Below, one piece after another: positions 1-64,000 of a stretch of 64,000 nucleotides of DNA. Under the pieces are notes generated by a model. The model saw only the letters and a program-made list of their open reading frames with translations. It did no database searches and was not told the DNA's origin. The position numbers were made by a program, and so were the translations under genes. Source of the stretch: Anolis carolinensis (lineage: Eukaryota). How positions within the stretch are numbered: the first letter of the stretch is position 1; every line of letters begins with the position of its first letter. The stretch spans positions 68,557,574 through 68,621,573 of the forward strand of contig NC_085841.1 of assembly GCF_035594765.1 (NCBI RefSeq), written 5' to 3'.

Positions 1-1574
1 GCATAATATGGCAGAAAACGGATTTTAGAGACAAAATCTCAACCCAAATGAGAAAAAACAAAGCCCAAACTCTATGATCCTGCTAGCCCAGTAGAGAGCA
101 GCATGCAGGCATGCACACCCCAAGCCAGGCACTAGCAAAACACTCAGAAGTAGTATTGGCTACAAAAAACAGACCACGGCCTGAAATATAAGGAAAAAAA
201 TATTATTTTCAGCACTGAGCTCCAGTCAAACCGAAGGTCTCATAACTAGATTATAAGACATTTAGCCTTCCACTTCCCTAAAAGCAGAGGTCTATTTTAA
301 AGGGAAACCCTTGTTCCTAGGAAATCCTGTTCAGGGATAAATATGGAATATACATTCATTAATTTCCTAACTGGGGTCAAATTTAGAGTTCATGGCTCTT
401 GGAAGAACTTAGGCAGTAAAAAAGCACATCAAAAGTTCACTCAAATTGTGGAAGCTTTTCTTTTTATTACTTGGATAGCACAAACTATAAAATTTTTGAG
501 ATCAACACAGGAATTTGAAAAACTACAGTTTTACCATAAAAACCTGCACTCATAGTATTTTTTATTTTGCTACACACAAAGGGAACAAATGTACTCTCAT
601 GTGCCTACATTGTTTATCATTATATCCTTGAGGAAAATAATGAAAATGTAAAACAAAATAGCATAGCATACCCTTAAACAAAAATGTAATGAAGCGTTCC
701 ATGTCATGGCTGCAGCAAGAAAAGACACTTGGCTCAAATGCGGTGGCAGCCATATATTATTTTATTGTGCAACATTTTTAATGTGTGACATTGCTATTGT
801 TTCCATATAAAACAGCAGTGTTGCACAATATATAGTAATGTATTTTGTTATGCAGTTTTGCTGATTTTGCCCAATATTTTTGTCAATCAACATTTTTGTT
901 GTGCAACATTGCTGTTTACTACTTTTAAAAAGCAATCTTGCACAAAATATACCTATAGTCTTTTCCCTATCGAAACTGTACAGTTCCAGAGCAGACTGTC
1001 CGGTTCTCAGGAGGAGCTACATAGCTTCCAGAGAACAATGAAGTTTTTTGGAGGAAGCTACACTGCAGGTATCAAAAAAAAAAAACACTCAGTTTTCCAT
1101 CATTGCAGGTGGAAGAAGTGGACAGGGAAACTCCAGAGTGTCTTGAAGCTAAAATTTGGAAAACTACTTTATTGCTGTCAACAGAAAAATGAAGATTTGC
1201 CATCCCTATCCATGGGTGGAGTCTTTTTATTTCACTACAGGTTGTTAATTTTCAGGAGCAATCGGTTCTTTGCCAAGACATATGGACCTCATCACATTGA
1301 GCCTGAGGAGCCGGGGAAATTGTGGGGGAGTGTCATGTTGCATTTCCTACCTGTTGGGGGCTGTGGCATTCCTTCACATGATGTTATCCTGCTGTCCCCC
1401 ACTTCCTCTTTGCCTCTTGTGGCTTTCTCTGTGCTGCCAGCATGCTGCTGGCCCCACCAGATGTAGCCCTGAGTCATATGATGGGCTCCAGGGGACTCTG
1501 TGTACACACCATGCCGGCAGGGCAGAGAAGTGGGGAGAAGATACTTCTATAGACCTCTATGTGATATATTCAAC

Positions 1575-1650
1575 TTTACAACCGCCCTGAGTCTCCTCGG
1601 GTGAGAAGGGCGGGGTATAAATGATTGAAATAAATAAATAAATACAAACA
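1575..1650 (+). mobile_element. 3' tail fragment of an L2 LINE or L2-partner SINE
   Basis: CCGCCCTGAGTCTCCTCGGGTGAGAAGGGCGGGGTATAAAT followed by (AAAT)n. The same tail ends the SINE at 31008-31497 and the fragment at 47200-47337. Confidence 0.75.
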
Positions 1651-1933
1651 AAGTGCTCAAGAAAGCAAAAGAAATAACAGTAATTGCTTTTATTTCAGTA
1701 AAGTACAACCAGCCTTATATGCATTTATTTTATGGGTACTCAGGTCCTAACTATACTAACAAAAATAATGTCCTATATTGTAGCATACAGCATGGGGCAT
1801 ATCTGGCCTGTTATGCTGTGATATTTGCAGTATTATGTAATTGTTTCCTAACAGTTATCAAATATATATGCATAAATGAGACAAAGTTTTCTGGGGTGGC
1901 TTTGGCTTAGCCTTCAGTAATGCTATCTAATAC

Positions 1934-2110
1934 TGTTGTTGGGTCGCCTTCCAGTCATTTCTACTTATGGTAACTTTAAGGTGAACATATCATGGAGGCT
2001 TGAGGGGCATGATGTGTGTGACTCACATAAGGTCATTCAATGGGTTTTCATGGCTGAGCAGAGGACTGAAGCCTAATCTCCAGAATCATAATACAGCACA
2101 AAACTGGCCA
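1934..2110 (-). mobile_element. Degenerate tRNA/CORE-type SINE
   Basis: Reverse complement resembles the copy at 13651-13826 (CTCAGCCATG..AAACCCA..GA.TGACCTT core; TTGAAGGCAC..AACAAC tail). Confidence 0.55.
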
Positions 2111-2733
2111 CATAATAGTTATACGTAAGACTAATTGCATAAGTGATTGCAGCTTGGAAACAATTCATTACACTTAAATTATTAATTAACTCATTAAAAT
2201 TGTATAAAGAGATTGAAATCTGCTCACATTTAGGGTTAAATATGAAGAGTGCATAACTGACTAATGGTTGCGATTTCTTTTTACCTGTTTCTTAGAAATC
2301 ATTTTAGTCAGTTTAAATTATATTTTATTTGTGTTACCTAGAAAATTGATGGCCTAAATCCAATTGTAAGTCTTAACCACAGTGGATCCATTGATGCAAT
2401 AGGAAGCTTTGCCAGTCCTTATAATTAGTTCAATTGAATTAATGGATCTAACCCTTCTGGGAATTAAAATAAGTTTTAAGCCTATGAAATTTTCTAATTG
2501 TTTTGATAGCAACAAAATTATTTTCTTGAACAAAGTGCTATATTAGGAACATTAACACTTCCAAGTTATTTATATATGGTATTTAGGACAATACACAAAT
2601 TATAGTCTTTTCTGGGCATTTTCATAATGTATCTATAGGGAATAGGTATAGAAACATTTTCAGACTTACCTTCCCCCTCCTCACCCACTTCCAAGCTATT
2701 TTTTCAATCCATTAGTTATTTTTTAACCTGAAT

Positions 2734-2908
2734 ATGAATGCTTGCCCACAATGTCCAGTCTCATGTACGGAGGAGGAGTTGTTTAAAGCTACGGACAATG
2801 TGGTCGCTGTTGCCTGCTTTTGGTCTAAAACTATTTAGCTGCTTGTGATTTCCTTTATTTTGTCACTTTTAAATTTATTTATTATGCAATGCTTTTGACA
2901 CAAAATAA
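2734..2908 (+). mobile_element. 3' end of a Vingi-like non-LTR retrotransposon
   Basis: Reads MNACPQCPVSCTEEELFKATDNVVAVACFWSKTI* (stop 2836-2838), resembling the C-terminus after the CCHC finger of Vingi ORFs. A short 3' UTR ends GCAATGCTTTTGACACAAAATAA. Family from recall. Confidence 0.6.
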
Positions 2909-3345
2909 CATGAATAACTGACATGAAATGCTTCCCTCACTCCACCAGCTACATTTAATAGGTACAGCTATCTTCCAGCAAAAAGGGAAATATGTTGCAT
3001 CTGTTCAGGGTTAAAAATGAGATGCCTGTGAAAAAAAGATGCCCCTACATGATAAATACCAATGAGCGTATTTTAAAATATGTATATATATACTTAGACT
3101 TCTAAGAGTTAGACATTTAAAGCCTGGTCAGTTTTGGTTTCTTCCATTATATATAATTACTGTATCTTTAATAAAAATCATAAAGATTTTTCTTTTACAT
3201 GCAAAACATTATTTACCTTACATGCCAATTTTTCAGTCAATGCAGGAATGGAGTTAACACAAAAGAATATTAAAATTTCAGATCTTTTAGAAATTCTGAG
3301 GTGTTCCTAAAAGCTGTACCACCCACTTTTCTGAATCTGTATGCA

Positions 3346-3486
3346 NNNNNNNNNNNNNNNNNNNNNNNNNNNNNNNNNNNNNNNNNNNNNNNNNNNNNNN
3401 NNNNNNNNNNNNNNNNNNNNNNNNNNNNNNNNNNNNNNNNNNNNNNNNNNNNNNNNNNNNNNNNNNNNNNNNNNNNNNNNNNNNNN
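3346..3486. other. Assembly gap (141 N)
   Basis: Run of N. Confidence 1.
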
Positions 3487-5627
3487 TTACAAGGACACCA
3501 AGCTCCCTCATCATGGTGTGTGATTTGTCTCACTAAATACCCCAGATTTATTTTCATCTGCCCCAGACACTTTCTGGAAGCTGTTTTTTTTATATCAGCT
3601 CTAATTTTCAGACCATTTTCAAGGACAGCCATACTCAAAGGACACTAAAATAGAACAGATGAGAGGTTAATAGACCATAGATTTAGGCCACTAATTCCAT
3701 TTTGCAAAAAAGGAAGGATATAAATTCAATCAATCAATCTTTTTATATTTTTTGACATGCCAAATGAAATTGGGCAAAGGCATTTTGTACCACTGAAGCT
3801 ACCCGGACTTCAAAGGATAAAGTTTGATTTAATCCCAAACTATTCAACTTCTCTTTCAGGGAAAGTATAATCCAGTCCAGCACATATCTAAGTTTATTAG
3901 CACTTACCAGTTAGTTCTTCAACAGTCACTTGCCAGGCTATAGCCACCAATCCCCCTTTCTGATAGGAATGAATATTCCCATGGCTCAATTGATCATCCC
4001 ATTAGTTGTTCCCATTCATACAAATCAAGACCAGTTAACCAATGGATGCAAATGTTGTACCAGTCCCTGGCACATTAGAAATAACACTTGCTGGTCTTCC
4101 AAATCAAAGAATATGAAAAGCACTGTTCTGGATGTTTGGAAAGCAAGCTACATTTTTAACCTATAGTAGATCTGGACAGCACTTTTATTTAAATTAGCAG
4201 GTTTATTTGTTTGTCTATTTAAAATATGTATACATTTCCCAGCAAGCAATAATCTCAGAATGATTTGCAAACATAAAAACAAGAACAATAAACAAAATCA
4301 CCAAGATTGCAAAAAAAAAAAAAAGAGGAGTTGGAGCAGCTGAAACAGAATTTGTTTCTTTGATATCATTTTATTTACACAATTGTTTAAAATGTAAGTT
4401 CTTATTATGACCTGATCTGGAACATATTATTATGAAATACCAATTGTGTTAGAACATAGCATTGATTCATATGATTATTTTTCACCTGGCTACCTATTTT
4501 CTGCTGTTGTCCCCTTTCTCATCAGTTCACTTTTCACCATAAAAACTGGAAACTGTTCACTAGAATCAATTGTGATTTAACTTATCTTGTATTGACAGTT
4601 GAAGCACAGTTATTTTTTTCATAATAATAAACAATTTAAATTAGCATTGGGTAACTTTAATAAGGCTGAAACCAGTTGTCTTCCCTAGAATCAGTTTTCT
4701 ATAATCATGGTCTTCACTCAATTTTGCATACCAAAAAAGAAAAGAAAATCAGAACAAGTCATTAGAATTGAACTTCCAGTTTTGGTTTCAGTGTTTGGTG
4801 AGACTGTACCCCATTTGGTAGCAAAACAACCCTGGAGTTTCCAAGGATGAAAATACTACTGTTTTATTTCCATGGGTAAATGTAAAAGACGTTGGGGTGG
4901 GGGGGGGCATGGGACCAGAAAGCAGAAATACTGTACATGGGCTCTACTTTGCACAGCCCATTTCAGATGACTTTGTGGGAATAAATTAAAATATACTGTT
5001 CTCCTCTTTTTAGAGTTGGAAGTAGCACAAAGCCTATCTTAAGAACCACATTCTCCTATATGAGCCAGTCCGTGGGTTGAGATATTCTATGAAGATCCTT
5101 CTCTCTGTCCTATCAACCTCAAAGGGATTTGCAGTTCTAACATGGTAAAGTGACTCTCAGGGCCCTTCCAGACAGGCATAAAATGCAAGAGAAATTGGGA
5201 TTTTAAATCCCACTTTCTCTTGGGATGGGGGCCACACAGCTGGCCTAAACCCTGGGATCTTTCGGGGGGGGGGGGGTGTCCAGATACTCATCCTTGCTGA
5301 TCTGAGATCAGCAGGGGTGGCCATTGGCACTGCCAATATCCCTCTCCCTGCCTTCCATTTCCCCCTGCACTTACCAAGAGAAGACTACACAAGTCCTGAA
5401 GACATTTTCCACACCAGAGTGAATATTTCTCGTTGAATAAAAATTTTCACACAGAAAATGCTGTTTCCTGTATAAAAAAATGTTGTTTTCTGTGCAAAAT
5501 AACCACATGATGTTTTCACAGAATAAGCCCTGAATTGTAAATAGCCTTCAAAAATTGCATACTTTTTCAACAATCTGTTTCAGTTGGAAGAAAAGGGCTT
5601 GTTTTTACTTTCAAGAAGAAATCTGGA

Positions 5628-5846
5628 GTGAATATACAGTGTAGAATCAATGTTGTTTGATACCACTTTCAGTGCCGTGGCTCGAAACTGTGAATTTTGA
5701 GTTTTGTAGTTGGTGAGACAAAATTACTCTTTTGCAGAGAAAGTTAAAGACCTTGTAAAATTACAACTCCCATAATTCTGTAGCAATGAGCCATGGCAAT
5801 TAAAGTGGTTTCAAACTGCATTAATTCTAAGTGCAGATGCACCCTT
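5628..5846. mobile_element. Palindromic MITE (non-autonomous DNA transposon)
   Basis: Ends are inverted (TACAGTGTAGAATCAATG..TTTGATACCACTTT / AAAGTGGTTTCAAACTGCATTAATTCTA..GATGCACC). Related copies at ~33553-33770, ~38690-38850 and ~60058-60226. Confidence 0.7.
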
Positions 5847-6130
5847 AGTGAAGAACTGTTACTTTATTCTGTTTAAACTTTTGTAAGCCACCTTGAGTGG
5901 GATAAAGGCAGAAAATTATTATTATCAGTAAAATAATGGTCTTGATGCACTTGGAATAGTTTTGGTGGACAAATCAAGCATAAAGCATGACAAGTGTGAG
6001 GCAACCATACAGCCAGTAAACACGGTGTGTACTTAAAGTAAACTTATATGCACTGATGATAGTGTTTCAGTTAAATTAAAATTTGAGATATATGGGAAAT
6101 AAAAAGGGATTTATCTTTGAGTATTCCTGA

Positions 6131-6410
6131 GGTCCCTTCTACACTGCCATATAAAATCCAGATTATCTGCTTTGAATTGGATTTTTTTTATCATGTCAGA
6201 AGTGAACATACTGTAAGTCGCTTCTGGTGTGAAAGAATCAGTAATCTACAAAGTCATTGCCCAGGGACACCTGTATGTGTTACCATCTTGTGGGAGGCTT
6301 CTCTCATGTCTCACTGGATTATATGACAGTATATACTCATATAATCCAGTTCAAAGATGATAATGTGGATTTTCTGCTTAGATAGTCTGGATTATATGGT
6401 AGTGTAGGGG
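6131..6410. mobile_element. PIF/Harbinger-like palindromic MITE interrupted by a SINE fragment (~6186-6311)
   Basis: TIR GGTCCCTTCTACACTGCCATATAA / TTATATGGTAGTGTAGGGG. The internal insert matches the SINE fragment at 55925-56051. Confidence 0.7.
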
Positions 6411-7479
6411 AGATGTGGGAATAGAAGGCTGGTGTGGCGAGTGTGAGGCAACCATACAGCCAGTAAAGATTGAAATGTCAGTATTTAGGGAAGAAAGAAA
6501 TAGATAAATGAACATGTTTTTCTTGGTAATGTATGGTAACTTTGAGTTCTTTTCAAGCTTCCAAGCAAAAGTTGAAACTAATTTGTTTCTTCTTTCTCCT
6601 AAAGTACCTTCAATTCTTAGTTACAATAAACCTCTATTCATTTCAGTGAAATAATCACCTGTAAGGTTCAGTGTTATTGCCCTAGAAAAATGCATCATCT
6701 TATTACAATTTGGAGAAAGCATTACAGCTGTGTGTAATAGCCCAGATCCTGTAAAAAAATTAAGCAGTTAAATTCAACACAACAGCTTTTCTCTATCAAA
6801 GTCTTAGGCATCAACGTTGCCTAGGTCTTTGTTAACTACCTCACATTCTCAGATCAAAAATCACAAGTTTACAGCAGGCAAGATTACAAAAGTTTGAGGT
6901 TTCAAATCCATGAAAGTAATCTTGGGAATATTTTTTTCAATAGTCTAAAGTAAAACTGCATGCACAAATTATTGTCAATGTTATAGGAAACTGCATTATA
7001 TGGTGCATGTAGACCCATACAGTACAGTCAAAGGTAGCTAAACTGCATTATATGAACCCACACTGACCATACTATGCAGTTTCAAACTGCATTATATGGC
7101 AGCATAGATGGGGCCGTAAATCGTCAGACTTGTTATAGGCTTGATAGTATTGAATTCAATAGCATGATGAGGGTATTCATTTACTCTAACCTCCAATGCA
7201 TCCCATATGGATTGCTGTATTTCATTCTATATTGGTATGCCTTAAAAATACAACTGGTCAAGTATACACTACAAGACCATTGATTGCAACCAGTTACACA
7301 AATAATATTGTCCCTTGTTAAAATCATTTCACATTCCTGGACATAACCAAAGTATTACTGTGGCTGATTGTTTAGAAGACTGTATTCTCCCACATAAACC
7401 TGCTCAGAACAACTCCAGAATGGGCCCCTTTCTGTGTCTTATCCCACATTTGATAGGGACGTAAGAGATACCTCTTTGG

Positions 7480-7710
7480 TGTTTAGATGGAAAATAGATT
7501 TCATCTAATCATTAAGATGAATTTCTTGACTGACAGAGCAGTTGGACTTTGGATAGACTGCCTCAGAGAATAATGAACTGTCCTTATTCAGGCATTTTGC
7601 AAATCAGAAATTGGGAATGCTACATATTTCAGGAATGCTTTAGTTGTGTACATCTCCATGACAAGAGGATAGACTAGATGGCCTTGCAGTCACTGCTGAT
7701 TCTATGATTT
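7480..7710 (+). mobile_element. Old, degenerate CR1 3' end
   Basis: Decayed RFHL..KNFLT.RAV coding segment, then GACTAGATGGCC..TTCTATGATT as in the young CR1 3' UTR at 59960-60050. Confidence 0.7.
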
Positions 7711-9894
7711 CATATTTTATTACTGCTCATTATATGCCTCTCATGACATATATCCAGTTGGCGACGAAACACATAAGTGATGAAAGCCTTACTTCTCTAC
7801 AAATTGACCTGTGATTATAAGACACAAATTTTACTTGATCTCTCCTGTCTTTGACCCCAGAAAGATCTCACGCAGCAACAATGAATAAAATAAATCCAAA
7901 GGTATAATCTAAAACATAAACAGATGACTAAAAAACATAAGACAACTGTAAAAAGCACTCATAAGGAGATCAATAAGGGAAAGAAAGAAAAGAAAGAATA
8001 ATGTATGGTGAGATTAAATCCTTTAGAAAGCCTTTGTTTTTCTAGTTTTACTTGGGCCCAAATTGGCACTGCTGAATTTGAATATTAATTGTTCCTTAAT
8101 AAGATACAATCATAAAACATGCAATTTAGTGCTTCGTTTCTTCCAATTTTCATACAGGAATCAAACTGTGCTAAACTAAAGGCTTTAATCCTCTTGGTTC
8201 TGCCTGTAACAAGCACTATAGTCTGTGAAGGGTTACCGACCCATAACAAATAAATTAATAAGCTTCAGTAATTATATCTGGGTCATTTTGTTTTAAACCG
8301 TGAAATCAAAAGCTCTCTTCCTATTAGTGCATTAGTGCAGGAACTGCTGTAACTGGCCATCGGTGCTCCCTTGATACACCATCTGTGAATATAACATAGT
8401 GGTGCATATTGGGTAGTGAAGCCTGTGTATAGATTAAAAGTGTGCAGCAATGTATTATGTTACTGAGAGTGGGCATAGGCATTTGGCTCCCCCCCCCCCC
8501 CACACACACACACTTTTATCATCCATTTTTTCCCTCCCTATTCATGAACTCAAGCTCTGGAGTTATTCTGCATCACTGATTTTTCCTCAACACAGATTGG
8601 GTGTTAGGATTCCCTGCTTTTAATATCGGACCTGGAGGAGGATTTATTCATCTGTGGCTAGTGTTGTATTGTGATGGATAGGAACATGAGAGATGTCAGA
8701 AAATCCCACTGACACACAACTGAGGCAGAGCAGAAAGGAAACGGAAGCTTGATGTGCTAAGAGGAGTGGCTGTAGATGAAGTTGCTGGTAGGTTAGAAAT
8801 ATCCAAACATCTGTTAGCAGCCTGCACAGGGCACTCCTGGACAGCCAACAGCTGCATATCAGGACAGAATTCTTTTCCACAAATACAACTAGGGAATAGA
8901 TGCTGGATGTGTCACTGTTATGTATCTTGATACCCCTTCTTTGAATGTAAATGTCTCCAAGTAAGACTTATTCATGTTCAGCATGCACATTCCTTGGCAT
9001 TCTATACAACCGACAATCCCACGAATTAAGCAATAGAAATCACTCTACCTATTTTCCACATTTTCTGCAGATGCCCACACTTGCTGCTGCTGCTGATATT
9101 TCTTACCTGTCTCTCCTTGAAGATCGACATTGTTAAAACACTTCAAAAAATTATATAAAATGCATATATTAAAATGTATTTCTATGAAATACATATTAAA
9201 ATATACAGTAATCCAAAGGACGTGAGTTTAAAATTCCAACAACTAATTTAGCTATTGGAGCTTTTCCAGCAGGTTATTCCACAATCTTGGAGTGGCCGAT
9301 AAAAAGGTTCTTTGGGTGATGGTTAGGGTTAGGGTTATACAAAGGTTCACAGAAGACAATATGGCCCTTATACAACCTGCTTATTCAAAGAAGGAGCTTC
9401 ACATGGTCAAACCACCTTCTTTCTTGGTGGGAATAGTGTAGAGTGCTTCTCCATGGCTGTTCCTACACTTTGAAACTCCATAAGAAGTCTAGGTGGTCCC
9501 TTTCTGTGTCTTTTGTGTCTATCCTGGATTTTGGGAAGCCTTCCCTCCATTCCAGCTGCCCCTGGGGGAGAGAAGAGCAATCAGTATCTTCTGGTCTTAA
9601 TTCCCTCCCTAATGATTGTCTACCTTTTCTTATATGTTTGTGTTGTTTTGGGGACAGAGAACTGTCAAACTAACAATTTGGAAGCTACTCTGGGAGACTT
9701 TTGGCTCAGAGGTGTTTTGAACTGCAGCATCCAGAAACCCTGATCATTGGCCCAGAGAACCTGAGGCCAAAACACCTGGAAGACTGGAATTTGGGGATCA
9801 CTGTGCTAAATAAATAAAGATAGATTTTCTGTTTTAGTGTTTTTAGTTTATACTATTAAATTAATGTGCTATATAGTTTTTAATCTATATACAG

Positions 9895-11113
9895 TTTCCT
9901 GCCCTGAATCCAGGACTGCTATTATTGCAAGCGAGGTTAAATGTTTTAGCTTCGATATAGCAATACTTCAGGAGACCTGGAGAGCAGGAAAGGGACAGCT
10001 GAAGGAAGAAAAAGGAGGCTACACCTTCTTTTGGAAGTGATTGCCTGAAGAAGAAAGAAGAATACATGGAGTTAACTTCGCTATCAGAAACAACTTGGTG
10101 AAGCACCTGTTCAAAACAGCCATTGGCATCAATTAATTACTCTCAACCTTCCGAATTAATCTTGCCAAAAACTATCAGTCAACGATCATAAGTACCTATG
10201 CAACAACACTAGAAGCTGGCAAAAATACCAAGGAAATTTTTTACTGTCAGCTGGACAGCATTCTATCAGAGATATTTAAGGAGGACAATATCCTCCTGGG
10301 AGATTTTAATGCATGAGCTTGATGAGACTTTGATCTGTGACCAGGGACCATAGGAAAAGATGGGGTTGGAAAGTAGCAACCCGACTGGTATCCTGCTTCT
10401 CACTAAATGTGAGAACATAACCTTGTCATAACAAAAACACTCTTCCACCAGAAAAACAAGTTTAAGACATCATGGAAGCACCACCGGTCAAAGCACTGGC
10501 ACCTCTTATGCTATGTAATTATACAAGCCAGACACAGCTGTGATGTGCTTCTCACAAGAGCCATGGCAGATGCTGAAGACTGCTGGACAGACCATGGGTT
10601 AATTCATTCCACAATGGTCATCAAAATTGTCTCCAAACACAGACTCCAAAGAAGAAAGATAAGTCTCAAAACAAACACCCAAGCATTTCAAGATCTCTCC
10701 AAATGAGCCCTTCTCCAAACAACATTCAAGGATCATCTACCCATAGAATACCCTTAATAACCTTAAAAACTTTAGCATAGACATCGAGAACTGGGAAGCT
10801 CTGGCCCATGAGTGCTCTAACTAGAGATCAGCTGTTACCAACAGTGCTGTGGAATTCGAAGAGACGCGAATGGAGGGCGAAGGGAGAAACTGTCAAGAGG
10901 AAGGTGCATCAAGCCAACCCTTTTTGGGACCACCTTCCATCTGGAAATCATTGCCCTCATTGCAAAAGAACATGCAGATCAAGTATAGGTCTCTCCAGTT
11001 ATCTACGGACCCACTGCCAAGACCCTACACTTGGCAGGCAATCATATTTTAACATGAGGGATTGCCTATGAATGAATGAATGAATGAATGAATGAATGAA
11101 TGAATGAATGAAT
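9895..11113 (+). mobile_element. RTE-clade LINE, internally deleted (APE endonuclease joined to C-terminal zinc finger)
   Basis: PESRTAIIASEVKCFSFDIAILQETWRAGKGQLKEEKGGYTFFWK, ILLGDFNA and TSWKHHRSKHWHLL are RTE-type APE motifs. Near 10755 the sequence jumps to LKNFSIDIENWEALA ... CPHCKRTCRSSIGLSSYLRTH, then a (TGAA)n tail at 11068-11113. Multiple stops. Confidence 0.85.
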
Positions 11114-12364
11114 CAAATTATTTTAATCTTTTTTGTTGTTTAAATATTATATATAGTTTTACTCTCATCTCTTTTTACTATATAAGCCACCTGAGGCTCA
11201 TCCTTGGGGAAAAGGTGGGATATAAACAGACTGATTGGAAAATGATTTGTTTGACCTAAATTTCAGTCATCAATTTGGAATTTTGAGAGATTGTAGCAGA
11301 AAATCAAGACAACAAAAGGTCTATTACCAATATTAACTTTAACTGTACATTTTTATCTTCAGTAGAATTATTTATGTTAACATAAATACATACTAAAATC
11401 TGAAAAGACATTTCAGACGATCCCATGCATCAACTATCAAGAAAACTCTGCAGTTCTGATCCATCAGAAGCCATATATTTCTGATGATGTAACTGAGATA
11501 ACTTAACATTGTCAGCTTTCCAAATGAAGTGTCTTGAATATTCTGTCAGTTAAAAGACACTACAGACAAGTCCATAAATAATTTTAGTCATTAGAGAGAT
11601 GTCTATGGGTGCAAATGTTCAGCCCATTTCTTTGCTGCCTTTACTTTCATTGATAATCAGTTTGAGGCTTAAGTAAGAAGAGAGTAGCCTTAGCAGTTCA
11701 TGATATGGCTTGTCTTTGCTGTAAGACACAGGAAGATGTCAGTCTTCTACGGGACAAAGGGACATCCTGCAAAATGCAGAGGAGTGACTGAAATATCATC
11801 TCATACTCTGGAACTATTCCAGTATACCAAGGATGCAAGGTCGTCTTAATCTCAAGTCCTTTTTTGGTTGTGTTGCACTTTGGGAGACCTATTCTGACTT
11901 AAAGAGGATATCAAGTTCAACTAAAGTAGCCTTGACGATTGACATTTGAAAGCTATCCAATCCAGCCTCTAACCAAACCAGACCTTCCTTGAATAACAAC
12001 ATCACGTCATTAACAATACACGTTCTTTCTCTTGCTGTTTTTCATATTAAACATTAGGAGGATATGCTATCACATGAGAATGCAACAGAGTGTTATTGGA
12101 AGAGATATACACTTTCAATGCAGTTTGACACATAAAAACATTAAAAATAACCAGTTGATGTGTTTGGGTTATGATATTACAGTGTTGTGATGCAAAATAT
12201 TGCATTTGTTCTATGTATGTAGTTAGGGACTGAGATACAAAGAAAATCTCTGTGAATACCTCAAAACTATGTTTCTATCCTTGTTGTGACTACAAATATC
12301 AGAACAATAAAATAGTCTGTAAAACAAACATAAATATGTGTCTGAATAAGTATGCATGTGTGTA

Positions 12365-12632
12365 CAGGCAGTCACCAAATTACAATCATCCAGCTTACAA
12401 ATGACTCATAGTTACAAATGGGGGTGAGACAACAGGAAATAAGAGAAATCTACCCCTCAGAAGGGAAATTCACTCCCGAAAGAGTTATCATGGGGAAAAG
12501 ATATCTCCACTGAAGCTTTATCACCAATCATTGTTTTCACAAGTTATTTTTTTTCAAAATGCAATGATCACAGGGACAGAAAGAGAGGTGAAATCTTCTG
12601 GACAGGAGCACAGAGAGCAAAACAAACACCAC

Positions 12633-12678
<46 letters not shown>

Positions 12679-12770
12679 ACCTAAAAATGTATCTGCTCTC
12701 ACTTATAAACAAATTCAACTTAAGAACAAACTTACAGAACCTGTCTTGTTTGTAACTTGGGGACTGCCTG
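12365..12770. mobile_element. Tc1/mariner-superfamily (Tigger/pogo-like) MITE containing a (GT)n microsatellite
   Basis: TA|CAGGCAGTCACCAAATTACAA ... TTGTAACTTGGGGACTGCCTG|TA. (GT)n at ~12636-12676. Confidence 0.8.
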
Positions 12771-12894
12771 TATATATCTATAAAATCCTAACTGCAACTG
12801 TGGGTGGAGCTATTCTATACTGCCATATAATGCAGTTTCAGAATGTAGTTTAACTGCATTGAACTGGATTATACTGCAGTGTAGATACCTCTCC

Positions 12895-13378
12895 CCCTTT
12901 TTTATTATGATTGTAAACACAGGTAGAGTGATACAAATCTCAATAACTATTCAGCAAGGTTAAATAGAACAAACAGTCATATTCCACTTACATTTCCTCT
13001 CAATTTGACATGTCCTATTTTCTTAACCTTATCAATTCCACCCTTATCTTCCACTTGTGCCCAACAGTTTTTCTTCCCTCCCTCTTCTCCTTCGCCTCCC
13101 CCCCCCCCCCCCCCACACACACACACTCTCCGGGAATAGTTGTGTCCTTGATTTGGGTATTATTTTGACCAAGAGAATGGGATTCAGTTCTTTATTTTTT
13201 TTCCTTATACTCTAGCTATCAGAATTTCCCATTTTGAGTCCCCATTCTTCTAGAAACGGCCTGTTGTGTATTTAATTCTCCTTTCAAAAGTGTAATCCTA
13301 TTATAATTTTTTTGTATCTTGTCACAGTCCCACCACATGTGCATAAAAGAGCCAATTTCACCACATTTGTGTCAACAT
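12895..13378 (-). mobile_element. L1-clade LINE 3' fragment
   Basis: Minus strand encodes KCGEIGSFMHMWWDCDKIQK (L1 ORF2 CCHC region), followed by a purine-rich 3' UTR and A-rich end. It sits between two halves of a MITE. Confidence 0.65.
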
Positions 13379-13650
13379 AGTTTTGAACTGGATTACATGG
13401 CAGTGTAGGCTCATTCTGAAACTGCATTATTTGGCAGTGAAAATCCAGCCTGAGATATTGACACAGATATTCATCAAATATAAGTATGTTTCCTTCTGCT
13501 GCTAGAGATCCCTTCTTTACTCATTTATATGCCTTTTTGCACAAAATATTTCAAGGTGCTTTCGATACACAATTAAAGCACTTGGATGCTACACAATTAT
13601 AGCTATGGGATACTGGGATTGGCAATTTCTGGAGGAGCATTTAGAATTGC

Positions 13651-13826
13651 ATGATGTTATGGCTTGAGCCTTTGTCTACAACTCAGGGGATCAGGATATG
13701 AATCCTCACTCAGCCATGGAAACCCACTGAGTGACCTTTGGGAAGTCACACACTTTCAGTTTTAGAAAATGATGGGTTCATGCTATGGTTATCATAAGAC
13801 TTGAAGGCACACAATAATAAACAACA
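13651..13826 (+). mobile_element. tRNA/CORE-type SINE
   Basis: tRNA-like head (GGATATGAATCC, B-box-like), CORE-like GAGTGACCTTTGGGAAGTCACAC, tail GACTTGAAGGCACACAATAATAAACAAC. Confidence 0.6.
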
Positions 13827-14951
13827 ATTTTAAATTGCCAGACAGTGCCAGAGCCTAACAAAACTACAAACTCCAGGATCCAATAAGGTGGCACTTAAAA
13901 TAGAGTCATTGTGCTGTAACATTGTAATGTGAAATGATTACCAGATTGCTGCTCCTCATTTCCCAAGACCTCCCCTGTTCAGATATGTGAAAAAGAAATT
14001 CAAACAGCCAAACATTCTGCCTTGTCTGAGCAATGACTTGCTCTGTACTGAGTAACAGCTATTTCTTGAGGGCGTTTCCTGACAGTACCAAAATGCAGGA
14101 TTAATATGTGGGATGAACAAACCCAGGACCTCAGAGCAGGTCCCCACAGAAACCTGTCGGTACTGGGCTTTCTTTCCCCACCATCTTCACAGTTTTTCTG
14201 TCTTGGGATAAAATGGAGGTGAACAGGGGACATCTGCTGGAAGTCTTTTTAAAAAATCACTCCATTATGTGCTGAAGTGTATATGAGCACATGCATATAT
14301 CCTAATACAAATATGGAGCAATTCCTATGTATGTATATAAGTATCAGTGCATAACAGCAAAATCCAGGTTTTTATACCCAGAACCAGGATAAAAGAGGGC
14401 CTTTTTGAATTGGGTTATCCCTACATTGCTGCGACTGAGCGCCTATTTAGCACAAACGTCATCTGGCCATCCCCCTTTTTAACTCACTATCTCCCAAAGT
14501 ATAGGTACTGCCTATAAGTGATCTGAGACTCTTTAAGGTGATCTGATTATGTGATCAATCAACATTTGTAGAAGATAACAACAGGTTCTACATTTTTCTG
14601 TAGGCATGCTTGCAGTCAGGGGAATGGTCACTGATTAGTTTTCTGACACTTTGCATGCATATTTTTTATAGAATTCATGCTGTTTTTAGTAATTTTGTGA
14701 ATATGTTTAGGGGACTTAATCAGTAAATACACAAAACATTTCAAGTTAATGTTATCTTGTATATATACTAGAATAGTGGAAAGTACAGCTCATTTTTTAC
14801 AGGAGCTTACTAACATTTGCAGATTTCTTCATAAATTTGTTAAATAGAAATTACTTTCAAAAATGTATTTAAGACAAAGTTAAACTGGCAGATTCACTCC
14901 TTCCTGATAAATTCACCCTTTTCTAGCTTTGAGATAATTAGTTTTACATTT

Positions 14952-15652
14952 TGTCAAGGATCCCACATCAGTGACTGGCAGCGTAGGCAGTCAGATGCAG
15001 AAAGAGTCTCTTTCAATCTATATAGCAACAGGGAAAGCCAAATTCAATCCACAGGAAACTCACCAATGCATCCAGAAGCAGTCCAAGGTCATTCACCAAC
15101 AGCAAATCCTACACAGTATCAGGCAAAGCATGTAGTCCGAGTATTCAGTCTGAGGTCAAACAGCTCACTAAAACTCCACGTATTGTAATGCAGGTCCAAG
15201 ATTCCAAATCACTGGCTGAAGACATTTACACAACAATTGCTTCCAGCAATGTTCTGTTCTCAGCGTTCTTCCTTTATGCCAGTGGTTCTCAACCTGTGGG
15301 TACTCAGGTGTTTTGGCCTACAACTCCCAGAAATCCCAGCCAGTTTACCAGCTGTTAGGATTTCTGGGAGCTGAAAACCAAGACATCTGGGGACCCACAG
15401 GTTGAGAACCACTGCTTTATGCTGCCTTTCTAATCACTCTACAGCTGTTGAGCCAATCTCTTTGACTGGCACAGCTGGATCGAGCCTACTCTAATTTAAA
15501 GCCGGACGAAGTGTGTCAACTCCTGCCCTCCCTCCTGAAGATCTTCATCCTGCTCTAACTTACTGGCCTCCACATAGTTCTGCTTCAGCTACTGGGAGGC
15601 AAACCCTCTCTTTCCCCCCCCTTCCCCTCCCCTCCAGCCCATGAACCTGACA
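14952..15652 (-). mobile_element. Old solo LTR (probable Gypsy), interrupted by a hAT MITE
   Basis: TGTCA...TGACA inverted termini and repeated CAGTCC/CAAGGTC motifs like the younger minus-strand LTRs. Flanks CATTT/AATCT match only 3 of 5. Confidence 0.5.
15280..15414. mobile_element. hAT MITE
   Basis: TIRs CAGTGGTTCTCAACCTGTGGGT / ACCCACAGGTTGAGAACCACTG with a perfect 8-bp TSD CTTTATGC. Confidence 0.92.
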
Positions 15653-15801
15653 AATCTAAAAGTGAAGTAAAACCTCAGTGAAGCCATGCATAGCCAAAAA
15701 TGTTTGTGGTTCTGAATTAAGCTTCTGAATTAAGATTTCCAACTCTTTTTTCCCTCATAGGCTCTGGTTTTACAGATAGACATGCAAAGGGTTCTTGAGA
15801 T

Positions 15802-16138
15802 AGTAAAGGTAAAAGGTAAAGGTTTCCCCTGATGTTAAGTCCAGTCATGTCTGACTCTGGGGTTGATGCTCATCTCCATTTCTAAGCCGAAGAGCCAACG
15901 TTGTCCTTAGACACGTCCAAGGTCATGTGGCCAGCATGACTGCATGGAGCGCCGTTACCTTCTCTCCAGGGTGGTACCTATTGATCTACTCACATTGGCA
16001 TGTTTTCGAACTGCTAGGTTGGCAGAAGCTGGAGCTAACAGTGGCTGCTCACGCCGCTCCCGAGGTTTGAACCTGGGATCTTTCAGTCTGCAAGTTCAGC
16101 AGCTTAGTGCTTTAACACACTTCGCCACTGGAGCTCCA
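15802..16138 (-). mobile_element. Sauria SINE, full length
   Basis: Reverse complement has a tRNA-like head with A/B boxes, the CTTCTGCCAACCTAGCAGTTCGAAAACATG body and an (ACCTTT)n tail. Matches the copy at 52623-52948. Confidence 0.9.
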
Positions 16139-16938
16139 GAGTAATAATTTAGCAAATGCTTCCTGCATCTCATAAAATAAAATTAGGGTTATGAAGGTTT
16201 ATGCCACCAAGGTGCAAGACCTATTTGCACATTGATCCAGACTAACACAGCTAATGTCTTTGAATTTTAGCAAGCAGCTATGGAATGATTTTCTCCAAAT
16301 TGAATTTGTGCAGTTCCTTGTTAAAGTTATTCAATTTATTTTTATAAGAACTTCCAAATTTCTTCATCAATTTATTTTGTACTGTGTGAGAGAAGAAGAC
16401 CCACATGTCTGGATAAGAAAGACAAAGGGAAGGAGATAGAGACATCATACTGTACAAGTACTTACTATTGAAAGACACTTAATATCATAGCAGAAGATCA
16501 TGGACCTGAGTAGAATGCATACACAGCAGGGATGTGCCAACTTTCCCCAAAATTAGCCTTTAAACTAGTAGAGCAACAGTAGTGACAAACTGCTCTCTGA
16601 AACTCCCATAAGATCAGTGAGTATTTCAGGGATTTGATGGAAGAGCTTTTTTGCAGCAAAAAGTGAGAAAAGTGCAACCTTTGTATATGTGGCATTTTCC
16701 TCTTAAAAGCAAAGATACCAAGTTCCCCAAAAAGCATCTTGACTTCAAAAAGAAAAAAAAACAATTTGGGAGTCTTAGGGTCAGTCAAACTTTCAGAGAG
16801 GGAAACTGGTACGGCAAAGGTCAGGTGCATGCAGTGCCGGCCCGAGGTCATTCCAAGTAGTAGGCGAACCTACTACTTGGCGCCCCCCCCCCCATTTTGG
16901 TGCCCAACACCCCCCCACACACACACAAACCAGAGGTC

Positions 16939-17000
16939 GCGGCGGCTGCGGCGGCTGCGGCGGCTGCGGTGGCGGCTGCGGCGGCGGCGGCTGCTGCGGC
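16939..17000 (+). repeat. (GCG/GCT)n trinucleotide repeat
   Basis: GCGGCGGCT iterations; source of the poly-Ala/Arg/Pro ORFs in the track. Confidence 0.95.
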
Positions 17001-17014
17001 AATGGTGCCGCTGT

Positions 17015-17585
17015 GCGATCGCCCATTTCCACCCTGCCTGCTCAAGGCAGACGCAGATCGGTGGCGATCTGCGCCTGCTTTGAGCAGGCAGGGCGGAAAT
17101 GGGCGATCTGCGCTGTGCGCATGCACAGAGCACAGATCGGCCATTTTGCCCTTAGTTCCTGGACGCAGCCGCAGATCACCCGGGCGATCTGCGGCCGCAT
17201 CCAGGAAGGGCAAATTGGGCGATCTGAGCTGTGCGCACGCGCAGAGCACAGATCGCCCAATTCGCCCTTAGTTCCAGGACACGGCCGCAAATCGCCTAGG
17301 CGATCTGCGGCCGCGTCCTGGAACTAAGGGCAAATTGGGCGATCTGAGCTGCACATCTCAGATGGCCCAATTCGCCCTTACTTCCTGGACGCGGCCGCAG
17401 ATCGCCCGGGCGATCTGCGGCCGCATCCAGGAAGTAAGGGCGAATTGGCCCATCTGTGCTGTGCGCATGCGCATAGCACAGATCGGCCATTTTTCCCTTA
17501 GTTCCTGGACGCAGGCGCAGATCGCCCGGGCGATCTGCGCCTGCGTCTAGGAACTAAGGGAAAAATGGCCGATCTGTGCTGTGCA
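17015..17585. repeat. Tandem array of ~110-120-bp palindromic units
   Basis: Recurring dyad centres ATCGCCCGGGCGAT or variants (~17181, 17298, 17407, 17527) alternate with TGCGCATGCGCA-type centres. Arms read GCCCTTAGTTCCTGGACGCGGCCGCAG and its reverse complement. Confidence 0.9.
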
Positions 17586-18312
17586 GTTTGGTGCGGGCGC
17601 GAGGGATCGAAGCTCCGCACCAACAGCGGCAGCGCGGCGACATCGGTGGCGCTACGGGCCGCTGTCGACGCCTCGACAGCGCCCCTAGCGGCCAGCGCCC
17701 GAGGAGGCCGCTTCAGCAGCCTCATATGTTCAACCTGCCCTGGGTGCATGTCTGAAGCACGTGCATGCTTCCTCTGGATCTCTGATTTCTCTTATCAATA
17801 TCATCTGTTAATGAAAATAAAAAAGAATTAATGTTTTTGTTTGCCAAATTCTAATGTCAGTAAAAACAGTACAGAATTCTTATAAACTAATGGCGGCTAT
17901 GTACATCAGAAATAATATTTCTTTCTAAGGGTTAAAAGAGATCAAATATTTTAGTGAGATTTATTCTAATGCAGAATGCTAGTGGTGGTAGAAAATGGAA
18001 CTATCTGCTTGATTCTAATTAGAGCAGTCAGGGAAGATTTTTGTTGGGCTTTATTAATACAAGCTGTGTGAACTCCATTTTCGCCGTGAAGTCAAGCAAA
18101 TGCTAAAATACTGTGAATGACTATTTGTTTTTATCATTAATGTAAATGCTTTTTCAAAGTCAATAGAGTAAGCCTAGCTGTCAAAAATAAGGCAACAGCT
18201 CTTGGCCTTGAGATCTGTACATCTTAAAATTAAATATACACTTTTAATAGAAAACCAGAGTTCATACTTTTAAATACTGAAGTGTAAGGGCATGATATCA
18301 GAAAAATATATA

Positions 18313-18757
18313 TAGGCAGTCCCCAAGTTGAAAACATGATAGGTTCTGTAGGTTTGTTCTTAAGTTGAAGTGAGAACAGGTTCATTTTAAAAGTAACTCC
18401 AGCTAATATTTGGATAGCATAAGGGTTAACACTCCTGTAGTGTTTGTTTTACTGTCTGTGCCCCATTCAGAAGAAAGTGAGGTGAAATATATATAGGCAG
18501 TCCCCAAGTTGAAAACATGATAGGTTCTGTAGGTTTGATCTTAAGTTGAATTTGTATATAAGTGAAATCCAACTTTGTGTTGTGGAAACAAGGATTGGTG
18601 ATAAAATTTCAGTAGATACACCTTTCCCTCATAATAACTCTTTCAGGAGTGGCTTTCCCTTCTGAGGGATATCTTTTTCACTTCCTGTTGTCTCATCCCT
18701 GTTTTTTTAACTATGAGTCGTTTGTAAATCAGATGTTTGTAACTTGGGGACTGGCTG
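18313..18757. mobile_element. Tc1/mariner-superfamily MITE (same family as 12365-12770, opposite orientation)
   Basis: TA|TAGGCAGTCCCCAAGTT ... AACTTGGGGACTGGCTG|TA. Confidence 0.8.
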
Positions 18758-19704
18758 TACAAATGATGCAAAATAAACATGTCATAAAATATTTTGTTGA
18801 AAAAACCTTGATACTAAGATACATCCAGTCATAGCACATGGTTAATCTGATTTTGTTTGCAAGTTAACAAATTTAACTAAACAATTTACTGAACAACTCA
18901 TCTCATTATTTGAAAGCTAATTTATTTAGGCTATGGTCATTATAATTTAATCACAGATAGGAAACTGAAATCTGTTCAAAAGACTATGGCTCTCTAAAGA
19001 GGGTATGTGGTTTCATGATATAGCAAATGGTTTCAATGCCAAAAGCCACCTATTTGATCTATGGCCTCTATTTAATGTATCTCAAGCATCTGACCTCCTT
19101 CAGGTCTGCCAATACACTATTGCCAGCAGAAAAATAAGGCTTTATTGGGCAAGATGGGTCAATTCGACTCTATATTAGGCTATTCATGCCTTTCAAAAAG
19201 TTGCCAAACATGCCAGATAGTGAGATTCTAAGCATTCTTCTCTTCTATCAGCTAACTGAAACAGGGCATTGTTGGTGGCTCTTTGAAGACTCTGGAACAT
19301 CTTTCCCAGGGAGGGCAAAATTACCATCTTCTTGTTGTCCTTCCATCAGCTGCTTCTCTCCTTCCATTAGCAGATCAGAGGGAAAATCTGGTGTCAGACT
19401 GGACATATTGCTTCTTAAACTGATCTGCAGTAGCATTCCAAAGGTTTTCTTCAGGCAAAGAATCTTAAAGGAAAATCAAGAAAAGACAAAAGAGATTGTG
19501 AAACTGTACAGATATTTCCTTTTGGGGACTGCCCTTCAAGGACCATCAAGATGAACAGAAAAAGATCAGACAACATGACTTCTGAAATGTATTCCAGGAG
19601 ATTTGATTACTATAGACCAAATATCAATCAATATGGGGGATTTTAAGATAAAGGTTTTTGGTATTACCAAATTTACCAAATATTTCCAAACCTATTCCCC
19701 TTCA

Positions 19705-20100
19705 CACATCATATATATCATGTATAAGTCTAGAAATTTTGGTCCAAAAATGCCCCCCCCCCCAAAAAACAACAACAACAAACAAACAAACAACTGAGTC
19801 ACCTTATTCAGTATTCTGTCTTAGCCTTGATCAAAACAGAAAGCATCTCCTTATCTGATTAGAGTGGTGAAAGGCAAATGCTTAATCCATCATAGGAGAA
19901 CCTAAAAGAAGAACCAACCCTTTCCACTCTCTCCATCATAGTGCTGTTTCTAGCCTTTTTGAATGTCTGGTTGGGGAAAGGTGGTCAGAGGAAGCTTACC
20001 CTGTGAGTCAGAATTCGATCTTTCCTAATCTGTGGAATTTACATCAAAATCTAACCTTGACTTATAAATGAGGTCATTTTATACAAAAATATGATGTGGT
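19705..20100. mobile_element. Degenerate Tc2/pogo-like MITE
   Basis: ATATATATCATGTATAAGTCTAG ... TTGACTTATAAATGAGG..TTTATACAAAAATAT ends resemble the CCGTATATACTCGAGTATAAG-type TIR family. Confidence 0.45.
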
Positions 20101-20759
20101 GTATAACTGTATAGTCACATTTTTATCCCTTTTTGGGGAGAAAAGGGAGAGGTAACTATTCTGCGATGATGACTATTACACAGTGAAAAATGTCCCTCTT
20201 TGTGGGGCTTTTTCACCATGTAATAGTCTCTTTGAGGATTCTGTCTGGCAGATGGGTAAGGAGGGGAGAGAAAGCCAGCTGAGTTCACCTGCCCACTTGT
20301 CCTTCCCCTCTGAGCTACTGGACTTGCCTCCAAAGCTTGGAGGGGAGAGGCAGGAAGGCAAGTTCACCCCTCTGCCTGCCCACCCTCTCAGCAGTTACAG
20401 AGCCTTGCTCCCCTGCCTGCCTCTCTTCTTTCCTTGGCACTGCAGAACTTGACTCAGCTCCCAGTTAAGTCCAGCCCACAGCACCAAAACAACATTCACA
20501 CCCTTAATTCACTCGCCAGGGCAAGTGAACTAAGGGTGTGACTATCGTGTGGAGAATAGCACCCAAAAATAGGGATGTGACTATTATGTTATAACAACTG
20601 TTATGCAATGAAAAATGAGAATCATTTACAACTGCCTATAGAGTTAAAATGTCCTCCTTTTTGAAACTTGCCATTAAAATCATATTAGAGTGCTGTAATT
20701 CGCCACATGTATTTTGAATAATTTTTGGTGATAAATTGATATATAAAAGTTAATAATAA

Positions 20760-21470
20760 CATAGTTTCATTTTTATTGCAATGGTATCCATCTAATACAT
20801 AGAAATCAACTTACTTTATATACATCGATAAACCATTACTTTTACCCTCACCTCCTTTGTTCCCCTCCTTTCACCTTTAGAAAGCATTTTTAAGTGCAGC
20901 CAACCCAGGAGTTTGTCCATTTTCTCCTTTATCTGATCATTAGCTTTCGCTTCTTCAACCCATTTCACATATAGGAACCAGTTCTCTTTAATTCTTTGTA
21001 TTTTTATAATCCATGGCATATCTTGTTGTATTAATTCCATAATATCCGATTGAACTTGTTCATAAATATATTCATTCCATCTGTCCATTGTCCATTTTTT
21101 TAATCCTTCCATCCCAATGCTATTACAGCATGGGCAGCTTTAACCATCACCATCAGAGTTTGTTGGTCCTCTTTCTTCAGCATTTGTAAACCCATTGTTC
21201 CAATTTCCAACAGACCAGGCCCAATATACAAATTTACCTTGAATAACTAATTTATATGTTCTAGTACCCTCTTCCAAAATATCTGCATTTCCTCATTCCC
21301 ACCACATATGTGTGTAAACCATCCTTTCCCCTTTTTACAATGCCAGCAATTTGAGCGGGACCCTTTCATCATATTTACTAACTGAGCTGGGGTACAACAA
21401 CATAGTTTGTAGATTTTTTTTTTACTGAAATCCAGTTCTAGATACAAATAACTTCAAATGCATTCCTTCC
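20760..21470 (-). mobile_element. L1-clade LINE 3' fragment (ORF2 C-terminus)
   Basis: SNCWHCKKGKGWFTH.., IFWKRVLEHIN, AAHAVIALGW and KKWTMDRWNEYIYEQV are frameshifted pieces of the L1 cysteine-rich C-terminal region. Confidence 0.75.
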
Positions 21471-21479
21471 TTTATAACA

Positions 21480-21700
21480 GTTTACAAAGCTATGTTAATC
21501 TGTTTCAATGTTAATATGTTTTCAGTTATGATGTTTTTATATAGTGTTTTAATAGTTTAATTCATGTTTATTTGTTAATTGATTTTAATGTTATGTATTG
21601 CTTTTGTATGTATATTGCAGCATTGAGTTTTGACATGTTGTACACTGCTCTGAGTCCCCCTTGGGGTGAGAGAGAGCGGAATAGAAATGAAGTAAATAAA
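21480..21700 (+). mobile_element. L2 3' UTR/tail fragment
   Basis: T-rich UTR ending CTGCTCTGAGTCCCCTTGGGGTGAGAGAGAGCGGAATAGAAATGAAGTAAATAAA. A similar tail lies at ~28500-28815. Confidence 0.7.
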
Positions 21701-22111
21701 CAACAAAGCATAGTATGGTACCATAAGACTATTTTTTCACATTGCCTTTCATCAGCTATAATCATCTTCAGTAGGTGGTATACAAACTTTGTCCCTTCTT
21801 AAATGTAAGGCTCACAGAACATATTTTGTTTATAAAACATGACTAACCTTTTCTTTCCACAGTGTCATGGTAGCAGCCACACTGTTTTTCTTTCCTTTTG
21901 GATTGGCATGCCTCCCTTAGTTTTCATCTCAGACCCACAGCTTTTATCAACAACTGCTACTCTGAACTTTATCCTGCTTTTCACCATCATTTACATCCGA
22001 AATATTTCTAATTCTTGTGATGTGTTTTTTCCTGGAGATATTTTCAAAGGTGTGCAAAGAAGCAATTCAGATAGGGAATTATAGGCATGTTACTATCAGT
22101 ACAATCACAAA

Positions 22112-22261
22112 GGACTCCTCCACACTGTCCTTTATTCCAGGATCTGATCCCAGATTATCTGTTTTAAATTGGAATATATGAGTCCCCACTGTCAGGTAAC
22201 CTGAGATAAACAGATAATCTGGGATCAGATCCTGGGATAAAGGGGCAGTGTGGAAGGGCCC
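22112..22261. mobile_element. PIF/Harbinger-like palindromic MITE
   Basis: TCCACACTGTCCTTTATTCCAGGATCTGATCCCAGATTATCTG and its reverse complement at the right end. Confidence 0.8.
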
Positions 22262-22301
22262 TAAGAGAGTTTAAAGTGGTGTCAAGACAAAATATTGCTA
22301 T

Positions 22302-22429
22302 CAGGCATGGGTAAACTTTGGCCCTCCAGGTATTTTGGACTTCAACCCTCACAATTCTTAATAGCCTAACAAAGAATTGTGGGTGTTGAAGTCCAAAATA
22401 CCTTAAGTGTTGAAATTTGCCCATGTCTG
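22302..22429. mobile_element. hAT-like palindromic MITE
   Basis: CAGGCATGGGTAAA ... TTTGCCCATGTCTG termini and an internal palindrome. No clear TSD. Confidence 0.65.
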
Positions 22430-22959
22430 CTATAAACCCAGCACAATTTCCTTCTGTAAAATGAGTGGCCATTGATTTAACTGATATTTTTGTTGCTAAT
22501 TATTTTATTACTCACCCATATCCTACATACTAAGAACTCTCAATAAATATCATATTTAAATTGCCTTCCTCTTTTTTCAATCCCATTCGTCACGTTAATG
22601 TGTTTGGGAAGAGTTCCCCCACCCTCTTTATTTTTAGTGGCATTCCAATCACCTTTTTCTTTTTGTGTAAAGTTTGTGTTCATATTAATGGTTTCTCATA
22701 TTCTTCAGCCTTTGGAATATGGTAAAGTACATTTAAGACTACAATCATAAACACATTTCATGGGTGTGATTGTGAAAGTCTAAGCACAATTGCAAATTGC
22801 CAAGCAGCCTCAGATACAAGCATGCATATGATAAGAAAATCTGGGGGTTAATCAATGTGCTTGGCATAGGCTTTCTGAGATGTCCACTGTTTCTTGTTTG
22901 TTTGTTTGTTTTACTTTAATTTTTAATTAAAATTTACAAACGTAATAAATACACACAAT

Positions 22960-23450
22960 ACTCATCATGCCATGGACAAATAAATACCCAGGACGTTCTG
23001 GACAATTTTACATAACCTTATTGCTCGCAGATACTATCTCAGCTGTGACATATAATGTCGCCAAGTTCTGCACGGCTGTGATTAAAATCCGGCAGATGAT
23101 GATTGAGAGCCAAAAGAACTAAGTATCATCTATAGAATAGAGTTGGGAAAGCAGATATAGACCAATATTTATAGTTATAAGTTGTTATTTACAGTCATGG
23201 GTATTTCCTCCCCCACCCCCTGGTGCCATCCCCACTCCCTCCCTTTAGACTCCCCCCGGATGATCCCGTGGGTTGAGTTTGGTCTTAATGGTACTGGTAT
23301 ATGATCTTCAGCCTAGATTTTAAATTTTTTCAATGATTCAGTTTTATATGAGTTTTATTAATTTTGAAGTATATAATCTCTCAGATTTCATATGGATGTA
23401 CGGGACTGGGTGCCCTTGATATGAGCTGGTCATTGACTGTAATAAAAGTT
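22960..23450 (+). mobile_element. 3' end of a non-LTR retrotransposon (clade uncertain)
   Basis: Reads LIMPWTNKYPGRSGQFYITLLLADTISAVTYNVAKFCTAVIKIRQMMIESQKN*, a LINE ORF2 C-terminus-like helix. The UTR ends GGTCATTGACTGTAATAAA. Confidence 0.55.
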
Positions 23451-26374
23451 TACATTACACAATACACATATCACACACAATGCCACATATAAAACAATCC
23501 CCTTGCCCACGTCCAACACAAAGTTGACTCCTATCCACTCACCTGTGTATCTGCCACCTTGTGTCCATGGGCACAAAATGTCCACTGTTTAGATATTACC
23601 AGGGTGTAAAGATCAGGAAAATATTTAAATAAATAAACTGAAAAAACTGCTTTCCTTTGTTATTTCTTCTTCTAGTCTCATTTGTTTACCATCTGAACAG
23701 CTGGCTTATGAATTGGTAAGAAGATGTCACATTGTGTGCTGACCTAACATCACAAACCAGTCAAACTCCAGGATCTTCAAACTGTTCTGCAGTTTTCCTG
23801 CTTTCAACCTACAGTAAATTTGGCATTTAGAGTGCAGCAGCTACAAACTGGATTTTGGTGGAGTGAGAGAGGAAATGCTTCATAATATGTGGAACATTCG
23901 TATCTTGATTCAGGATATTGTTGCTTGATTCACTTCATTGGCTGCATCTCTTCTCTGCAAATTCCCCACCTATCATTTTAGACATCCACTGCAATCACAA
24001 ATATGGGAACTTGAAGCTACTTTGATTCTTTGGTTTTGATTGGGGAAATCCTTTGTGGACAAAACCATACCTTGGCATGCCAAAGGATGGTTCTAGTCAC
24101 ACTTGGAATCTCAAGCAGTAAAGCATTAGTTTAAATAATACTTAAAAATTTAAAGCTCAATTTTTAATAAAAGCTCGCACATTTTCTTTTCTTTTTTTTA
24201 CTTTGAATAGTTTGAAGATCTTTGAAAAGACATTTAGGTTGATATGTGAGAAATGCTCAGCATATATTTTACTCATGTACTAAACCATCACTCATGCTCC
24301 AAAGATTAAAGAACTACTGTACAAATCTTTTTCTGCCACAGATACGAAAGCTTAATAAAAGCATGTTTTCTTTTACATATCATATTTCCACAATTCTAAG
24401 GTCTCTCTAGGCCCTGCATAAGGAAAATTGGAGGTGGTGATGACTCTGATACTCAAAGCAACATAAAAAACAGGTGGAACTTCTCAATGTGTTGTCAAAG
24501 TGTGAACAAATCCTCGCTTGCTGTATTATCATCCTATTTTCCCTCAATACGCTGGCGCTTCCAATGAAAGGGTAACAGGTGAATAAGGACATGTTCATTC
24601 CACTATTGTTTATTTCCTCACAATGTCATTTGATATGTCCTTTCTTTGAGGTTATTTTTTCCCATGGAGCTTGCAGACAAATAATAAAATGTACTTCAAG
24701 CAGTATACTTTTTGTACTCTACAGTCTATCTTGACACTGACTACTAGGTCATGGAAACTATGGGGGGGGGGGGTGTGTGTCATATTGTTATAGCATGCCA
24801 TACGCTTATACACAGAAGGCTACAACTCAGCATTTTTGTTCTCTGAAATGAGTGATTCTGAGGTAATGCTATGCCAGGGAACACTTTTGTCTCTTCACAG
24901 TAAAGATGGAAGTCCATTTCCACAGCTACTGAAGAAGCAAGTGATAATTTTCTTATCTGTGTGCTAAAAGAGCAAGTTGCAGAAAATTCTCCTGAGAAAA
25001 GCAAAATCCATTGGCAAGACAGCACTAATGAATGAAAGCTAAGCCTCATCAGCTTTAACTTGCATCCCAAATCTAGGATCTACTAAAAAGCTTCCAATCA
25101 GATAATCCTCCTAACTGCAGAATCTAGGCATGCCCAATTAGATAATCCTGGCAATCAAGCACTGGTATAGATAATAGCATTATCGCCTCCTGTTTAATAT
25201 TATTAGTTGCTACAAGTTTCTCTTTTAATTAGATATATAATTTAATTTAATGCCCTCACTTTGATCTGCAGCTGTGAATTGGGAATAAGCTTTACTGCAT
25301 ATTGTAAGAACAGGACTCTACTTTGCACTTTAGCAATTATTGTTTACTGTAATTGTTTGTATACTATTACATTTATATTACATGTTATATATGTCGGATT
25401 ATGAAAAAGCACATCAGTGCTGAAATATCTTAGTTCTAGTTCAGCATGGGCAGAAATAACAGAAGACAGGCTTGCTGTCCATTTTTTTCAGTGCTTTCTT
25501 TTGGTTGCCACCCAGCTACTTCCTTGCGTGAGAAAAACAGCTGTGGCTAATCTCCTCTGTCCTCCCCAAAACATCCCTGCTATCCACCTGAAAGTGTTGC
25601 CTCTAAGTGCTCATTTGCAATGCCCACTTAATCCATACACAGTCTGGAGCAGAAATGCTTTGTACTGGTCACGTAAACCCCAAGGTGACCTACAACAGTG
25701 GTGGGGCAGAATGCAGTCCACTTACTGACCTAAGACCATAATGCTACCATCTCAATTGCTGTTGTTACTACCAGATAGCCAGAAAAGCTCAGGAACATTG
25801 TGGACACCCAAAGCGGAAATCAGCAGGAACACCCATATGATCAGGAAAAGGGAAGGACCCAAATAGTCCCCTTTTCCTTGTGCTGATGAAGGCAGGGAAA
25901 ATGGGATGGAAGCAGCCTGTGTGGAGAGTAGACCAGCACACATCACATGCAATTCTGTTATCCACGCTGTGGCCAAACTGGAGGATTGTTCAGACACTTT
26001 GCTCAAACTCTGGAGTATCCCCCAGCATTCCTTAACATGGAGTAAGCCATTTTAACCTGGTTTACCCCACAATAGGAATCTGCAGACAGCCAGAAATTAC
26101 AGAAAAGTGGGTTCAGGCTATGAAGTTCACTAACAGAGAACAGGGAGTCATCCTGCTTTAGATTGACTGCAGCCCCCATTAACTTTAGCTAGAATAGCCA
26201 ATGGTGACAAACTGTCCAATTGTGAGTTACAGTCCAAGAAAAAAAAATGAATGAATAATATAAGATGGAAAACATAAACTGGAATTGCTAACCCCTATGC
26301 TCACATTTTTCATTGGGAAGAAAGGAAGATGAGAAAGTTTGACTGTGACAGCCAACAACCACATTCACCACTGA

Positions 26375-26972
26375 GGGCACTTCCAGGCAGGACCCAAAAT
26401 GCAGGGCTTGTCGGCCCCAAATGTGGGGCTCGTCTACCTCTCAGGTAAAAGCAAATAAATTTGAGACCTCCCAAATTAATTAGATACCCCATTGGATCCA
26501 GGCCTTCCTAAAATGCCTGGGTCTATTGGGGTATTGGACTGACCCCCGGGTAATCCTGGGACAACTTGAGGGCCAGTCCCCACAGCTATCCCACACTTTT
26601 GGGCTTCTGGATCCCAAAGGTGTGAGGATTGCACCTTCCGCCCAAAGCCCCTCCAAACTAGCCTTAAAATTACAACCCCCCCCCCCAAAAAAAACATCTT
26701 AACGGTCTGCCAGTAATTTGCTCCAGCAGTCCTCCTGGCATGTAGAAATGACGAGTCAGGAGACCGAGGGGGGGGGGGGGGAGTAGCAAAATTGCTTTTT
26801 AAATTTTTAAGGTAAGTTTAGGGGGATTCTCGGTGTCTAAATGTACTCCCAGTAGTTATCAGAAGGGTATCTAGACACCCCCTCCCCCGAGAAAACCTGG
26901 GTTTTGTGAGAGATGCGAGTACTAAAACCCATGCCGAAGCATTGTGGGTTTTTTCCCTGTGTGGAAGCACTC
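26375..26972. mobile_element. PIF/Harbinger-like non-autonomous element
   Basis: TGA|GGGCACTTCCAGGCAGG ... CCTGTGTGGAAGCACTC|TGA: imperfect TIRs with a 3-bp TNA duplication. Confidence 0.65.
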
Positions 26973-29384
26973 TGAGTCTCTGGTCAAAAGATAAGAGATT
27001 TCCATGATACCAGCATATTCCAAGTAGAGAATATCAACAGACATTTGCACAATTGGGCACTTGACCAATTAGATATTTCAACAAATTCCTACAATTAGCA
27101 TCATACAAAAAATTGCATGCTGGAAGAGACAAACTGCTGTAGAATGTTTTGCCCAAAGAAAACATCTTTTGGCAAAACATCTCAGGTATGTCAAAAGAAG
27201 TCAAAACAATTGGGATACAACTAGTAAAAATTACTAAGGGGTTTCTGTACATCCCTAAGTTGTCATTGTGCTACAACTGCATTATAACAAATATACAAAA
27301 TAAAGTCCATGAAATTGGAAGTAAAACATTGGAGAGATTCCGATAGAAACTGAACAGGTAACAGCCAAAATCTCTTTGGGAGGTCCCACACATCACTATA
27401 TAGGATCTCAACCCATGCAAATCTGAAAATTCAAGGCAAATCTAAAGGATCTTCCCCAACATTTTTGGAGGGAGTTTTTTAAAAATAAAATAAGTGAAAT
27501 TTCATGAGCAATCTGTCAGAGTAATTGCAGCGCAGCAGCACTGATGGAGTCAGTGGAATGCAGAATGAAGAGACACCCAGAGATGTTAGTAAAACTATAT
27601 ACAAAGTTTTACTATATGCAGTAATAAACAAGACAAACAGGCTTGCAGACAATAGACGAACACAGGACTTGACTCTACTCAACTCAGAACAGAACTGAAC
27701 TGATGTAATCAGTAATGCATACACACTTGTGTCTGGACACTCCCCAGTTCCAGCCACACATCAAGGTCAACACATCTTCTCAGCAATTAACTCTTTCCAG
27801 ACTATATTACACTCTGGATGATGCAATCAGTATGCAATACAGACAAGACACAAATTTCATTTAGACACTACCAATACACAAATCCCACATTAACACAATC
27901 AACTATAAAGCACTTTATGCCAAGTAAACATGCCCACAGAAGATTAACAATAGTTTACATTCCCTTTTCTTTTGATGGCATCACTTTAGACCTTTATGCT
28001 ACTATCAATCACCCATCGCAGGCATTCTTGATTTCTAGGCCAAATAGGGGAGATCTGCTTTAGAGAGGGATTATTCTGGAAACATGAAACAATCAAGCAG
28101 TGACAAAGCCACTGATGTTCAGGCACAGGGGTTATTGACAGATGTCTGTCCTATAAGTGCTTGAATAATCCTATAATCTATGAAAGGGGATTGAGGTCAT
28201 TGACTCTGATTTCCATCCTAGATGTCTTGACTTACGCCTTTCAATAACTGGCTATATCAGTGTGATACTGTTAGCTTTAGATTATGTTTTAACTGTAGTT
28301 CAAAAAAGAAGGCTTTTAAAAAGCTAGGCATTAGTCATGGGTCTCTCTAATACGTCTAGGCTAATACTCTTCTTAACACAGCGCTTTTCAAAAGACTGAG
28401 GTATCTTTCTACTGATGTTATGTGTCAGCACTAAAACGTGGGTTCAAATGAATGTGCTTTGGTCAGTTTGCATGTTTGTAGTTATGGGAGAAATTGATCG
28501 AGATATTGTGTATCGATACTATTTTGACTTATTGTAATGTTTAATATATCTTTTTGTTGCTTGGGTTAGTGTTTTAATATGGAAATTTAAAATGTTTTAA
28601 TGTCTACTGTTTTTATGATTATGTCTGACAGTTTGTAAGTTTTAATTGATATTAATTTAATTGTTATTTGTTTTGTTGTTTATATATGTAATGTAGTGTT
28701 TTCTATATGGATGTGAAGCATTGAATTTTTGCCATTATTATGTTGTATGCTGCTTTGAGTCCTTCCAGGGATGAGAAAAGCAGTATAGAAATACAATAAA
28801 CGAACAAACAAACAAAACTGTTGTAATTGCTTATTCTTTGCCTGGAAATACTACATTAATGGTGAGAAACAAATATTTTCATCACCATCATAATACATTT
28901 ACTTTGCTGGCCACATTCAATCAACAATGTACTGCAATGGCAAATATACATATTTTGTAGTTTAGGGGGAAAAACAATAGTAGATAAAATATGACTATGA
29001 TCCACAGAAAGCACATGCAGACCCCACTGAGTGGGTGGCCTTTTCTTGATTGTGTGCAGCTGTTTTCTGTTCAAAATCTGCATACTTCTTTGCTTATTTG
29101 AATGTGTTGCTAAATGCTGACTCCAATAAATGACATTAACTTTTCATTAGGACTGCCAACTGATTAAAAAAGAATTTTGCTTGATTAAATCATGTGCTGT
29201 TCAACAATTAATTGATTAATTAATTGATTCAATTTAAATTGGAATGCCTGCATTACAAAAGGGAACAGACTGCTTGTAGCTGTTATCTGGAGACACTTTA
29301 GGTAGAGATTAGCTAACCACTCAAATTTCAGTTGCAGGACAAACTTGAACACTTTTTTATTTTTGGAGCATACAATGTATCTCT

Positions 29385-30140
29385 GGATCTACACTGCCCT
29401 ATATCCCAGGATCTGATCCCATATTATCTGCTTTGAAATGGATTATATGGTCCCTCTGACTCTGCCATATAATCCAGATGATCAGATCAGATAATCCACA
29501 TTTTCCACTTTGAACTGGATTGTATGAGTCTATACTGCCATATAATCCAGTTCAAAGCAGATAATCTAGATCATAGAATCATAGAATAGTAGAGTTGGAA
29601 GAGACCTCATGGGCCATCCAGTCCAACCCCCTGCCAAGAAACAGGAAATCTCATTCAAAGCACCCCCAATGTATGGCCATCCAGCCTCTGCTTAAAAGCC
29701 TCCAAAGAAGGAGCCTCCAGTACAGTCCGGGACAGAGAGTTCCACTGCCGAACAGCCCTCACAGTGAGGAAGTTCTTCCTGATGTTCAGGTGGAATCTCC
29801 TTTCCTGTAGTTTGAAGCCATTGTTCCGCGTCCTAGTCTGCAGGGCATCAGAAAACAAGCTTGCTCCCTCCTCCCTATGACTTCCCTTCACGTATTTGTA
29901 CATAGCTATCATGTCTCCTCTCAGCCTTCTCTTTTGCAGGCTAAACATGCCCAGTTCTTTAAGCCGCTCCTCATAGGGCTTGTTCTCCAGATCCTTAATC
30001 ATTTTAGTTGCCCTCAATCATTTTAGTTGCCCTTTATATGACAGTGGAGAAGCGGCCTATGTCTCTACACTGCCAGATAATCTGGGATAAACAAATAATC
30101 TGGGATCAAATCCTGGGATATAAGGCAATATAGATCCATC
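29385..30140. mobile_element. Composite Harbinger-like MITE(s) interrupted by CR1
   Basis: GGATCTACACTGCCCTATATCCCAGGATCTGATCCCA ... TGGGATCAAATCCTGGGATATAAGGCAATATAGATCC. Confidence 0.7.
29571..30033 (-). mobile_element. CR1 LINE, 5'-truncated 3' end
   Basis: [36 protein letters not shown]...; (ATTCTATG)n tail. Near-identical to 59605-60050. Confidence 0.95.
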
Positions 30141-30624
30141 TTACCACATGCCAGCAGGGAAAACACCCAATCACAAGGCATATGATTTCTATATGTAAAA
30201 TTCCAGATTCAATGCCTTACAAATCTGTAAGGGAGACAACATGTTAGAACAATTTGAGGGATGGACTAGATAGAACCTGGGAGTGGGTTCAAGTCCCTAC
30301 TTCTCAATGACTGGATGACCTGGGGCAAATCACACTCAGCCTCAACTACTTCACAACATTGCTGTGAAGATAAAGTAGGGATAATAGCCATATACACTGC
30401 ATTGGAACACAGAAAACTGATTTACACTGAATGAGATCACAGGTCCAGCAACCCCAGTATAGTTGACTCAAGACCCTTCTACACAGACCCTAAAATCTAA
30501 GAGAAACCTCTGGCCATTGACCATGCTGCCTAATATTCTGGCTAGCAATAGCATTCTTGTGTGCAAGGCACAGAATTTTCACAGCCTTTTAATTCACATA
30601 ATAATCTTCAAAGGGGATATATCA

Positions 30625-30775
30625 CTGTAATTGATCTTGTCTGATAATTTAGAAACTAAGCAGAATGAGACCTGGTAAATATTTGGATGGCAGATCACCA
30701 GCAAATATCAGGTAAGTTTCAGGTAAGAAGACAAGGAAAGGATTCTACCTGAAACCTCAGAGAGCAAATGCAAGT
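30625..30775 (+). mobile_element. Degenerate 5S rRNA-derived SINE
   Basis: GATCTTGTCTGAT..AGAAACTAAGCAGAATGAGACCTGGTAAATATTTGGATGG resembles the 5S internal control region. Confidence 0.55.
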
Positions 30776-31007
30776 CTGAGGGCACTTCCAGACAGCCTCA
30801 TAATGTGGGTTTTAAAAATGCGGTACCTGAAAACAAATTTAAACACAAAGCTGTCAGTCCCGTCAAATTGTCCCCCAGCATCCTGAAAGGTTTGCCTGTA
30901 GTGGATATTAGAAATCTGCAAAATGGATGCCAGACATTAAAATTAAAAGTTTTATTTTAATTTTAGTTGACTCTCTGAGATGTACTGGACCTCATTAGTA
31001 CTGATGA

Positions 31008-31497
31008 GCCGGGCTGTGGCGCAGGCTGGTTAGTAGCCAGCTGCAATAAATCACTGTGACCAAGAGGTCATGAGTTTGAGGCCAGCCCATGTTGTAGTGA
31101 GCACCCAACAATTAAAATAAAAAATAGCCCTGCTCGTTGTTGACCTAAGCAACCCGAAAGACAGTTGCATCTGTCAAGTAGGAAAATTTAGGAACCGCTT
31201 ATGCGGGGAGGCTAATTTAACTGATTTACAACACTGGATGAGGAAGTACTCCATCAAAAAGAACTCGTCGTCATAGTGGATGATGAAGCAGCAGCTCCTC
31301 CTGTAGCCGGAATCGAGCATACCCTCACAAAGCCAGAAGCTGGGAAGTTAAATAACCTCTGTGTCTGTCTATCTCTGTGTTGTTTGTCTAATGGCATTGA
31401 ATGTTTGCCATATATATGTACATTGTGATCCGCCCTGACTCCCCTTCGGGGTGAGAAGGGCAGAATATAAATACTGTAAATAAATAAATACATAAAT
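31008..31497 (+). mobile_element. tRNA-derived SINE with L2-type tail (Anolis SINE2-like), full length
   Basis: A-box TGGCGCAGGCTGG, B-box-like GAGTTTGAGGCC, 3' end CCGCCCTGACTCCCCTTCGGGGTGAGAAGGGC...(TAAA)n. Confidence 0.85.
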
Positions 31498-31856
31498 GAT
31501 GTGGATATCTGAATGTACGTACAAGCAGATTTCTTGTTATAATCTCTCCTCCTCCTGCTGCTGTCTTTACGTTCACCCTCTTAAACCCCACTTCCCTTTG
31601 GGGTCACTTGTCTGCCATGCTGGTGTCTACTGTGTAAATTCAAGCTCTGCATCAGAACAAAGTAATGGTTGCCGAGAGTTCTAATGGGAATTGTTTTCCA
31701 TTTGTGCTTCTATTTAGCCACATGTATGTCTGTGGTTCCATCTGTTTAGAGCCCTCATCAGCTATTTTAGAATTTTAAAATGTGCACATGCATGGGAGCA
31801 GTCCACACCAGTATATTGCAATGAAGTCCCATGTTTTTTGTGAGAGCAGAGATATA

Positions 31857-31965
31857 GTAAAGATAAAGGTAAAGGTTTATCCTGACATTAAGTCTAGTAG
31901 TGTCTGACTCTGGGAATTGGTGCTCATCTCCATTTCTAAACCGAAGAGGCAGTGTTGTCCGTTGT
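31857..31965 (-). mobile_element. Sauria SINE 3' fragment
   Basis: (AAAGGT)n then CCTGACATTAAGTCTAGT..TCTGACTCTGGG..TTGGTGCTCATCTCCATTTCTAA. Confidence 0.8.
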
Positions 31966-33223
31966 ATATGAACAATATCTGGGGACACAAGTTTGGAAAC
32001 CATTGCAATAAATAGATTCACACAGACACACCTTCTGATCCATAGAGTGACTGTTCTGAATGAAAGGGTTACTACTTTGCCTTTTGTTTGTTTTTGTCTG
32101 CTTTCTTTTTCATCAGCCTCCAACCAGATCAGCATGATCTCTCAGTTTGAACAGATAAGTGTGGGGCAGAAATGACTGGCAAAGTAAGGCAGCTGTTTTA
32201 TATAGAAAAGATTAATATCATTGCATAGGGGGTGAAGATTCATAGGCTTGTATTTTGCAAGCAAGCAACTGCCTCAAATTAGAATAGATGCTGTAGTTAA
32301 GCAGATTAAAATTTAAACAGGAACACACAGCATTATTAAAATCAGTATGCCTCAAATGTTTCTGCCAGCCACTGTTGTTATGTCTCTCACTTGATTTACA
32401 ATTTAAATGGTTAATTTTACAACCCAAGAGTGGTCTCTAAAACAATGCAAAGATTTTACTAGTAGTATAAACTGTTCTAATATTAGTATAATAAAATATT
32501 TTACTTGCAAATCAACTTCTAAATGTTTTCCTAAAGCAAACAGTGTAATGTAGCTGCAAATTTGATTGCAACTTCAACCAACATTTCTGCAGATAATCAT
32601 GCCCAGTTCAGTGTGCTACTGAAATCTATTCCAGAGAAGAGTAGATTGTTAATAAATGCAACCAATCAGATTCACAGAAACCATTTCCAATCAGAATTTT
32701 GTGGCTGAAGTTTCCTACATCTGTAGACATTTGTTTTAAAATAGAATTGATTTAATGGGTGTTCTTTCTTCCTTTATTTGACCCAAACTAGGTCTCAAGG
32801 CAGTTTACATGACATTATAAACAGGTGTGTGTTAAAAACACAAAAGTTATATTAAAAATAATTTTAAAAATTGTAATATTTAAATGCTATTGAATTAAAT
32901 GTCTGCCTTTAAAGAACCATGAAAACAAATCTGCTTATTATAGAATATGCCCATGAAAATGCACATGCATTTCCCAATGGGAAAGGGGGGGGGGGGACAC
33001 AAGCTTCACAGCCTTTCATGATCAAAAGTTTGGATGCGAATGCAGGTGGAATGTGGAGATGTGTAATAAAAGCAAGCCTTGGAGTTTTTCAGATCCTCAT
33101 CTTTCTACAGTGCCTAGGAAACCGTTTAGTCAGGCCTCTTCTACTCAGCTATATAAAATCCCAATTATCTGCTTTGATAATCTGAATTATTTGGCAAATG
33201 ATAAATATGTTGACTAATGACTA

Positions 33224-33770
33224 TGGCCCTTTCTACACTGCCAAATAATCCAGATTTTCAAAGCAGATAATCCACATTATCTGTCTTGAACTGGATTATA
33301 TGAATCTACACTGCCATATAATCCAGTTCAAAGACAATAATCTGAATTTTATCTAGCAGTGTAGAAGGGGCCACTGGTGATATGTAATAACACTCTGGCC
33401 ACTCCTACACCGTCCTTATATCCCAGGACATGATCCCAGATTATCTACTTATCTCAGATTACATAACATTGGAGATTCATACAACCCAGTTCAACACAGA
33501 TAACCTGGGATTAGATCCTGGGATATAAGGACAGTGTACATGGGACCTCAGAGGGTTCATATGTACTATAAAATTAATGCAGTTTGACAGCACTTCATAT
33601 GAAATGGCTAAATGCTATGGAATTCTGGGTCTGTAGTTTTACACTGTCTTTTGCTTTCTCTCCCAAAGAGTGCTGTGCCTCGCCAAACTACAAATCCCAT
33701 GATTCCTTAGCATTACATCCTAACAGTTAAAGTGGTGTTAAACTTCATTAATTCTATAGTACAAATGCAG
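33224..33770. mobile_element. Cluster of three adjacent palindromic MITEs (~33224-33373, ~33396-33548, ~33553-33770)
   Basis: Each has inverted ends, e.g. TGGCCCTTTCTACACTG / CAGTGTAGAAGGGGCCA. Confidence 0.75.
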
Positions 33771-35830
33771 AGACATAACCACTTAAACCTCCACCATTTA
33801 AAAGTATTTAATTACACAATCAATACTTCCATATAACTGCCTTGAGGACCCCAAGGCTTATTTTAACTTTTAAACCCCCTGAGTCCCCTTGGATCATCCA
33901 ATGACCTTATCACACACACACACACCCCAGGGCAGAAGTGTGCTGGCTCCATGTTGAGGAGGAAGTGTCCTAGGATGCTTGCCTGTTAGTTGCGGGTGAG
34001 GCCTCCACCGGAAACTCAAGGATGTCATATGATGGACTGTATGCCCATCCATCCCTCAACTGGGGCAGAAAATTCCTCATATGATGAGGTGCCTGCCTAC
34101 ACTAAAAAATAAACCCACAAGAACTGATGTTTCAATTTCTAGAAAGTTCCAAGAGTTTATGAGTAGGGTGCAACATTTTACTCTCTTGAAAGAAGTGGGA
34201 TAAAACATTTTAAAAATCAACATTTTCATGCCTGGCATTGCTCACAGTAACTGAAAAAATGCTGAAAATGGGGTTCTAAAGCATTAAAATTTGTCCATTT
34301 CCATAAAAGCTGCTGTCTCTGTGGTCCCTCTCCTATGCAGTACATCATTAAACCGAGCTGTGAACATGCTACTGTCTCTTACCACCAATCATGTTAGGGT
34401 ATTTATGTTCCCTGGAGATAGCATAGTAGTTATTTCACATACTTTTCATAGAATCATAGAAAAATAGAGTTGGAAGAGACCACATGAACCATCTAGTCTA
34501 ACCCCTTGTCATGCAGAAAGAGCACAAAGTACTTCTGATTACTGTGGCTTCTGGTTAGATAAACTAAAGCTTGGCAAGTTATGTTTCAACCCTACTCTGC
34601 CCATATGAGACATTCTAATATACCAGAGTTGAATTCTGTAAAGAATTTCACATTTTACAACATTGGCACATAAAGAGGTATCAGTCTCTCTTCAACAATG
34701 TCCCTGATATTCAGCTTCATGCTATACAGCTTTGTTTTGCTGTTTGCTGGTGTTCTTTGGTGTCATGAAGTTGACCCCCAACTTAATGGTGATGCCCTCA
34801 TTGGCTTTTCTTGGCAAGATTTATTGAGATAATGTTTGCCTTTGCCTCCTCTTTATGCTGACAGAATGTGATTCGCCCTAATGGGCTCTCAGCATCCTCT
34901 GATTCTGGCTCTCTCGGTTCACACCCAAAATTATCCCAACAATTCTGCAGCATTTTTGCTGGTTTACACTCTTTACAGAATTGGAACAGTTTCTCAAAAC
35001 AAACATTCCATTTGATGTGAATCCATGTTTTCTGTATGTGGGGATATGGCTAACAAGATAATGAGCAAAACAATAATCCACTATTACAATAATAAAGTGA
35101 TCACAAACATATACTTGTTCCCACAACTTATAAATGATGCAACAGTCATTGATATACAATGAAACATAAATTTGTTATATTCACAATGCTAATTGCTATT
35201 TCTTCCTTGTTGGAGAGAATTTCCAACAAAAGTGTCTTTAAACAGATTTCCTCTTTAAAGTAATAGTGTCTTTTTCTTTCTTGTAAAAGGAAATTTCCAA
35301 GAAAAGTTTGTATACACAGACTTTCCTCTATGCTTCCTTATGGAGAGCTTCCTCTTCCTTGTAGGGAACTTCCACAACCTGTTTTGACCTTAACAAAGTC
35401 TTCTTCAGGTGGAAAAGTTCTAATTTTACAAAATAAAGAGGGCCTAAAGGGAATGAACAAGAGTAGTTTCTTAATAGCACAAAACCCACATACCTCAGAC
35501 CCACATATCTCAAACATGCAACTTGCAAAGACAAAATTACTCACACCAAGTTCTCCTACATGATACTTTGTTCAGTTTGATTCCATAGTAAACACAAAAC
35601 TGTGAGACTGACTCTACTATTTAATATAGTAACACTTAAAGAGGCCAGGTGATGAAAAATGTAGTGTTGTAATTGTTGTTCTAAGATCACATTTAAAGAC
35701 CATACTCTTTAAATGTAAATGTAACTCATTGCACCTATAAAGTAACTCGGTTCTCCTTTGCAACATAACTTTTGGTGAAATATAATTTAATTGAAACAGA
35801 ATCCAGACAAAACAAGTGCTTGCCATATAG

Positions 35831-36697
35831 TGTGATGACTCATGGGCCTTGTAGTCCTGTTCCTAGTACTATTGTGGCAGACGAAGAGGAAAACATGGGG
35901 TTTTCGCCGGTTCAGCAAGAGCCGGAGTCTCTTCACCTGCAGGATGTTGATGTTTGTCCTCAAGAATTCAGCCAAACAGGCCTTGGGCAGAACTCCCCCC
36001 CGTTTCCCAGAAAAGAATCTTATTCCAGAGAAAGGGGAATCAGAGAAGCTCAACGGAGGAGTTTACGCATTGCTGCCAGAAATCAAGCTGATTAGGCTTG
36101 CTTCCCTTGGGAAATTCTAAGGAGTCACACATCTGGACAGAGTTGGGTTTCGCTTCTCGTTCTCTAGGGAAAGAGTTCTGTTGGCGGGAAAACGAGACCC
36201 AATATAGGTGGTTGGCGCGAGGAATTCTTTGCGGAGTCAATTGATCAGCTTCAGGAGAGAGATCGTGTGTGGACTTCGTATCCCAGTTCCTTGCTTCTCG
36301 GATCAAGTTTTCAAGCCTTGCCTAGCCTTGCAGTTTTACCACGGACCCTGCTCCACGCTCATGTTTTGCCTTTGTTTCCAGTTATGAATCTAGCCAAGAA
36401 TCAAGTTTAATTCCAGCCTTGTTGTCAAGCTTCATTGAACTCTAGGACTCTGCTAATTCCCCACACTATTGCTTGGCAAAGTGTGTGTCTCAGTCAAGTG
36501 GATTAAAACTTTGAACTCTAATATCTTATATTGGACAATACATTTTTGGACTATATTTGACCTCCTTTGAAAGGTCTGCTTCTGAACTATATTCTTCACT
36601 TGTTTTTATTGCTTTTATATATTTCTTTAATAAAGATATTAGATAGAGATTGGCCTCTGCGTATGGTTATTGGTGCTCTGCTGCCAGGGTTCTGACA
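35831..36697 (+). mobile_element. Solo LTR, Ty3/Gypsy-like (copy 1)
   Basis: TGTGA...TGACA termini; 5-bp TSD TATAG/AATAG (1 mismatch); TATA-like AATATAGG near 36200; AATAAA at 36629-36634. Homologous to 37309-38255 and 53890-54754. Confidence 0.9.
35832..36095 (+). CDS. Conserved LTR (U3)-encoded ORF, copy 1 (VMTHGPCSP...SPPF...RRSLRIAARNQAD)
   Basis: Open from LTR base 2, ATG at 35835. Protein motifs are conserved across three diverged LTRs through synonymous changes. Translation not demonstrated. Confidence 0.6.
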   Translation: MMTHGPCSPVPSTIVADEEENMGFSPVQQEPESLHLQDVDVCPQEFSQTGLGQNSPPFPRKESYSRERGIREAQRRSLRIAARNQAD

Positions 36698-36704
36698 AAT
36701 AGGG

Positions 36705-36916
36705 TCCTAATCTGGGGATGGAGGTGTGTCAATCAGTTTTGCACAGGGTTACACACCCCCTCAAAGACTGTGTTCACAGTTTGGGAGTGCTATTGGATCC
36801 GTCTCTCCAAATGTCAGCCCAGGTAGATGCAATAGTCAGTAGTGTTTACTATCAACTTTGGTTGACCCGTCAGCTGGGCCCCTTCCTAGATTTGAAGGAC
36901 TTTAAGATAGTAGTGT

Positions 36917-36917
<1 letters not shown>
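36705..36917 (+). mobile_element. L2 ORF2 fragment
   Basis: HPLKDCVHSLGVLLDPSLQMSAQVDA..YYQLWLTRQLGPFL is homologous to the post-RT region of the L2 at 39953-42412. Followed by (TAA)n and an L2-type tail with (TTA)n up to ~37061. Confidence 0.8.
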
Positions 36918-36948
<31 letters not shown>

Positions 36949-37010
36949 TTTAGATGAATGTGTGTTTTAGCAATGTTGTAACTTGCCACGAGCCATGAGA
37001 AGAGGCGGGC

Positions 37011-37065
<55 letters not shown>

Positions 37066-37308
37066 ATACAAAAAAAGTAGCTTGTTTCAGGTAAGTACAC
37101 TGCTGATCATGCTAAGAAATAAATGCCCCTGAGAAATAAATTCCCATTCAGTGAGTTGGATCCAAAGCTAGGTCCATACAACTAGGTGGGAAACATCGTA
37201 TATTTTCAGCAGCCTGAAGAGACTCCTCCCATTGACAGTCTTTCCAGCCTATTGTAAACAATTCATAGATGTTTGGGTGACTGAGATGAATGGATTGAGC
37301 AAGTTGGT

Positions 37309-38255
37309 TGTGATGACTCATGGGCCATGTAGTCCCGTTCCTAACGCTGTTGTGACAGAGGAAGAGGAAAACTTGGGTTTTCCACCATTTCAGCCAGAAT
37401 TGGAACTTTCCCAGCCTGAATTGGAGCCCTTGCACCTGCAAGAGGTTTGCCTTCCAGAAATCTGCCAAACAAGCCCTGAGTCAGAATCTCCCCCATTTTC
37501 TCGCCGTAGTTATTATCAACAACAAAAAGGAGTTCAGCAGGCTAATCGCAGAAGCCTGAGAATCGCAGCCAGGCATTCAGCTGATTAAGACTGCTTCCAT
37601 GAGAAATTCTAGGGAGTCATGCATCTGGACACAGAGATTGACTTTCGGTTCTGATTCCCCAGAGAAGTGTTCTTTGGTGGGAAAACGAGACCCTATTTAG
37701 GTTCCTTGCCCCGAAGGAATCTTGCGGAGTCAATTCGTCAGCTACTGGAGTAGGCTGTGTGTGGACAGCGCTATTCCCGTTTCCAAGCCTCGTTCCTGTT
37801 TCCAAGCCTTCGTTCACGTTTCCAGCCTTGTTTCTGCTTCACGGACCTTGCCTTGTTTCCTAGGACTCAGCCTTGCCTTCCAGGACCTTGCCTTGCTTCC
37901 CGGACCTTGCCAAGTAATTTACCACGGATCTTGTCCCTGTTCCTCGTTCCTTGTTGCCTTGAATCAAGTTATTTCCTTGCCTTGCCTAAGTTTCATGGAC
38001 TAAAGGACCTTGTCATCTCCCCTCACTTTGCCTGGCAAAGTGAGTGTTTCGGTTACTGGATTACAACTTTGGACCTTACTATTTCATATTGGACATTGTT
38101 TTCCTGGACTATATTTGACCTTTCCTGAAAGGACATCTTCTGAACTATATTCTACACTTATTTTTATTGCCTTTACTTATTTCCTTAATAAAGATATTAG
38201 ATAGATTCTGGCCTCTGTGTATGGTTATTGGTGCTCTGCAGCCTGGGTCGTGACA
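37309..38255 (+). mobile_element. Solo LTR, Ty3/Gypsy-like (copy 2)
   Basis: TGTGA...TGACA termini, perfect 5-bp TSD TTGGT, AATAAA near 38187. Confidence 0.93.
37310..37588 (+). CDS. Conserved LTR-encoded ORF, copy 2
   Basis: VMTHGPCSPVP...SPPFSRR...RRSLRIAARHSAD*. Contains an in-frame 21-bp tandem duplication (QPELELS/QPELEPL). Confidence 0.6.
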   Translation: MMTHGPCSPVPNAVVTEEEENLGFPPFQPELELSQPELEPLHLQEVCLPEICQTSPESESPPFSRRSYYQQQKGVQQANRRSLRIAARHSAD

Positions 38256-39742
38256 TTGGTGTGCTTGAAAATCACAACGGAAAGACAATTTTTTTTAATT
38301 TTTTTTATTGTGAAACATATTTTCCAAAAGTGATACATTAAAAAGTGGGGGAACAATCTGTAGGGATAGAAAAGTAGGAATAGAAAAGTAACGGAAGGCC
38401 AATCTCGATCACAATCAGAAGACTTCATATGGCCAAGCAAAACTGTAGATAAGAGTGAAGGACTTCGGCCCAGAAATACCATAGTTTTGAGCCTGAGGTT
38501 CTAGAAAATGTCTACAGAGAACATAATTTGTTAAACATGGTTAAATGTAACCACCAATACTGGCCCTGTGGCTACGGGGATCATATTGCATATCTACTTA
38601 TATGGGAATAAGCCAAATGAAGCTTAATGAGAATAAGCCTAATAAAGCTCAATATTTCTGAACAGAAGTTTACAGGACTGCTATGGTAAAATAATTTTCC
38701 CTTTAAAACAATGACCCAACTTTTCAGATATTCTGGGGTTTGTAGTTTAGTGAGGTACTGAAGCTCTTGTGTTGAGAAATAGAAATGTCCTTCTGTGAAC
38801 TGCAAACCTAGAACTCCATATGTTGTTGCCATAACAGTTAAAGTGTTATAGGTTTGTAGATTTCCTAGGAATCATAGGGCTATAATTGTCTTTTCAAAAG
38901 ATAGATTTACCAAAAAAAATCAGATACTTGGTTTGGACAGGAATGGAAAGCAGACAGAATAAAAGTTGAACCAAATGCACACCAGACATCAATTAAAAAT
39001 GCAAACATTTCAGCCACTTCACATAGATAATGCTTTAACAAAAAGCTTTTATCTACTTGAAGTGACTGAAATATTTCCATTGCATTACTAATGACTCCAA
39101 TCCACTTGTAAGCCTCTGATATAAGCTGCATTAATTCACTTGACTGTCAGTTCTGTTTCTGCTTTCAATTTCTGCCTAAAGCCCTCTGTGCCTATATGGT
39201 TCCATAGGCATACATGGGCCTAAGACGCCTCAGTCTGGGTTCCCATTTCGCTATATCCCACAGTTCTCTGCACTGAACTAGTTTGTGTGAAATAGGAATC
39301 CACAACTGTGTAGGGGATTTCCAGTGAAAACATTACAATTATATAACTGTAGTCAAAAAGACTCTCTCAGTAGTTGGTCATTAAGGTAATTCATGGTTAC
39401 GTTTGTAATAAAATGATGTCTTTCCACATTAACAATGCTAGAACTGAAGTGTTCAAAGGATCTATCCAGAAATTTCCCATGAGGAGGTAATAAGTATGTT
39501 GCAATAATACCTAGTATTTACAGTGCTTTCCTGTGTTCAAAAATCCCCATGCACATTAGCTCAAAAATTCTTACCAAAGCTCTGTGGAGCAAGAACGGAT
39601 TGTTTTGCCTATATTGCAAAATGGCAGATGAAGTATATTACTACCAATTGAGATTTAGACCAGATCTTCTTAAGTTCACTTCCCAGCCTGTTTCTTACAT
39701 CGGTTTTCAATTCAACCTGGAGTTTCACTGGATGCTTGTTAG

Positions 39743-39789
<47 letters not shown>

Positions 39790-42505
39790 TTAATTACTTA
39801 TTAATTGTCCTCCATCCACGATGCTCTAGGCGATTTACAAGATAAAATTGTAAAGGATAACAATACATACATAAAAATATTAATAAAATTAACATAGATT
39901 AAAAGCTCTAGTAAAGAGCCAGGTCTTGAGTGCTAGGGTAAAAGGCCCTAACTCACACATGGCTCTCATATAGGGCGGCAAGGCATTCCAATAAGGCAGG
40001 GGCAGAAATAGAAAAAGCTCTGGGTCTGGTCCTTTCCAAATGCACTTCTCTAGGACCCGGTACATAAAGTAAGTCTTGTTGGGATGGTCGTTGCGACCTC
40101 CGATGATGGGAGAAGGAGAGACGGTCCCTAAGGTACGATGGGCCCTGGCCATAAAGAGTTTTCAAAACTAGCATCTTATATAGACCACGGTAATCCATTG
40201 GAAGCCAATGCAGATGCTGTAGCACTGGTGTTATGTGGCATTTCATGGGTGTTCTTGTGAGTAGCCTGGCTGCCGCATTCTGAACAATACGGAGCTTTTG
40301 GGTCGTGGATATCGGAAGGCCAACATACAGGGCGTTGCAATAGTCCAGCCTAGACGTGACCGTGGCATGGATGACTGTTGCCAGCGCCTCATCAGATAGA
40401 TAGGGTGCCAGTTGCCTCGCTTGTCGTAGATGGAAAAAGGCCTGTTTGCTGGCAGCAGCGACCTGAGCTTCCATTGTCAGCTGCGAATCTAAAACGACAC
40501 CCAGGCTCTTAACGGTAGGTGAAGGAGATAGGGCAGCACCATCGAAAGTGGGTAGCAAATGGGTCAGACCGGTTGAGCGGCCATGCCAGAGAATCTCGGT
40601 CTTCGCCGGGTTCACCTTCAGTCTGCTAGCACGTAGCCAGTTCGACAGAGCCTCCAGACATAAGGTGAAATTGTCTGGTATTGACGTTGCTCCAGGCTCC
40701 AGGCGCAGAAGGAGTTGGGTGTCGTCCGCATATTGATAGCAGTCTAGGCCGAAACTCCGAACCAAACTAGCAAGGGGTCTAACGTAGATGTTGAAGAGAA
40801 GAGGGGAGAGAATTGCACCTTGGGGTACCCCACATAGGAGGGGAGATCTGTCAGAGACTTGATCCATATACTCCACGCATTGGCTCCGGTTTCGCAGAAA
40901 TGAGTTGAACCAATTGAGGGCCTGACCGCGAACTCCGGACATGGCGAGACGGTGAATCATTAGATCGTAGTCAACGGTGTCAAACGCTGTGGTAAGGTCG
41001 AGAAGTACCAGTAGCGCTGATCCGCCGCTATCAGACTGGCGACGAAGTTCATCTGTAATGGCAACCAGGACTGTCTCCGTCCCATGGCCAGGGCGGAAGC
41101 CTGACTGGAAAGGGTCCAGGCTGGCTGTATCCTCCAGAAATTGTTGCAATTGTCCCAGTACAGCCCGCTCTATCATCTTACCCAAGAATGGGAGGTTGGA
41201 GACAGGACAATAGTTGGCAAGGGTCATGGGATCCAAGCTAGGCTTTTTTAGCAAGAGACGAACCCTTGCCTCTTTTAGATTGTCCGGGAAGACCCCCTGT
41301 TCAAGAGAGCCATTGATGATATTACTCAACGGATCGAGTAGACCTTTCAGGCAGCTCTTCACCAGCCAGGAGGGACACGGATCAAGGGAACAGGTGGTTG
41401 GTTTTGCAACAGCCAGGATTCTAGCGACATCTTCCCTGTCAAGTGGAGTAAATCGGTCAAAGATAGGCCCACTAAGCGGCCACAAAGTCTCAAGCTCACT
41501 CAAGGTATCAACTGTAGGGGGCAGTTCCTGCCGAAGCACGGTGATTTTATCAGTGAAAAACTTCTGGAATGCCTCTGCTGTAAGAGCCGTGGTTGCTGGG
41601 TTTTGGACTAAGGGAGCCGCACTGGTCAAAGCACGAACGATTTTGAATACTTGAGCTGGGTGCGATCTAGCAGAGGCTATTAAAGAGGAATTGTAAGATT
41701 TTTTAGCATCCTTGACGGCTGATTCGTAGGACCTGCGAAAAGCCTTGAAAGCGGACAGTGACACCTCGTCGGGTTTCCGTCGCCACCGATGTTCCAGCCG
41801 CTTTCGTGCTTGCTTCATCATCCGCAGCTCATTAGTGTACCAGGGGGAGCAATTCCGGTGAGGGCGAAGGAGGCGTCTGGGGGCAATCTCATCCAAGGCA
41901 GCCAACAAACTGACATTCCAGGTGTTGACTAGCTCATTGAGAGTGACGCACACAGCTCCCAGGCCTTTAAGGGCATTCAAGAACCTAGCAGGTTCCATGA
42001 GTCTCCTGGGCCGAGCAAAGATTGGTGTGGCAGGATGGGGAGGAGGAGATGGAATCTCAATCCGGGCCTTCAGGACAGCGTGATCAGACCAGGGAACATC
42101 AATTACCGCGGATAGAGATGTTCGTACTCCGATATTAAAAATCAGGTCCAGAGTGTGGCCGGCCCAATGAGTAGGGCGAGTCTTGAGTAGTGAGAGCCCC
42201 AGAGCTTCAAAGGTTGGTACTATGTCCTTAGTCACAGATGAAGATGGCAGTGCTTCGACATGTACATTAAAGTCACCCAGAACAATAAGTCTGGGGAACT
42301 TCAGGACCCAGTCCGCCACAAGATCTAATAAATTCAGCAGACTCTCTCCCGGAGACCCAGGCGTGCGGTAAACTACAAGAATGGCTAGGGATTCCATGCT
42401 AGCCAGGACCACACCAACACACTCAATACCGGCTATCTTTGGAGTTGGAATAGCTTTGATGTTAAAATAATCACGGGAGAGTATTGCTACCCCTCCACCC
42501 CTCCT
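39743..42505 (-). mobile_element. L2-clade LINE, 5'-truncated, young
   Basis: APE and RT coding region, short 3' UTR and a (GAT)n tail (TCA repeat at 39743-39789). Truncated at RGGGVA within the endonuclease. Confidence 0.93.
39953..42412 (-). CDS. L2 ORF2 (partial APE endonuclease plus reverse transcriptase), 819 aa
   Basis: VYRTPG, LGDFN, GHTLDL, WSDH (APE); QSGFRPGHGTET, GVPQGAILSPLLFNIY, YADDTQL (RT); SRLDYCN, LHWLP. Frameshift near 39990; the normal end WNALP...LKTWLF is in another frame. Confidence 0.9.
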   Translation of the reverse strand: MVLASMESLAILVVYRTPGSPGESLLNLLDLVADWVLKFPRLIVLGDFNVHVEALPSSSVTKDIVPTFEALGLSLLKTRPTHWAGHTLDLIFNIGVRTSLSAVIDVPWSDHAVLKARIEIPSPPPHPATPIFARPRRLMEPARFLNALKGLGAVCVTLNELVNTWNVSLLAALDEIAPRRLLRPHRNCSPWYTNELRMMKQARKRLEHRWRRKPDEVSLSAFKAFRRSYESAVKDAKKSYNSSLIASARSHPAQVFKIVRALTSAAPLVQNPATTALTAEAFQKFFTDKITVLRQELPPTVDTLSELETLWPLSGPIFDRFTPLDREDVARILAVAKPTTCSLDPCPSWLVKSCLKGLLDPLSNIINGSLEQGVFPDNLKEARVRLLLKKPSLDPMTLANYCPVSNLPFLGKMIERAVLGQLQQFLEDTASLDPFQSGFRPGHGTETVLVAITDELRRQSDSGGSALLVLLDLTTAFDTVDYDLMIHRLAMSGVRGQALNWFNSFLRNRSQCVEYMDQVSDRSPLLCGVPQGAILSPLLFNIYVRPLASLVRSFGLDCYQYADDTQLLLRLEPGATSIPDNFTLCLEALSNWLRASRLKVNPAKTEILWHGRSTGLTHLLPTFDGAALSPSPTVKSLGVVLDSQLTMEAQVAAASKQAFFHLRQARQLAPYLSDEALATVIHATVTSRLDYCNALYVGLPISTTQKLRIVQNAAARLLTRTPMKCHITPVLQHLHWLPMDYRGLYKMLVLKTLYGQGPSYLRDRLSFSHHRRSQRPSQQDLLYVPGPREVHLERTRPRAFSISAPALLECLAALYESHV

Positions 42506-44982
42506 TTATACTAATGGCCTCCTGAAACAGTTTGTCCTTTTTGTGGAAAAAAACATGTTAGGTCACACCAAAGACTGATGTACATCTACATTCTTTGTTT
42601 ATGCAGTTTATGCACCTGCTTTTCTTCTCCTGCACCTGCTTTTATCTCTAAGCTGCTGGGAAAAGCGAGTCTGTCTCAATTATTGTATGCTCTGCTTCCA
42701 ATGTTCCAAGCACCTTAATCTGGACAAACATTCATCTCCCACATTTCTCTCAGGAGATTCTGACAGATTCTCATGGGAACTGAGACCACTTCTATCTTCA
42801 ACTGGGCCCTCTGAACCTATCCCAGCATCCCCTTCCCCATCTTCTGAGCACATAGAATCTGACCAGGCTACAACAATTCCCCTGTATCAAGGGCCTCAAT
42901 GTGACGAGGTCCTAAGCCCAATTATCTGTTTTCCTCTGCATCCCTTCTGACAATTCAATTTTGGTAGGCACTATAGATAAATGATTTCATTGGTATTTGG
43001 CAGTAGGATGTTCAGGGGTTCTTCTCAGAGGTGAGTGGGATGATATCACATATTTCCATGTGTTTGGGGGGCTTCTTGTATGGACTGGGGCAAAATGTGC
43101 CTGAAAATCAAATAGCGTGGTTTTTTTTTAAGTAGTAAGTTGGCAGGGATTTGGGTGACTTCTTAAAAGCTTCAGAGGGCACAAAAGTGGGATTCAGAGG
43201 CCACTTTTTGCCCACTCCTGCTCTAAAGTTGTTACCCATGTGGATGTGATTTGGACAAAACACTCATAGTTAGAGATGTATTAGTCCTTCCTGTTACAGT
43301 GGAGATTATCCCTCTCATCCCTGTCTTCCCTTCTACAAAATGATTTCCTTCTGCATGACAAGACTTATATAACAAGGCCCCATTTGTATCACTGAAAACC
43401 TCATCCATTCAAGACTGTAATTTCTATATAAAGGGAAGGACCACTGAAAGGAGGCTGTGGGTCAGCTCAAAAGTTGCCATGAGCTGGTGAGTTCATCTTT
43501 CTTCTTACAGAATCCTCAAAAGTTATAATGATTTTAGTAACCAGACGTTACTTACAGCTGCGTGTAGAGAATAAAAGACCATTAAAATGTTGCAAATTAG
43601 ATTTCTGTTAGCAGTTAATGAGTACGAAAACAATAAATGTACTCTTGGCTTTTTTATAATTATAACTGCTCATTTTAATAAATTACTTTCAGAAGCAATA
43701 TGCCAAAATCATATCATGGGGGTCATTTTTCACATTTACCAGAAATATGTTGGCTCCTAGAATTTTATGTGTATTAAATTACATCTTTTGTTCCTCTGCC
43801 ATGGATTCCTCTTAGCCTGTCAGCTCTATCACTGAGTGTACATGAATGCTCTATGGATATGAAATAAATCCTTGACAAGAACTGTCCAAAACAGAAGCCG
43901 GAATTCACATTTTAACTTGGGAAAGTTCTACATTGGCGTCATCTTCCAAAGGGCAAATATAAATATTAAAGGATGCATTTGAAATGAGGAGAGGATGATG
44001 TAAGCCAAGGAGTTGTTCTTTAGCTAATCATCATATGTGTTGTTATTTGCACCCTCTGGTGTGTCAGAGAGCTAGTATGTCCATGTGTTTTTTTCTGGGA
44101 AGTGACACAATCCAGCACAAGCTTCCTGGTTTTAAAAAAGTTCTTTCCATAAGTGGTCCAATTGTGCATCCATTCCGATGAACATCAGTCACTTTGGACC
44201 CTTTCATGTTAGCATTGTAAAGCATTGACTACTGCTTTCAATCATGTGGCTACCTCCTACAGAATTCTCAAGCTTGTAGTTTAGGGAAGCCAATGTCCTC
44301 TCTGGCTGAAAATTCCAAAGACCCCACCCTAAACTACAAGTCCCAGAATTATGCAGAAGGAAGTCACATGATTGAAAGCGGGAGGCTCCACTTTAAAACA
44401 CTTAATGTGATAAGGCACCTTACCAACTCTCCTACGTACGCATAATTACACATAAACACAGCCCTTTACTGTATACAGATGTCACAGAACTGCCCAAGTT
44501 TGCTCCCCACAGATATAAATGCACTTATAAAGGTGCAAGTCCATAACAGAATTCCAGCCTACATTCCTAATCCATTTTATTCTGTTTTTGCGGAAGAACT
44601 GTCTTGCAGGATTTAGATCTGAAGAAAATGCAAGATCAGTGCAGTGGCTGTATCCAGGAATGGCCGGCACCATATTTTCATGATTCTGAACATATGAGAA
44701 GCTTGGGATCTGAAATTTTGGGCTCATTTACACTGACCATTTAATGTAATTCAAAGCTAGCATCAAATTGTGGTGAGAAGACAACAAACCCACATGAAAG
44801 CACAAGAGAGAAAATCTTTAATGTGCATCAGTGCTCTGTGGTTTTTATAGTCACTGTTCTGGTCTCAAACTGATTCTATGTAATTATTTGCACTCAAAAC
44901 CACTTTCTTCAATATCAGTTAAATGGGGACTTAGTTTGCCTTTAGATGTCTTTTTCAGTAATGTCATGATGATGCCATTCTC

Positions 44983-45400
44983 ATGGAAGAACTATTGAAG
45001 CAACTGCATTGGCTGCTGATAAGTCTCCAGTCCAAATTCAAAGTGCAGGTTATTACCTACAAAGCCCTACATGGCTCAGGTCCAACCTATCTTCATGACC
45101 GCATCTCTCCCAATGAACTGTCACAGGCTCTAAGATCTGCTGAGGAGGCCCTCCATTTGGTCCTGCCTCCATCTCAAATGTGGCTGGTGGGGATGAGAGA
45201 AAGATCCTTTTCAGTGGTGGCCCCCCAGCTTTGGAACACCCTCCCCAGAGATATTATGTTTGCCCCTATGTTACAATGTTTTCTCAAGGAGCTAAAGTCA
45301 TGGCTCTTTAGGCAGGTCTTTAGAAATGATTAAGACATCTGCTAATCTAAGAATCAAACAATTTAATATTGCTACTGGTATTTTAATGGTTGGGCCATGG
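44983..45400 (+). mobile_element. L2 3' fragment
   Basis: LLKQLHWLLI..KFKVQVITYKALHGSGPTYL..RSFSVVAPQLWNTLP..LKSWLFRQVF. Confidence 0.88.
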
Positions 45401-45409
45401 CTAGGATAC

Positions 45410-45957
45410 TGTATTATTTATTATTTATTTCATTTATTTATTATTATTTATTATTTATTATTTATTCCAAGCATTTATATCCTGTCCTTCTCATCCCTGA
45501 GGGAGGACTCAGGGTGGCCTTACGTTCGGACAAGTAAGCTGGGCCAGAACCATTTAGAGCTTTATAGGCCAAACCATCACCTTGAATTGTGCTCAGTAGC
45601 AAATTGGCAGCCAGTGGAGCTGACGCAACAGGGGAGTGGTATGCTCCCTGTACGCAGCTCCAATTAGCAACCTGGCTGCTGCCTGTTGGAGTAATTGGAG
45701 CATCTGAACAGTCTTCAAAGGCAGCCCCACATAGAGTGTGTTGCAGTATTCTATTTGGGATGTAACAAGAGCAAGGACCACCATGGCCAGCTTCCCAAGG
45801 TACGGGCGCAACTGGCGCACAAGTTTTAACTGAGCAAAGGCTCCCCTAGCCACCGCTGAGACCTGGGGCTCCAGGCTCAACGATGAATCTAGGATCAACC
45901 CCAAGCTGTGAACCTGCGCCTTCAGGGGGAGTGTAACCCCATCCAGCACAGGCTGTA
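45410..45957 (-). mobile_element. L2 3' fragment with an internal deletion
   Basis: QPVLDGVTLPLKAQVHSLGLILDSSL..EYCN..LHWLP..AYKALNGSGPAYLSER is joined at ~45522 directly to the CCACCCTGAGTCC..(TAAA)n tail. Confidence 0.88.
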
Positions 45958-47199
45958 ACCCCATGAGGCTTACTTAGGAGTAAACATCCAAATATTTGTG
46001 TTGTTAAGACTGCAATTCTATATACACTTTGGATGAGCCATCTCCATTTGGACAAATTAGAGAGGGTGAAGGCAACACATGTGAGGGCTGAGGTAAATGC
46101 TCAGATATGCACCTAATCCAATGGAAGTGCAGGTGGGTCAGTTCAAAATCACAGAAAAACAGACAGGCTATTTGATTATTCAAATATAGGCATGTCTTAA
46201 AAGAAGTAAAAACCCATTCACCCTGCACAGCTGTTGCAGTTAAATTGATATGGTAAACACAAGCACTCAGTAAATACATCCGTTGTACCATAAGTATGTA
46301 GCGTTCAAAACTCTTTGGAATTAAACAGGTGCATGTGGTACTCAAGGGATCAAACTAGGGCAGGATACTCCACTGCAAAGATAGGATAAGACCTCGTATA
46401 GTTTTAGCCAGAGAGAGAAAGAGAGAAGCCACCCTTCACCCCCCCCCCAAAAAAAAAAACACTTCAAAGATATCTGAGCACCCTCAGGCAGCATAGAATG
46501 TGATGTAAAGATGGAAAGGGAATGGAATGCTATACAAGCACAATAAACTGCAACACTTTGCTTCAAATCCCACTTGTATAGCTCTAGTAGCAATACCTAT
46601 AAATTTCCTTGTTTGGATTTCCTTGATTTTCTCTCGCTAACTCCATAGTAGAACAGGCTTCCTGCACTGATTATTCAAATTAAATAATAAAAAAGCCCAC
46701 TGGAGTCTGATTAATTTGGTTTGAGAATGCTGGCAGCTTTGCAACCAAGGATTATGGACTGTTATCCACAGAATTGGCTGCTAGTAAGACAAGGCCAATA
46801 TGTGCAATGTGTTTTCTCAAGTACACCACTCCTGAGCCTTGTTTGATGCTGGATTTCCTATGGAGCTGGCTAATCTAATCACTGCTGCTCCAGGCATTTC
46901 TGTGTTCACTAAGTTGCCCTTGAGCTCAATAAACAGACCCATGCAAATACCTAGTGCTGGAGATACACACAACCAGCCATGGGACAAGAATGATCAGCCA
47001 GCAAAACACTTAGAGAACTCCTCACAAAGTGCTTGGTTATGAACGCTTGAACAGGAAGAGAAAAGCCATTCTACAGAAAGTAATCCAAACTTAATTCATC
47101 TTTTATTAAAAGAAAAATCTAACAAGGTACCATTGACATCCAAAGTGGCCTTTCTCCCGCTTGCAAGCCCCGGTGGGCCCCTTGCTTCTTGCTTGCCAT

Positions 47200-47337
47200 G
47201 TCTATATGTATTGTTTTGCTTTTATGATTGTATTCTTTGGGCATTAAATTTTGTCAATTTTTGTAAGCTGCCCTGAGTCCCCTCGGGTGAGAAGGGCAGG
47301 GTATAAATGTTGTAAATAAATGAATAAATAAATAAAT
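47200..47337 (+). mobile_element. L2-type SINE/LINE 3' tail fragment
   Basis: GCTGCCCTGAGTCCCCTCGGGTGAGAAGGGCAGGGTATAAATGTTG(TAAA)n. Confidence 0.8.
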
Positions 47338-47536
47338 GTTGCCCTGGCTGCCTCTTCTCCTCCAGCCAGGGAAGAAGAGTGAGGGTCGGCAGAAATAGAG
47401 GAGGTTGGAAGAGGTGGCCAGGCTTCTTTTTCTGCCGGCTCTCCAACTGGCCATGCCAGGAAACGTGGAGTCCCACCCCAGTTGGGTGCCCTATGGTAGC
47501 CATGGCATTGGCAGAGGGCTTCTTCTTCCCAGAAGC

Positions 47537-48142
47537 CCCCTGTATGGCGGGGATTTTTCCCACCACTTGGCCAGCTGGCCAATCAGCAGCAGGCCGGTCC
47601 TGCCTCCTGGTTGGACAGGCCAGGCCAGGGGCCAGCCCAGGGGGCCCATTTAAGGCTGCGGAATGGCCTGGCAGGCATTGGGCCAGCTTTTTTGATTGGA
47701 GCTCCCAGCAGCGGTGAGATCGATGGCTGTGAGTGTGGCAGAGCAGTGGCGGCAAGAGCAGTAGCAAGGGGTGCAACAGTGCCCCTACCACCGCTGAGAG
47801 GCTGCACCAGGAAGTCCTCACCACCGCAGGGGTTGCCGCTGCCAAATTCACTGCCGCTGAAATCGGCGCCTCCAATCCTACAGCTACTGGACTTGCCGCT
47901 GCCGCGCTCCTTGCTGCTGCTCTTGCTGCCACTGCTCTGCCACACTTGCAGCCATCGATCTCGCCGCCACCAGGAGCTCCAAGCAAAAAAGCAGGCCCAA
48001 TGCCTGCCAGGCCCACTCCATGGCCTTAAATGGACCACCTGAGCCAGCCCCTGGCCTGGCCTGGCCAACCAGGAGGTGTGGTCGGCCTGCTGCTGATTGG
48101 CCAGCTGGCCAAGCAGCGGGAAAAATTCCCACCACACAGGGG
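47537..48142. repeat. Long GC-rich imperfect inverted repeat (~245-bp arms, ~110-bp spacer)
   Basis: 47537-47780 is the reverse complement, with mismatches, of ~47894-48142, e.g. TTGGCCAGCTGGCCAATCAGCAGCAGGCC / GGCCTGCTGCTGATTGGCCAGCTGGCCAA. Confidence 0.9.
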
Positions 48143-48249
48143 AGAAGGAGTATAGTGGTCATGGGGGCAGTTTTGGATGGAACACAAGAGCCAAATGAAT
48201 AGCTCCTGTACCTTGTCCATAGAAGAGAATTTGGAGTCACTCACCAACT

Positions 48250-48594
48250 CAGGGGTCCCTAATCTAAGACCAGTGGGCCAGATGTGGCCCTCCAAGATCA
48301 TTTAGCTGTTCCCTGGCCTAAATTTTAGACTTAGGGTCACCCTAAACCCGACACACAACAACTGTCCTAATTAACTTGAATATTTCATCAGCCAAAAGCA
48401 GGCCCATACTTCCCATTGATAGTAAGTTTATATTGACTAAAATTGTTCTTTATTTTTAATATTGTGGTATTCTTTCATGTTTCTTGAACTACAAATAAGA
48501 TATGTGCAATGTGCATAGGAATTAGTTCATTTTTTACCACCACCACCCCTCCCAATAATCTGAGCACTCAGCTTAAAAGGTTTGAAGACCCCTG
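48250..48594. mobile_element. hAT (Charlie-like) non-autonomous element
   Basis: CAGGGGTCC ... GACCCCTG termini; 8-bp flanks CACCAACT / CACTTACT (6 of 8). Confidence 0.8.
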
Positions 48595-50049
48595 CACTTA
48601 CTGATGTGAAGGAGTTATGTCATTAACAGGATTTTGGTGAATATTTGAAATACAGTGTTCCCCCACTTATCACTGGGGTTAGGTCCCAGGACCACCCGCA
48701 ATAAGTGAAAATCCGCAAAGTAGGGACACTATGTTTATTTTAATATTTATATTAAAGTTCCAAGACAAGAGATTTTTTCAAATTATAGACAATTGAGTGG
48801 TCTAAACTGTCCTGGTACATATTTGATTCTTGATGACCAAAGAAGTGTTATACATTCTCATGGTAGTCTCAATACATGGAGATGATTTGAAATGTGTCAT
48901 ACATTTTTCTGACCAAGAGACCTACTAACCATGGAGACAGTGGAATCTTCGAGGAGGCATTTTCCTTCTCCATTCTATTCATGAGCCCAAACCTCTGCAA
49001 AGTCATTGAGTTTTTTCTGACAGCTTTCTTTTGAATGTGTTCTTTTGCATGCTGTGTGAGCCCACCCCACAGTGACCCGCAATCTAATCCAAAAAAAATT
49101 TAAGCAAAAGGCTACTGGCTGTGCCTTTCTTAATGATTTCATATACGGCTTTGAATGAAAGAATCTGTTTTGCTGAGTTAATGCATGTCAGATGTTCACA
49201 GCCTGATTTTTTGTGCCTAATTAGTCAAATTAATATATAGGAATCCCTGGACAATGTACACACCTGCATCTTTTGATTGGTTTTTAAATATTTACTTCCC
49301 ACTGAAATTAATCTCGACTAGATGTGAGACCAATCTTCTTACTTGAAGTGCAATTTAAGAGCTTGCATTTAATTTTTAGGTATGGGAGGTCACTCTGGGT
49401 TACCTATACTGATTAAAGGAAGGAAGGAAACATATCCAGTATTTATTTATTTCATGGTATAATATCTATCCTGTATCTTTAGCACAGATGCATATTTTCA
49501 GGTAAAATAATCTATATATATAAAAATGTAATGTTCATTTTACTATGGAGTAAACAACAAAACCACTGAACCAAATCACACCAAATTTGGCCACAAAAGA
49601 CATAGTCATCCAAAATATGTCTTTTAATTTAAAAAAAAAACCTAGAAAAAATAAAGACCAAGCAACAAAATGAAGATGAAATAAAACCCCCATTGCTTAC
49701 CATTCAAGCGCAGAGCCCCCCTGAACTGAAACAACTACATTACCCAGAGGACCTTGCACCTGTGGGCTTAGCCTAACCCCACTTCCTCAAAACATTGGCA
49801 TGGTGGGTGGGGCTTGTGGTTGGCAACCGTTGGCAGCTGTTCCTTCCCTTTCCTCGGCCCCTTTCCCCCTCAGAAGAGAGAACATGTCCTGAGAGAAATA
49901 CAGCTGTACTATTACTGTAAGGGACTGTTCTCAGGAGGGAGAGCAGCCGCTATTTACATAGCTGTCATGTCTCCTTTCAACTTTCTCTTCTACAGGTAAA
50001 CAAACCCAGCACTTCAAGATGCCCCTCAGAGGGATTATTTATTCCTTTA

Positions 50050-50218
50050 AGATGCCCTCTTTCTCTGGACACCTCCCGCCTCAGTCATTATTATTACTAT
50101 TATTATTATTCTCATTATTATTCAGGGAGGAAACAGCCAGGCTTTGAAACTACAAAGCCATTCAATGCTAATTGCCCTCTTTCTCTGCACACCCTTCACT
50201 TCTGAGTCATCATTATTA

Positions 50219-50257
<39 letters not shown>

Positions 50258-50508
50258 CATTATTATTATTATTATTAAGTTGCTGTGAACCATGAAAATG
50301 AGTTCACACCCAGCATTACAAAACTCTACAACCAGGACAGTAAATAAAGAACACTCTGAAAACAGGAGCATTCCAGACAGGAAACAATCAGGGCCAGCTA
50401 ACACCTCCCAACAAAAGATTCCCCCAGGAAGGAATCAACCAGGCTTTCAAACTACAAGGCCATTCAATGATAATTGCCCTCTTTCTCTACATACCCCCTA
50501 CCTCATAA

Positions 50509-50557
<49 letters not shown>

Positions 50558-50791
50558 GTTGATGTAAACAATGAAAATGAGTAAAACCAGGCACCCAGCA
50601 TTACAAAACACCACAACCAGGACAGTAAATAGAGAACACTCTGAAAACAGGAGAATTCCAGACAGGAAACAATCAGAGCCAGCTAACACCTTCCAACAAA
50701 AGATTCCCCCAGGAAGGAAACAGCTTTCAAACTACAAGGCCATTGAATACTAAATGCCCTTTTTCTCTGCACACCCTCCACTTCAGAGTCA

Positions 50792-50846
<55 letters not shown>

Positions 50847-51270
50847 CATCATTATTATTAGGGTGCTGTGAACCATGAAACTGTACAAAACCAGCCACCC
50901 AGCATTACAAAACTCTACAACCAGGACAGTAAATAAAGAACAACACTCTGAAAACAGGAGAATTCCAGACAGGAAACAATCAAGGCCATCTTTGAAGCAG
51001 CAATACTGCTCTGTACTACAGAAGCTGACTAACCAAAGATTCCCCTAGGTAGCAAGCAGCCAGGCTTTGACGCAGCGAGGCTATTCATTGCAATTCTAGC
51101 AGCCCAAAAAACTATTCTCCTAGAACGCAAGTTCCCAGGCTTCCTAGCAGCAATCCTATTCCATTGCATTCCAGCTCACCAAACAAGGATTCCCATAAGA
51201 AGAAAACCATCAGGCTTTGAGGCTGCAAGGCTATTCACTGCTATTCCACCTGGCCAACAAATGATTCCCA
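50050..51270 (+). repeat. Tandem array of ~280-300-bp Penelope-derived units separated by (ATT)n, decaying to ~70-bp units
   Basis: ACAACCAGGACAGTAAATAAAGAACACTCTGAAAACAGGAG..TTCCAGACAGGAAACAATCA recurs at ~50328, ~50614 and ~50918. The same sequence is on the minus strand at 56060-56310. Confidence 0.8.
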
Positions 51271-51280
51271 TAAGCCACGG

Positions 51281-51811
51281 TGTTGGGTTATCTAAGCAAT
51301 CATGCATGCATTTTCAATGTGAGATGGTTTATGTAGTTAGTTATGTTTGTTGCTTAGTAACCTGAGCCAAGCTGCATTCCTAAACACCATTTAGGGGGTT
51401 TTGCATATGAAATGGGAAATGGGAGTATCCTTTTCTGGGGACACACAGGAAGTGATGTACAGATGCCTCTTCCTGCCTCTTCCTCTTCGCTCCTGACCAT
51501 GCCATGCTGATGTTCCTGTCTGTTAAGAGATATGTAGTTTCCTGAACTGTTTTTCTTTGGAACTAAGATGTTTTTGCCTGTATGACCATCATCATACAAG
51601 ATTGTGAGTAAACATATTTTTGCTATTTTATTTGATGTCTCTGATGCTTATTTTATGCGCATGACCTTTTAAAGGGAAAGGGAGGCTGGATATTTTGTCT
51701 TATTGTTTATTTCCTTTTTACCTCTGCTCACATAAACCCCTAGTCTTCTGAGTTTTTACTACTCTGCACCAATATTTAACCATATTGGGATCATAATCTT
51801 AACAGGTTATG
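51281..51811 (+). mobile_element. Copia-like LTR plus the start of its primer-binding site
   Basis: TGTTGG (51281) ... TTAACA (51804) is immediately followed by GGTTATG, the start of the recalled Copia-type GGTTATGGGCCCAG PBS. AGTAAA signal near 51607. Confidence 0.6.
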
Positions 51812-51879
51812 AATGAAAATATATTCCTATTACACTGCAACATGTGGCTGGGCACAGCTAATTATATATAAACTACCTA

Positions 51880-52100
51880 ACAGTCAATATCAGATCCTGT
51901 CTGATCTTGGAAGCTAAACAGGGTCAGCCCCGGTTAGCACTTGAATGGGTGACTGTAGTGGATACCAGGTGCTGTAAGGCTGCATTTCTGAGGAAGGGAC
52001 TGGCAAAACTATCTTTGAGTATTCCTTGCCCCCCAAAAACCACCCTCTATTACATTTATTGGGTCATCCTAAATCAACAGGCCATTTGAAGAAACATATA
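51880..52100 (+). mobile_element. 5S rRNA-derived SINE (5S-Sauria-like)
   Basis: GATCCTGTCTGATCTTGGAAGCTAAACAGGGTCAGCCCCGGTTAGCACTTGAATGGG..ATACCAGGTGCTGTAAGGCT follows the 3' part of 5S rRNA, then continues into a non-5S body. Confidence 0.8.
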
Positions 52101-52622
52101 GAATGGGTATATAAATTCTATTAATATCTAATCTGCTAAGTACAAAAGTATAGTCAAAGTACAAAAGCATGAAAGCAATACAAAGAAGGTAAGAAGAGTG
52201 TGGGGAATAATGGACCATGCCAAAAAAGTGTTTTAAAAAACACAAGAGTACAAAGGACTAAAACAACAAATTTTAAAATAGCAATAGTCAGTTCAGAGAC
52301 CAAAGTCTTTTTTAAAAAAAACAATTAAAATTAGTTCTTCTTAAACACCCAAGAAAGCAAAAATACTTCTGCTGGAACCTAAAATAAGATAATAGATAGT
52401 CTATTTTATACTTTAAATAAAGCATTAATCTTCTGAAAAATATTTAATAAATAGAACAGATTCTAGCTGAATAAATGGAATGTCCATCTACCTTTGCCAT
52501 TGAATCTACCAGATATCAGGGGCAAACAACAGGCTAGTGTCTTCCCTCTTTTATCTGTTATTGTTTTAAAGTAGCTTATGTTTTTAACCAGTTTTAATTT
52601 TATGATGTTTTAATTGCTCTTT

Positions 52623-52948
52623 GGGCCCCTAGTGGTGGCGCAGTGTGTTAAAGCGCTGAGCTGCTGAACTTGCAGACAGAAAGGTCCCAGATTCAAATCC
52701 CGGGAGTGGCGTGAGCGCCCGCTGTTGCTCCAGCTTCTGCCAACCTAGCAGTTCGAAAACATGCAAATGTGAGTAGATCAATAGATATCACTCTGGCCGG
52801 AAGGTAAGGGCGCTCCATGCAGTCATGCTGGCCACATGACCTTGGAGGTGTCTGCGGACAACGCCGGCTCTTCGGCTTGGAAATGGAGATGAGCACCAAC
52901 CCCCAGAGTCAGTCACAACTGGACTTAACATCAGGGGAAAACCTTTTT
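52623..52948 (+). mobile_element. Sauria SINE, full length
   Basis: A-box TGGCGCAGTGTG, B-box GATTCAAATCC, diagnostic body and GGGGAAAACCTTT end. Confidence 0.9.
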
Positions 52949-53889
52949 AATTGTTCTTTAACATTTATACCCTATTAGTATTAACTGGTGTAAGCTGTCC
53001 CATACTGGGAAAAGGTAGATTACAAATAGATATAAAAACATCTGAGTGAATGGAACTGACCCATTTATATAAATAAAAAGGTAATGTCCATTTGTGGGAC
53101 CTCATATCTTCCAAACTATTTCACCAATTGCTACGAAATTTGGGCACAACGTAGCATTTAAACTGTTGAGTGTTTCAAGGTATTCACATACTTACTATCA
53201 CAAGCCTATCACACCTCAGACAGGTAAAACCATGCCCCTTAGCAATGGCCAATCTGTTGCACCCCTAGGCTACAGAGGCACTTCAAAATCACACTGGAGC
53301 CCCAGAATATGAGCAAAGCAAGCTGTTTATTGAAGATTATATGCAAGCAGTAGCAAATCAAGGTTCAAAGTAAATGAAATAAGGTTTAAATCCACAAGGT
53401 AGAAAATACTCGGGAATCTTGAAGCAAGACACAGAAGACACAGAAGATCTGAGTCCAAACAGGATATCAAAATTAGTCCAAACAAGGTATCGAAATTAAT
53501 CCAAGGCACAGGATCAAACTGGAATGCAGGAGACAAACCTCAAAGTTTAGTCCAAGGGACAGGATCAATGCTAGAACACAAGGCAGGATCTTGACTGGAA
53601 CAGGAATCCAAACTGCAAACTGCTGGAATACTAACTGGATATCCAAAAATCTCCAAAGACAAGGACAAGTCTGGAACAAGACTCAAGGCACAAGGCTGCA
53701 TGAATTGACATGGAAGTTCACAGAAACATGGAGCATGAAGCAGGGATCTCTCTCTCAATGAGCAATGTTACTACCTCTGAATCTCTCACAGAAAACAGTG
53801 TCTCTTAAAAGTAAACTCAAGGCCTTTTTCCGTGGGAGGTCTGCTCATTCTTCTTTCTCAATAACAATCTCTGGCAGCGCCGAAAACCC

Positions 53890-54754
53890 TGTCATGCTCA
53901 AGGCAGCGGAGCACCAAGAACCATACACGGAGGCCAATAAACTATCTAATATCTTTATTAAGGAAATATATAAGAATGATAAAAACAAGCAGAAAATATA
54001 GTCCAGAAGCAGACCTTTCAAATGAGGTCAAATATAGTCCAGAAATAGTTTGTCCAATAAATGATATTAGAGTCCAAAGATAAAATCCAATAAACCGAAA
54101 CACACACTATTGCCAAGCAATAGTGTGGGGAATTGTCCAGGGTCTTTCAAGGTCCAAGGTAAAATCCACAACAAGGCTGGAAACAAAACTTGATTCTAGG
54201 AACAAGGTCCGTGACTATGAACAAGGCAAGGCAATTCTTGAATACTTGAATAAGCAAGGCAAGGAAACTGGATTTGCGAACTTTGCGAAGTCCACACAAG
54301 GCTGGAACATGATTTCACTCCTGAAGCTGCTCTGTTGTCTCCACACGGAATCAACCGTGCCAGGCACCTTTAACTGGGTCTTGTTTTCCCGCCAAACAGG
54401 TGTCCAGCGATCTCTTTCCCTAGAGAACGGGAAGCAAAACCCAACTTTCCAGATGTGAGACTCCCTGGATTTTCCCAGGGGAAACATGGCTAATCAGTGT
54501 CTTGTTTGGCTGCAATTCTTAAACTCCTGCGAACCCGCTCTTTCACTCCCCTGTCTGCAGCAAAGGACTGTCTCCTAGCGAAGGGAGGTGAGAGCTGTTC
54601 AAGGTCTGTTTTAATGGGCTCTTGGGCAAGAACATCAACATCAAGCATCTGGAAGGATTCCGGCTGTTGTTGTTCCGGAGAAAACCCCATGTTTTCATCT
54701 TCGTCAGCCACAGTGACACTAGGAGCGGGACTACAAGGCCCATGAGGCATCACA
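53890..54754 (-). mobile_element. Solo LTR, Ty3/Gypsy-like (copy 3, nested)
   Basis: Minus-strand TGTGA...TGACA with a perfect 5-bp TSD AACCC. Homologous to copies 1 and 2. Confidence 0.93.
54490..54753 (-). CDS. Conserved LTR-encoded ORF, copy 3
   Basis: VMPHGPCSPAP...SPPFARR...RRSLRIAAKQDTD*. Same length (88 codons) and LTR register as copy 1. Confidence 0.6.
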   Translation of the reverse strand: MMPHGPCSPAPSVTVADEDENMGFSPEQQQPESFQMLDVDVLAQEPIKTDLEQLSPPFARRQSFAADRGVKERVRRSLRIAAKQDTD

Positions 54755-55430
54755 AACCCTCCCTTTCTCTTCTGTGCTGATAAATCACTTTCTTTTGGTC
54801 AAGCTCATTAGCCTTATCACAACTAGAATCCCCATCTGGCAAAAGAAAGTCTGACCTTGACTCCTTCAAGGAATGTAGTTCAAGCTGCTGGCTTGAAACC
54901 ATTGTTTGCCTGTTCCCAGAATCCTCCAAACCAAGCTCTGGCTGCATAGGAATCTCAGGCTCAAACTCAGAGTCCTTTGACAAGTCAGGTGCAGTAGCAA
55001 TCTCAGGTGTAGGAGCAAACACAGAGTCAGGAGCAGGAGCAATCACAAGTTGAACAGGCCCAACCTCAGGTCAGGCTACAACACAATCAGTCTCCTCCTC
55101 CCTAAGCAACTGTCGAGGCATATGGCTTCTCCCCTTAGCAATGGTGCTAGCAATGGCCAATCATTCTCCTCCCTTTAGCAACCGGCATGGGTGGGGCTGC
55201 AAGGGATGGCTAGGCCCACCTCCTTGCCACTCAGTTCAGCTTGGCGATTTATGCAAAGCTGAAGCTCTGTGGCCTAGCCACGGAGAGGAGGGATACTGAG
55301 AGTTAAAATCCTTTTTTTGAGCTCCAGCAAGATGAATGAGAAAAACCACTACTGTACTTATTATATTCTTATAAGTTTATTACATTATTATTATATTTTA
55401 TTATTATAGTTATTATATTATTATATTATA

Positions 55431-55654
55431 GGTAAAGGTAAAGGTTTCCCCTGACGTTAAGTCCAGTCATGTCTGACTCTGGGGGTTGGTGCTCATCTCC
55501 ATTTCTAACCCAAAGAACCGGCGTTGTCTGTAGACACCTCCAAGGTCATGTGGCCTGCATGACTGCACATGGAGTGCCGTTACCTTCCCGCCGGAGTGGT
55601 ACCTATTGATCTACTCACATTGGCATGTTTTCAAACTGCTAAGTTGGCAGGAGC
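55431..55654 (-). mobile_element. Sauria SINE, 5'-truncated, within an AT-rich low-complexity tract
   Basis: GGTAAAGGTAAAGGTTTCCCCTGACGTTAAGTCCAGTC... matches 15802-16138. Confidence 0.88.
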
Positions 55655-55924
55655 TATTATATTATAATATTATATTATAACTGTATCACAGTATAATTAT
55701 ATTATTATAATTGTATTACATTATTATTATATATTATTTTAATATTATAATATATTACACTACGTAACACTATGATTTTTGCTCCTAGGTTTATCAATAT
55801 AATTATTTCCTAGGGTTCTATCATAAAAACATGGAAAAAGGTTTATTAAGCTGTAAAAAAATGTTGCTGCGGGACATCCTGAAGCACATTACATTATTAT
55901 ATTATAATTATATTTTTGTTGTAT

Positions 55925-56051
55925 TTTTTTTACCCGTGTCAGGAGCAACTTGAAAAACTGCAAGTTGTTTCTGGTGTGAGAAAATTGGCTGTCTGGAAGG
56001 GTGTTGCCCAGGGGATGCCCAGATATTTTACCATCCTGTGGGAGGCTTCTC
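55925..56051 (-). mobile_element. 3' fragment of a SINE (possibly Vingi-partner type)
   Basis: GTGTCAGGAGCAACTTGAAAAACTGCAAGTTGTTTCTGGTGTGAGAAAATTGG..TTACCATCCTGTGGGAGGCTTCTCT. Second copy at ~6186-6311. Family name uncertain. Confidence 0.6.
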
Positions 56052-56059
56052 TTTATATA

Positions 56060-56320
56060 TCTTTGGAATGCCCAGGGCGGGAAAAAGAACTCTTTTCTGT
56101 TTGAGCCAAGTGGGAATGTTGCAATTGCTCAATTTGATTAGCATTGAATAGCCTTGCAGCTTCAAAGCCTGGCTTCTTCCTGCCTGGGGGAATCCTTTGT
56201 TGGGAGGTGTTAGCTGGCCATGATTGTTTCAAGTCTGGAATTCCTCTGTTTTCTGAATGGTGTTCTTCATTTACTGTCCTTCATTTACTGTCCTAATACT
56301 GGTAGCCAGATTTTCAATAT
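56060..56320 (-). mobile_element. Penelope-like element fragment
   Basis: Reverse complement CCAGCTAACACCTCCCAACAAAGGATTCCCCCAGGCAGGAAG..CCAGGCTTTGAAGCTGCAAGGCTATTCAATGCTAATC is recalled as lizard Penelope terminal-repeat sequence. Confidence 0.7.
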
Positions 56321-56979
56321 TAGGGAGGAGGAGGAGGCACTGGGATTGCTCCCTGGGAAGAGCCTATGGCTTCTCCCAGCAAAAAACCCCCCCAAAAAAA
56401 CAAACAAAAAAAACATGGAGGCATGGCCAACAAGGAAACCACACTCTCTGTCATTCTCCCCAAGGCGAGGGCAGAGAAAGAAAGAAATCTATATCAATCC
56501 ATCCATCTATCTATCTATGTTTACAATCAGAAGCAATCTTTACAATTCTACGGTTTACATCAGGAGACGGATTCCTTATCACATGGACAGTAATATGTTC
56601 GGTGTTCCAGAGTCGCCAAACCAAACAATCTCCATATCTTCATAGACTATGGAGCCACCACAAATATTGCTTACCCACAAGCATTCTGAAATCACATATA
56701 TCTGAAACCTAATCTTTCTCTTTCCTTTCTTTCCCATTGAACCAGACTGGGCCACAGCGATGTGTGGCCAGGTACAGCTAGTACCTAATTTCTTATTGTG
56801 TGGATTAGAATCTAGAGTAGTTATTCCCTATACTTCTCACTTCAGTACTCAATAATACTGAGCTTGAAATTAAATGTTTTAAAGTGCCTCTTTTGTGAGA
56901 AAATATATTTAGAAATATATATTTTTACATCAAACATGTATATAAATCAGTATTCCAGTATGTTTTTAATTTAAATTCC

Positions 56980-59900
56980 AGATTTGGGTAAAAGACACAA
57001 TGGAACTACAAGGGAATAGATAAAAGTCTGGTCAGACTCACAAACCTCATCAGGCGCACTTTAAACCAGATCCACTATATTACCCACAACCATAGGGTAC
57101 TGCCAAAAGGCTAAACGGAGGGCTGCACAAACACAGCAAGGACCAAGTACAGAGAGCACAATAATCTCAAATAAACAGCCCGGGGGGAGGTCACAGGGGC
57201 TTACATGTCTTTACACTAAGGCACAGAGCATGGGAAATAAGCAAGACAAACTCCAATTCTTAGCACAGCACCACACATACGATGTCATAGGCATCACTGA
57301 AACCTGGTGGGATGACTCCCATCACTGGAATTTAGCCATTGAGGGCTATAACCTCTTTCACAGAAATAGAACAAAGGGGAGAGGAGGGGGAGTAGCTTTA
57401 TATGTCAAAAACAGTTAAGTTGCAGAAGAAATGCAAGACTATAATCCGGGAAACCAGCTTGAAAGCATCTGGATAAGAATCAAGGGAACCGGGACTCAAA
57501 AAGATCTTGTTGTGGGTGTCTCTACTACAGACCTCCGAGTCAGGATGAAGGACTTGATGAAGCCTTCTGTCAACAGCTGACCAAACAGGCACAAAGAAGA
57601 GATATAGTAGTCATGGGTGATTTCAACTATCCCGATATCTACTGGAAAACAAACTCGGCCAAGAGTACAAAGTCCAACAAATTCCTCACTTGCCTTGCAG
57701 ACAATTTTATGGTCCAGAAGGTAAAAGAGGCAACAAGGGGATCGGCTACTCTTGATCTAATCTTAACAAATGTGGAAGACCTGATCAATAAAGTCGAAGT
57801 GGTCGGATCCTTAGGGGCAAGTGACCATGTGCTCCTGCAGTTTGCCATACAAAGGGAGGCTGAAACTAAGACAAGTCAAACACGCATTCTGGACTTTAAG
57901 AGAGCTGACTTCCAAAAAATGAAGGAATTACTGAGTGGCATTCCATGGACACCAATATTAAAAAACAAGGGAGTTAAGGATGGATGGGAGTTTTTCAAAA
58001 GTGAAATACTCAAGGCGCAAATGCAAACAGTGCCAACAAAGAAGAAAAATAAGACAAGTGCAAAGAAGCCAGAATGGATGTCCAAAGAACTTCTAACTGA
58101 GCTAAGAGTCAAAAGAGACATGCACAAGAAGTGGAAAAGGGGAGAAATCATCAAAGAAGAATTCAAACGTATAGCCAACTCCTGTAGGGAAAAGGTTCGC
58201 AAGGCTAAAGAGCAAAATGAGCTCAGGCTTGCCAGGGACATAAAAAACAACAAAAAAGGCTTTTTTGCTTACGTTGGTAGAAAAAGGAAGAACAAGGAGG
58301 TGATAGGGCCACTGCGAGGAGAAGATGGGGTGATGGTGACAGGGGACAAGGAAAAGGCAGAACTACTTAACGCCTTCTTTGGCTCGGTCTTCTCACAAAA
58401 AGAAAGCCATCTTCAATCTCAGCAACATGGAATGGACGTAGGATTGGGGGAAATCCAACCCCAAATAGGGAAACAAGTTGTCCAGGAACACCTGGCCTCT
58501 CTAAACGAATTCAAGTCCCCAGGGCCAGATCAGCTACATCCAAGAGTATTGAAGGAGCTAGCAGAAGTTATTTCAGAACCACTGGCAATTATCTTCGAGA
58601 GTTCTTGGAGAACAGGAGAAGTCCCAGCAGATTGGAGGAGGGCGAATGCGCTCCCTATCTTCAAGAAGGGAAAAAAGAACGACCCAAACAATAACCGTCC
58701 GGTCAGCCTCACGTCGATACCAGGCAAGATTCTGAAAAAGATCATTAAGGAAGTGGTCTGCGAACACTTAGAAACAAATGCGGTCATTGCTAATAGTCAA
58801 CACGGATTTACCAAAAACAAGTCATGCCAGACTAATCTGATCTCTTTTTTCGATAGAGTTACAAATTGGGTTGATATAGGGAATGTTGTGGATATAGTGT
58901 ACCTGGATTTCAGTAAGGCCTTCGTCAAAGTCCCCCACGACCTTCTGGCAAACAAACTAGTAAAATGTGGGCTAGACAAAACTAGGTGGATCTGTAATTG
59001 GCTAGGCGAACGAACCCAAAGGGTGCTCACCAATGCGTCGTCTTCATCTTGGAAAGAAGTGACAAGTGGAGTGCCACAGGGCTCCGTCCTGGGCCCGGTT
59101 CTGTTCAACATCTTTCTTAATGACTTAGACGAAGGGTTAGAAAGGACGATCATCAAATTTGCAGACATCAACAAACTGGGAGGGATAGCTAACACTCCAG
59201 AAGACAGGAGCAGAATTCAAAACGATCTTGACAGACTAAAGAGATGGGTTGAAACTAACAAAATGAAGTTCAACAGGGACAAATGCAAGATACTTCACTT
59301 CGGCAGAAAAAATGGAATGCAAAGATACAGAATGGGGGACGATGCCTGGCTCGACAGCAGTACATATGAAAAAGATCTTGGAGTCCTCGTGGACAACAAG
59401 TTAAACATGAGCCAACAATGTGATGCGGCAGCTAAAAAAGCCAATGGGATTCTGGCCTGGATAAATAGGGGTATAGCATCTAGATCCAGGGAAGTCATGC
59501 TCCCCTCTATTCTGCCTTGGTCAGACCACACCTGGAATACTGTGTCCAATTCTGGGCACCGCAGTTGAAGGGAGATGTTGACAAGCTGGAAAGTGTCCAG
59601 AGGAGGGCAACTAAAATGATTAATGGTCTGGAGAACAAGCCCTATGAGGAGCGGCTTAAAGAGCTGGGCATGTTTAGCCTGCAGAAGAGAAGGCTGAGAG
59701 GAGACATGATAGCCATGTATAAATACGTGAGGGGAAGTCATAGAGAGGAGGGAGCAAGATTGTTTTCTGCTGCCCTGCAGACTAGGACACGGAACAATGG
59801 CTTCAAACTACAGGAAAGGAGATTCCACCTGAACATCAGGAAGAACTTCCTCACTGTGAGGGCTGTTCGGCAGTGGAACTCTCTGTCCCCGACTGTGGTG

Positions 59901-60052
59901 GAGGCTCCTTCTTTGGAGGCTTTTAAGCAGAGGCTGGATGGCCATACATCGGGGGTGCTTTGAATGAGATTTCCTGTTTCTTGGCAGGGGGTTGGACTAG
60001 ATAGCCCATGAGGTCTCTTCCAACTCTACTATTCTATGATTCTATGATTCTA
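56980..60052 (+). mobile_element. CR1 LINE with near-complete but disrupted ORF2
   Basis: CLYT..SMGNKQ, GITETWW, GGGVALYV, YYRPP, MGDFN, SDH (APE); QHGF, YLDFSKAF, SGVPQGSVLGPVLFNIF (RT); (ATTCTATG)n tail. 5' boundary approximate. Confidence 0.95.
57200..59963 (+). pseudogene. CR1 ORF2 pseudogene (APE-RT)
   Basis: In-frame TAA at 57416-57418, frameshifts near 57520 and 59505, and the RT catalytic FADD altered to FADI at ~59158-59170. Confidence 0.9.
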
Positions 60053-62723
60053 TTGTAAAGAAATTGATTGTATTACACACCTTGATATAAAAACAAGTTG
60101 TAGTTTTACATAGTCTTTAGCCTTCTCTGTCAAAGAGTACTGGTGCCTCACTAAATTACAAATCCCAGGATTCAAAAGAAGTGAACAACAGCAGTTAAAA
60201 TTAATTCTACAGTGTAGATGCACCTCAGGAGAACATGAAACTGTTGACAGTTTGGCATTTGCCATACAAAACACTAGTTTTAGCCAAAAGAGTTTGAAGC
60301 CTTATTGTGCCACTCAAGCTCCTACTTCTAATTAGATCTCTTCTGTCCGTCTTTTCTAGAGAGGGTCTGGGAATTATTGAGAGTCAAGCCAGCAAGGCAT
60401 AAGCACAGTGCGTGCTCACTGACCATAGCCTTATTAGATTAATGCAGAACTGCTGGATGTCACTGTGCACAAAATAGTGCATCTGGGATGGCAACAATTT
60501 CTCTAGCTGCTGTGACATGACTATACATCAGCCACACACCTCTACCATCTAGGATAGCTAACTATTTGTACACAGGTCTTTCTACCTCTCTCCATTCCCA
60601 GATCTGGAAGATCATGTTTTCAAAATGCGAAGATATCACCAGAGATAGATTTAGCTTCAGTATGTTCTTCACTGTGCACACTGAATTGAAGAAGCCATTT
60701 GCTATGAGCAGAACTCAGAGAGCACAGTCTGTAGTAGAGCAGATGTTTTCCCACCGATAAAATTCTCAGTCCAATCTTCTTCTAAAAGACTTAAGATAAT
60801 AAGGGAGAACTTCTGCCTGACACTCTGAAAAGTTTCTACAAGTCTGAATAAATGATAGAGACCAGGTGTAGTTACATGACTACAATTCTTAGGGAACTGA
60901 CTGATATGCAGAGAAATGTGGTGCTTCTCCAGGTCACAGAACTGGAAGAAAAATCTTAATAAACATCAGTGGAGCAGGAAAGGTTGGATTCTTGTACATG
61001 AAGCACCTTTAAAGGGGTGCCTTGGCACCTGTTTCCATCCATTTTCAGTTGGTACATGGGATCGCTGATCAGTTTAAAAGTAGTTGAATATCAAGGCACC
61101 AAAAAGTTAAGAGCAAAAGGAAGAGATTGGAGAGAGGCACTATGATTGCAGCCATTTAGGTCCATTATCCTATTTCAAATATGGCAGGAACCAGAACACC
61201 ATAACTGATCCTCTATTGTAAATGGCCTAATAGTAATAGTACTGAGCTGGAGGGCAGGGAGAAGGAATTCCTTAAAGGATGACAGTAAACCTTCTAGAAG
61301 GCCCACAAGTACACATTCAGTATGACATAGGCTAGGTGGACCAAACAGGATGGAAATCCTAGTAGGAATTGTGGCAGTTCATGTAGCTGCTGGATACATT
61401 TTGCTGTGTATGTGTGTAGCTGTCCCTGGAACATATTATTACTGACTTAATAGCAACCCTAACACAAAGTCAAATTCAGTACAGAGGCAGCTTTGTACAT
61501 TAATGTGAATTCATAATATGAATTTGTAAACAAATTATGGAGGGTTTTTTAAATTGCAAAAATAATTAATTTACTTGTTAGTACAGTTGGTCCTTCACAC
61601 GTTGAGGTTTAGCTTTTGTAGATTTGATTAAAATGTTATCTCTAGGAGTCTCTGGGCCCTCCAGTATAGTTTTATGGACAGCCTCTAGCAGAAGTTAACC
61701 AGTCATGCTGGAGGATTTAGCAATTCCTAGAGAGTTGTACTCTTAGGTTAAAAAAATCATGTTACAAACCCCAGTGAATATATATTAGAATTAATATAGA
61801 CTCATACACAATTTGGGATAGGAAATCCATATGCTTTTGAGTTTTCACTGCACTCTATGGAGGGGAAAAAGTCTGTTTGATAGCATGAGCATATTTGTGC
61901 CAAAACGGCAAACATTTCTGAAAGACTCAATAGAAATAATTTGGAGGATTTGCTCACAGCCATTTTAGGCAGTGAGCCATGTGGCTGTTACCTTGAGGGC
62001 ATTATTGATCACTGGCTGGAAATAGAGGAGCGGGGCAGAGTCAAAAAGGAATTTAACTATATAAGGTATAGGTCATAGGGAAAATTTAACACTTAAGATC
62101 AGCAGTTTCTCAGAACTGCATCTTTTCATGGGTTTAAAAAAACTACATATTCTAATTTCTGTGCAGAAACTTTCTAATAAATCCTTGTTTCACCTTCCTC
62201 ACCTTTCTGTTTTGGGCTTATAGAAGGGTAATTGCTGAGGCACCCATGAAAGGTGTCATTTCTAAATGTGAGAAACAGTCCTCATGCTGTGTTTAGAGAC
62301 CTAGAATCATTCAAAATAATAACTGAATAGGATTAGATTCTAAAAGAGTATTACTTTTATTATTCTTTGATTGCTTCCCTGTCTAAAGTGACAGGCCATC
62401 TGCTCTCACTTTCTTAGGCCCCTAAGAGAATGCCTGGAATGGATTTTCTACGCATAGACTGGGACATGTTTGCAAACCTGGCTTGGTTCCAAGTGAAGGT
62501 TCAAATGTGGAAGTTACTTTATCTTTGGATGCTTTTGGCTGTTTGGAACACATCAACAAAGATATAGTGATAGGAATTTTCCCTCCCAATCTCCAGTAGA
62601 TTTCTGCACCTCGCGATAGTTAACATGGATGTATGTACCAACAGGGAGTTACAATTCTGTTAATGTACATATCTATTTGAAAATTTAAAAAAATGTATAT
62701 ACATATTTCTGTTTCAATGTATT

Positions 62724-62774
<51 letters not shown>

Positions 62775-62789
62775 GATAGATAGATAGAT
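62724..62789 (+). repeat. (GATA)n microsatellite
   Basis: TAGA iterations. Confidence 0.97.
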
Positions 62790-64000
62790 TACATGGACTT
62801 AGAGAAAGCAGAAAGTTTGGAAAATATACTTGTTATCTCTAGTTACCTCCTGGTTGTGTTATCAGAGAGAATAGCCTAAAGGTATCTGTGAATGATTTGT
62901 GTGATCCATGGAACAATTCCAGTAATATTTTTTCAAAGAACACATGTTTAAGTAACACTTAAAAGGGTTTCCCTAAAGATATAATGAATGAATACAACAA
63001 ACATATATGTGAACACTTCTTTAAAAAATCAGAATTTGGCTTTGGCTCTGCATAAATTTTACACTCAGTGACAAATCAGGATTTTCTGCCACCAATGTGT
63101 GAAATGGTTGATAGATGCAGAAGCTAGAAGAAGAGAGGTGTACTTCCTCAGCTAGAGAAGTTTGGGAGCTGTAAGAATGCTATTTTTCCAAATTAGAACT
63201 AAGAGTACAGAGACAAAAGTCTATTACAATAGGGCATTCACCAGAGCAACAATCTAGTATTTCAAAAACTAACGCAAAAGCAGATGTGATCTTTTTGGGA
63301 GAGTGCAGGAGAAGAATCGGAAAACAGGTCTATATTGATAAAAAATTATTTTATTGTCAGATTTATTTCCTTGTTAACTTAAAGCAGAAGTTTATGTTCA
63401 GTAGCAAAAGTAGCAGATTTCAGATGTACAATTTCTTCTGAAGAAACAAACAAGAGTGTTCTTCCCATTTATTCCTGCAGAAGATATGTATTTTAACTCT
63501 TCTTCTTTCAGCACAGCACAACATTCAGAGGCATCTCTCGCTCTTCTTAACCTATCCTGTGTTCCTTTGGTAAAAGGTCAAACTCTGATCTGAAATCCTA
63601 TTACTGACATTTTGAAAGGGTTCATATTTCAAAAACCATACATGTTGAATTAGGCAGGACAAAGGAAAGCTAGGCCCTTTCTTGTGTTGTATTTCTTGGT
63701 CTTGAGTAAACTGCCATAAGCAATTCGTGTGCCCACAAATAACTTCACATGTCTTGTCTGATTCAATAATATATGAAACTGAACTTCTAACAGACCCATG
63801 AAATATGAAGATGTTTGGGGGCATTTTAAAGCTTGCAGCTATGTGGAGGAGGCAAGCGTGAACATCTGTTGTTAAAACAAGAGGTTGCTTTGTTTTTGTG
63901 GAAGTAGAAATGAATTGTGCCTGTGGCTGCAACCCTTGCATTCAGTCTGACTGAACCCATCCAGCTGACTATAGGTAAAAGACTGTAGCTGATGGCTTTA

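What the first reader, a model, noticed from the sequence alone, without database searches (positions are those of the whole stretch)
35832..36095. Protein-coding ORF under purifying selection inside Gypsy-like solo LTRs
Seen: three diverged LTRs (35831+, 37309+, 54754-) all keep an open frame from LTR base 2 to a stop at the homologous position (87, 92 and 87 aa). The product is HGPCSP, an acidic linker, SPPF.R, then RRSLRIAA. For RRSLRIAAR, copy 1 uses cgg agg agt tta cgc att gct gcc aga and copy 2 uses cgc aga agc ctg aga atc gca gcc agg: 8 of 9 codons differ (10 nt) with no amino-acid change. SPPF is tcc ccc ccg ttt / tct ccc cca ttt / tca cct ccc ttc. Net length differences keep the frame, including a 21-bp duplication in copy 2. 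Inference: selection acted on the peptide in the active lineages, so this U3 region is coding and not only regulatory.
Basis: partly seen in the sequence, partly recalled or inferred. Interest (0 to 1): 0.92.

Follow-up and report, generated by a model that had tools for sequence, protein, structure and literature searches.

The report
Integrase tail encoded inside lizard LTRs
The open frame at the start of these three lizard solo LTRs is real coding sequence: it is the last 85-90 amino acids of the retrotransposon's own integrase, which reads on into the LTR and ends in a short motif resembling known nucleosome-binding peptides.

Summary
Observation confirmed. Three diverged solo LTRs (35831-36697 +, 37309-38255 +, 53890-54754 -), each with a 5-bp target duplication, keep an 87/92/87-codon frame from LTR base 2 to a homologous stop. 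In that frame dN/dS is 0.28-0.34. The other frames give about 1 or are full of stops. ORF indels are multiples of 3 and downstream ones are not. Among thousands of genomic contig pieces of this family, 11 of the 15 listed common variants fall on third codon positions.

It is not a stand-alone gene. In full-length copies from Anolis carolinensis (locus L001 and four UniProt proteins) the pol frame runs integrase, SH3-like domain, chromodomain, polypurine tract, then straight into U3. All three window subfamilies have such a counterpart. The amphisbaenian Rhineura has the same layout with a different tail.

The tail looks disordered. Its first 11 codons are held mainly by DNA-level constraint at the LTR end. 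Its most conserved peptide, RRS[A/L]RIAA[K/R], matches the HMGN/Dsup/Dot5 nucleosome acidic-patch motif. A nucleosome-tethering role is inferred, not shown.

Precedent: plant CRM chromoviruses encode their integrase targeting motif in the 3' LTR. First-stage readers noted the same feature elsewhere in this genome, unchecked. I rate it a new variant of a known kind.

The parts
35831..36697 (+). Solo LTR copy 1 (867 bp, TG..CA), flanked by TATAG (35826-35830) and AATAG (36698-36702)
   Evidence: Contig depth rises and falls at these borders.
35832..36095 (+). Fossil copy of the Pol/integrase C-terminal tail (87 codons plus stop), subfamily matching UniProt protein P0019
35880..35903 (+). Acidic stretch ending in N-M-G-F (DEEENMGF), conserved in all copies
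35994..36005 (+). SPPF motif, conserved through synonymous changes
36054..36080 (+). RRSLRIAAR: HMGN-like arginine motif, the best conserved peptide of the tail
   Evidence: motif definition from PMC12487698 and PMC13347269
36201..36208 (+). TATA-like box downstream of the stop codon; about 70% of the U3 upstream of it is coding
   Evidence: read directly; promoter function inferred
36629..36634 (+). AATAAA polyadenylation signal of the LTR
   Evidence: read directly; conserved in all three copies
37309..38255 (+). Solo LTR copy 2 (947 bp), exact TSD TTGGT (37304-37308 and 38256-38260)
37310..37588 (+). Tail ORF copy 2 (92 codons plus stop), subfamily matching P0017 and P0021; RRSLRIAAR at 37547-37573
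53890..54754 (-). Solo LTR copy 3 (865 bp), exact TSD GGGTT (54755-54759 and 53885-53889)
54490..54753 (-). Tail ORF copy 3 (87 codons plus stop), subfamily matching the full-length element in L001; RRSLRIAAK at 54505-54531

Best explanation
The three window copies are solo LTRs of a chromodomain-bearing Ty3/Gypsy retrotransposon of Anolis carolinensis (a vertebrate chromovirus). In the full-length element, pol does not stop before the 3' LTR. After the integrase core, the SH3-like domain and a chromodomain with all three aromatic cage residues, the frame runs through the polypurine tract, which encodes G-L-E-E-G-D-S. It then continues for 83-98 codons into U3. U3 lies at the 3' end of the genomic RNA, so the tail is translated as the C-terminus of Pol/integrase. 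Reverse transcription copies U3 to both LTRs, so every LTR, solo ones included, carries the tail. Selection in the active lineages kept its frame and motifs. Those steps are shown, apart from translation itself. The rest is inferred. The tail looks like a fast-evolving disordered linker carrying short motifs: an acidic stretch ending in N-x-G-F, then SPPF, then RRS[A/L]RIAA[K/R] at the end. That last motif matches the R-R-S-x-R-[L/I] core by which HMGN proteins, tardigrade Dsup and yeast Dot5 insert arginines into the H2A-H2B acidic patch. The most likely job is therefore to dock the integrase complex on nucleosomes, alongside the chromodomain's reading of methylated H3K9, and so help choose or hold the integration target. 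The confidence below is for the anatomical claim (Pol tail encoded in U3). I put the nucleosome-docking mechanism at about 0.4.
For: - **Continuous frame.** L001 holds a full-length element with 98.8% identical LTRs. Its domains are gag DUF4939 plus zf-CCHC, PR, RT, RNaseH, integrase H2C2 plus rve, SH3_Tf2-1 and Chromo. ORF 9767-10588 crosses the LTR start at 10336 and ends RIRRSARIAAKQETD* at the stop shared with window copy 3.
- **All three subfamilies.** UniProt Anolis proteins P0017, P0018, P0019 and P0021 (507-517 aa; rve, SH3, Chromo) carry ...GLEEGDS-VMTHGPCSP...RRS[AL]RIAAK in one frame. P0019 matches copy 1; P0017 and P0021 match copy 2.
- **Genome-wide.** In DNA run X1, 41 contigs place GGGGGGGGCCTTGAGGAGGGGG (the polypurine tract) just before the LTR start. 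No indel at 10% share or more lies in the ORF, while five 1-nt indels lie downstream. Of the 15 listed common variants in the ORF, 11 are at third positions (p=0.002); the 25 downstream show no such phase.
- **Same layout in Rhineura floridana** (L002): the ORF runs 88 codons into a 99% identical LTR pair.
- **Lineage-specific extension.** 78 chromodomain integrases end a median 10.5 residues after the chromodomain, against 102-117 in these lizards.
- **Motif.** RRSARIAA in L001 shares 7 of 8 residues with Dot5 RRSARIAT, shown experimentally to bind the acidic patch, and 6 of 8 with HMGN RRSARLSA. The three essential arginines are kept in all three window copies and in L001. The pattern occurs nowhere else in 236,342 six-frame codons, and in 138 of 200,000 shuffles of the tail.
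Against: - No protein or ribosome data were seen. Translation of the tail is inferred from frame continuity and selection.
- The motif match is 8-9 residues, was noticed after the fact, and is not a family membership. Pfam HMG14_17, PDB and the ESM Atlas give nothing for the tail.
- Position 4 is Leu in the window copies, against Ala or Ser in proven binders. Two UniProt copies have RRNLR and RQSLR, which may be decayed.
- AlphaFold put the last 30 residues in a low-confidence helix, whereas HMGN binds extended; the model is poor overall, with mean pLDDT 43.
- The Rhineura tail has no RRSxR motif.
- The L001 pol itself is broken by one frame change near 8705-8958 and an in-frame stop at 9752-9754, so no fully intact element was seen as DNA.
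Confidence: 0.92

Rival explanations
1. The tail is a real Pol C-terminus, but its job is not acidic-patch docking. Candidates are nuclear import, binding a host factor through the acidic N-x-G-F or SPPF motifs (LEDGF/TND-type or Ty5-type tethering), control of integrase stability or processing, or nucleic-acid binding by the basic end.
For: The acidic stretch with G-F and the SPPF motif are conserved as well as the basic end. Acidic linkers with FxGF bind TFIIS N-terminal domains (PMC9987994). The Rhineura tail ends in KRGRPVSLRPKR, which looks like an AT-hook rather than HMGN, so the basic end may simply bind DNA.
Against: The FxGF motif needs two phenylalanines. Every copy has Asn at the first. 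No Pfam AT-hook or other match was found. The exact R-R-S-x-R-[I/L] spacing is kept through saturated synonymous change.
Confidence: 0.4
2. The frame is also, or instead, used as a separate small protein. It would start at the conserved ATG at LTR bases 5-7 and be made from a spliced or subgenomic RNA, as MMTV sag or HIV nef are made from U3.
For: The ATG at codon 2 is present in all Anolis copies and in Rhineura. A first-stage note (s1-517347, unchecked) proposes a spliced RNA that reads across the polypurine tract into U3.
Against: That ATG lies in the LTR terminus, where DNA-level constraint is strong. The frame is continuous with pol in every full-length copy seen, with no stop between chromodomain and tail. 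No splice or promoter evidence was obtained; the runs were contigs only.
Confidence: 0.06
3. The region is not translated. Frame and motif conservation would be a by-product of DNA- or RNA-level constraint in U3, such as enhancers or integrase-binding sites.
For: The first 11 codons do show low synonymous change, as expected for the LTR end. U3 must also carry promoter elements.
Against: Beyond codon 11, synonymous sites are near saturation (pS 0.5-1.0) while replacement sites are held (pN 0.1-0.45). Indels are in threes only inside the ORF. Family-wide variants fall on third positions. The ORF is less conserved at the nucleotide level than the rest of the LTR: 58-82% against 65-87%.
Confidence: 0.02

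Closest known systems
Plant CRM (centromeric) chromoviruses, group A: CR motif encoded in the 3' LTR (Neumann et al. 2011, PMC3059260; Weber et al. 2013, PMC3605345)
   Same: Ty3/Gypsy chromovirus whose gag-pol frame runs past the polypurine tract into the 3' LTR, so that the LTR encodes the integrase C-terminal putative targeting domain. The LTR ends are similar (TGATG..CATCA in CRM, TGTGATG..TGACA here).
   Different: In CRM the LTR-encoded CR motif sits in place of the chromodomain. Here a full chromodomain lies upstream of the polypurine tract and the U3 tail is an extra module. The host is a vertebrate, and the tail has no sequence likeness to the CR motif.
HMGN nucleosome-binding core RRSARLSA, Dsup RRSSRLTS, yeast Dot5 RRSARIAT (PMC12487698, PMC13347269)
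   Same: The same R-R-S-x-R-[L/I]-x-[A/S/T] pattern, with the three arginines that contact the H2A-H2B acidic patch. L001 reads RRSARIAA and the window copies read RRSLRIAA.
   Different: Only the 8-9-residue core is shared; there is no HMGN family match. It lies at the extreme C-terminus of a retrotransposon integrase. Binding is untested.
Amn-ichi and the V-clade chromoviruses of vertebrates (Piskurek et al. 2009, Gene 441:111, cited in PMC2774666)
   Same: A chromodomain-bearing Ty3/Gypsy element of Anolis carolinensis. The gag carries DUF4939, which from my own knowledge (not tested here) is typical of Sushi/RTL-type gags.
   Different: I could not read that paper, so I cannot say whether its authors saw the read-through into U3. 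Clade membership was not tested by a tree.
Integrase C-terminal tethers: MLV integrase tail to BET proteins, Ty5 targeting domain to Sir4, Tf1/MAGGY chromodomain to H3K9me (established knowledge, not tested here)
   Same: A short, often disordered, C-terminal integrase module that fixes the integration complex to chromatin.
   Different: Those modules are encoded in the internal region. None is reported to use an HMGN-type arginine anchor.
Viral acidic-patch binders: KSHV LANA, foamy virus Gag chromatin-binding sequence (review PMC9040877; PMC12125541)
   Same: A mobile element or virus using an arginine anchor on the nucleosome acidic patch for tethering.
   Different: In foamy virus the motif is in Gag, not integrase. 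The sequence pattern differs.
U3-encoded retroviral genes (MMTV sag, HIV nef; established knowledge)
   Same: Coding sequence inside U3, so U3 serves both as promoter and as gene.
   Different: Those are separate ORFs with their own start and their own RNA. Here the frame is the end of pol.

Membership tests
Ty3/Gypsy chromovirus LTR | LTR with TG..CA ends and a 5-bp target-site duplication | tested here: met
   All three copies; TSDs TATAG/AATAG, TTGGT/TTGGT, GGGTT/GGGTT
Ty3/Gypsy chromovirus LTR | Full-length relatives with gag, PR, RT, RNaseH and integrase in Gypsy order | tested here: met
   L001 4938-11200: DUF4939, zf-CCHC, aspartyl protease, RVT_1, RT_RNaseH, Integrase_H2C2, rve, SH3_Tf2-1
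Ty3/Gypsy chromovirus LTR | Chromodomain at the integrase C-terminus | tested here: met
   PF00385 hits in L001 ORF 9767-10585 and in P0005, P0009, P0017-P0021. The aromatic cage residues F, W and Y/F are all present in the alignment.
Ty3/Gypsy chromovirus LTR | Placement in the vertebrate V-clade by RT/integrase phylogeny | not tested
   No tree was built. The nearest hits outside lizards are amphibian and metagenomic chromodomain integrases at 50-60% identity.
LTR-encoded integrase targeting domain (as in CRM group A) | pol frame continuous across the polypurine tract into the 3' LTR | tested here: met
   L001, four UniProt proteins, Rhineura L002, polypurine tract in contigs upstream of the LTR
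LTR-encoded integrase targeting domain (as in CRM group A) | Sequence likeness to the CR motif | not tested
   No CR motif sequence was at hand. Architecturally the tail is added to, not substituted for, the chromodomain.
LTR-encoded integrase targeting domain (as in CRM group A) | The tail directs integration site choice | not testable with these tools
   Needs insertion-site maps or binding assays
HMGN-like nucleosome-binding motif | Core R-R-S-x-R-[L/I] with three arginines | tested here: met
   RRSLRIAA in all three window copies; RRSARIAA in L001, P0018 and P0002. Definition.
HMGN-like nucleosome-binding motif | Match to the HMGN family profile (Pfam HMG14_17) | tested here: not met
   No Pfam hit at E up to 10 for seven tails. 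This is a motif resemblance only.
HMGN-like nucleosome-binding motif | Binding to the H2A-H2B acidic patch | not testable with these tools
TND-interacting motif / LEDGF IBD-binding motif | FxGF with two phenylalanines | tested here: not met
   All copies read N-[M/L/F]-G-F; the first Phe is Asn. Definition from PMC9987994.
TND-interacting motif / LEDGF IBD-binding motif | Acidic linker and an adjoining short helix | tested here: inconclusive
   The acidic run D/E-E-E-E is present. The AlphaFold model is too poor to call a helix there.
Separate U3 accessory gene (sag/nef type) | Own start codon and own transcript, not continuous with pol | tested here: not met
   The frame is continuous with integrase and chromodomain in every full-length copy.

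The most novel reading that the evidence does not exclude
A vertebrate chromovirus integrase carries, after its H3K9me-reading chromodomain, a U3-encoded disordered tail whose terminal RRSxRIAAK peptide is an HMGN-type arginine anchor for the nucleosome acidic patch. That would be the first retrotransposon integrase known to dock directly on the acidic patch. U3 would then act as a fast-evolving, swappable targeting cassette: HMGN-like in Anolis, AT-hook-like in Rhineura, the CR motif in plant CRM elements.
Probability: 0.35. Interest if true: 0.8.

Novelty: new variant of a known kind. Interest (0 to 1): 0.55.

Why it matters
How LTR retrotransposons choose integration sites is known for only a handful of elements. 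These lizard elements offer a short, conserved and easily synthesised peptide with a specific, falsifiable partner: the nucleosome acidic patch. They also show that a large part of an animal LTR (about 70% of the U3 upstream of the TATA-like box in Anolis, about 90% in Rhineura) is protein-coding. This matters for LTR annotation, for dating LTRs with neutral clocks, and for reading LTR-derived 'enhancers' and gene-model exons in squamate genomes. Thousands of solo LTRs carry a ready-made in-frame peptide that gene predictors already splice into host proteins (P0001-P0003).

Tried and rejected
- **Tail family searches.** Pfam scans of seven tails at E up to 10 found nothing. PDB sequence search found nothing. 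ESM Atlas feature search gave no usable hit.
- **The search for homologous proteins on the tail region of the 273-aa ORF:** no hit in the allowed length range. That says nothing about longer or shorter kin.
- **Profile search of the three tails against 1.84 billion representatives:** 6 hits. Four (P0001, P0002, P0003, P0005) carry the tail or part of it. P0004 and P0006 are repeat-protein noise.
- **The look-up of encoding contigs:** P0005 is not on record, and the P0002 gene range is too long to return DNA.
- **AlphaFold2 of SH3, chromodomain and tail on a 6-row alignment:** mean pLDDT 43, too poor to use beyond 'the tail is not confidently folded'. No fold search was run on it.
- **LEDGF/TND-binding reading of the acidic motif** (proposed by earlier first-stage notes): rejected as a membership, because the first Phe of FxGF is Asn in all copies.
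- **AT-hook reading of the Rhineura tail:** a resemblance only, with no Pfam support.
- **Expression:** the runs offered were Logan contigs, with 'RNA' only a guess, so they cannot show transcription or translation.
- **Complex prediction with histones:** not run, because no histone sequence was available from the session.
- **This window holds no full-length element.** Its long ORFs are LINE reverse transcriptases.

Full report
**1. The observation**

They start with the same 27 nt, TGTGATG[A/C]CTCATGGGCC.TGTAGTCC, with 0-1 mismatch and none expected by chance. They share a conserved 3' block. Each is a complete LTR of 865-947 bp with TG..CA ends, a TATA-like box and an AATAAA signal. Each is flanked by a 5-bp target duplication: TATAG/AATAG, TTGGT/TTGGT and GGGTT/GGGTT. 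All three are therefore independent solo LTRs.

The frame from LTR base 2 is open for 87, 92 and 87 codons and stops at the homologous position. Copy 2 does carry an in-frame 21-bp duplication.

**2. Is it more than chance?**

- Nei-Gojobori dN/dS in the claimed frame is 0.28, 0.34 and 0.30.
- Four of the other five frames give 0.6-1.9 and contain 2-11 stop-bearing codon columns per pair. The antisense frame that shares wobble positions gives about 0.4, as it must, but has 5-9 stops.
- Shuffling alignment columns never reached the observed ratio (0 of 2000).
- Fisher tests of synonymous against replacement change give p = 2.6e-10 to 2.5e-4 for six pairs.
- ORF indels are 6, 15 and 6 nt. Downstream indels are mostly 1, 2, 7, 11 or 13 nt.
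- The ORF is less conserved at the nucleotide level than the rest of the LTR: 58-82% against 65-87%. Simple sequence conservation therefore cannot explain the open frame.

I also laid the contigs of four public runs on copy 1 at 80% likeness.

- More than 11,000 contig pieces per DNA run fit, so the family is very abundant.
- No indel with a share of 10% or more lies in the ORF. Five 1-nt indels lie downstream.
- Of the 15 common variants listed inside the ORF, 11 are at third codon positions (binomial p = 0.002). The 25 listed downstream split 11/9/5 by the same phase.
- Only the 40 best-supported of 91 variant sites were listed, so this is a partial sample.

**3. What it is**

The window itself has no full-length element. 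Its long ORFs are LINE reverse transcriptases. I searched a profile of the three peptides against 1.84 billion protein representatives. It found P0005, a UniProt protein of Anolis carolinensis, in which a chromodomain is followed by ...GLEEGDS-VMSHGPCSPVPSTIVADEEENFGF.

A related gene model led to locus L001, on Anolis chromosome record CM069370.1. L001 holds a full-length element.

- Its LTRs start at 4938 and 10336 and are 98.8% identical.
- Its domains are gag (DUF4939, zf-CCHC), protease, RT, RNaseH, integrase (H2C2, rve, SH3_Tf2-1) and a chromodomain.
- ORF 9767-10588 runs from the SH3-like domain through the chromodomain and through the purine-rich tract just before the LTR. It then crosses the LTR start (..gat agT GTG ATG..) and continues for 83 codons into U3.
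- It ends RIRRSARIAAKQETD* at the stop shared with window copy 3.
- This pol is otherwise broken, by one frame change near 8705-8958 and an in-frame stop at 9752-9754. I only describe that.

Four further UniProt Anolis proteins (P0017, P0018, P0019, P0021; 507-517 aa) carry integrase core, SH3, chromodomain and tail in one frame. P0019 has the copy-1 type of tail. P0017 and P0021 have the copy-2 type. All three subfamilies in the window therefore have a full-length counterpart with the same read-through. In one search, 41 contigs of run X1 place the polypurine tract sequence directly before the LTR start.

The frame 'from LTR base 2' is thus the pol frame. The first LTR base is the third letter of a Ser codon.

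**4. How general is it?**

Among 78 chromodomain integrases recovered, the protein ends a median of 10.5 residues after the chromodomain. The Anolis proteins run on for 107-117 residues.

The amphisbaenian Rhineura floridana has the same layout. In L002 the LTRs start at 5638 and 10579 and are 99% identical. ORF 9749-10843 runs 88 codons into the LTR and stops about 30 nt before a TATAAG box. Its tail is also acidic and then basic, but it ends KRGRPVSLRPKR, which resembles an AT-hook, with no RRSxR motif.

**5. Anatomy of the tail**

Integrase, SH3 and chromodomain are about 90% identical among the Anolis subfamilies, by eye from the alignment. The three window tails are 59-61% identical to each other, and the tail expands by in-frame duplications, as a disordered linker would.

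Partitioned analysis shows two regimes.

- The first 11 codons (VMTHGPCSPVP) have low synonymous change: pS 0.12-0.37. Here the constraint is largely on the DNA, which is the LTR end that integrase must recognise.
- From codon 12 on, pS is 0.3-1.0 (0.5-1.0 in most pairs) while pN is 0.03-0.48.
- Copy 3 against L001 is the clearest pair: pS 0.50, pN 0.10.

The conserved peptides are an acidic run ending N-[M/L/F]-G-F, then SPPF, then the C-terminal RRS[A/L]RIAA[K/R].

**6. Likely mechanism**

The terminal motif matches the HMGN core RRSARLSA. In that core, residues RRSAR are seen by cryo-EM on the H2A-H2B acidic patch. It also matches Dsup RRSSRLTS (PMC12487698) and yeast Dot5 RRSARIAT, whose three arginines are needed for acidic-patch-dependent nucleosome binding (PMC13347269).

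- L001 reads RRSARIAA, 7 of 8 residues identical to Dot5. The window copies read RRSLRIAA.
- The pattern occurs only in the LTR tails in 236,342 six-frame codons of the DNA at hand, and in 138 of 200,000 shuffles of the tail.

I therefore propose that the tail tethers the integrase complex to nucleosomes, alongside the chromodomain. All three aromatic cage residues of that chromodomain are present.

This step is inferred.

- Pfam, PDB and the Atlas give nothing for the tail.
- The AlphaFold model is poor.
- No binding test was possible.
- The LEDGF/TND-motif reading of the acidic stretch fails its defining feature: two phenylalanines are needed (PMC9987994), and the first is Asn here.

**7. 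Comparison with what is known**

The closest precedent is in plants. [quoted passage not shown]

The lizard case differs in three ways. It keeps a full chromodomain upstream of the polypurine tract. It adds the U3 tail as an extra module. And it carries an HMGN-like motif.

An Anolis chromovirus, Amn-ichi, was described in 2009 (cited in PMC2774666). I could not read that paper. Full-text searches found no paper linking an HMGN-like motif to a retrotransposon integrase. The library lacks most subscription journals.

First-stage notes of this scan describe the same feature elsewhere in this genome. They were unchecked, and I tested their core claim here. One of them says that its integrase lacks a chromodomain. 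The elements I examined have one.

**8. Verdict**

The feature is the U3-encoded C-terminal tail of Pol/integrase of a lizard chromovirus. It is a new variant of a known kind. The candidate nucleosome-docking motif is worth a bench test.

Noticed in passing
window 39953-42412 (-) and 57613-59568 (+): Two long ORFs (819 and 651 aa) with RVT_1 and endonuclease-reverse transcriptase domains: LINE copies, unrelated to the LTR family.
   Followed up: partly
window 36918-36950 and 37019-37062: An (AAT)n run and an (ATT)n run face each other across about 70 bp of unique sequence, between solo LTRs 1 and 2. The two LTRs lie in the same orientation only 611 bp apart but have separate target duplications, so they are independent insertions. 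This may hint at a preferred target region.
   Followed up: no
window 35814-35830 and 36701-36713 (flanks of LTR 1): Contigs in all four runs join the two flanks of LTR 1 without the LTR (joints skipping 874-898 nt). The flank is therefore itself a repeated sequence whose other copies lack the insertion.
   Followed up: no
P0003 (151 aa protein, organism not checked): A gene model whose first 60 or so residues are a piece of the LTR tail, in the tail's frame, fused to a C19orf12-like domain. This is either exonisation of a solo LTR or an annotation artefact. P0001 (LINE RT plus tail) and P0002 are similar chimeras.
   Followed up: no
P0007 (Anolis carolinensis, 190 aa): A gene model joining the retrotransposon chromodomain to what looks like an HP1-type chromoshadow domain (precomputed Pfam PF01393; sequence). 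Likely a mis-joined model, but not checked.
   Followed up: no
L002:10579-10843 (Rhineura floridana): The U3-encoded tail of the Rhineura element ends KRGRPVSLRPKR, with an RGRP core like an AT-hook. The stop codon lies about 30 nt before the TATAAG box, so about 90% of the U3 upstream of that box is coding.
   Followed up: partly
P0024 (Salvator merianae, 466 aa): An integrase-core gene model followed by ...PRRSSRLQGIPPPK..., the same RRSSRL as the Dsup motif. The context after the rve domain looks spliced, so it may come from another gene.
   Followed up: no
P0122 and P0097: Two chromodomain integrases from metagenome collections also have tails of more than 110 residues after the chromodomain. 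These tails are Pro/Ser-rich and end ...TTTR[ST]GRVSRP... Long post-chromodomain tails are therefore not limited to lizards.
   Followed up: no

What the first reader, a model, noticed from the sequence alone, without database searches (positions are those of the whole stretch)
37547..37573. LTR peptide ends in an HMGN-like nucleosome-binding motif (RRSLRIAA vs RRSARLSA)
Seen: RRSLRIAA is invariant in all three copies (36054+, 37547+, ~54531-), 5 residues before the stop, after an acidic low-complexity linker. Established: the HMGN nucleosome-binding core RRSARLSA contacts the H2A-H2B acidic patch, and viral proteins such as KSHV LANA and foamy-virus Gag tether to chromatin with arginine anchors. 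Inference: the peptide could be a retrotransposon chromatin tether, either for integration targeting or as a small accessory chromatin protein. RRS also fits basophilic kinase sites, and a plain NLS is an alternative explanation.
Basis: partly seen in the sequence, partly recalled or inferred. Interest (0 to 1): 0.85.

Follow-up and report, generated by a model that had tools for sequence, protein, structure and literature searches.

The report
Integrase tail with HMGN-like anchor
The "LTR peptide" is really the last ~90 amino acids of a lizard Gypsy (chromovirus) integrase that reads into its own LTR, and it ends in a tightly conserved copy of the short arginine motif that HMGN, Dsup and yeast Dot5 use to grip the nucleosome, so the element may carry a built-in chromatin tether that nobody has tested.

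Summary
RRSLRIAA occurs three times (36054+, 37547+, 54531-), with none expected by chance. Copies A and B differ at 9 of the 24 bases, all synonymous (simulated P about 1e-5).

The three copies lie in solo LTRs of 865-947 bp with TG..CA ends and 5-bp target duplications. The peptide is not a stand-alone LTR product. In Anolis carolinensis proteins (PR-RT-RNaseH-IN-chromodomain, clusters of 94 and 366 members) the Pol frame runs ..GDS|VMTHGPCSP.. into the LTR and stops 85-97 codons later. Of 54 such proteins, 47 end in RRS[A/L]RIAA. The Pol body is 83-98% identical between subfamilies, the tail only 50-66%, so the motif is a conserved island in a fast-evolving, predicted-disordered tail.

The motif keeps every residue that contacts the H2A-H2B acidic patch in the HMGN2 and Dsup cryo-EM structures. 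The RRSARIAA variant is 7 of 8 identical to yeast Dot5 RRSARIAT, a proven acidic-patch binder.

Best reading (about 0.55): an arginine anchor beside the chromodomain that tethers the intasome to nucleosomes. Binding is untested.

First readers noted the same tail on other pieces of this genome; none was followed up.

The parts
37547..37573 (+). Codons for RRSLRIAAR in solo LTR B (the finding)
36054..36080 (+). Codons for RRSLRIAAR in solo LTR A; 9 synonymous and 0 non-synonymous differences from copy B in the 8 motif codons
54505..54531 (-). Codons for RRSLRIAAK in solo LTR C
37310..37588 (+). LTR-borne end of the pol reading frame in LTR B: 92 codons plus stop, from LTR base 2 (V-M-T-H-G-P-C-S-P...). 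It is 91/92 identical to the tail of A. carolinensis integrase protein P0063.
35832..36095 (+). LTR-borne end of the pol reading frame in LTR A (87 codons plus stop)
54490..54753 (-). LTR-borne end of the pol reading frame in LTR C (87 codons plus stop)
37309..38255 (+). Solo LTR B, 947 bp, TGTG...GACA, AATAAA at 38187-38192, target-site duplication TTGGT at 37304-37308 and 38256-38260
35831..36697 (+). Solo LTR A, 867 bp, TGTG...GACA, AATAAA at 36629-36634, flanks TATAG (35826-35830) and AATAG (36698-36702)
53890..54754 (-). Solo LTR C, 865 bp, TGTG...GACA, AATAAA at 53954-53959, target-site duplication GGGTT at 54755-54759 and 53885-53889. The purine run just upstream belongs to the target site and is not a PPT.

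Best explanation
The site encodes the conserved C-terminal motif of the Pol/integrase of an Anolis Ty3/Gypsy chromovirus. In the intact element the pol frame passes the polypurine tract and runs 85-97 codons into U3 of the 3' LTR, so every LTR, including the three solo LTRs here, carries a copy of the tail. The genomic RNA has U3 only at its 3' end, so the tail is made only as the end of Pol, right after the integrase chromodomain. The tail is predicted to be disordered. It has an acidic first part and a basic last part that ends in RRS[A/L]RIAA[K/R] plus four residues. I propose that this motif is an HMGN-type arginine anchor that sits in the H2A-H2B acidic patch. Together with the HP1-like chromodomain, which would read the methylated H3 tail, it would give the integrase two contacts on one nucleosome, holding the intasome on chromatin and biasing where it integrates. 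Phosphorylation of the serine could switch binding off, as in HMGN. Shown here: the frame continuity, the protein-level selection, the match to the motif and the predicted disorder. Inferred: the binding and its role. Sub-confidences: integrase tail 0.95; motif under protein-level constraint 0.9; binds the acidic patch about 0.55; serves tethering or targeting about 0.45.
For: 1. Continuity with integrase. A profile of the three peptides finds A. carolinensis proteins in which the tail follows a chromodomain (P0005). Searches return IN proteins with H2C2, rve, SH3_Tf2-1 and Chromo domains followed by the tail, and Pol proteins of about 1210-1220 aa (PR-RT-RNaseH-IN-Chromo-tail) in clusters of 94 and 366 members.
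2. The junction needs no splice. The first T of the LTR is the third base of the Ser codon in ..GDS|VM...
3. The same layout is seen at DNA level in relatives. In Rhineura L001 the LTRs are 99% identical, a PPT lies next to the 3' LTR, and a single-exon ORF ends 87 codons inside it. In Crotalus L002 the ORF ends about 110 codons inside the LTR.
4. Selection. Pairwise dN/dS is 0.27-0.34 at dS 0.8-1.6. The motif shows 9 synonymous and 0 non-synonymous changes. Of 54 Anolis proteins that reach the C-end, 47 have RRSARIAA or RRSLRIAA. The Pol body is 83-98% identical between subfamilies against 50-66% for the tail.
5. Motif match. In HMGN2 (RRSAR), R23 and R26 anchor the acidic patch. In Dsup (RRSSRLT), R363, R364, S365 and R367 make the contacts (PMC12487698). 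Yeast Dot5 RRSARIAT needs R6, R7 and R10 for nucleosome binding (10.64898/2026.01.14.699602).
6. Context. The chromodomain keeps the aromatic cage, F/W/F against Y21/W42/F45 of CBX1. The tail has pLDDT below 50 while the chromodomain is near 90.
Against: There is no binding data of any kind. The HMGN nucleosome-binding domain also has a Lys/Pro-rich flank that touches DNA. Here only five residues follow the core, and there is no homology to HMGN beyond the 8-mer (no Pfam or PDB hit at E up to 10). An 8-residue match can arise by convergence or chance, and this scan looks at very many motifs. The related tails in Rhineura and Crotalus are acidic-then-basic but lack RRSxR, so the motif is not general to the clade. 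AF2 puts a weak helix over the motif, whereas HMGN and Dsup bind in extended form. No intact Anolis element was seen as DNA: the Anolis evidence rests on predicted proteins, some of which are clearly chimeric models.
Confidence: 0.55

Rival explanations
1. The basic end is a nuclear localisation signal that brings integrase or the preintegration complex into the nucleus, as C-terminal signals do for yeast Ty1 and Ty3 integrases (named from my own knowledge).
For: The last 33 residues hold 7-9 K/R. The position at the integrase C-terminus matches the Ty1 precedent.
Against: The conserved positions include S, I, A and A, not just the basic ones, and position 4 alone toggles between A and L. There is no Lys in the core, and the one flanking K/R toggles. 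The upstream basic pair that a bipartite signal would need is not conserved (RK, RR, RH, HH). A signal read only by charge would not need 9 synonymous and 0 non-synonymous changes across all 8 codons.
Confidence: 0.15
2. The motif is a docking site for another host protein rather than for histones. One example is a beta-strand ligand of a BET ET domain, as in the C-terminal tail of MLV integrase. Another is a basophilic kinase site (RRS) whose phosphorylation controls integrase.
For: MLV integrase uses its extreme C-terminal tail to bind BET proteins (PMC4027182, listed). L-R-I-A-A has some alternating hydrophobic/basic character. R-R-S-L fits R-x-S-hydrophobic kinase sites.
Against: The more common variant, A-R-I-A-A, loses the alternating pattern. 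Identity to proven acidic-patch binders (7 of 8 with Dot5) is much higher than to any ET ligand I can name. A kinase site is compatible with the main reading rather than opposed to it, since HMGN S24 phosphorylation blocks binding.
Confidence: 0.12
3. The basic end folds back on the acidic first part of the tail, or on integrase or DNA, and regulates integrase assembly or activity without touching chromatin.
For: The tail is split sharply by charge (9-12 acidic and 0-1 basic residues, then 7-9 basic). The acidic block EEN[LM]GF is as conserved as the basic motif.
Against: Simple charge pairing would not demand the exact RRSxRIAA spacing and the small residues. There is no structural support: the tail is low-confidence throughout.
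Confidence: 0.08
4. A free-standing micro-protein translated from the LTR itself.
For: An ATG sits at LTR bases 5-7 and the frame is open in all three solo LTRs. Two gene models start at this ATG and splice to gag (P0011, P0102).
Against: U3 lies upstream of the LTR's own transcription start, so the ORF in a 5' or solo LTR is not in the element's RNA. In the 3' LTR it is in frame with, and continuous with, pol in hundreds of predicted proteins. The gene models that splice U3 to gag also carry antisense LTR sequence at their ends and look like artefacts.
Confidence: 0.03
5. The conservation is at DNA level (a U3 enhancer or integrase-binding site) and the peptide reading is incidental.
For: The first ~30 bases of the LTR (VMTHGPCSP) are nearly invariant even at third positions, as expected for the integrase-binding end of the LTR.
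Against: At the motif the DNA differs at 9 of 24 bases between A and B while the peptide is unchanged. Whole-tail dN/dS is about 0.3.
Confidence: 0.02

Closest known systems
HMGN nucleosome-binding core (RRSARLSA) and the HMGN-like motifs of tardigrade Dsup (RRSSRLTS) and yeast Dot5 (RRSARIAT)
   Same: It has the R-R-S-x-R core with the same spacing, an aliphatic residue after the anchor arginine, then two small residues. It sits in a disordered region. The Anolis variant RRSARIAA is 7 of 8 identical to Dot5 and 6 of 8 to HMGN; the window's RRSLRIAA is 6 of 8 and 5 of 8.
   Different: It lies at the extreme C-terminus of a retroelement integrase, after a chromodomain and an acidic stretch. The Lys/Pro-rich DNA-contacting flank of HMGN is absent. 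There is no detectable homology outside the 8-mer. Binding has not been tested.
Chromodomain targeting of chromoviral (Ty3/Gypsy) integrases, e.g. MAGGY and Tf1 (Gao et al. 2008, from my own knowledge)
   Same: The domain order is IN core, SH3-like domain, then a chromodomain with an intact aromatic cage. The logic is the same: a chromatin reader fused to integrase.
   Different: Here the protein continues about 110-125 residues past the chromodomain. The last 85-97 of these are encoded in the LTR and end in a second putative nucleosome contact.
C-terminal tail of MLV integrase binding the BET ET domain
   Same: It is a short linear motif at the very end of a retroelement integrase that would decide where integration goes (PMC4027182).
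   Different: MLV uses a host adaptor protein. The motif here resembles direct histone binders.
Viral acidic-patch tethers: KSHV LANA N-terminus, foamy virus Gag chromatin-binding sequence, CMV IE1 C-terminal tethering domain (from my own knowledge; LANA is cited)
   Same: They use an arginine anchor in a disordered peptide to hold a viral complex on nucleosomes. CMV IE1 also has an acidic stretch followed by a C-terminal anchor.
   Different: Those motifs sit on Gag or on episome-maintenance proteins, not on integrase, and their sequences differ from the HMGN type.

Membership tests
Ty3/Gypsy chromovirus LTR retrotransposon | LTRs with TG..CA ends flanked by a short (4-6 bp) target-site duplication | tested here: met
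   All three copies start TGTG and end GACA. The 5-bp duplications are perfect for B and C and 4 of 5 for A.
Ty3/Gypsy chromovirus LTR retrotransposon | Pol domain order PR-RT-RNaseH-IN | tested here: met
   P0086, P0099 and P0100 carry the same tail. They have RVT_1, RT_RNaseH, Integrase_H2C2, rve and SH3_Tf2-1 in that order, with a DSG protease motif at the N-end. These are proteins from elsewhere in the Anolis genome; the window itself holds only solo LTRs.
Ty3/Gypsy chromovirus LTR retrotransposon | Chromodomain at the integrase C-terminus | tested here: met
   Pfam Chromo scores E 5e-10 at P0007 346-394. The best PDB matches are HP1/CBX1, with the aromatic cage kept. The fold has pLDDT about 90.
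Ty3/Gypsy chromovirus LTR retrotransposon | PPT next to the 3' LTR and PBS next to the 5' LTR | tested here: inconclusive
   A PPT is seen in the Rhineura relative L001. No intact Anolis element was available as DNA, and the PBS was not examined.
HMGN-like acidic-patch-binding motif (functional class: HMGN, Dsup, Dot5) | Three arginines at i, i+1 and i+4, with serine at i+2 | tested here: met
   RRS[A/L]R is present in all three window copies and in 47 of 54 Anolis proteins. The contact residues are defined in PMC12487698 and the Dot5 paper.
HMGN-like acidic-patch-binding motif (functional class: HMGN, Dsup, Dot5) | Aliphatic residue at i+5 followed by small residues | tested here: met
   The tail has I-A-A. 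Dot5 has I-A-T, HMGN L-S-A and Dsup L-T-S.
HMGN-like acidic-patch-binding motif (functional class: HMGN, Dsup, Dot5) | Lies in an intrinsically disordered segment | tested here: inconclusive
   The tail has pLDDT 40-50, but a low-confidence helix is drawn over the last 20 residues.
HMGN-like acidic-patch-binding motif (functional class: HMGN, Dsup, Dot5) | Nucleosome binding that depends on the arginines and on the H2A-H2B acidic patch | not testable with these tools
   This needs EMSA or pull-down.
HMGN protein family (Pfam HMG14_17) | Homology over the whole ~30-residue nucleosome-binding domain and the protein beyond it | tested here: not met
   No Pfam family at E up to 10 for five tails. 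No HMGN chain among PDB hits at E up to 10. The tail is not an HMGN family member; only the core motif is alike.
Classical importin-alpha NLS | K-K/R-x-K/R core, or two basic clusters 10-12 residues apart | tested here: not met
   By reading the alignment of 33 tails: there is no Lys in the core, and the upstream pair varies (RK/RR/RH/HH) and lies 13-15 residues away. Non-classical signals are not excluded.
LEDGF/HRP2 TND-interacting motif (read by other first-stage notes on this genome) | FxGF with both phenylalanines, after a helix and an 8-16-residue acidic linker | tested here: not met
   The conserved block in this family is E-E-N-[L/M]-G-F. The first Phe is Asn in all 33 tails. FxGF is described as essential for LEDGF/HRP2 partners (PMC9987994).

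The most novel reading that the evidence does not exclude
U3 of these squamate chromoviruses doubles as a swappable cassette that encodes the integrase's chromatin-targeting end. The tail evolves about ten times faster than Pol but keeps short docking motifs, and different lineages have settled on different chromatin ligands: an HMGN-type acidic-patch anchor in Anolis and an AT-hook-like KRGRP end in Rhineura. Combined with the chromodomain, the Anolis integrase would be a bivalent nucleosome reader, and LTR exchange between subfamilies would re-aim integration.
Probability: 0.3. Interest if true: 0.8.

Novelty: new variant of a known kind. Interest (0 to 1): 0.65.

Why it matters
Retroelements choose their integration sites through modules on integrase: chromodomains, the Ty5 targeting domain, the MLV tail that binds BET, HIV integrase with LEDGF. 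A direct histone acidic-patch anchor on an integrase is not described in the papers I could search. [quoted passage not shown] A 20-30-residue peptide and standard nucleosome assays would settle the question. It also shows that an LTR can be under two constraints at once, as promoter DNA and as protein-coding sequence, and it warns annotators that open frames in solo LTRs may be relics of pol rather than micro-proteins.

Tried and rejected
- **Copy C as a 3' LTR.** I first took the purine run upstream of copy C for a polypurine tract. Nothing upstream looks like a chromodomain or pol, and the perfect GGGTT duplication shows it is a solo LTR in a purine-rich site.
- **Chance hits.** P0004 and P0006 are CAP/SCP-repeat proteins that match the acidic block by chance.
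- **Family and fold searches.** Pfam on the tails found nothing at E up to 10. PDB by sequence gave only a chance RIO2 hit at E 1.6. The ESM Atlas gave a best score of 0.75, which is not usable.
- **DNA for Anolis proteins.** Look-ups for P0005 and P0010 were not on record, and the gene range of P0002 was too long. The pol-into-LTR layout was therefore shown at DNA level only in the Rhineura and Crotalus relatives.
- **Sequencing runs.** 20 runs of one coded organism hold LTR B, and none is on record as RNA.
- I repeated it by reference.
- **Complex prediction.** It was not run.
- **LEDGF/TND reading of the acidic block.** It was considered and fails on the first phenylalanine.

Full report
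**1. The observation.** Translation of 37547-37573 gives RRSLRIAAR. A degenerate back-translation of RRSLRIAA matches exactly three places: 36054 (+), 37547 (+) and 54509-54531 (-). None of 100 shuffles gave a match. In each copy five residues follow the 8-mer before the stop. The preceding 54-59 residues hold 9-12 acidic and 0-1 basic residues, and the last 33 hold 7-9 basic ones.

**2. The repeats are solo LTRs.** The three copies align from TGTGATG to ..TGACA.
- Exact limits are A 35831-36697, B 37309-38255 and C 53890-54754 on the minus strand.
- Each has AATAAA about 65 nt before its 3' end.
- Each is flanked by a 5-bp duplication: A TATAG/AATAG, B TTGGT/TTGGT, C GGGTT/GGGTT.
- I first took the purine run before copy C for a polypurine tract. 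The perfect duplication and the absence of any pol-like sequence upstream show that C is a solo LTR as well.
- No other copy or internal part of the element lies in the window. The large ORFs elsewhere belong to CR1-like LINEs.

**3. The frame is coding.** The open frame starts at LTR base 2 and ends 265-280 bases into the LTR.
- Pairwise dN/dS among the three copies is 0.27-0.34 at dS 0.8-1.6, with most differences at third codon positions.
- The coding part is the most diverged part of the LTR at DNA level (58-72% identity, against 78-82% for the last 260 columns). The open frame is therefore not a by-product of DNA conservation.
- In the eight motif codons A and B differ at 9 of 24 bases and every change is synonymous. 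In 200,000 simulations of nine random substitutions the peptide survived about once in 100,000.
- The first ~30 bases of the LTR (VMTHGPCSP) are instead nearly invariant even at third positions. That fits a DNA-level constraint on the LTR end that integrase binds.

**4. What the peptide belongs to.** A profile of the three peptides, searched against 1.84 billion representative proteins with no length filter, found four real relatives. One of them, P0005, has a chromodomain that runs straight into the tail.
- Word-index searches then returned Anolis carolinensis proteins named Gypsy retrotransposon integrase-like.
- P0007, P0009, P0010 and P0012 have Integrase_H2C2, rve, SH3_Tf2-1 and Chromo domains, followed by ..GDS|VMTHGPCSP.. 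and the tail.
- P0086, P0099 and P0100 are Pol proteins of 1211-1223 aa with protease, RT, RNase H, integrase, chromodomain and tail. They come from clusters of 94 and 366 members at 90% identity.
- The junction needs no splice: the first T of the LTR is the third base of the Ser codon.
- Copy B's tail is 91/92 identical to that of P0063, and copy A differs by one residue from P0001. The window is therefore from A. carolinensis or a very close relative.

**5. The same layout at DNA level in relatives.** No intact Anolis element could be fetched as DNA.
- In the amphisbaenian Rhineura floridana (L001) a single-exon ORF ends 87 codons inside a 3' LTR. That LTR is 99% identical to the 5' LTR 4941 bp upstream and is preceded by a polypurine tract.
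- In Crotalus (L002) the ORF ends about 110 codons inside the LTR.
- Running pol into U3 is thus a shared trait of this squamate chromovirus group.
- The element's RNA carries U3 only at its 3' end, so the tail can be made only as the end of Pol. The open frames in solo and 5' LTRs are silent copies. This last step is inference from standard LTR-element biology.

**6. How well the motif is kept.** Among 54 Anolis proteins that reach the C-end, 30 have RRSARIAA and 17 have RRSLRIAA. Seven differ by one residue, as expected for some decayed copies.
- Tails come in lengths of 85, 87, 92 and 97 residues and are only 50-66% identical between subfamilies. The 700 residues of Pol before the LTR are 83-98% identical.
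- The alignment of 33 distinct tails shows a few conserved islands: VMTHGPCSP, EEN[L/M]GF, LHLQ, SP[P/V]F and the terminal RRS[A/L]RIAA[K/R].
- Conserved islands in a fast-changing segment are the usual signature of short linear motifs.
- AF2 models the chromodomain at pLDDT about 90 and the tail at 40-50, with only a weak helix over the last 20 residues.
- The Rhineura and Crotalus tails are also acidic first and basic at the end, but they lack RRSxR.

**7. Comparison with known nucleosome binders.**
- Cryo-EM of HMGN2 resolves RRSAR (residues 22-26), with R23 and R26 at the two ends of the acidic patch.
- In Dsup (PPRRSSRLT), R363, R364, S365 and the anchor R367 make the contacts.
- Modelling of phospho-S24 in HMGN2 predicts repulsion from the acidic patch (PMC12487698).
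- Yeast Dot5 carries RRSARIAT, and R6, R7 and R10 are needed for nucleosome binding in vitro and for chromatin association in cells (10.64898/2026.01.14.699602, also PMC13347269).
- The Anolis tail keeps all of these residues at the same spacing. Its only variable position (A or L) is the one that also varies between HMGN (A) and Dsup (S).
- RRSARIAA is 7 of 8 identical to Dot5.
- The tail is not an HMGN family member. There is no Pfam or PDB match beyond the core, and the Lys/Pro-rich DNA-contacting flank is missing. The likeness is best read as convergence on a short motif.

**8. Proposed mechanism.** The chromodomain aligns with HP1/CBX1 and keeps the aromatic cage (F, W, F against Y21, W42, F45), so it probably reads a methylated H3 tail. 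About 110-125 residues further on, the integrase would present an arginine anchor for the H2A-H2B acidic patch. Two weak contacts on one nucleosome would hold the intasome on chromatin and could bias target choice. The serine offers a phospho-switch. All of this is inference; no binding has been measured.

**9. Rival readings.**
- *Nuclear localisation signal:* weakened, because the non-basic positions are equally fixed and the classical pattern is not met.
- *Docking site for another host factor or kinase:* possible.
- *Intramolecular role for the basic end:* possible.
- *Free-standing LTR micro-protein:* unlikely given the continuity with pol.
- *Purely DNA-level constraint:* contradicted by the synonymous changes.

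**10. Earlier notes of this scan.** Several first-reader notes on other pieces of the same genome describe the same tail and motif, and some already read it as the integrase C-terminus. None had been followed up. I reached the same reading independently through.
- Other notes read the acidic block as a LEDGF/TND-binding FxGF motif and say the integrase lacks a chromodomain.
- In the family studied here the chromodomain is present.
- The block is E-E-N-[L/M]-G-F, with Asn in place of the first Phe in all 33 tails. That fails the published requirement (PMC9987994).

**11. Novelty.** Searches of the held literature for acidic-patch or arginine-anchor motifs on LTR-retrotransposon integrases, and for HMGN-like motifs with retrotransposons, found only general reviews and the Dsup and Dot5 papers. 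The library lacks most subscription journals, so this is not proof of novelty. I rate the finding a new variant of a known kind: an integrase-borne chromatin-targeting module of a type not yet described on integrases.

**12. Limits.**
Nothing from those places was sent to search tools afterwards, and there is no expression evidence.
- No complex prediction was run, because histone sequences could not be supplied by reference and the method is reported to fail for this motif.

Noticed in passing
L001:9579-9843 (Rhineura floridana relative): The LTR-encoded integrase tail of the Rhineura chromovirus ends in K-R-G-R-P-V-S-L-R-P-K-R, which reads like an AT-hook (GRP core between basic residues). 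A different chromatin or DNA-binding motif would then sit at the same position as the Anolis HMGN-like motif. Pfam gives no hit, so this rests on reading alone.
   Followed up: partly
window 35877-35900, 37355-37378 and the matching part of 54490-54753 (-): A second conserved island in the tail, E-E-N-[L/M]-G-F, is invariant at E, N, G and F in 33 tails. It is one residue away from the LEDGF/HRP2 FxGF motif (Asn instead of the first Phe). Its partner is unknown.
   Followed up: partly
proteins P0100, P0124, P0105, P0114 (Anolis carolinensis): Pol bodies that are 89-97% identical carry LTR-encoded tails that are only 50-58% identical and of different lengths. Either U3 evolves much faster than pol, or LTRs are exchanged between subfamilies.
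   Followed up: partly
proteins P0011 and P0102 (Anolis carolinensis gene models): Two gag-containing gene models start at the ATG at LTR bases 5-7, use 24-39 codons of the tail frame and then jump to gag. P0011 also ends in antisense LTR sequence. They are probably annotation artefacts, but a real U3-to-gag splice was not excluded.
   Followed up: no
proteins P0001, P0071, P0103, P0104, P0016 and others: Many public gene models fuse pieces of this element to host genes or to LINE reverse transcriptase, under names such as calmodulin-lysine N-methyltransferase, KCNQ5 and TM9SF2. These are annotation chimeras worth flagging.
   Followed up: no
window 39953-42412 (-) and 57613-59963 (+): Two LINE ORFs with endonuclease and reverse transcriptase domains, CR1-like by my reading of the sequence (Pfam RVT_1 and Exo_endo_phos_2). 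LTRs A and B lie only about 600 bp apart in a repeat-rich stretch.
   Followed up: partly
window 50141-50942: A tandem array with a period of about 285 bp, three to four units at 78-95% identity. Related inverted copies lie near 56125-56280.
   Followed up: no
window 36920-36960 and 37025-37062: AAT/ATT microsatellites lie between LTR A and LTR B.
   Followed up: no
window 3346-3486: A run of 141 N (gap or masked). It was left untouched.
   Followed up: no
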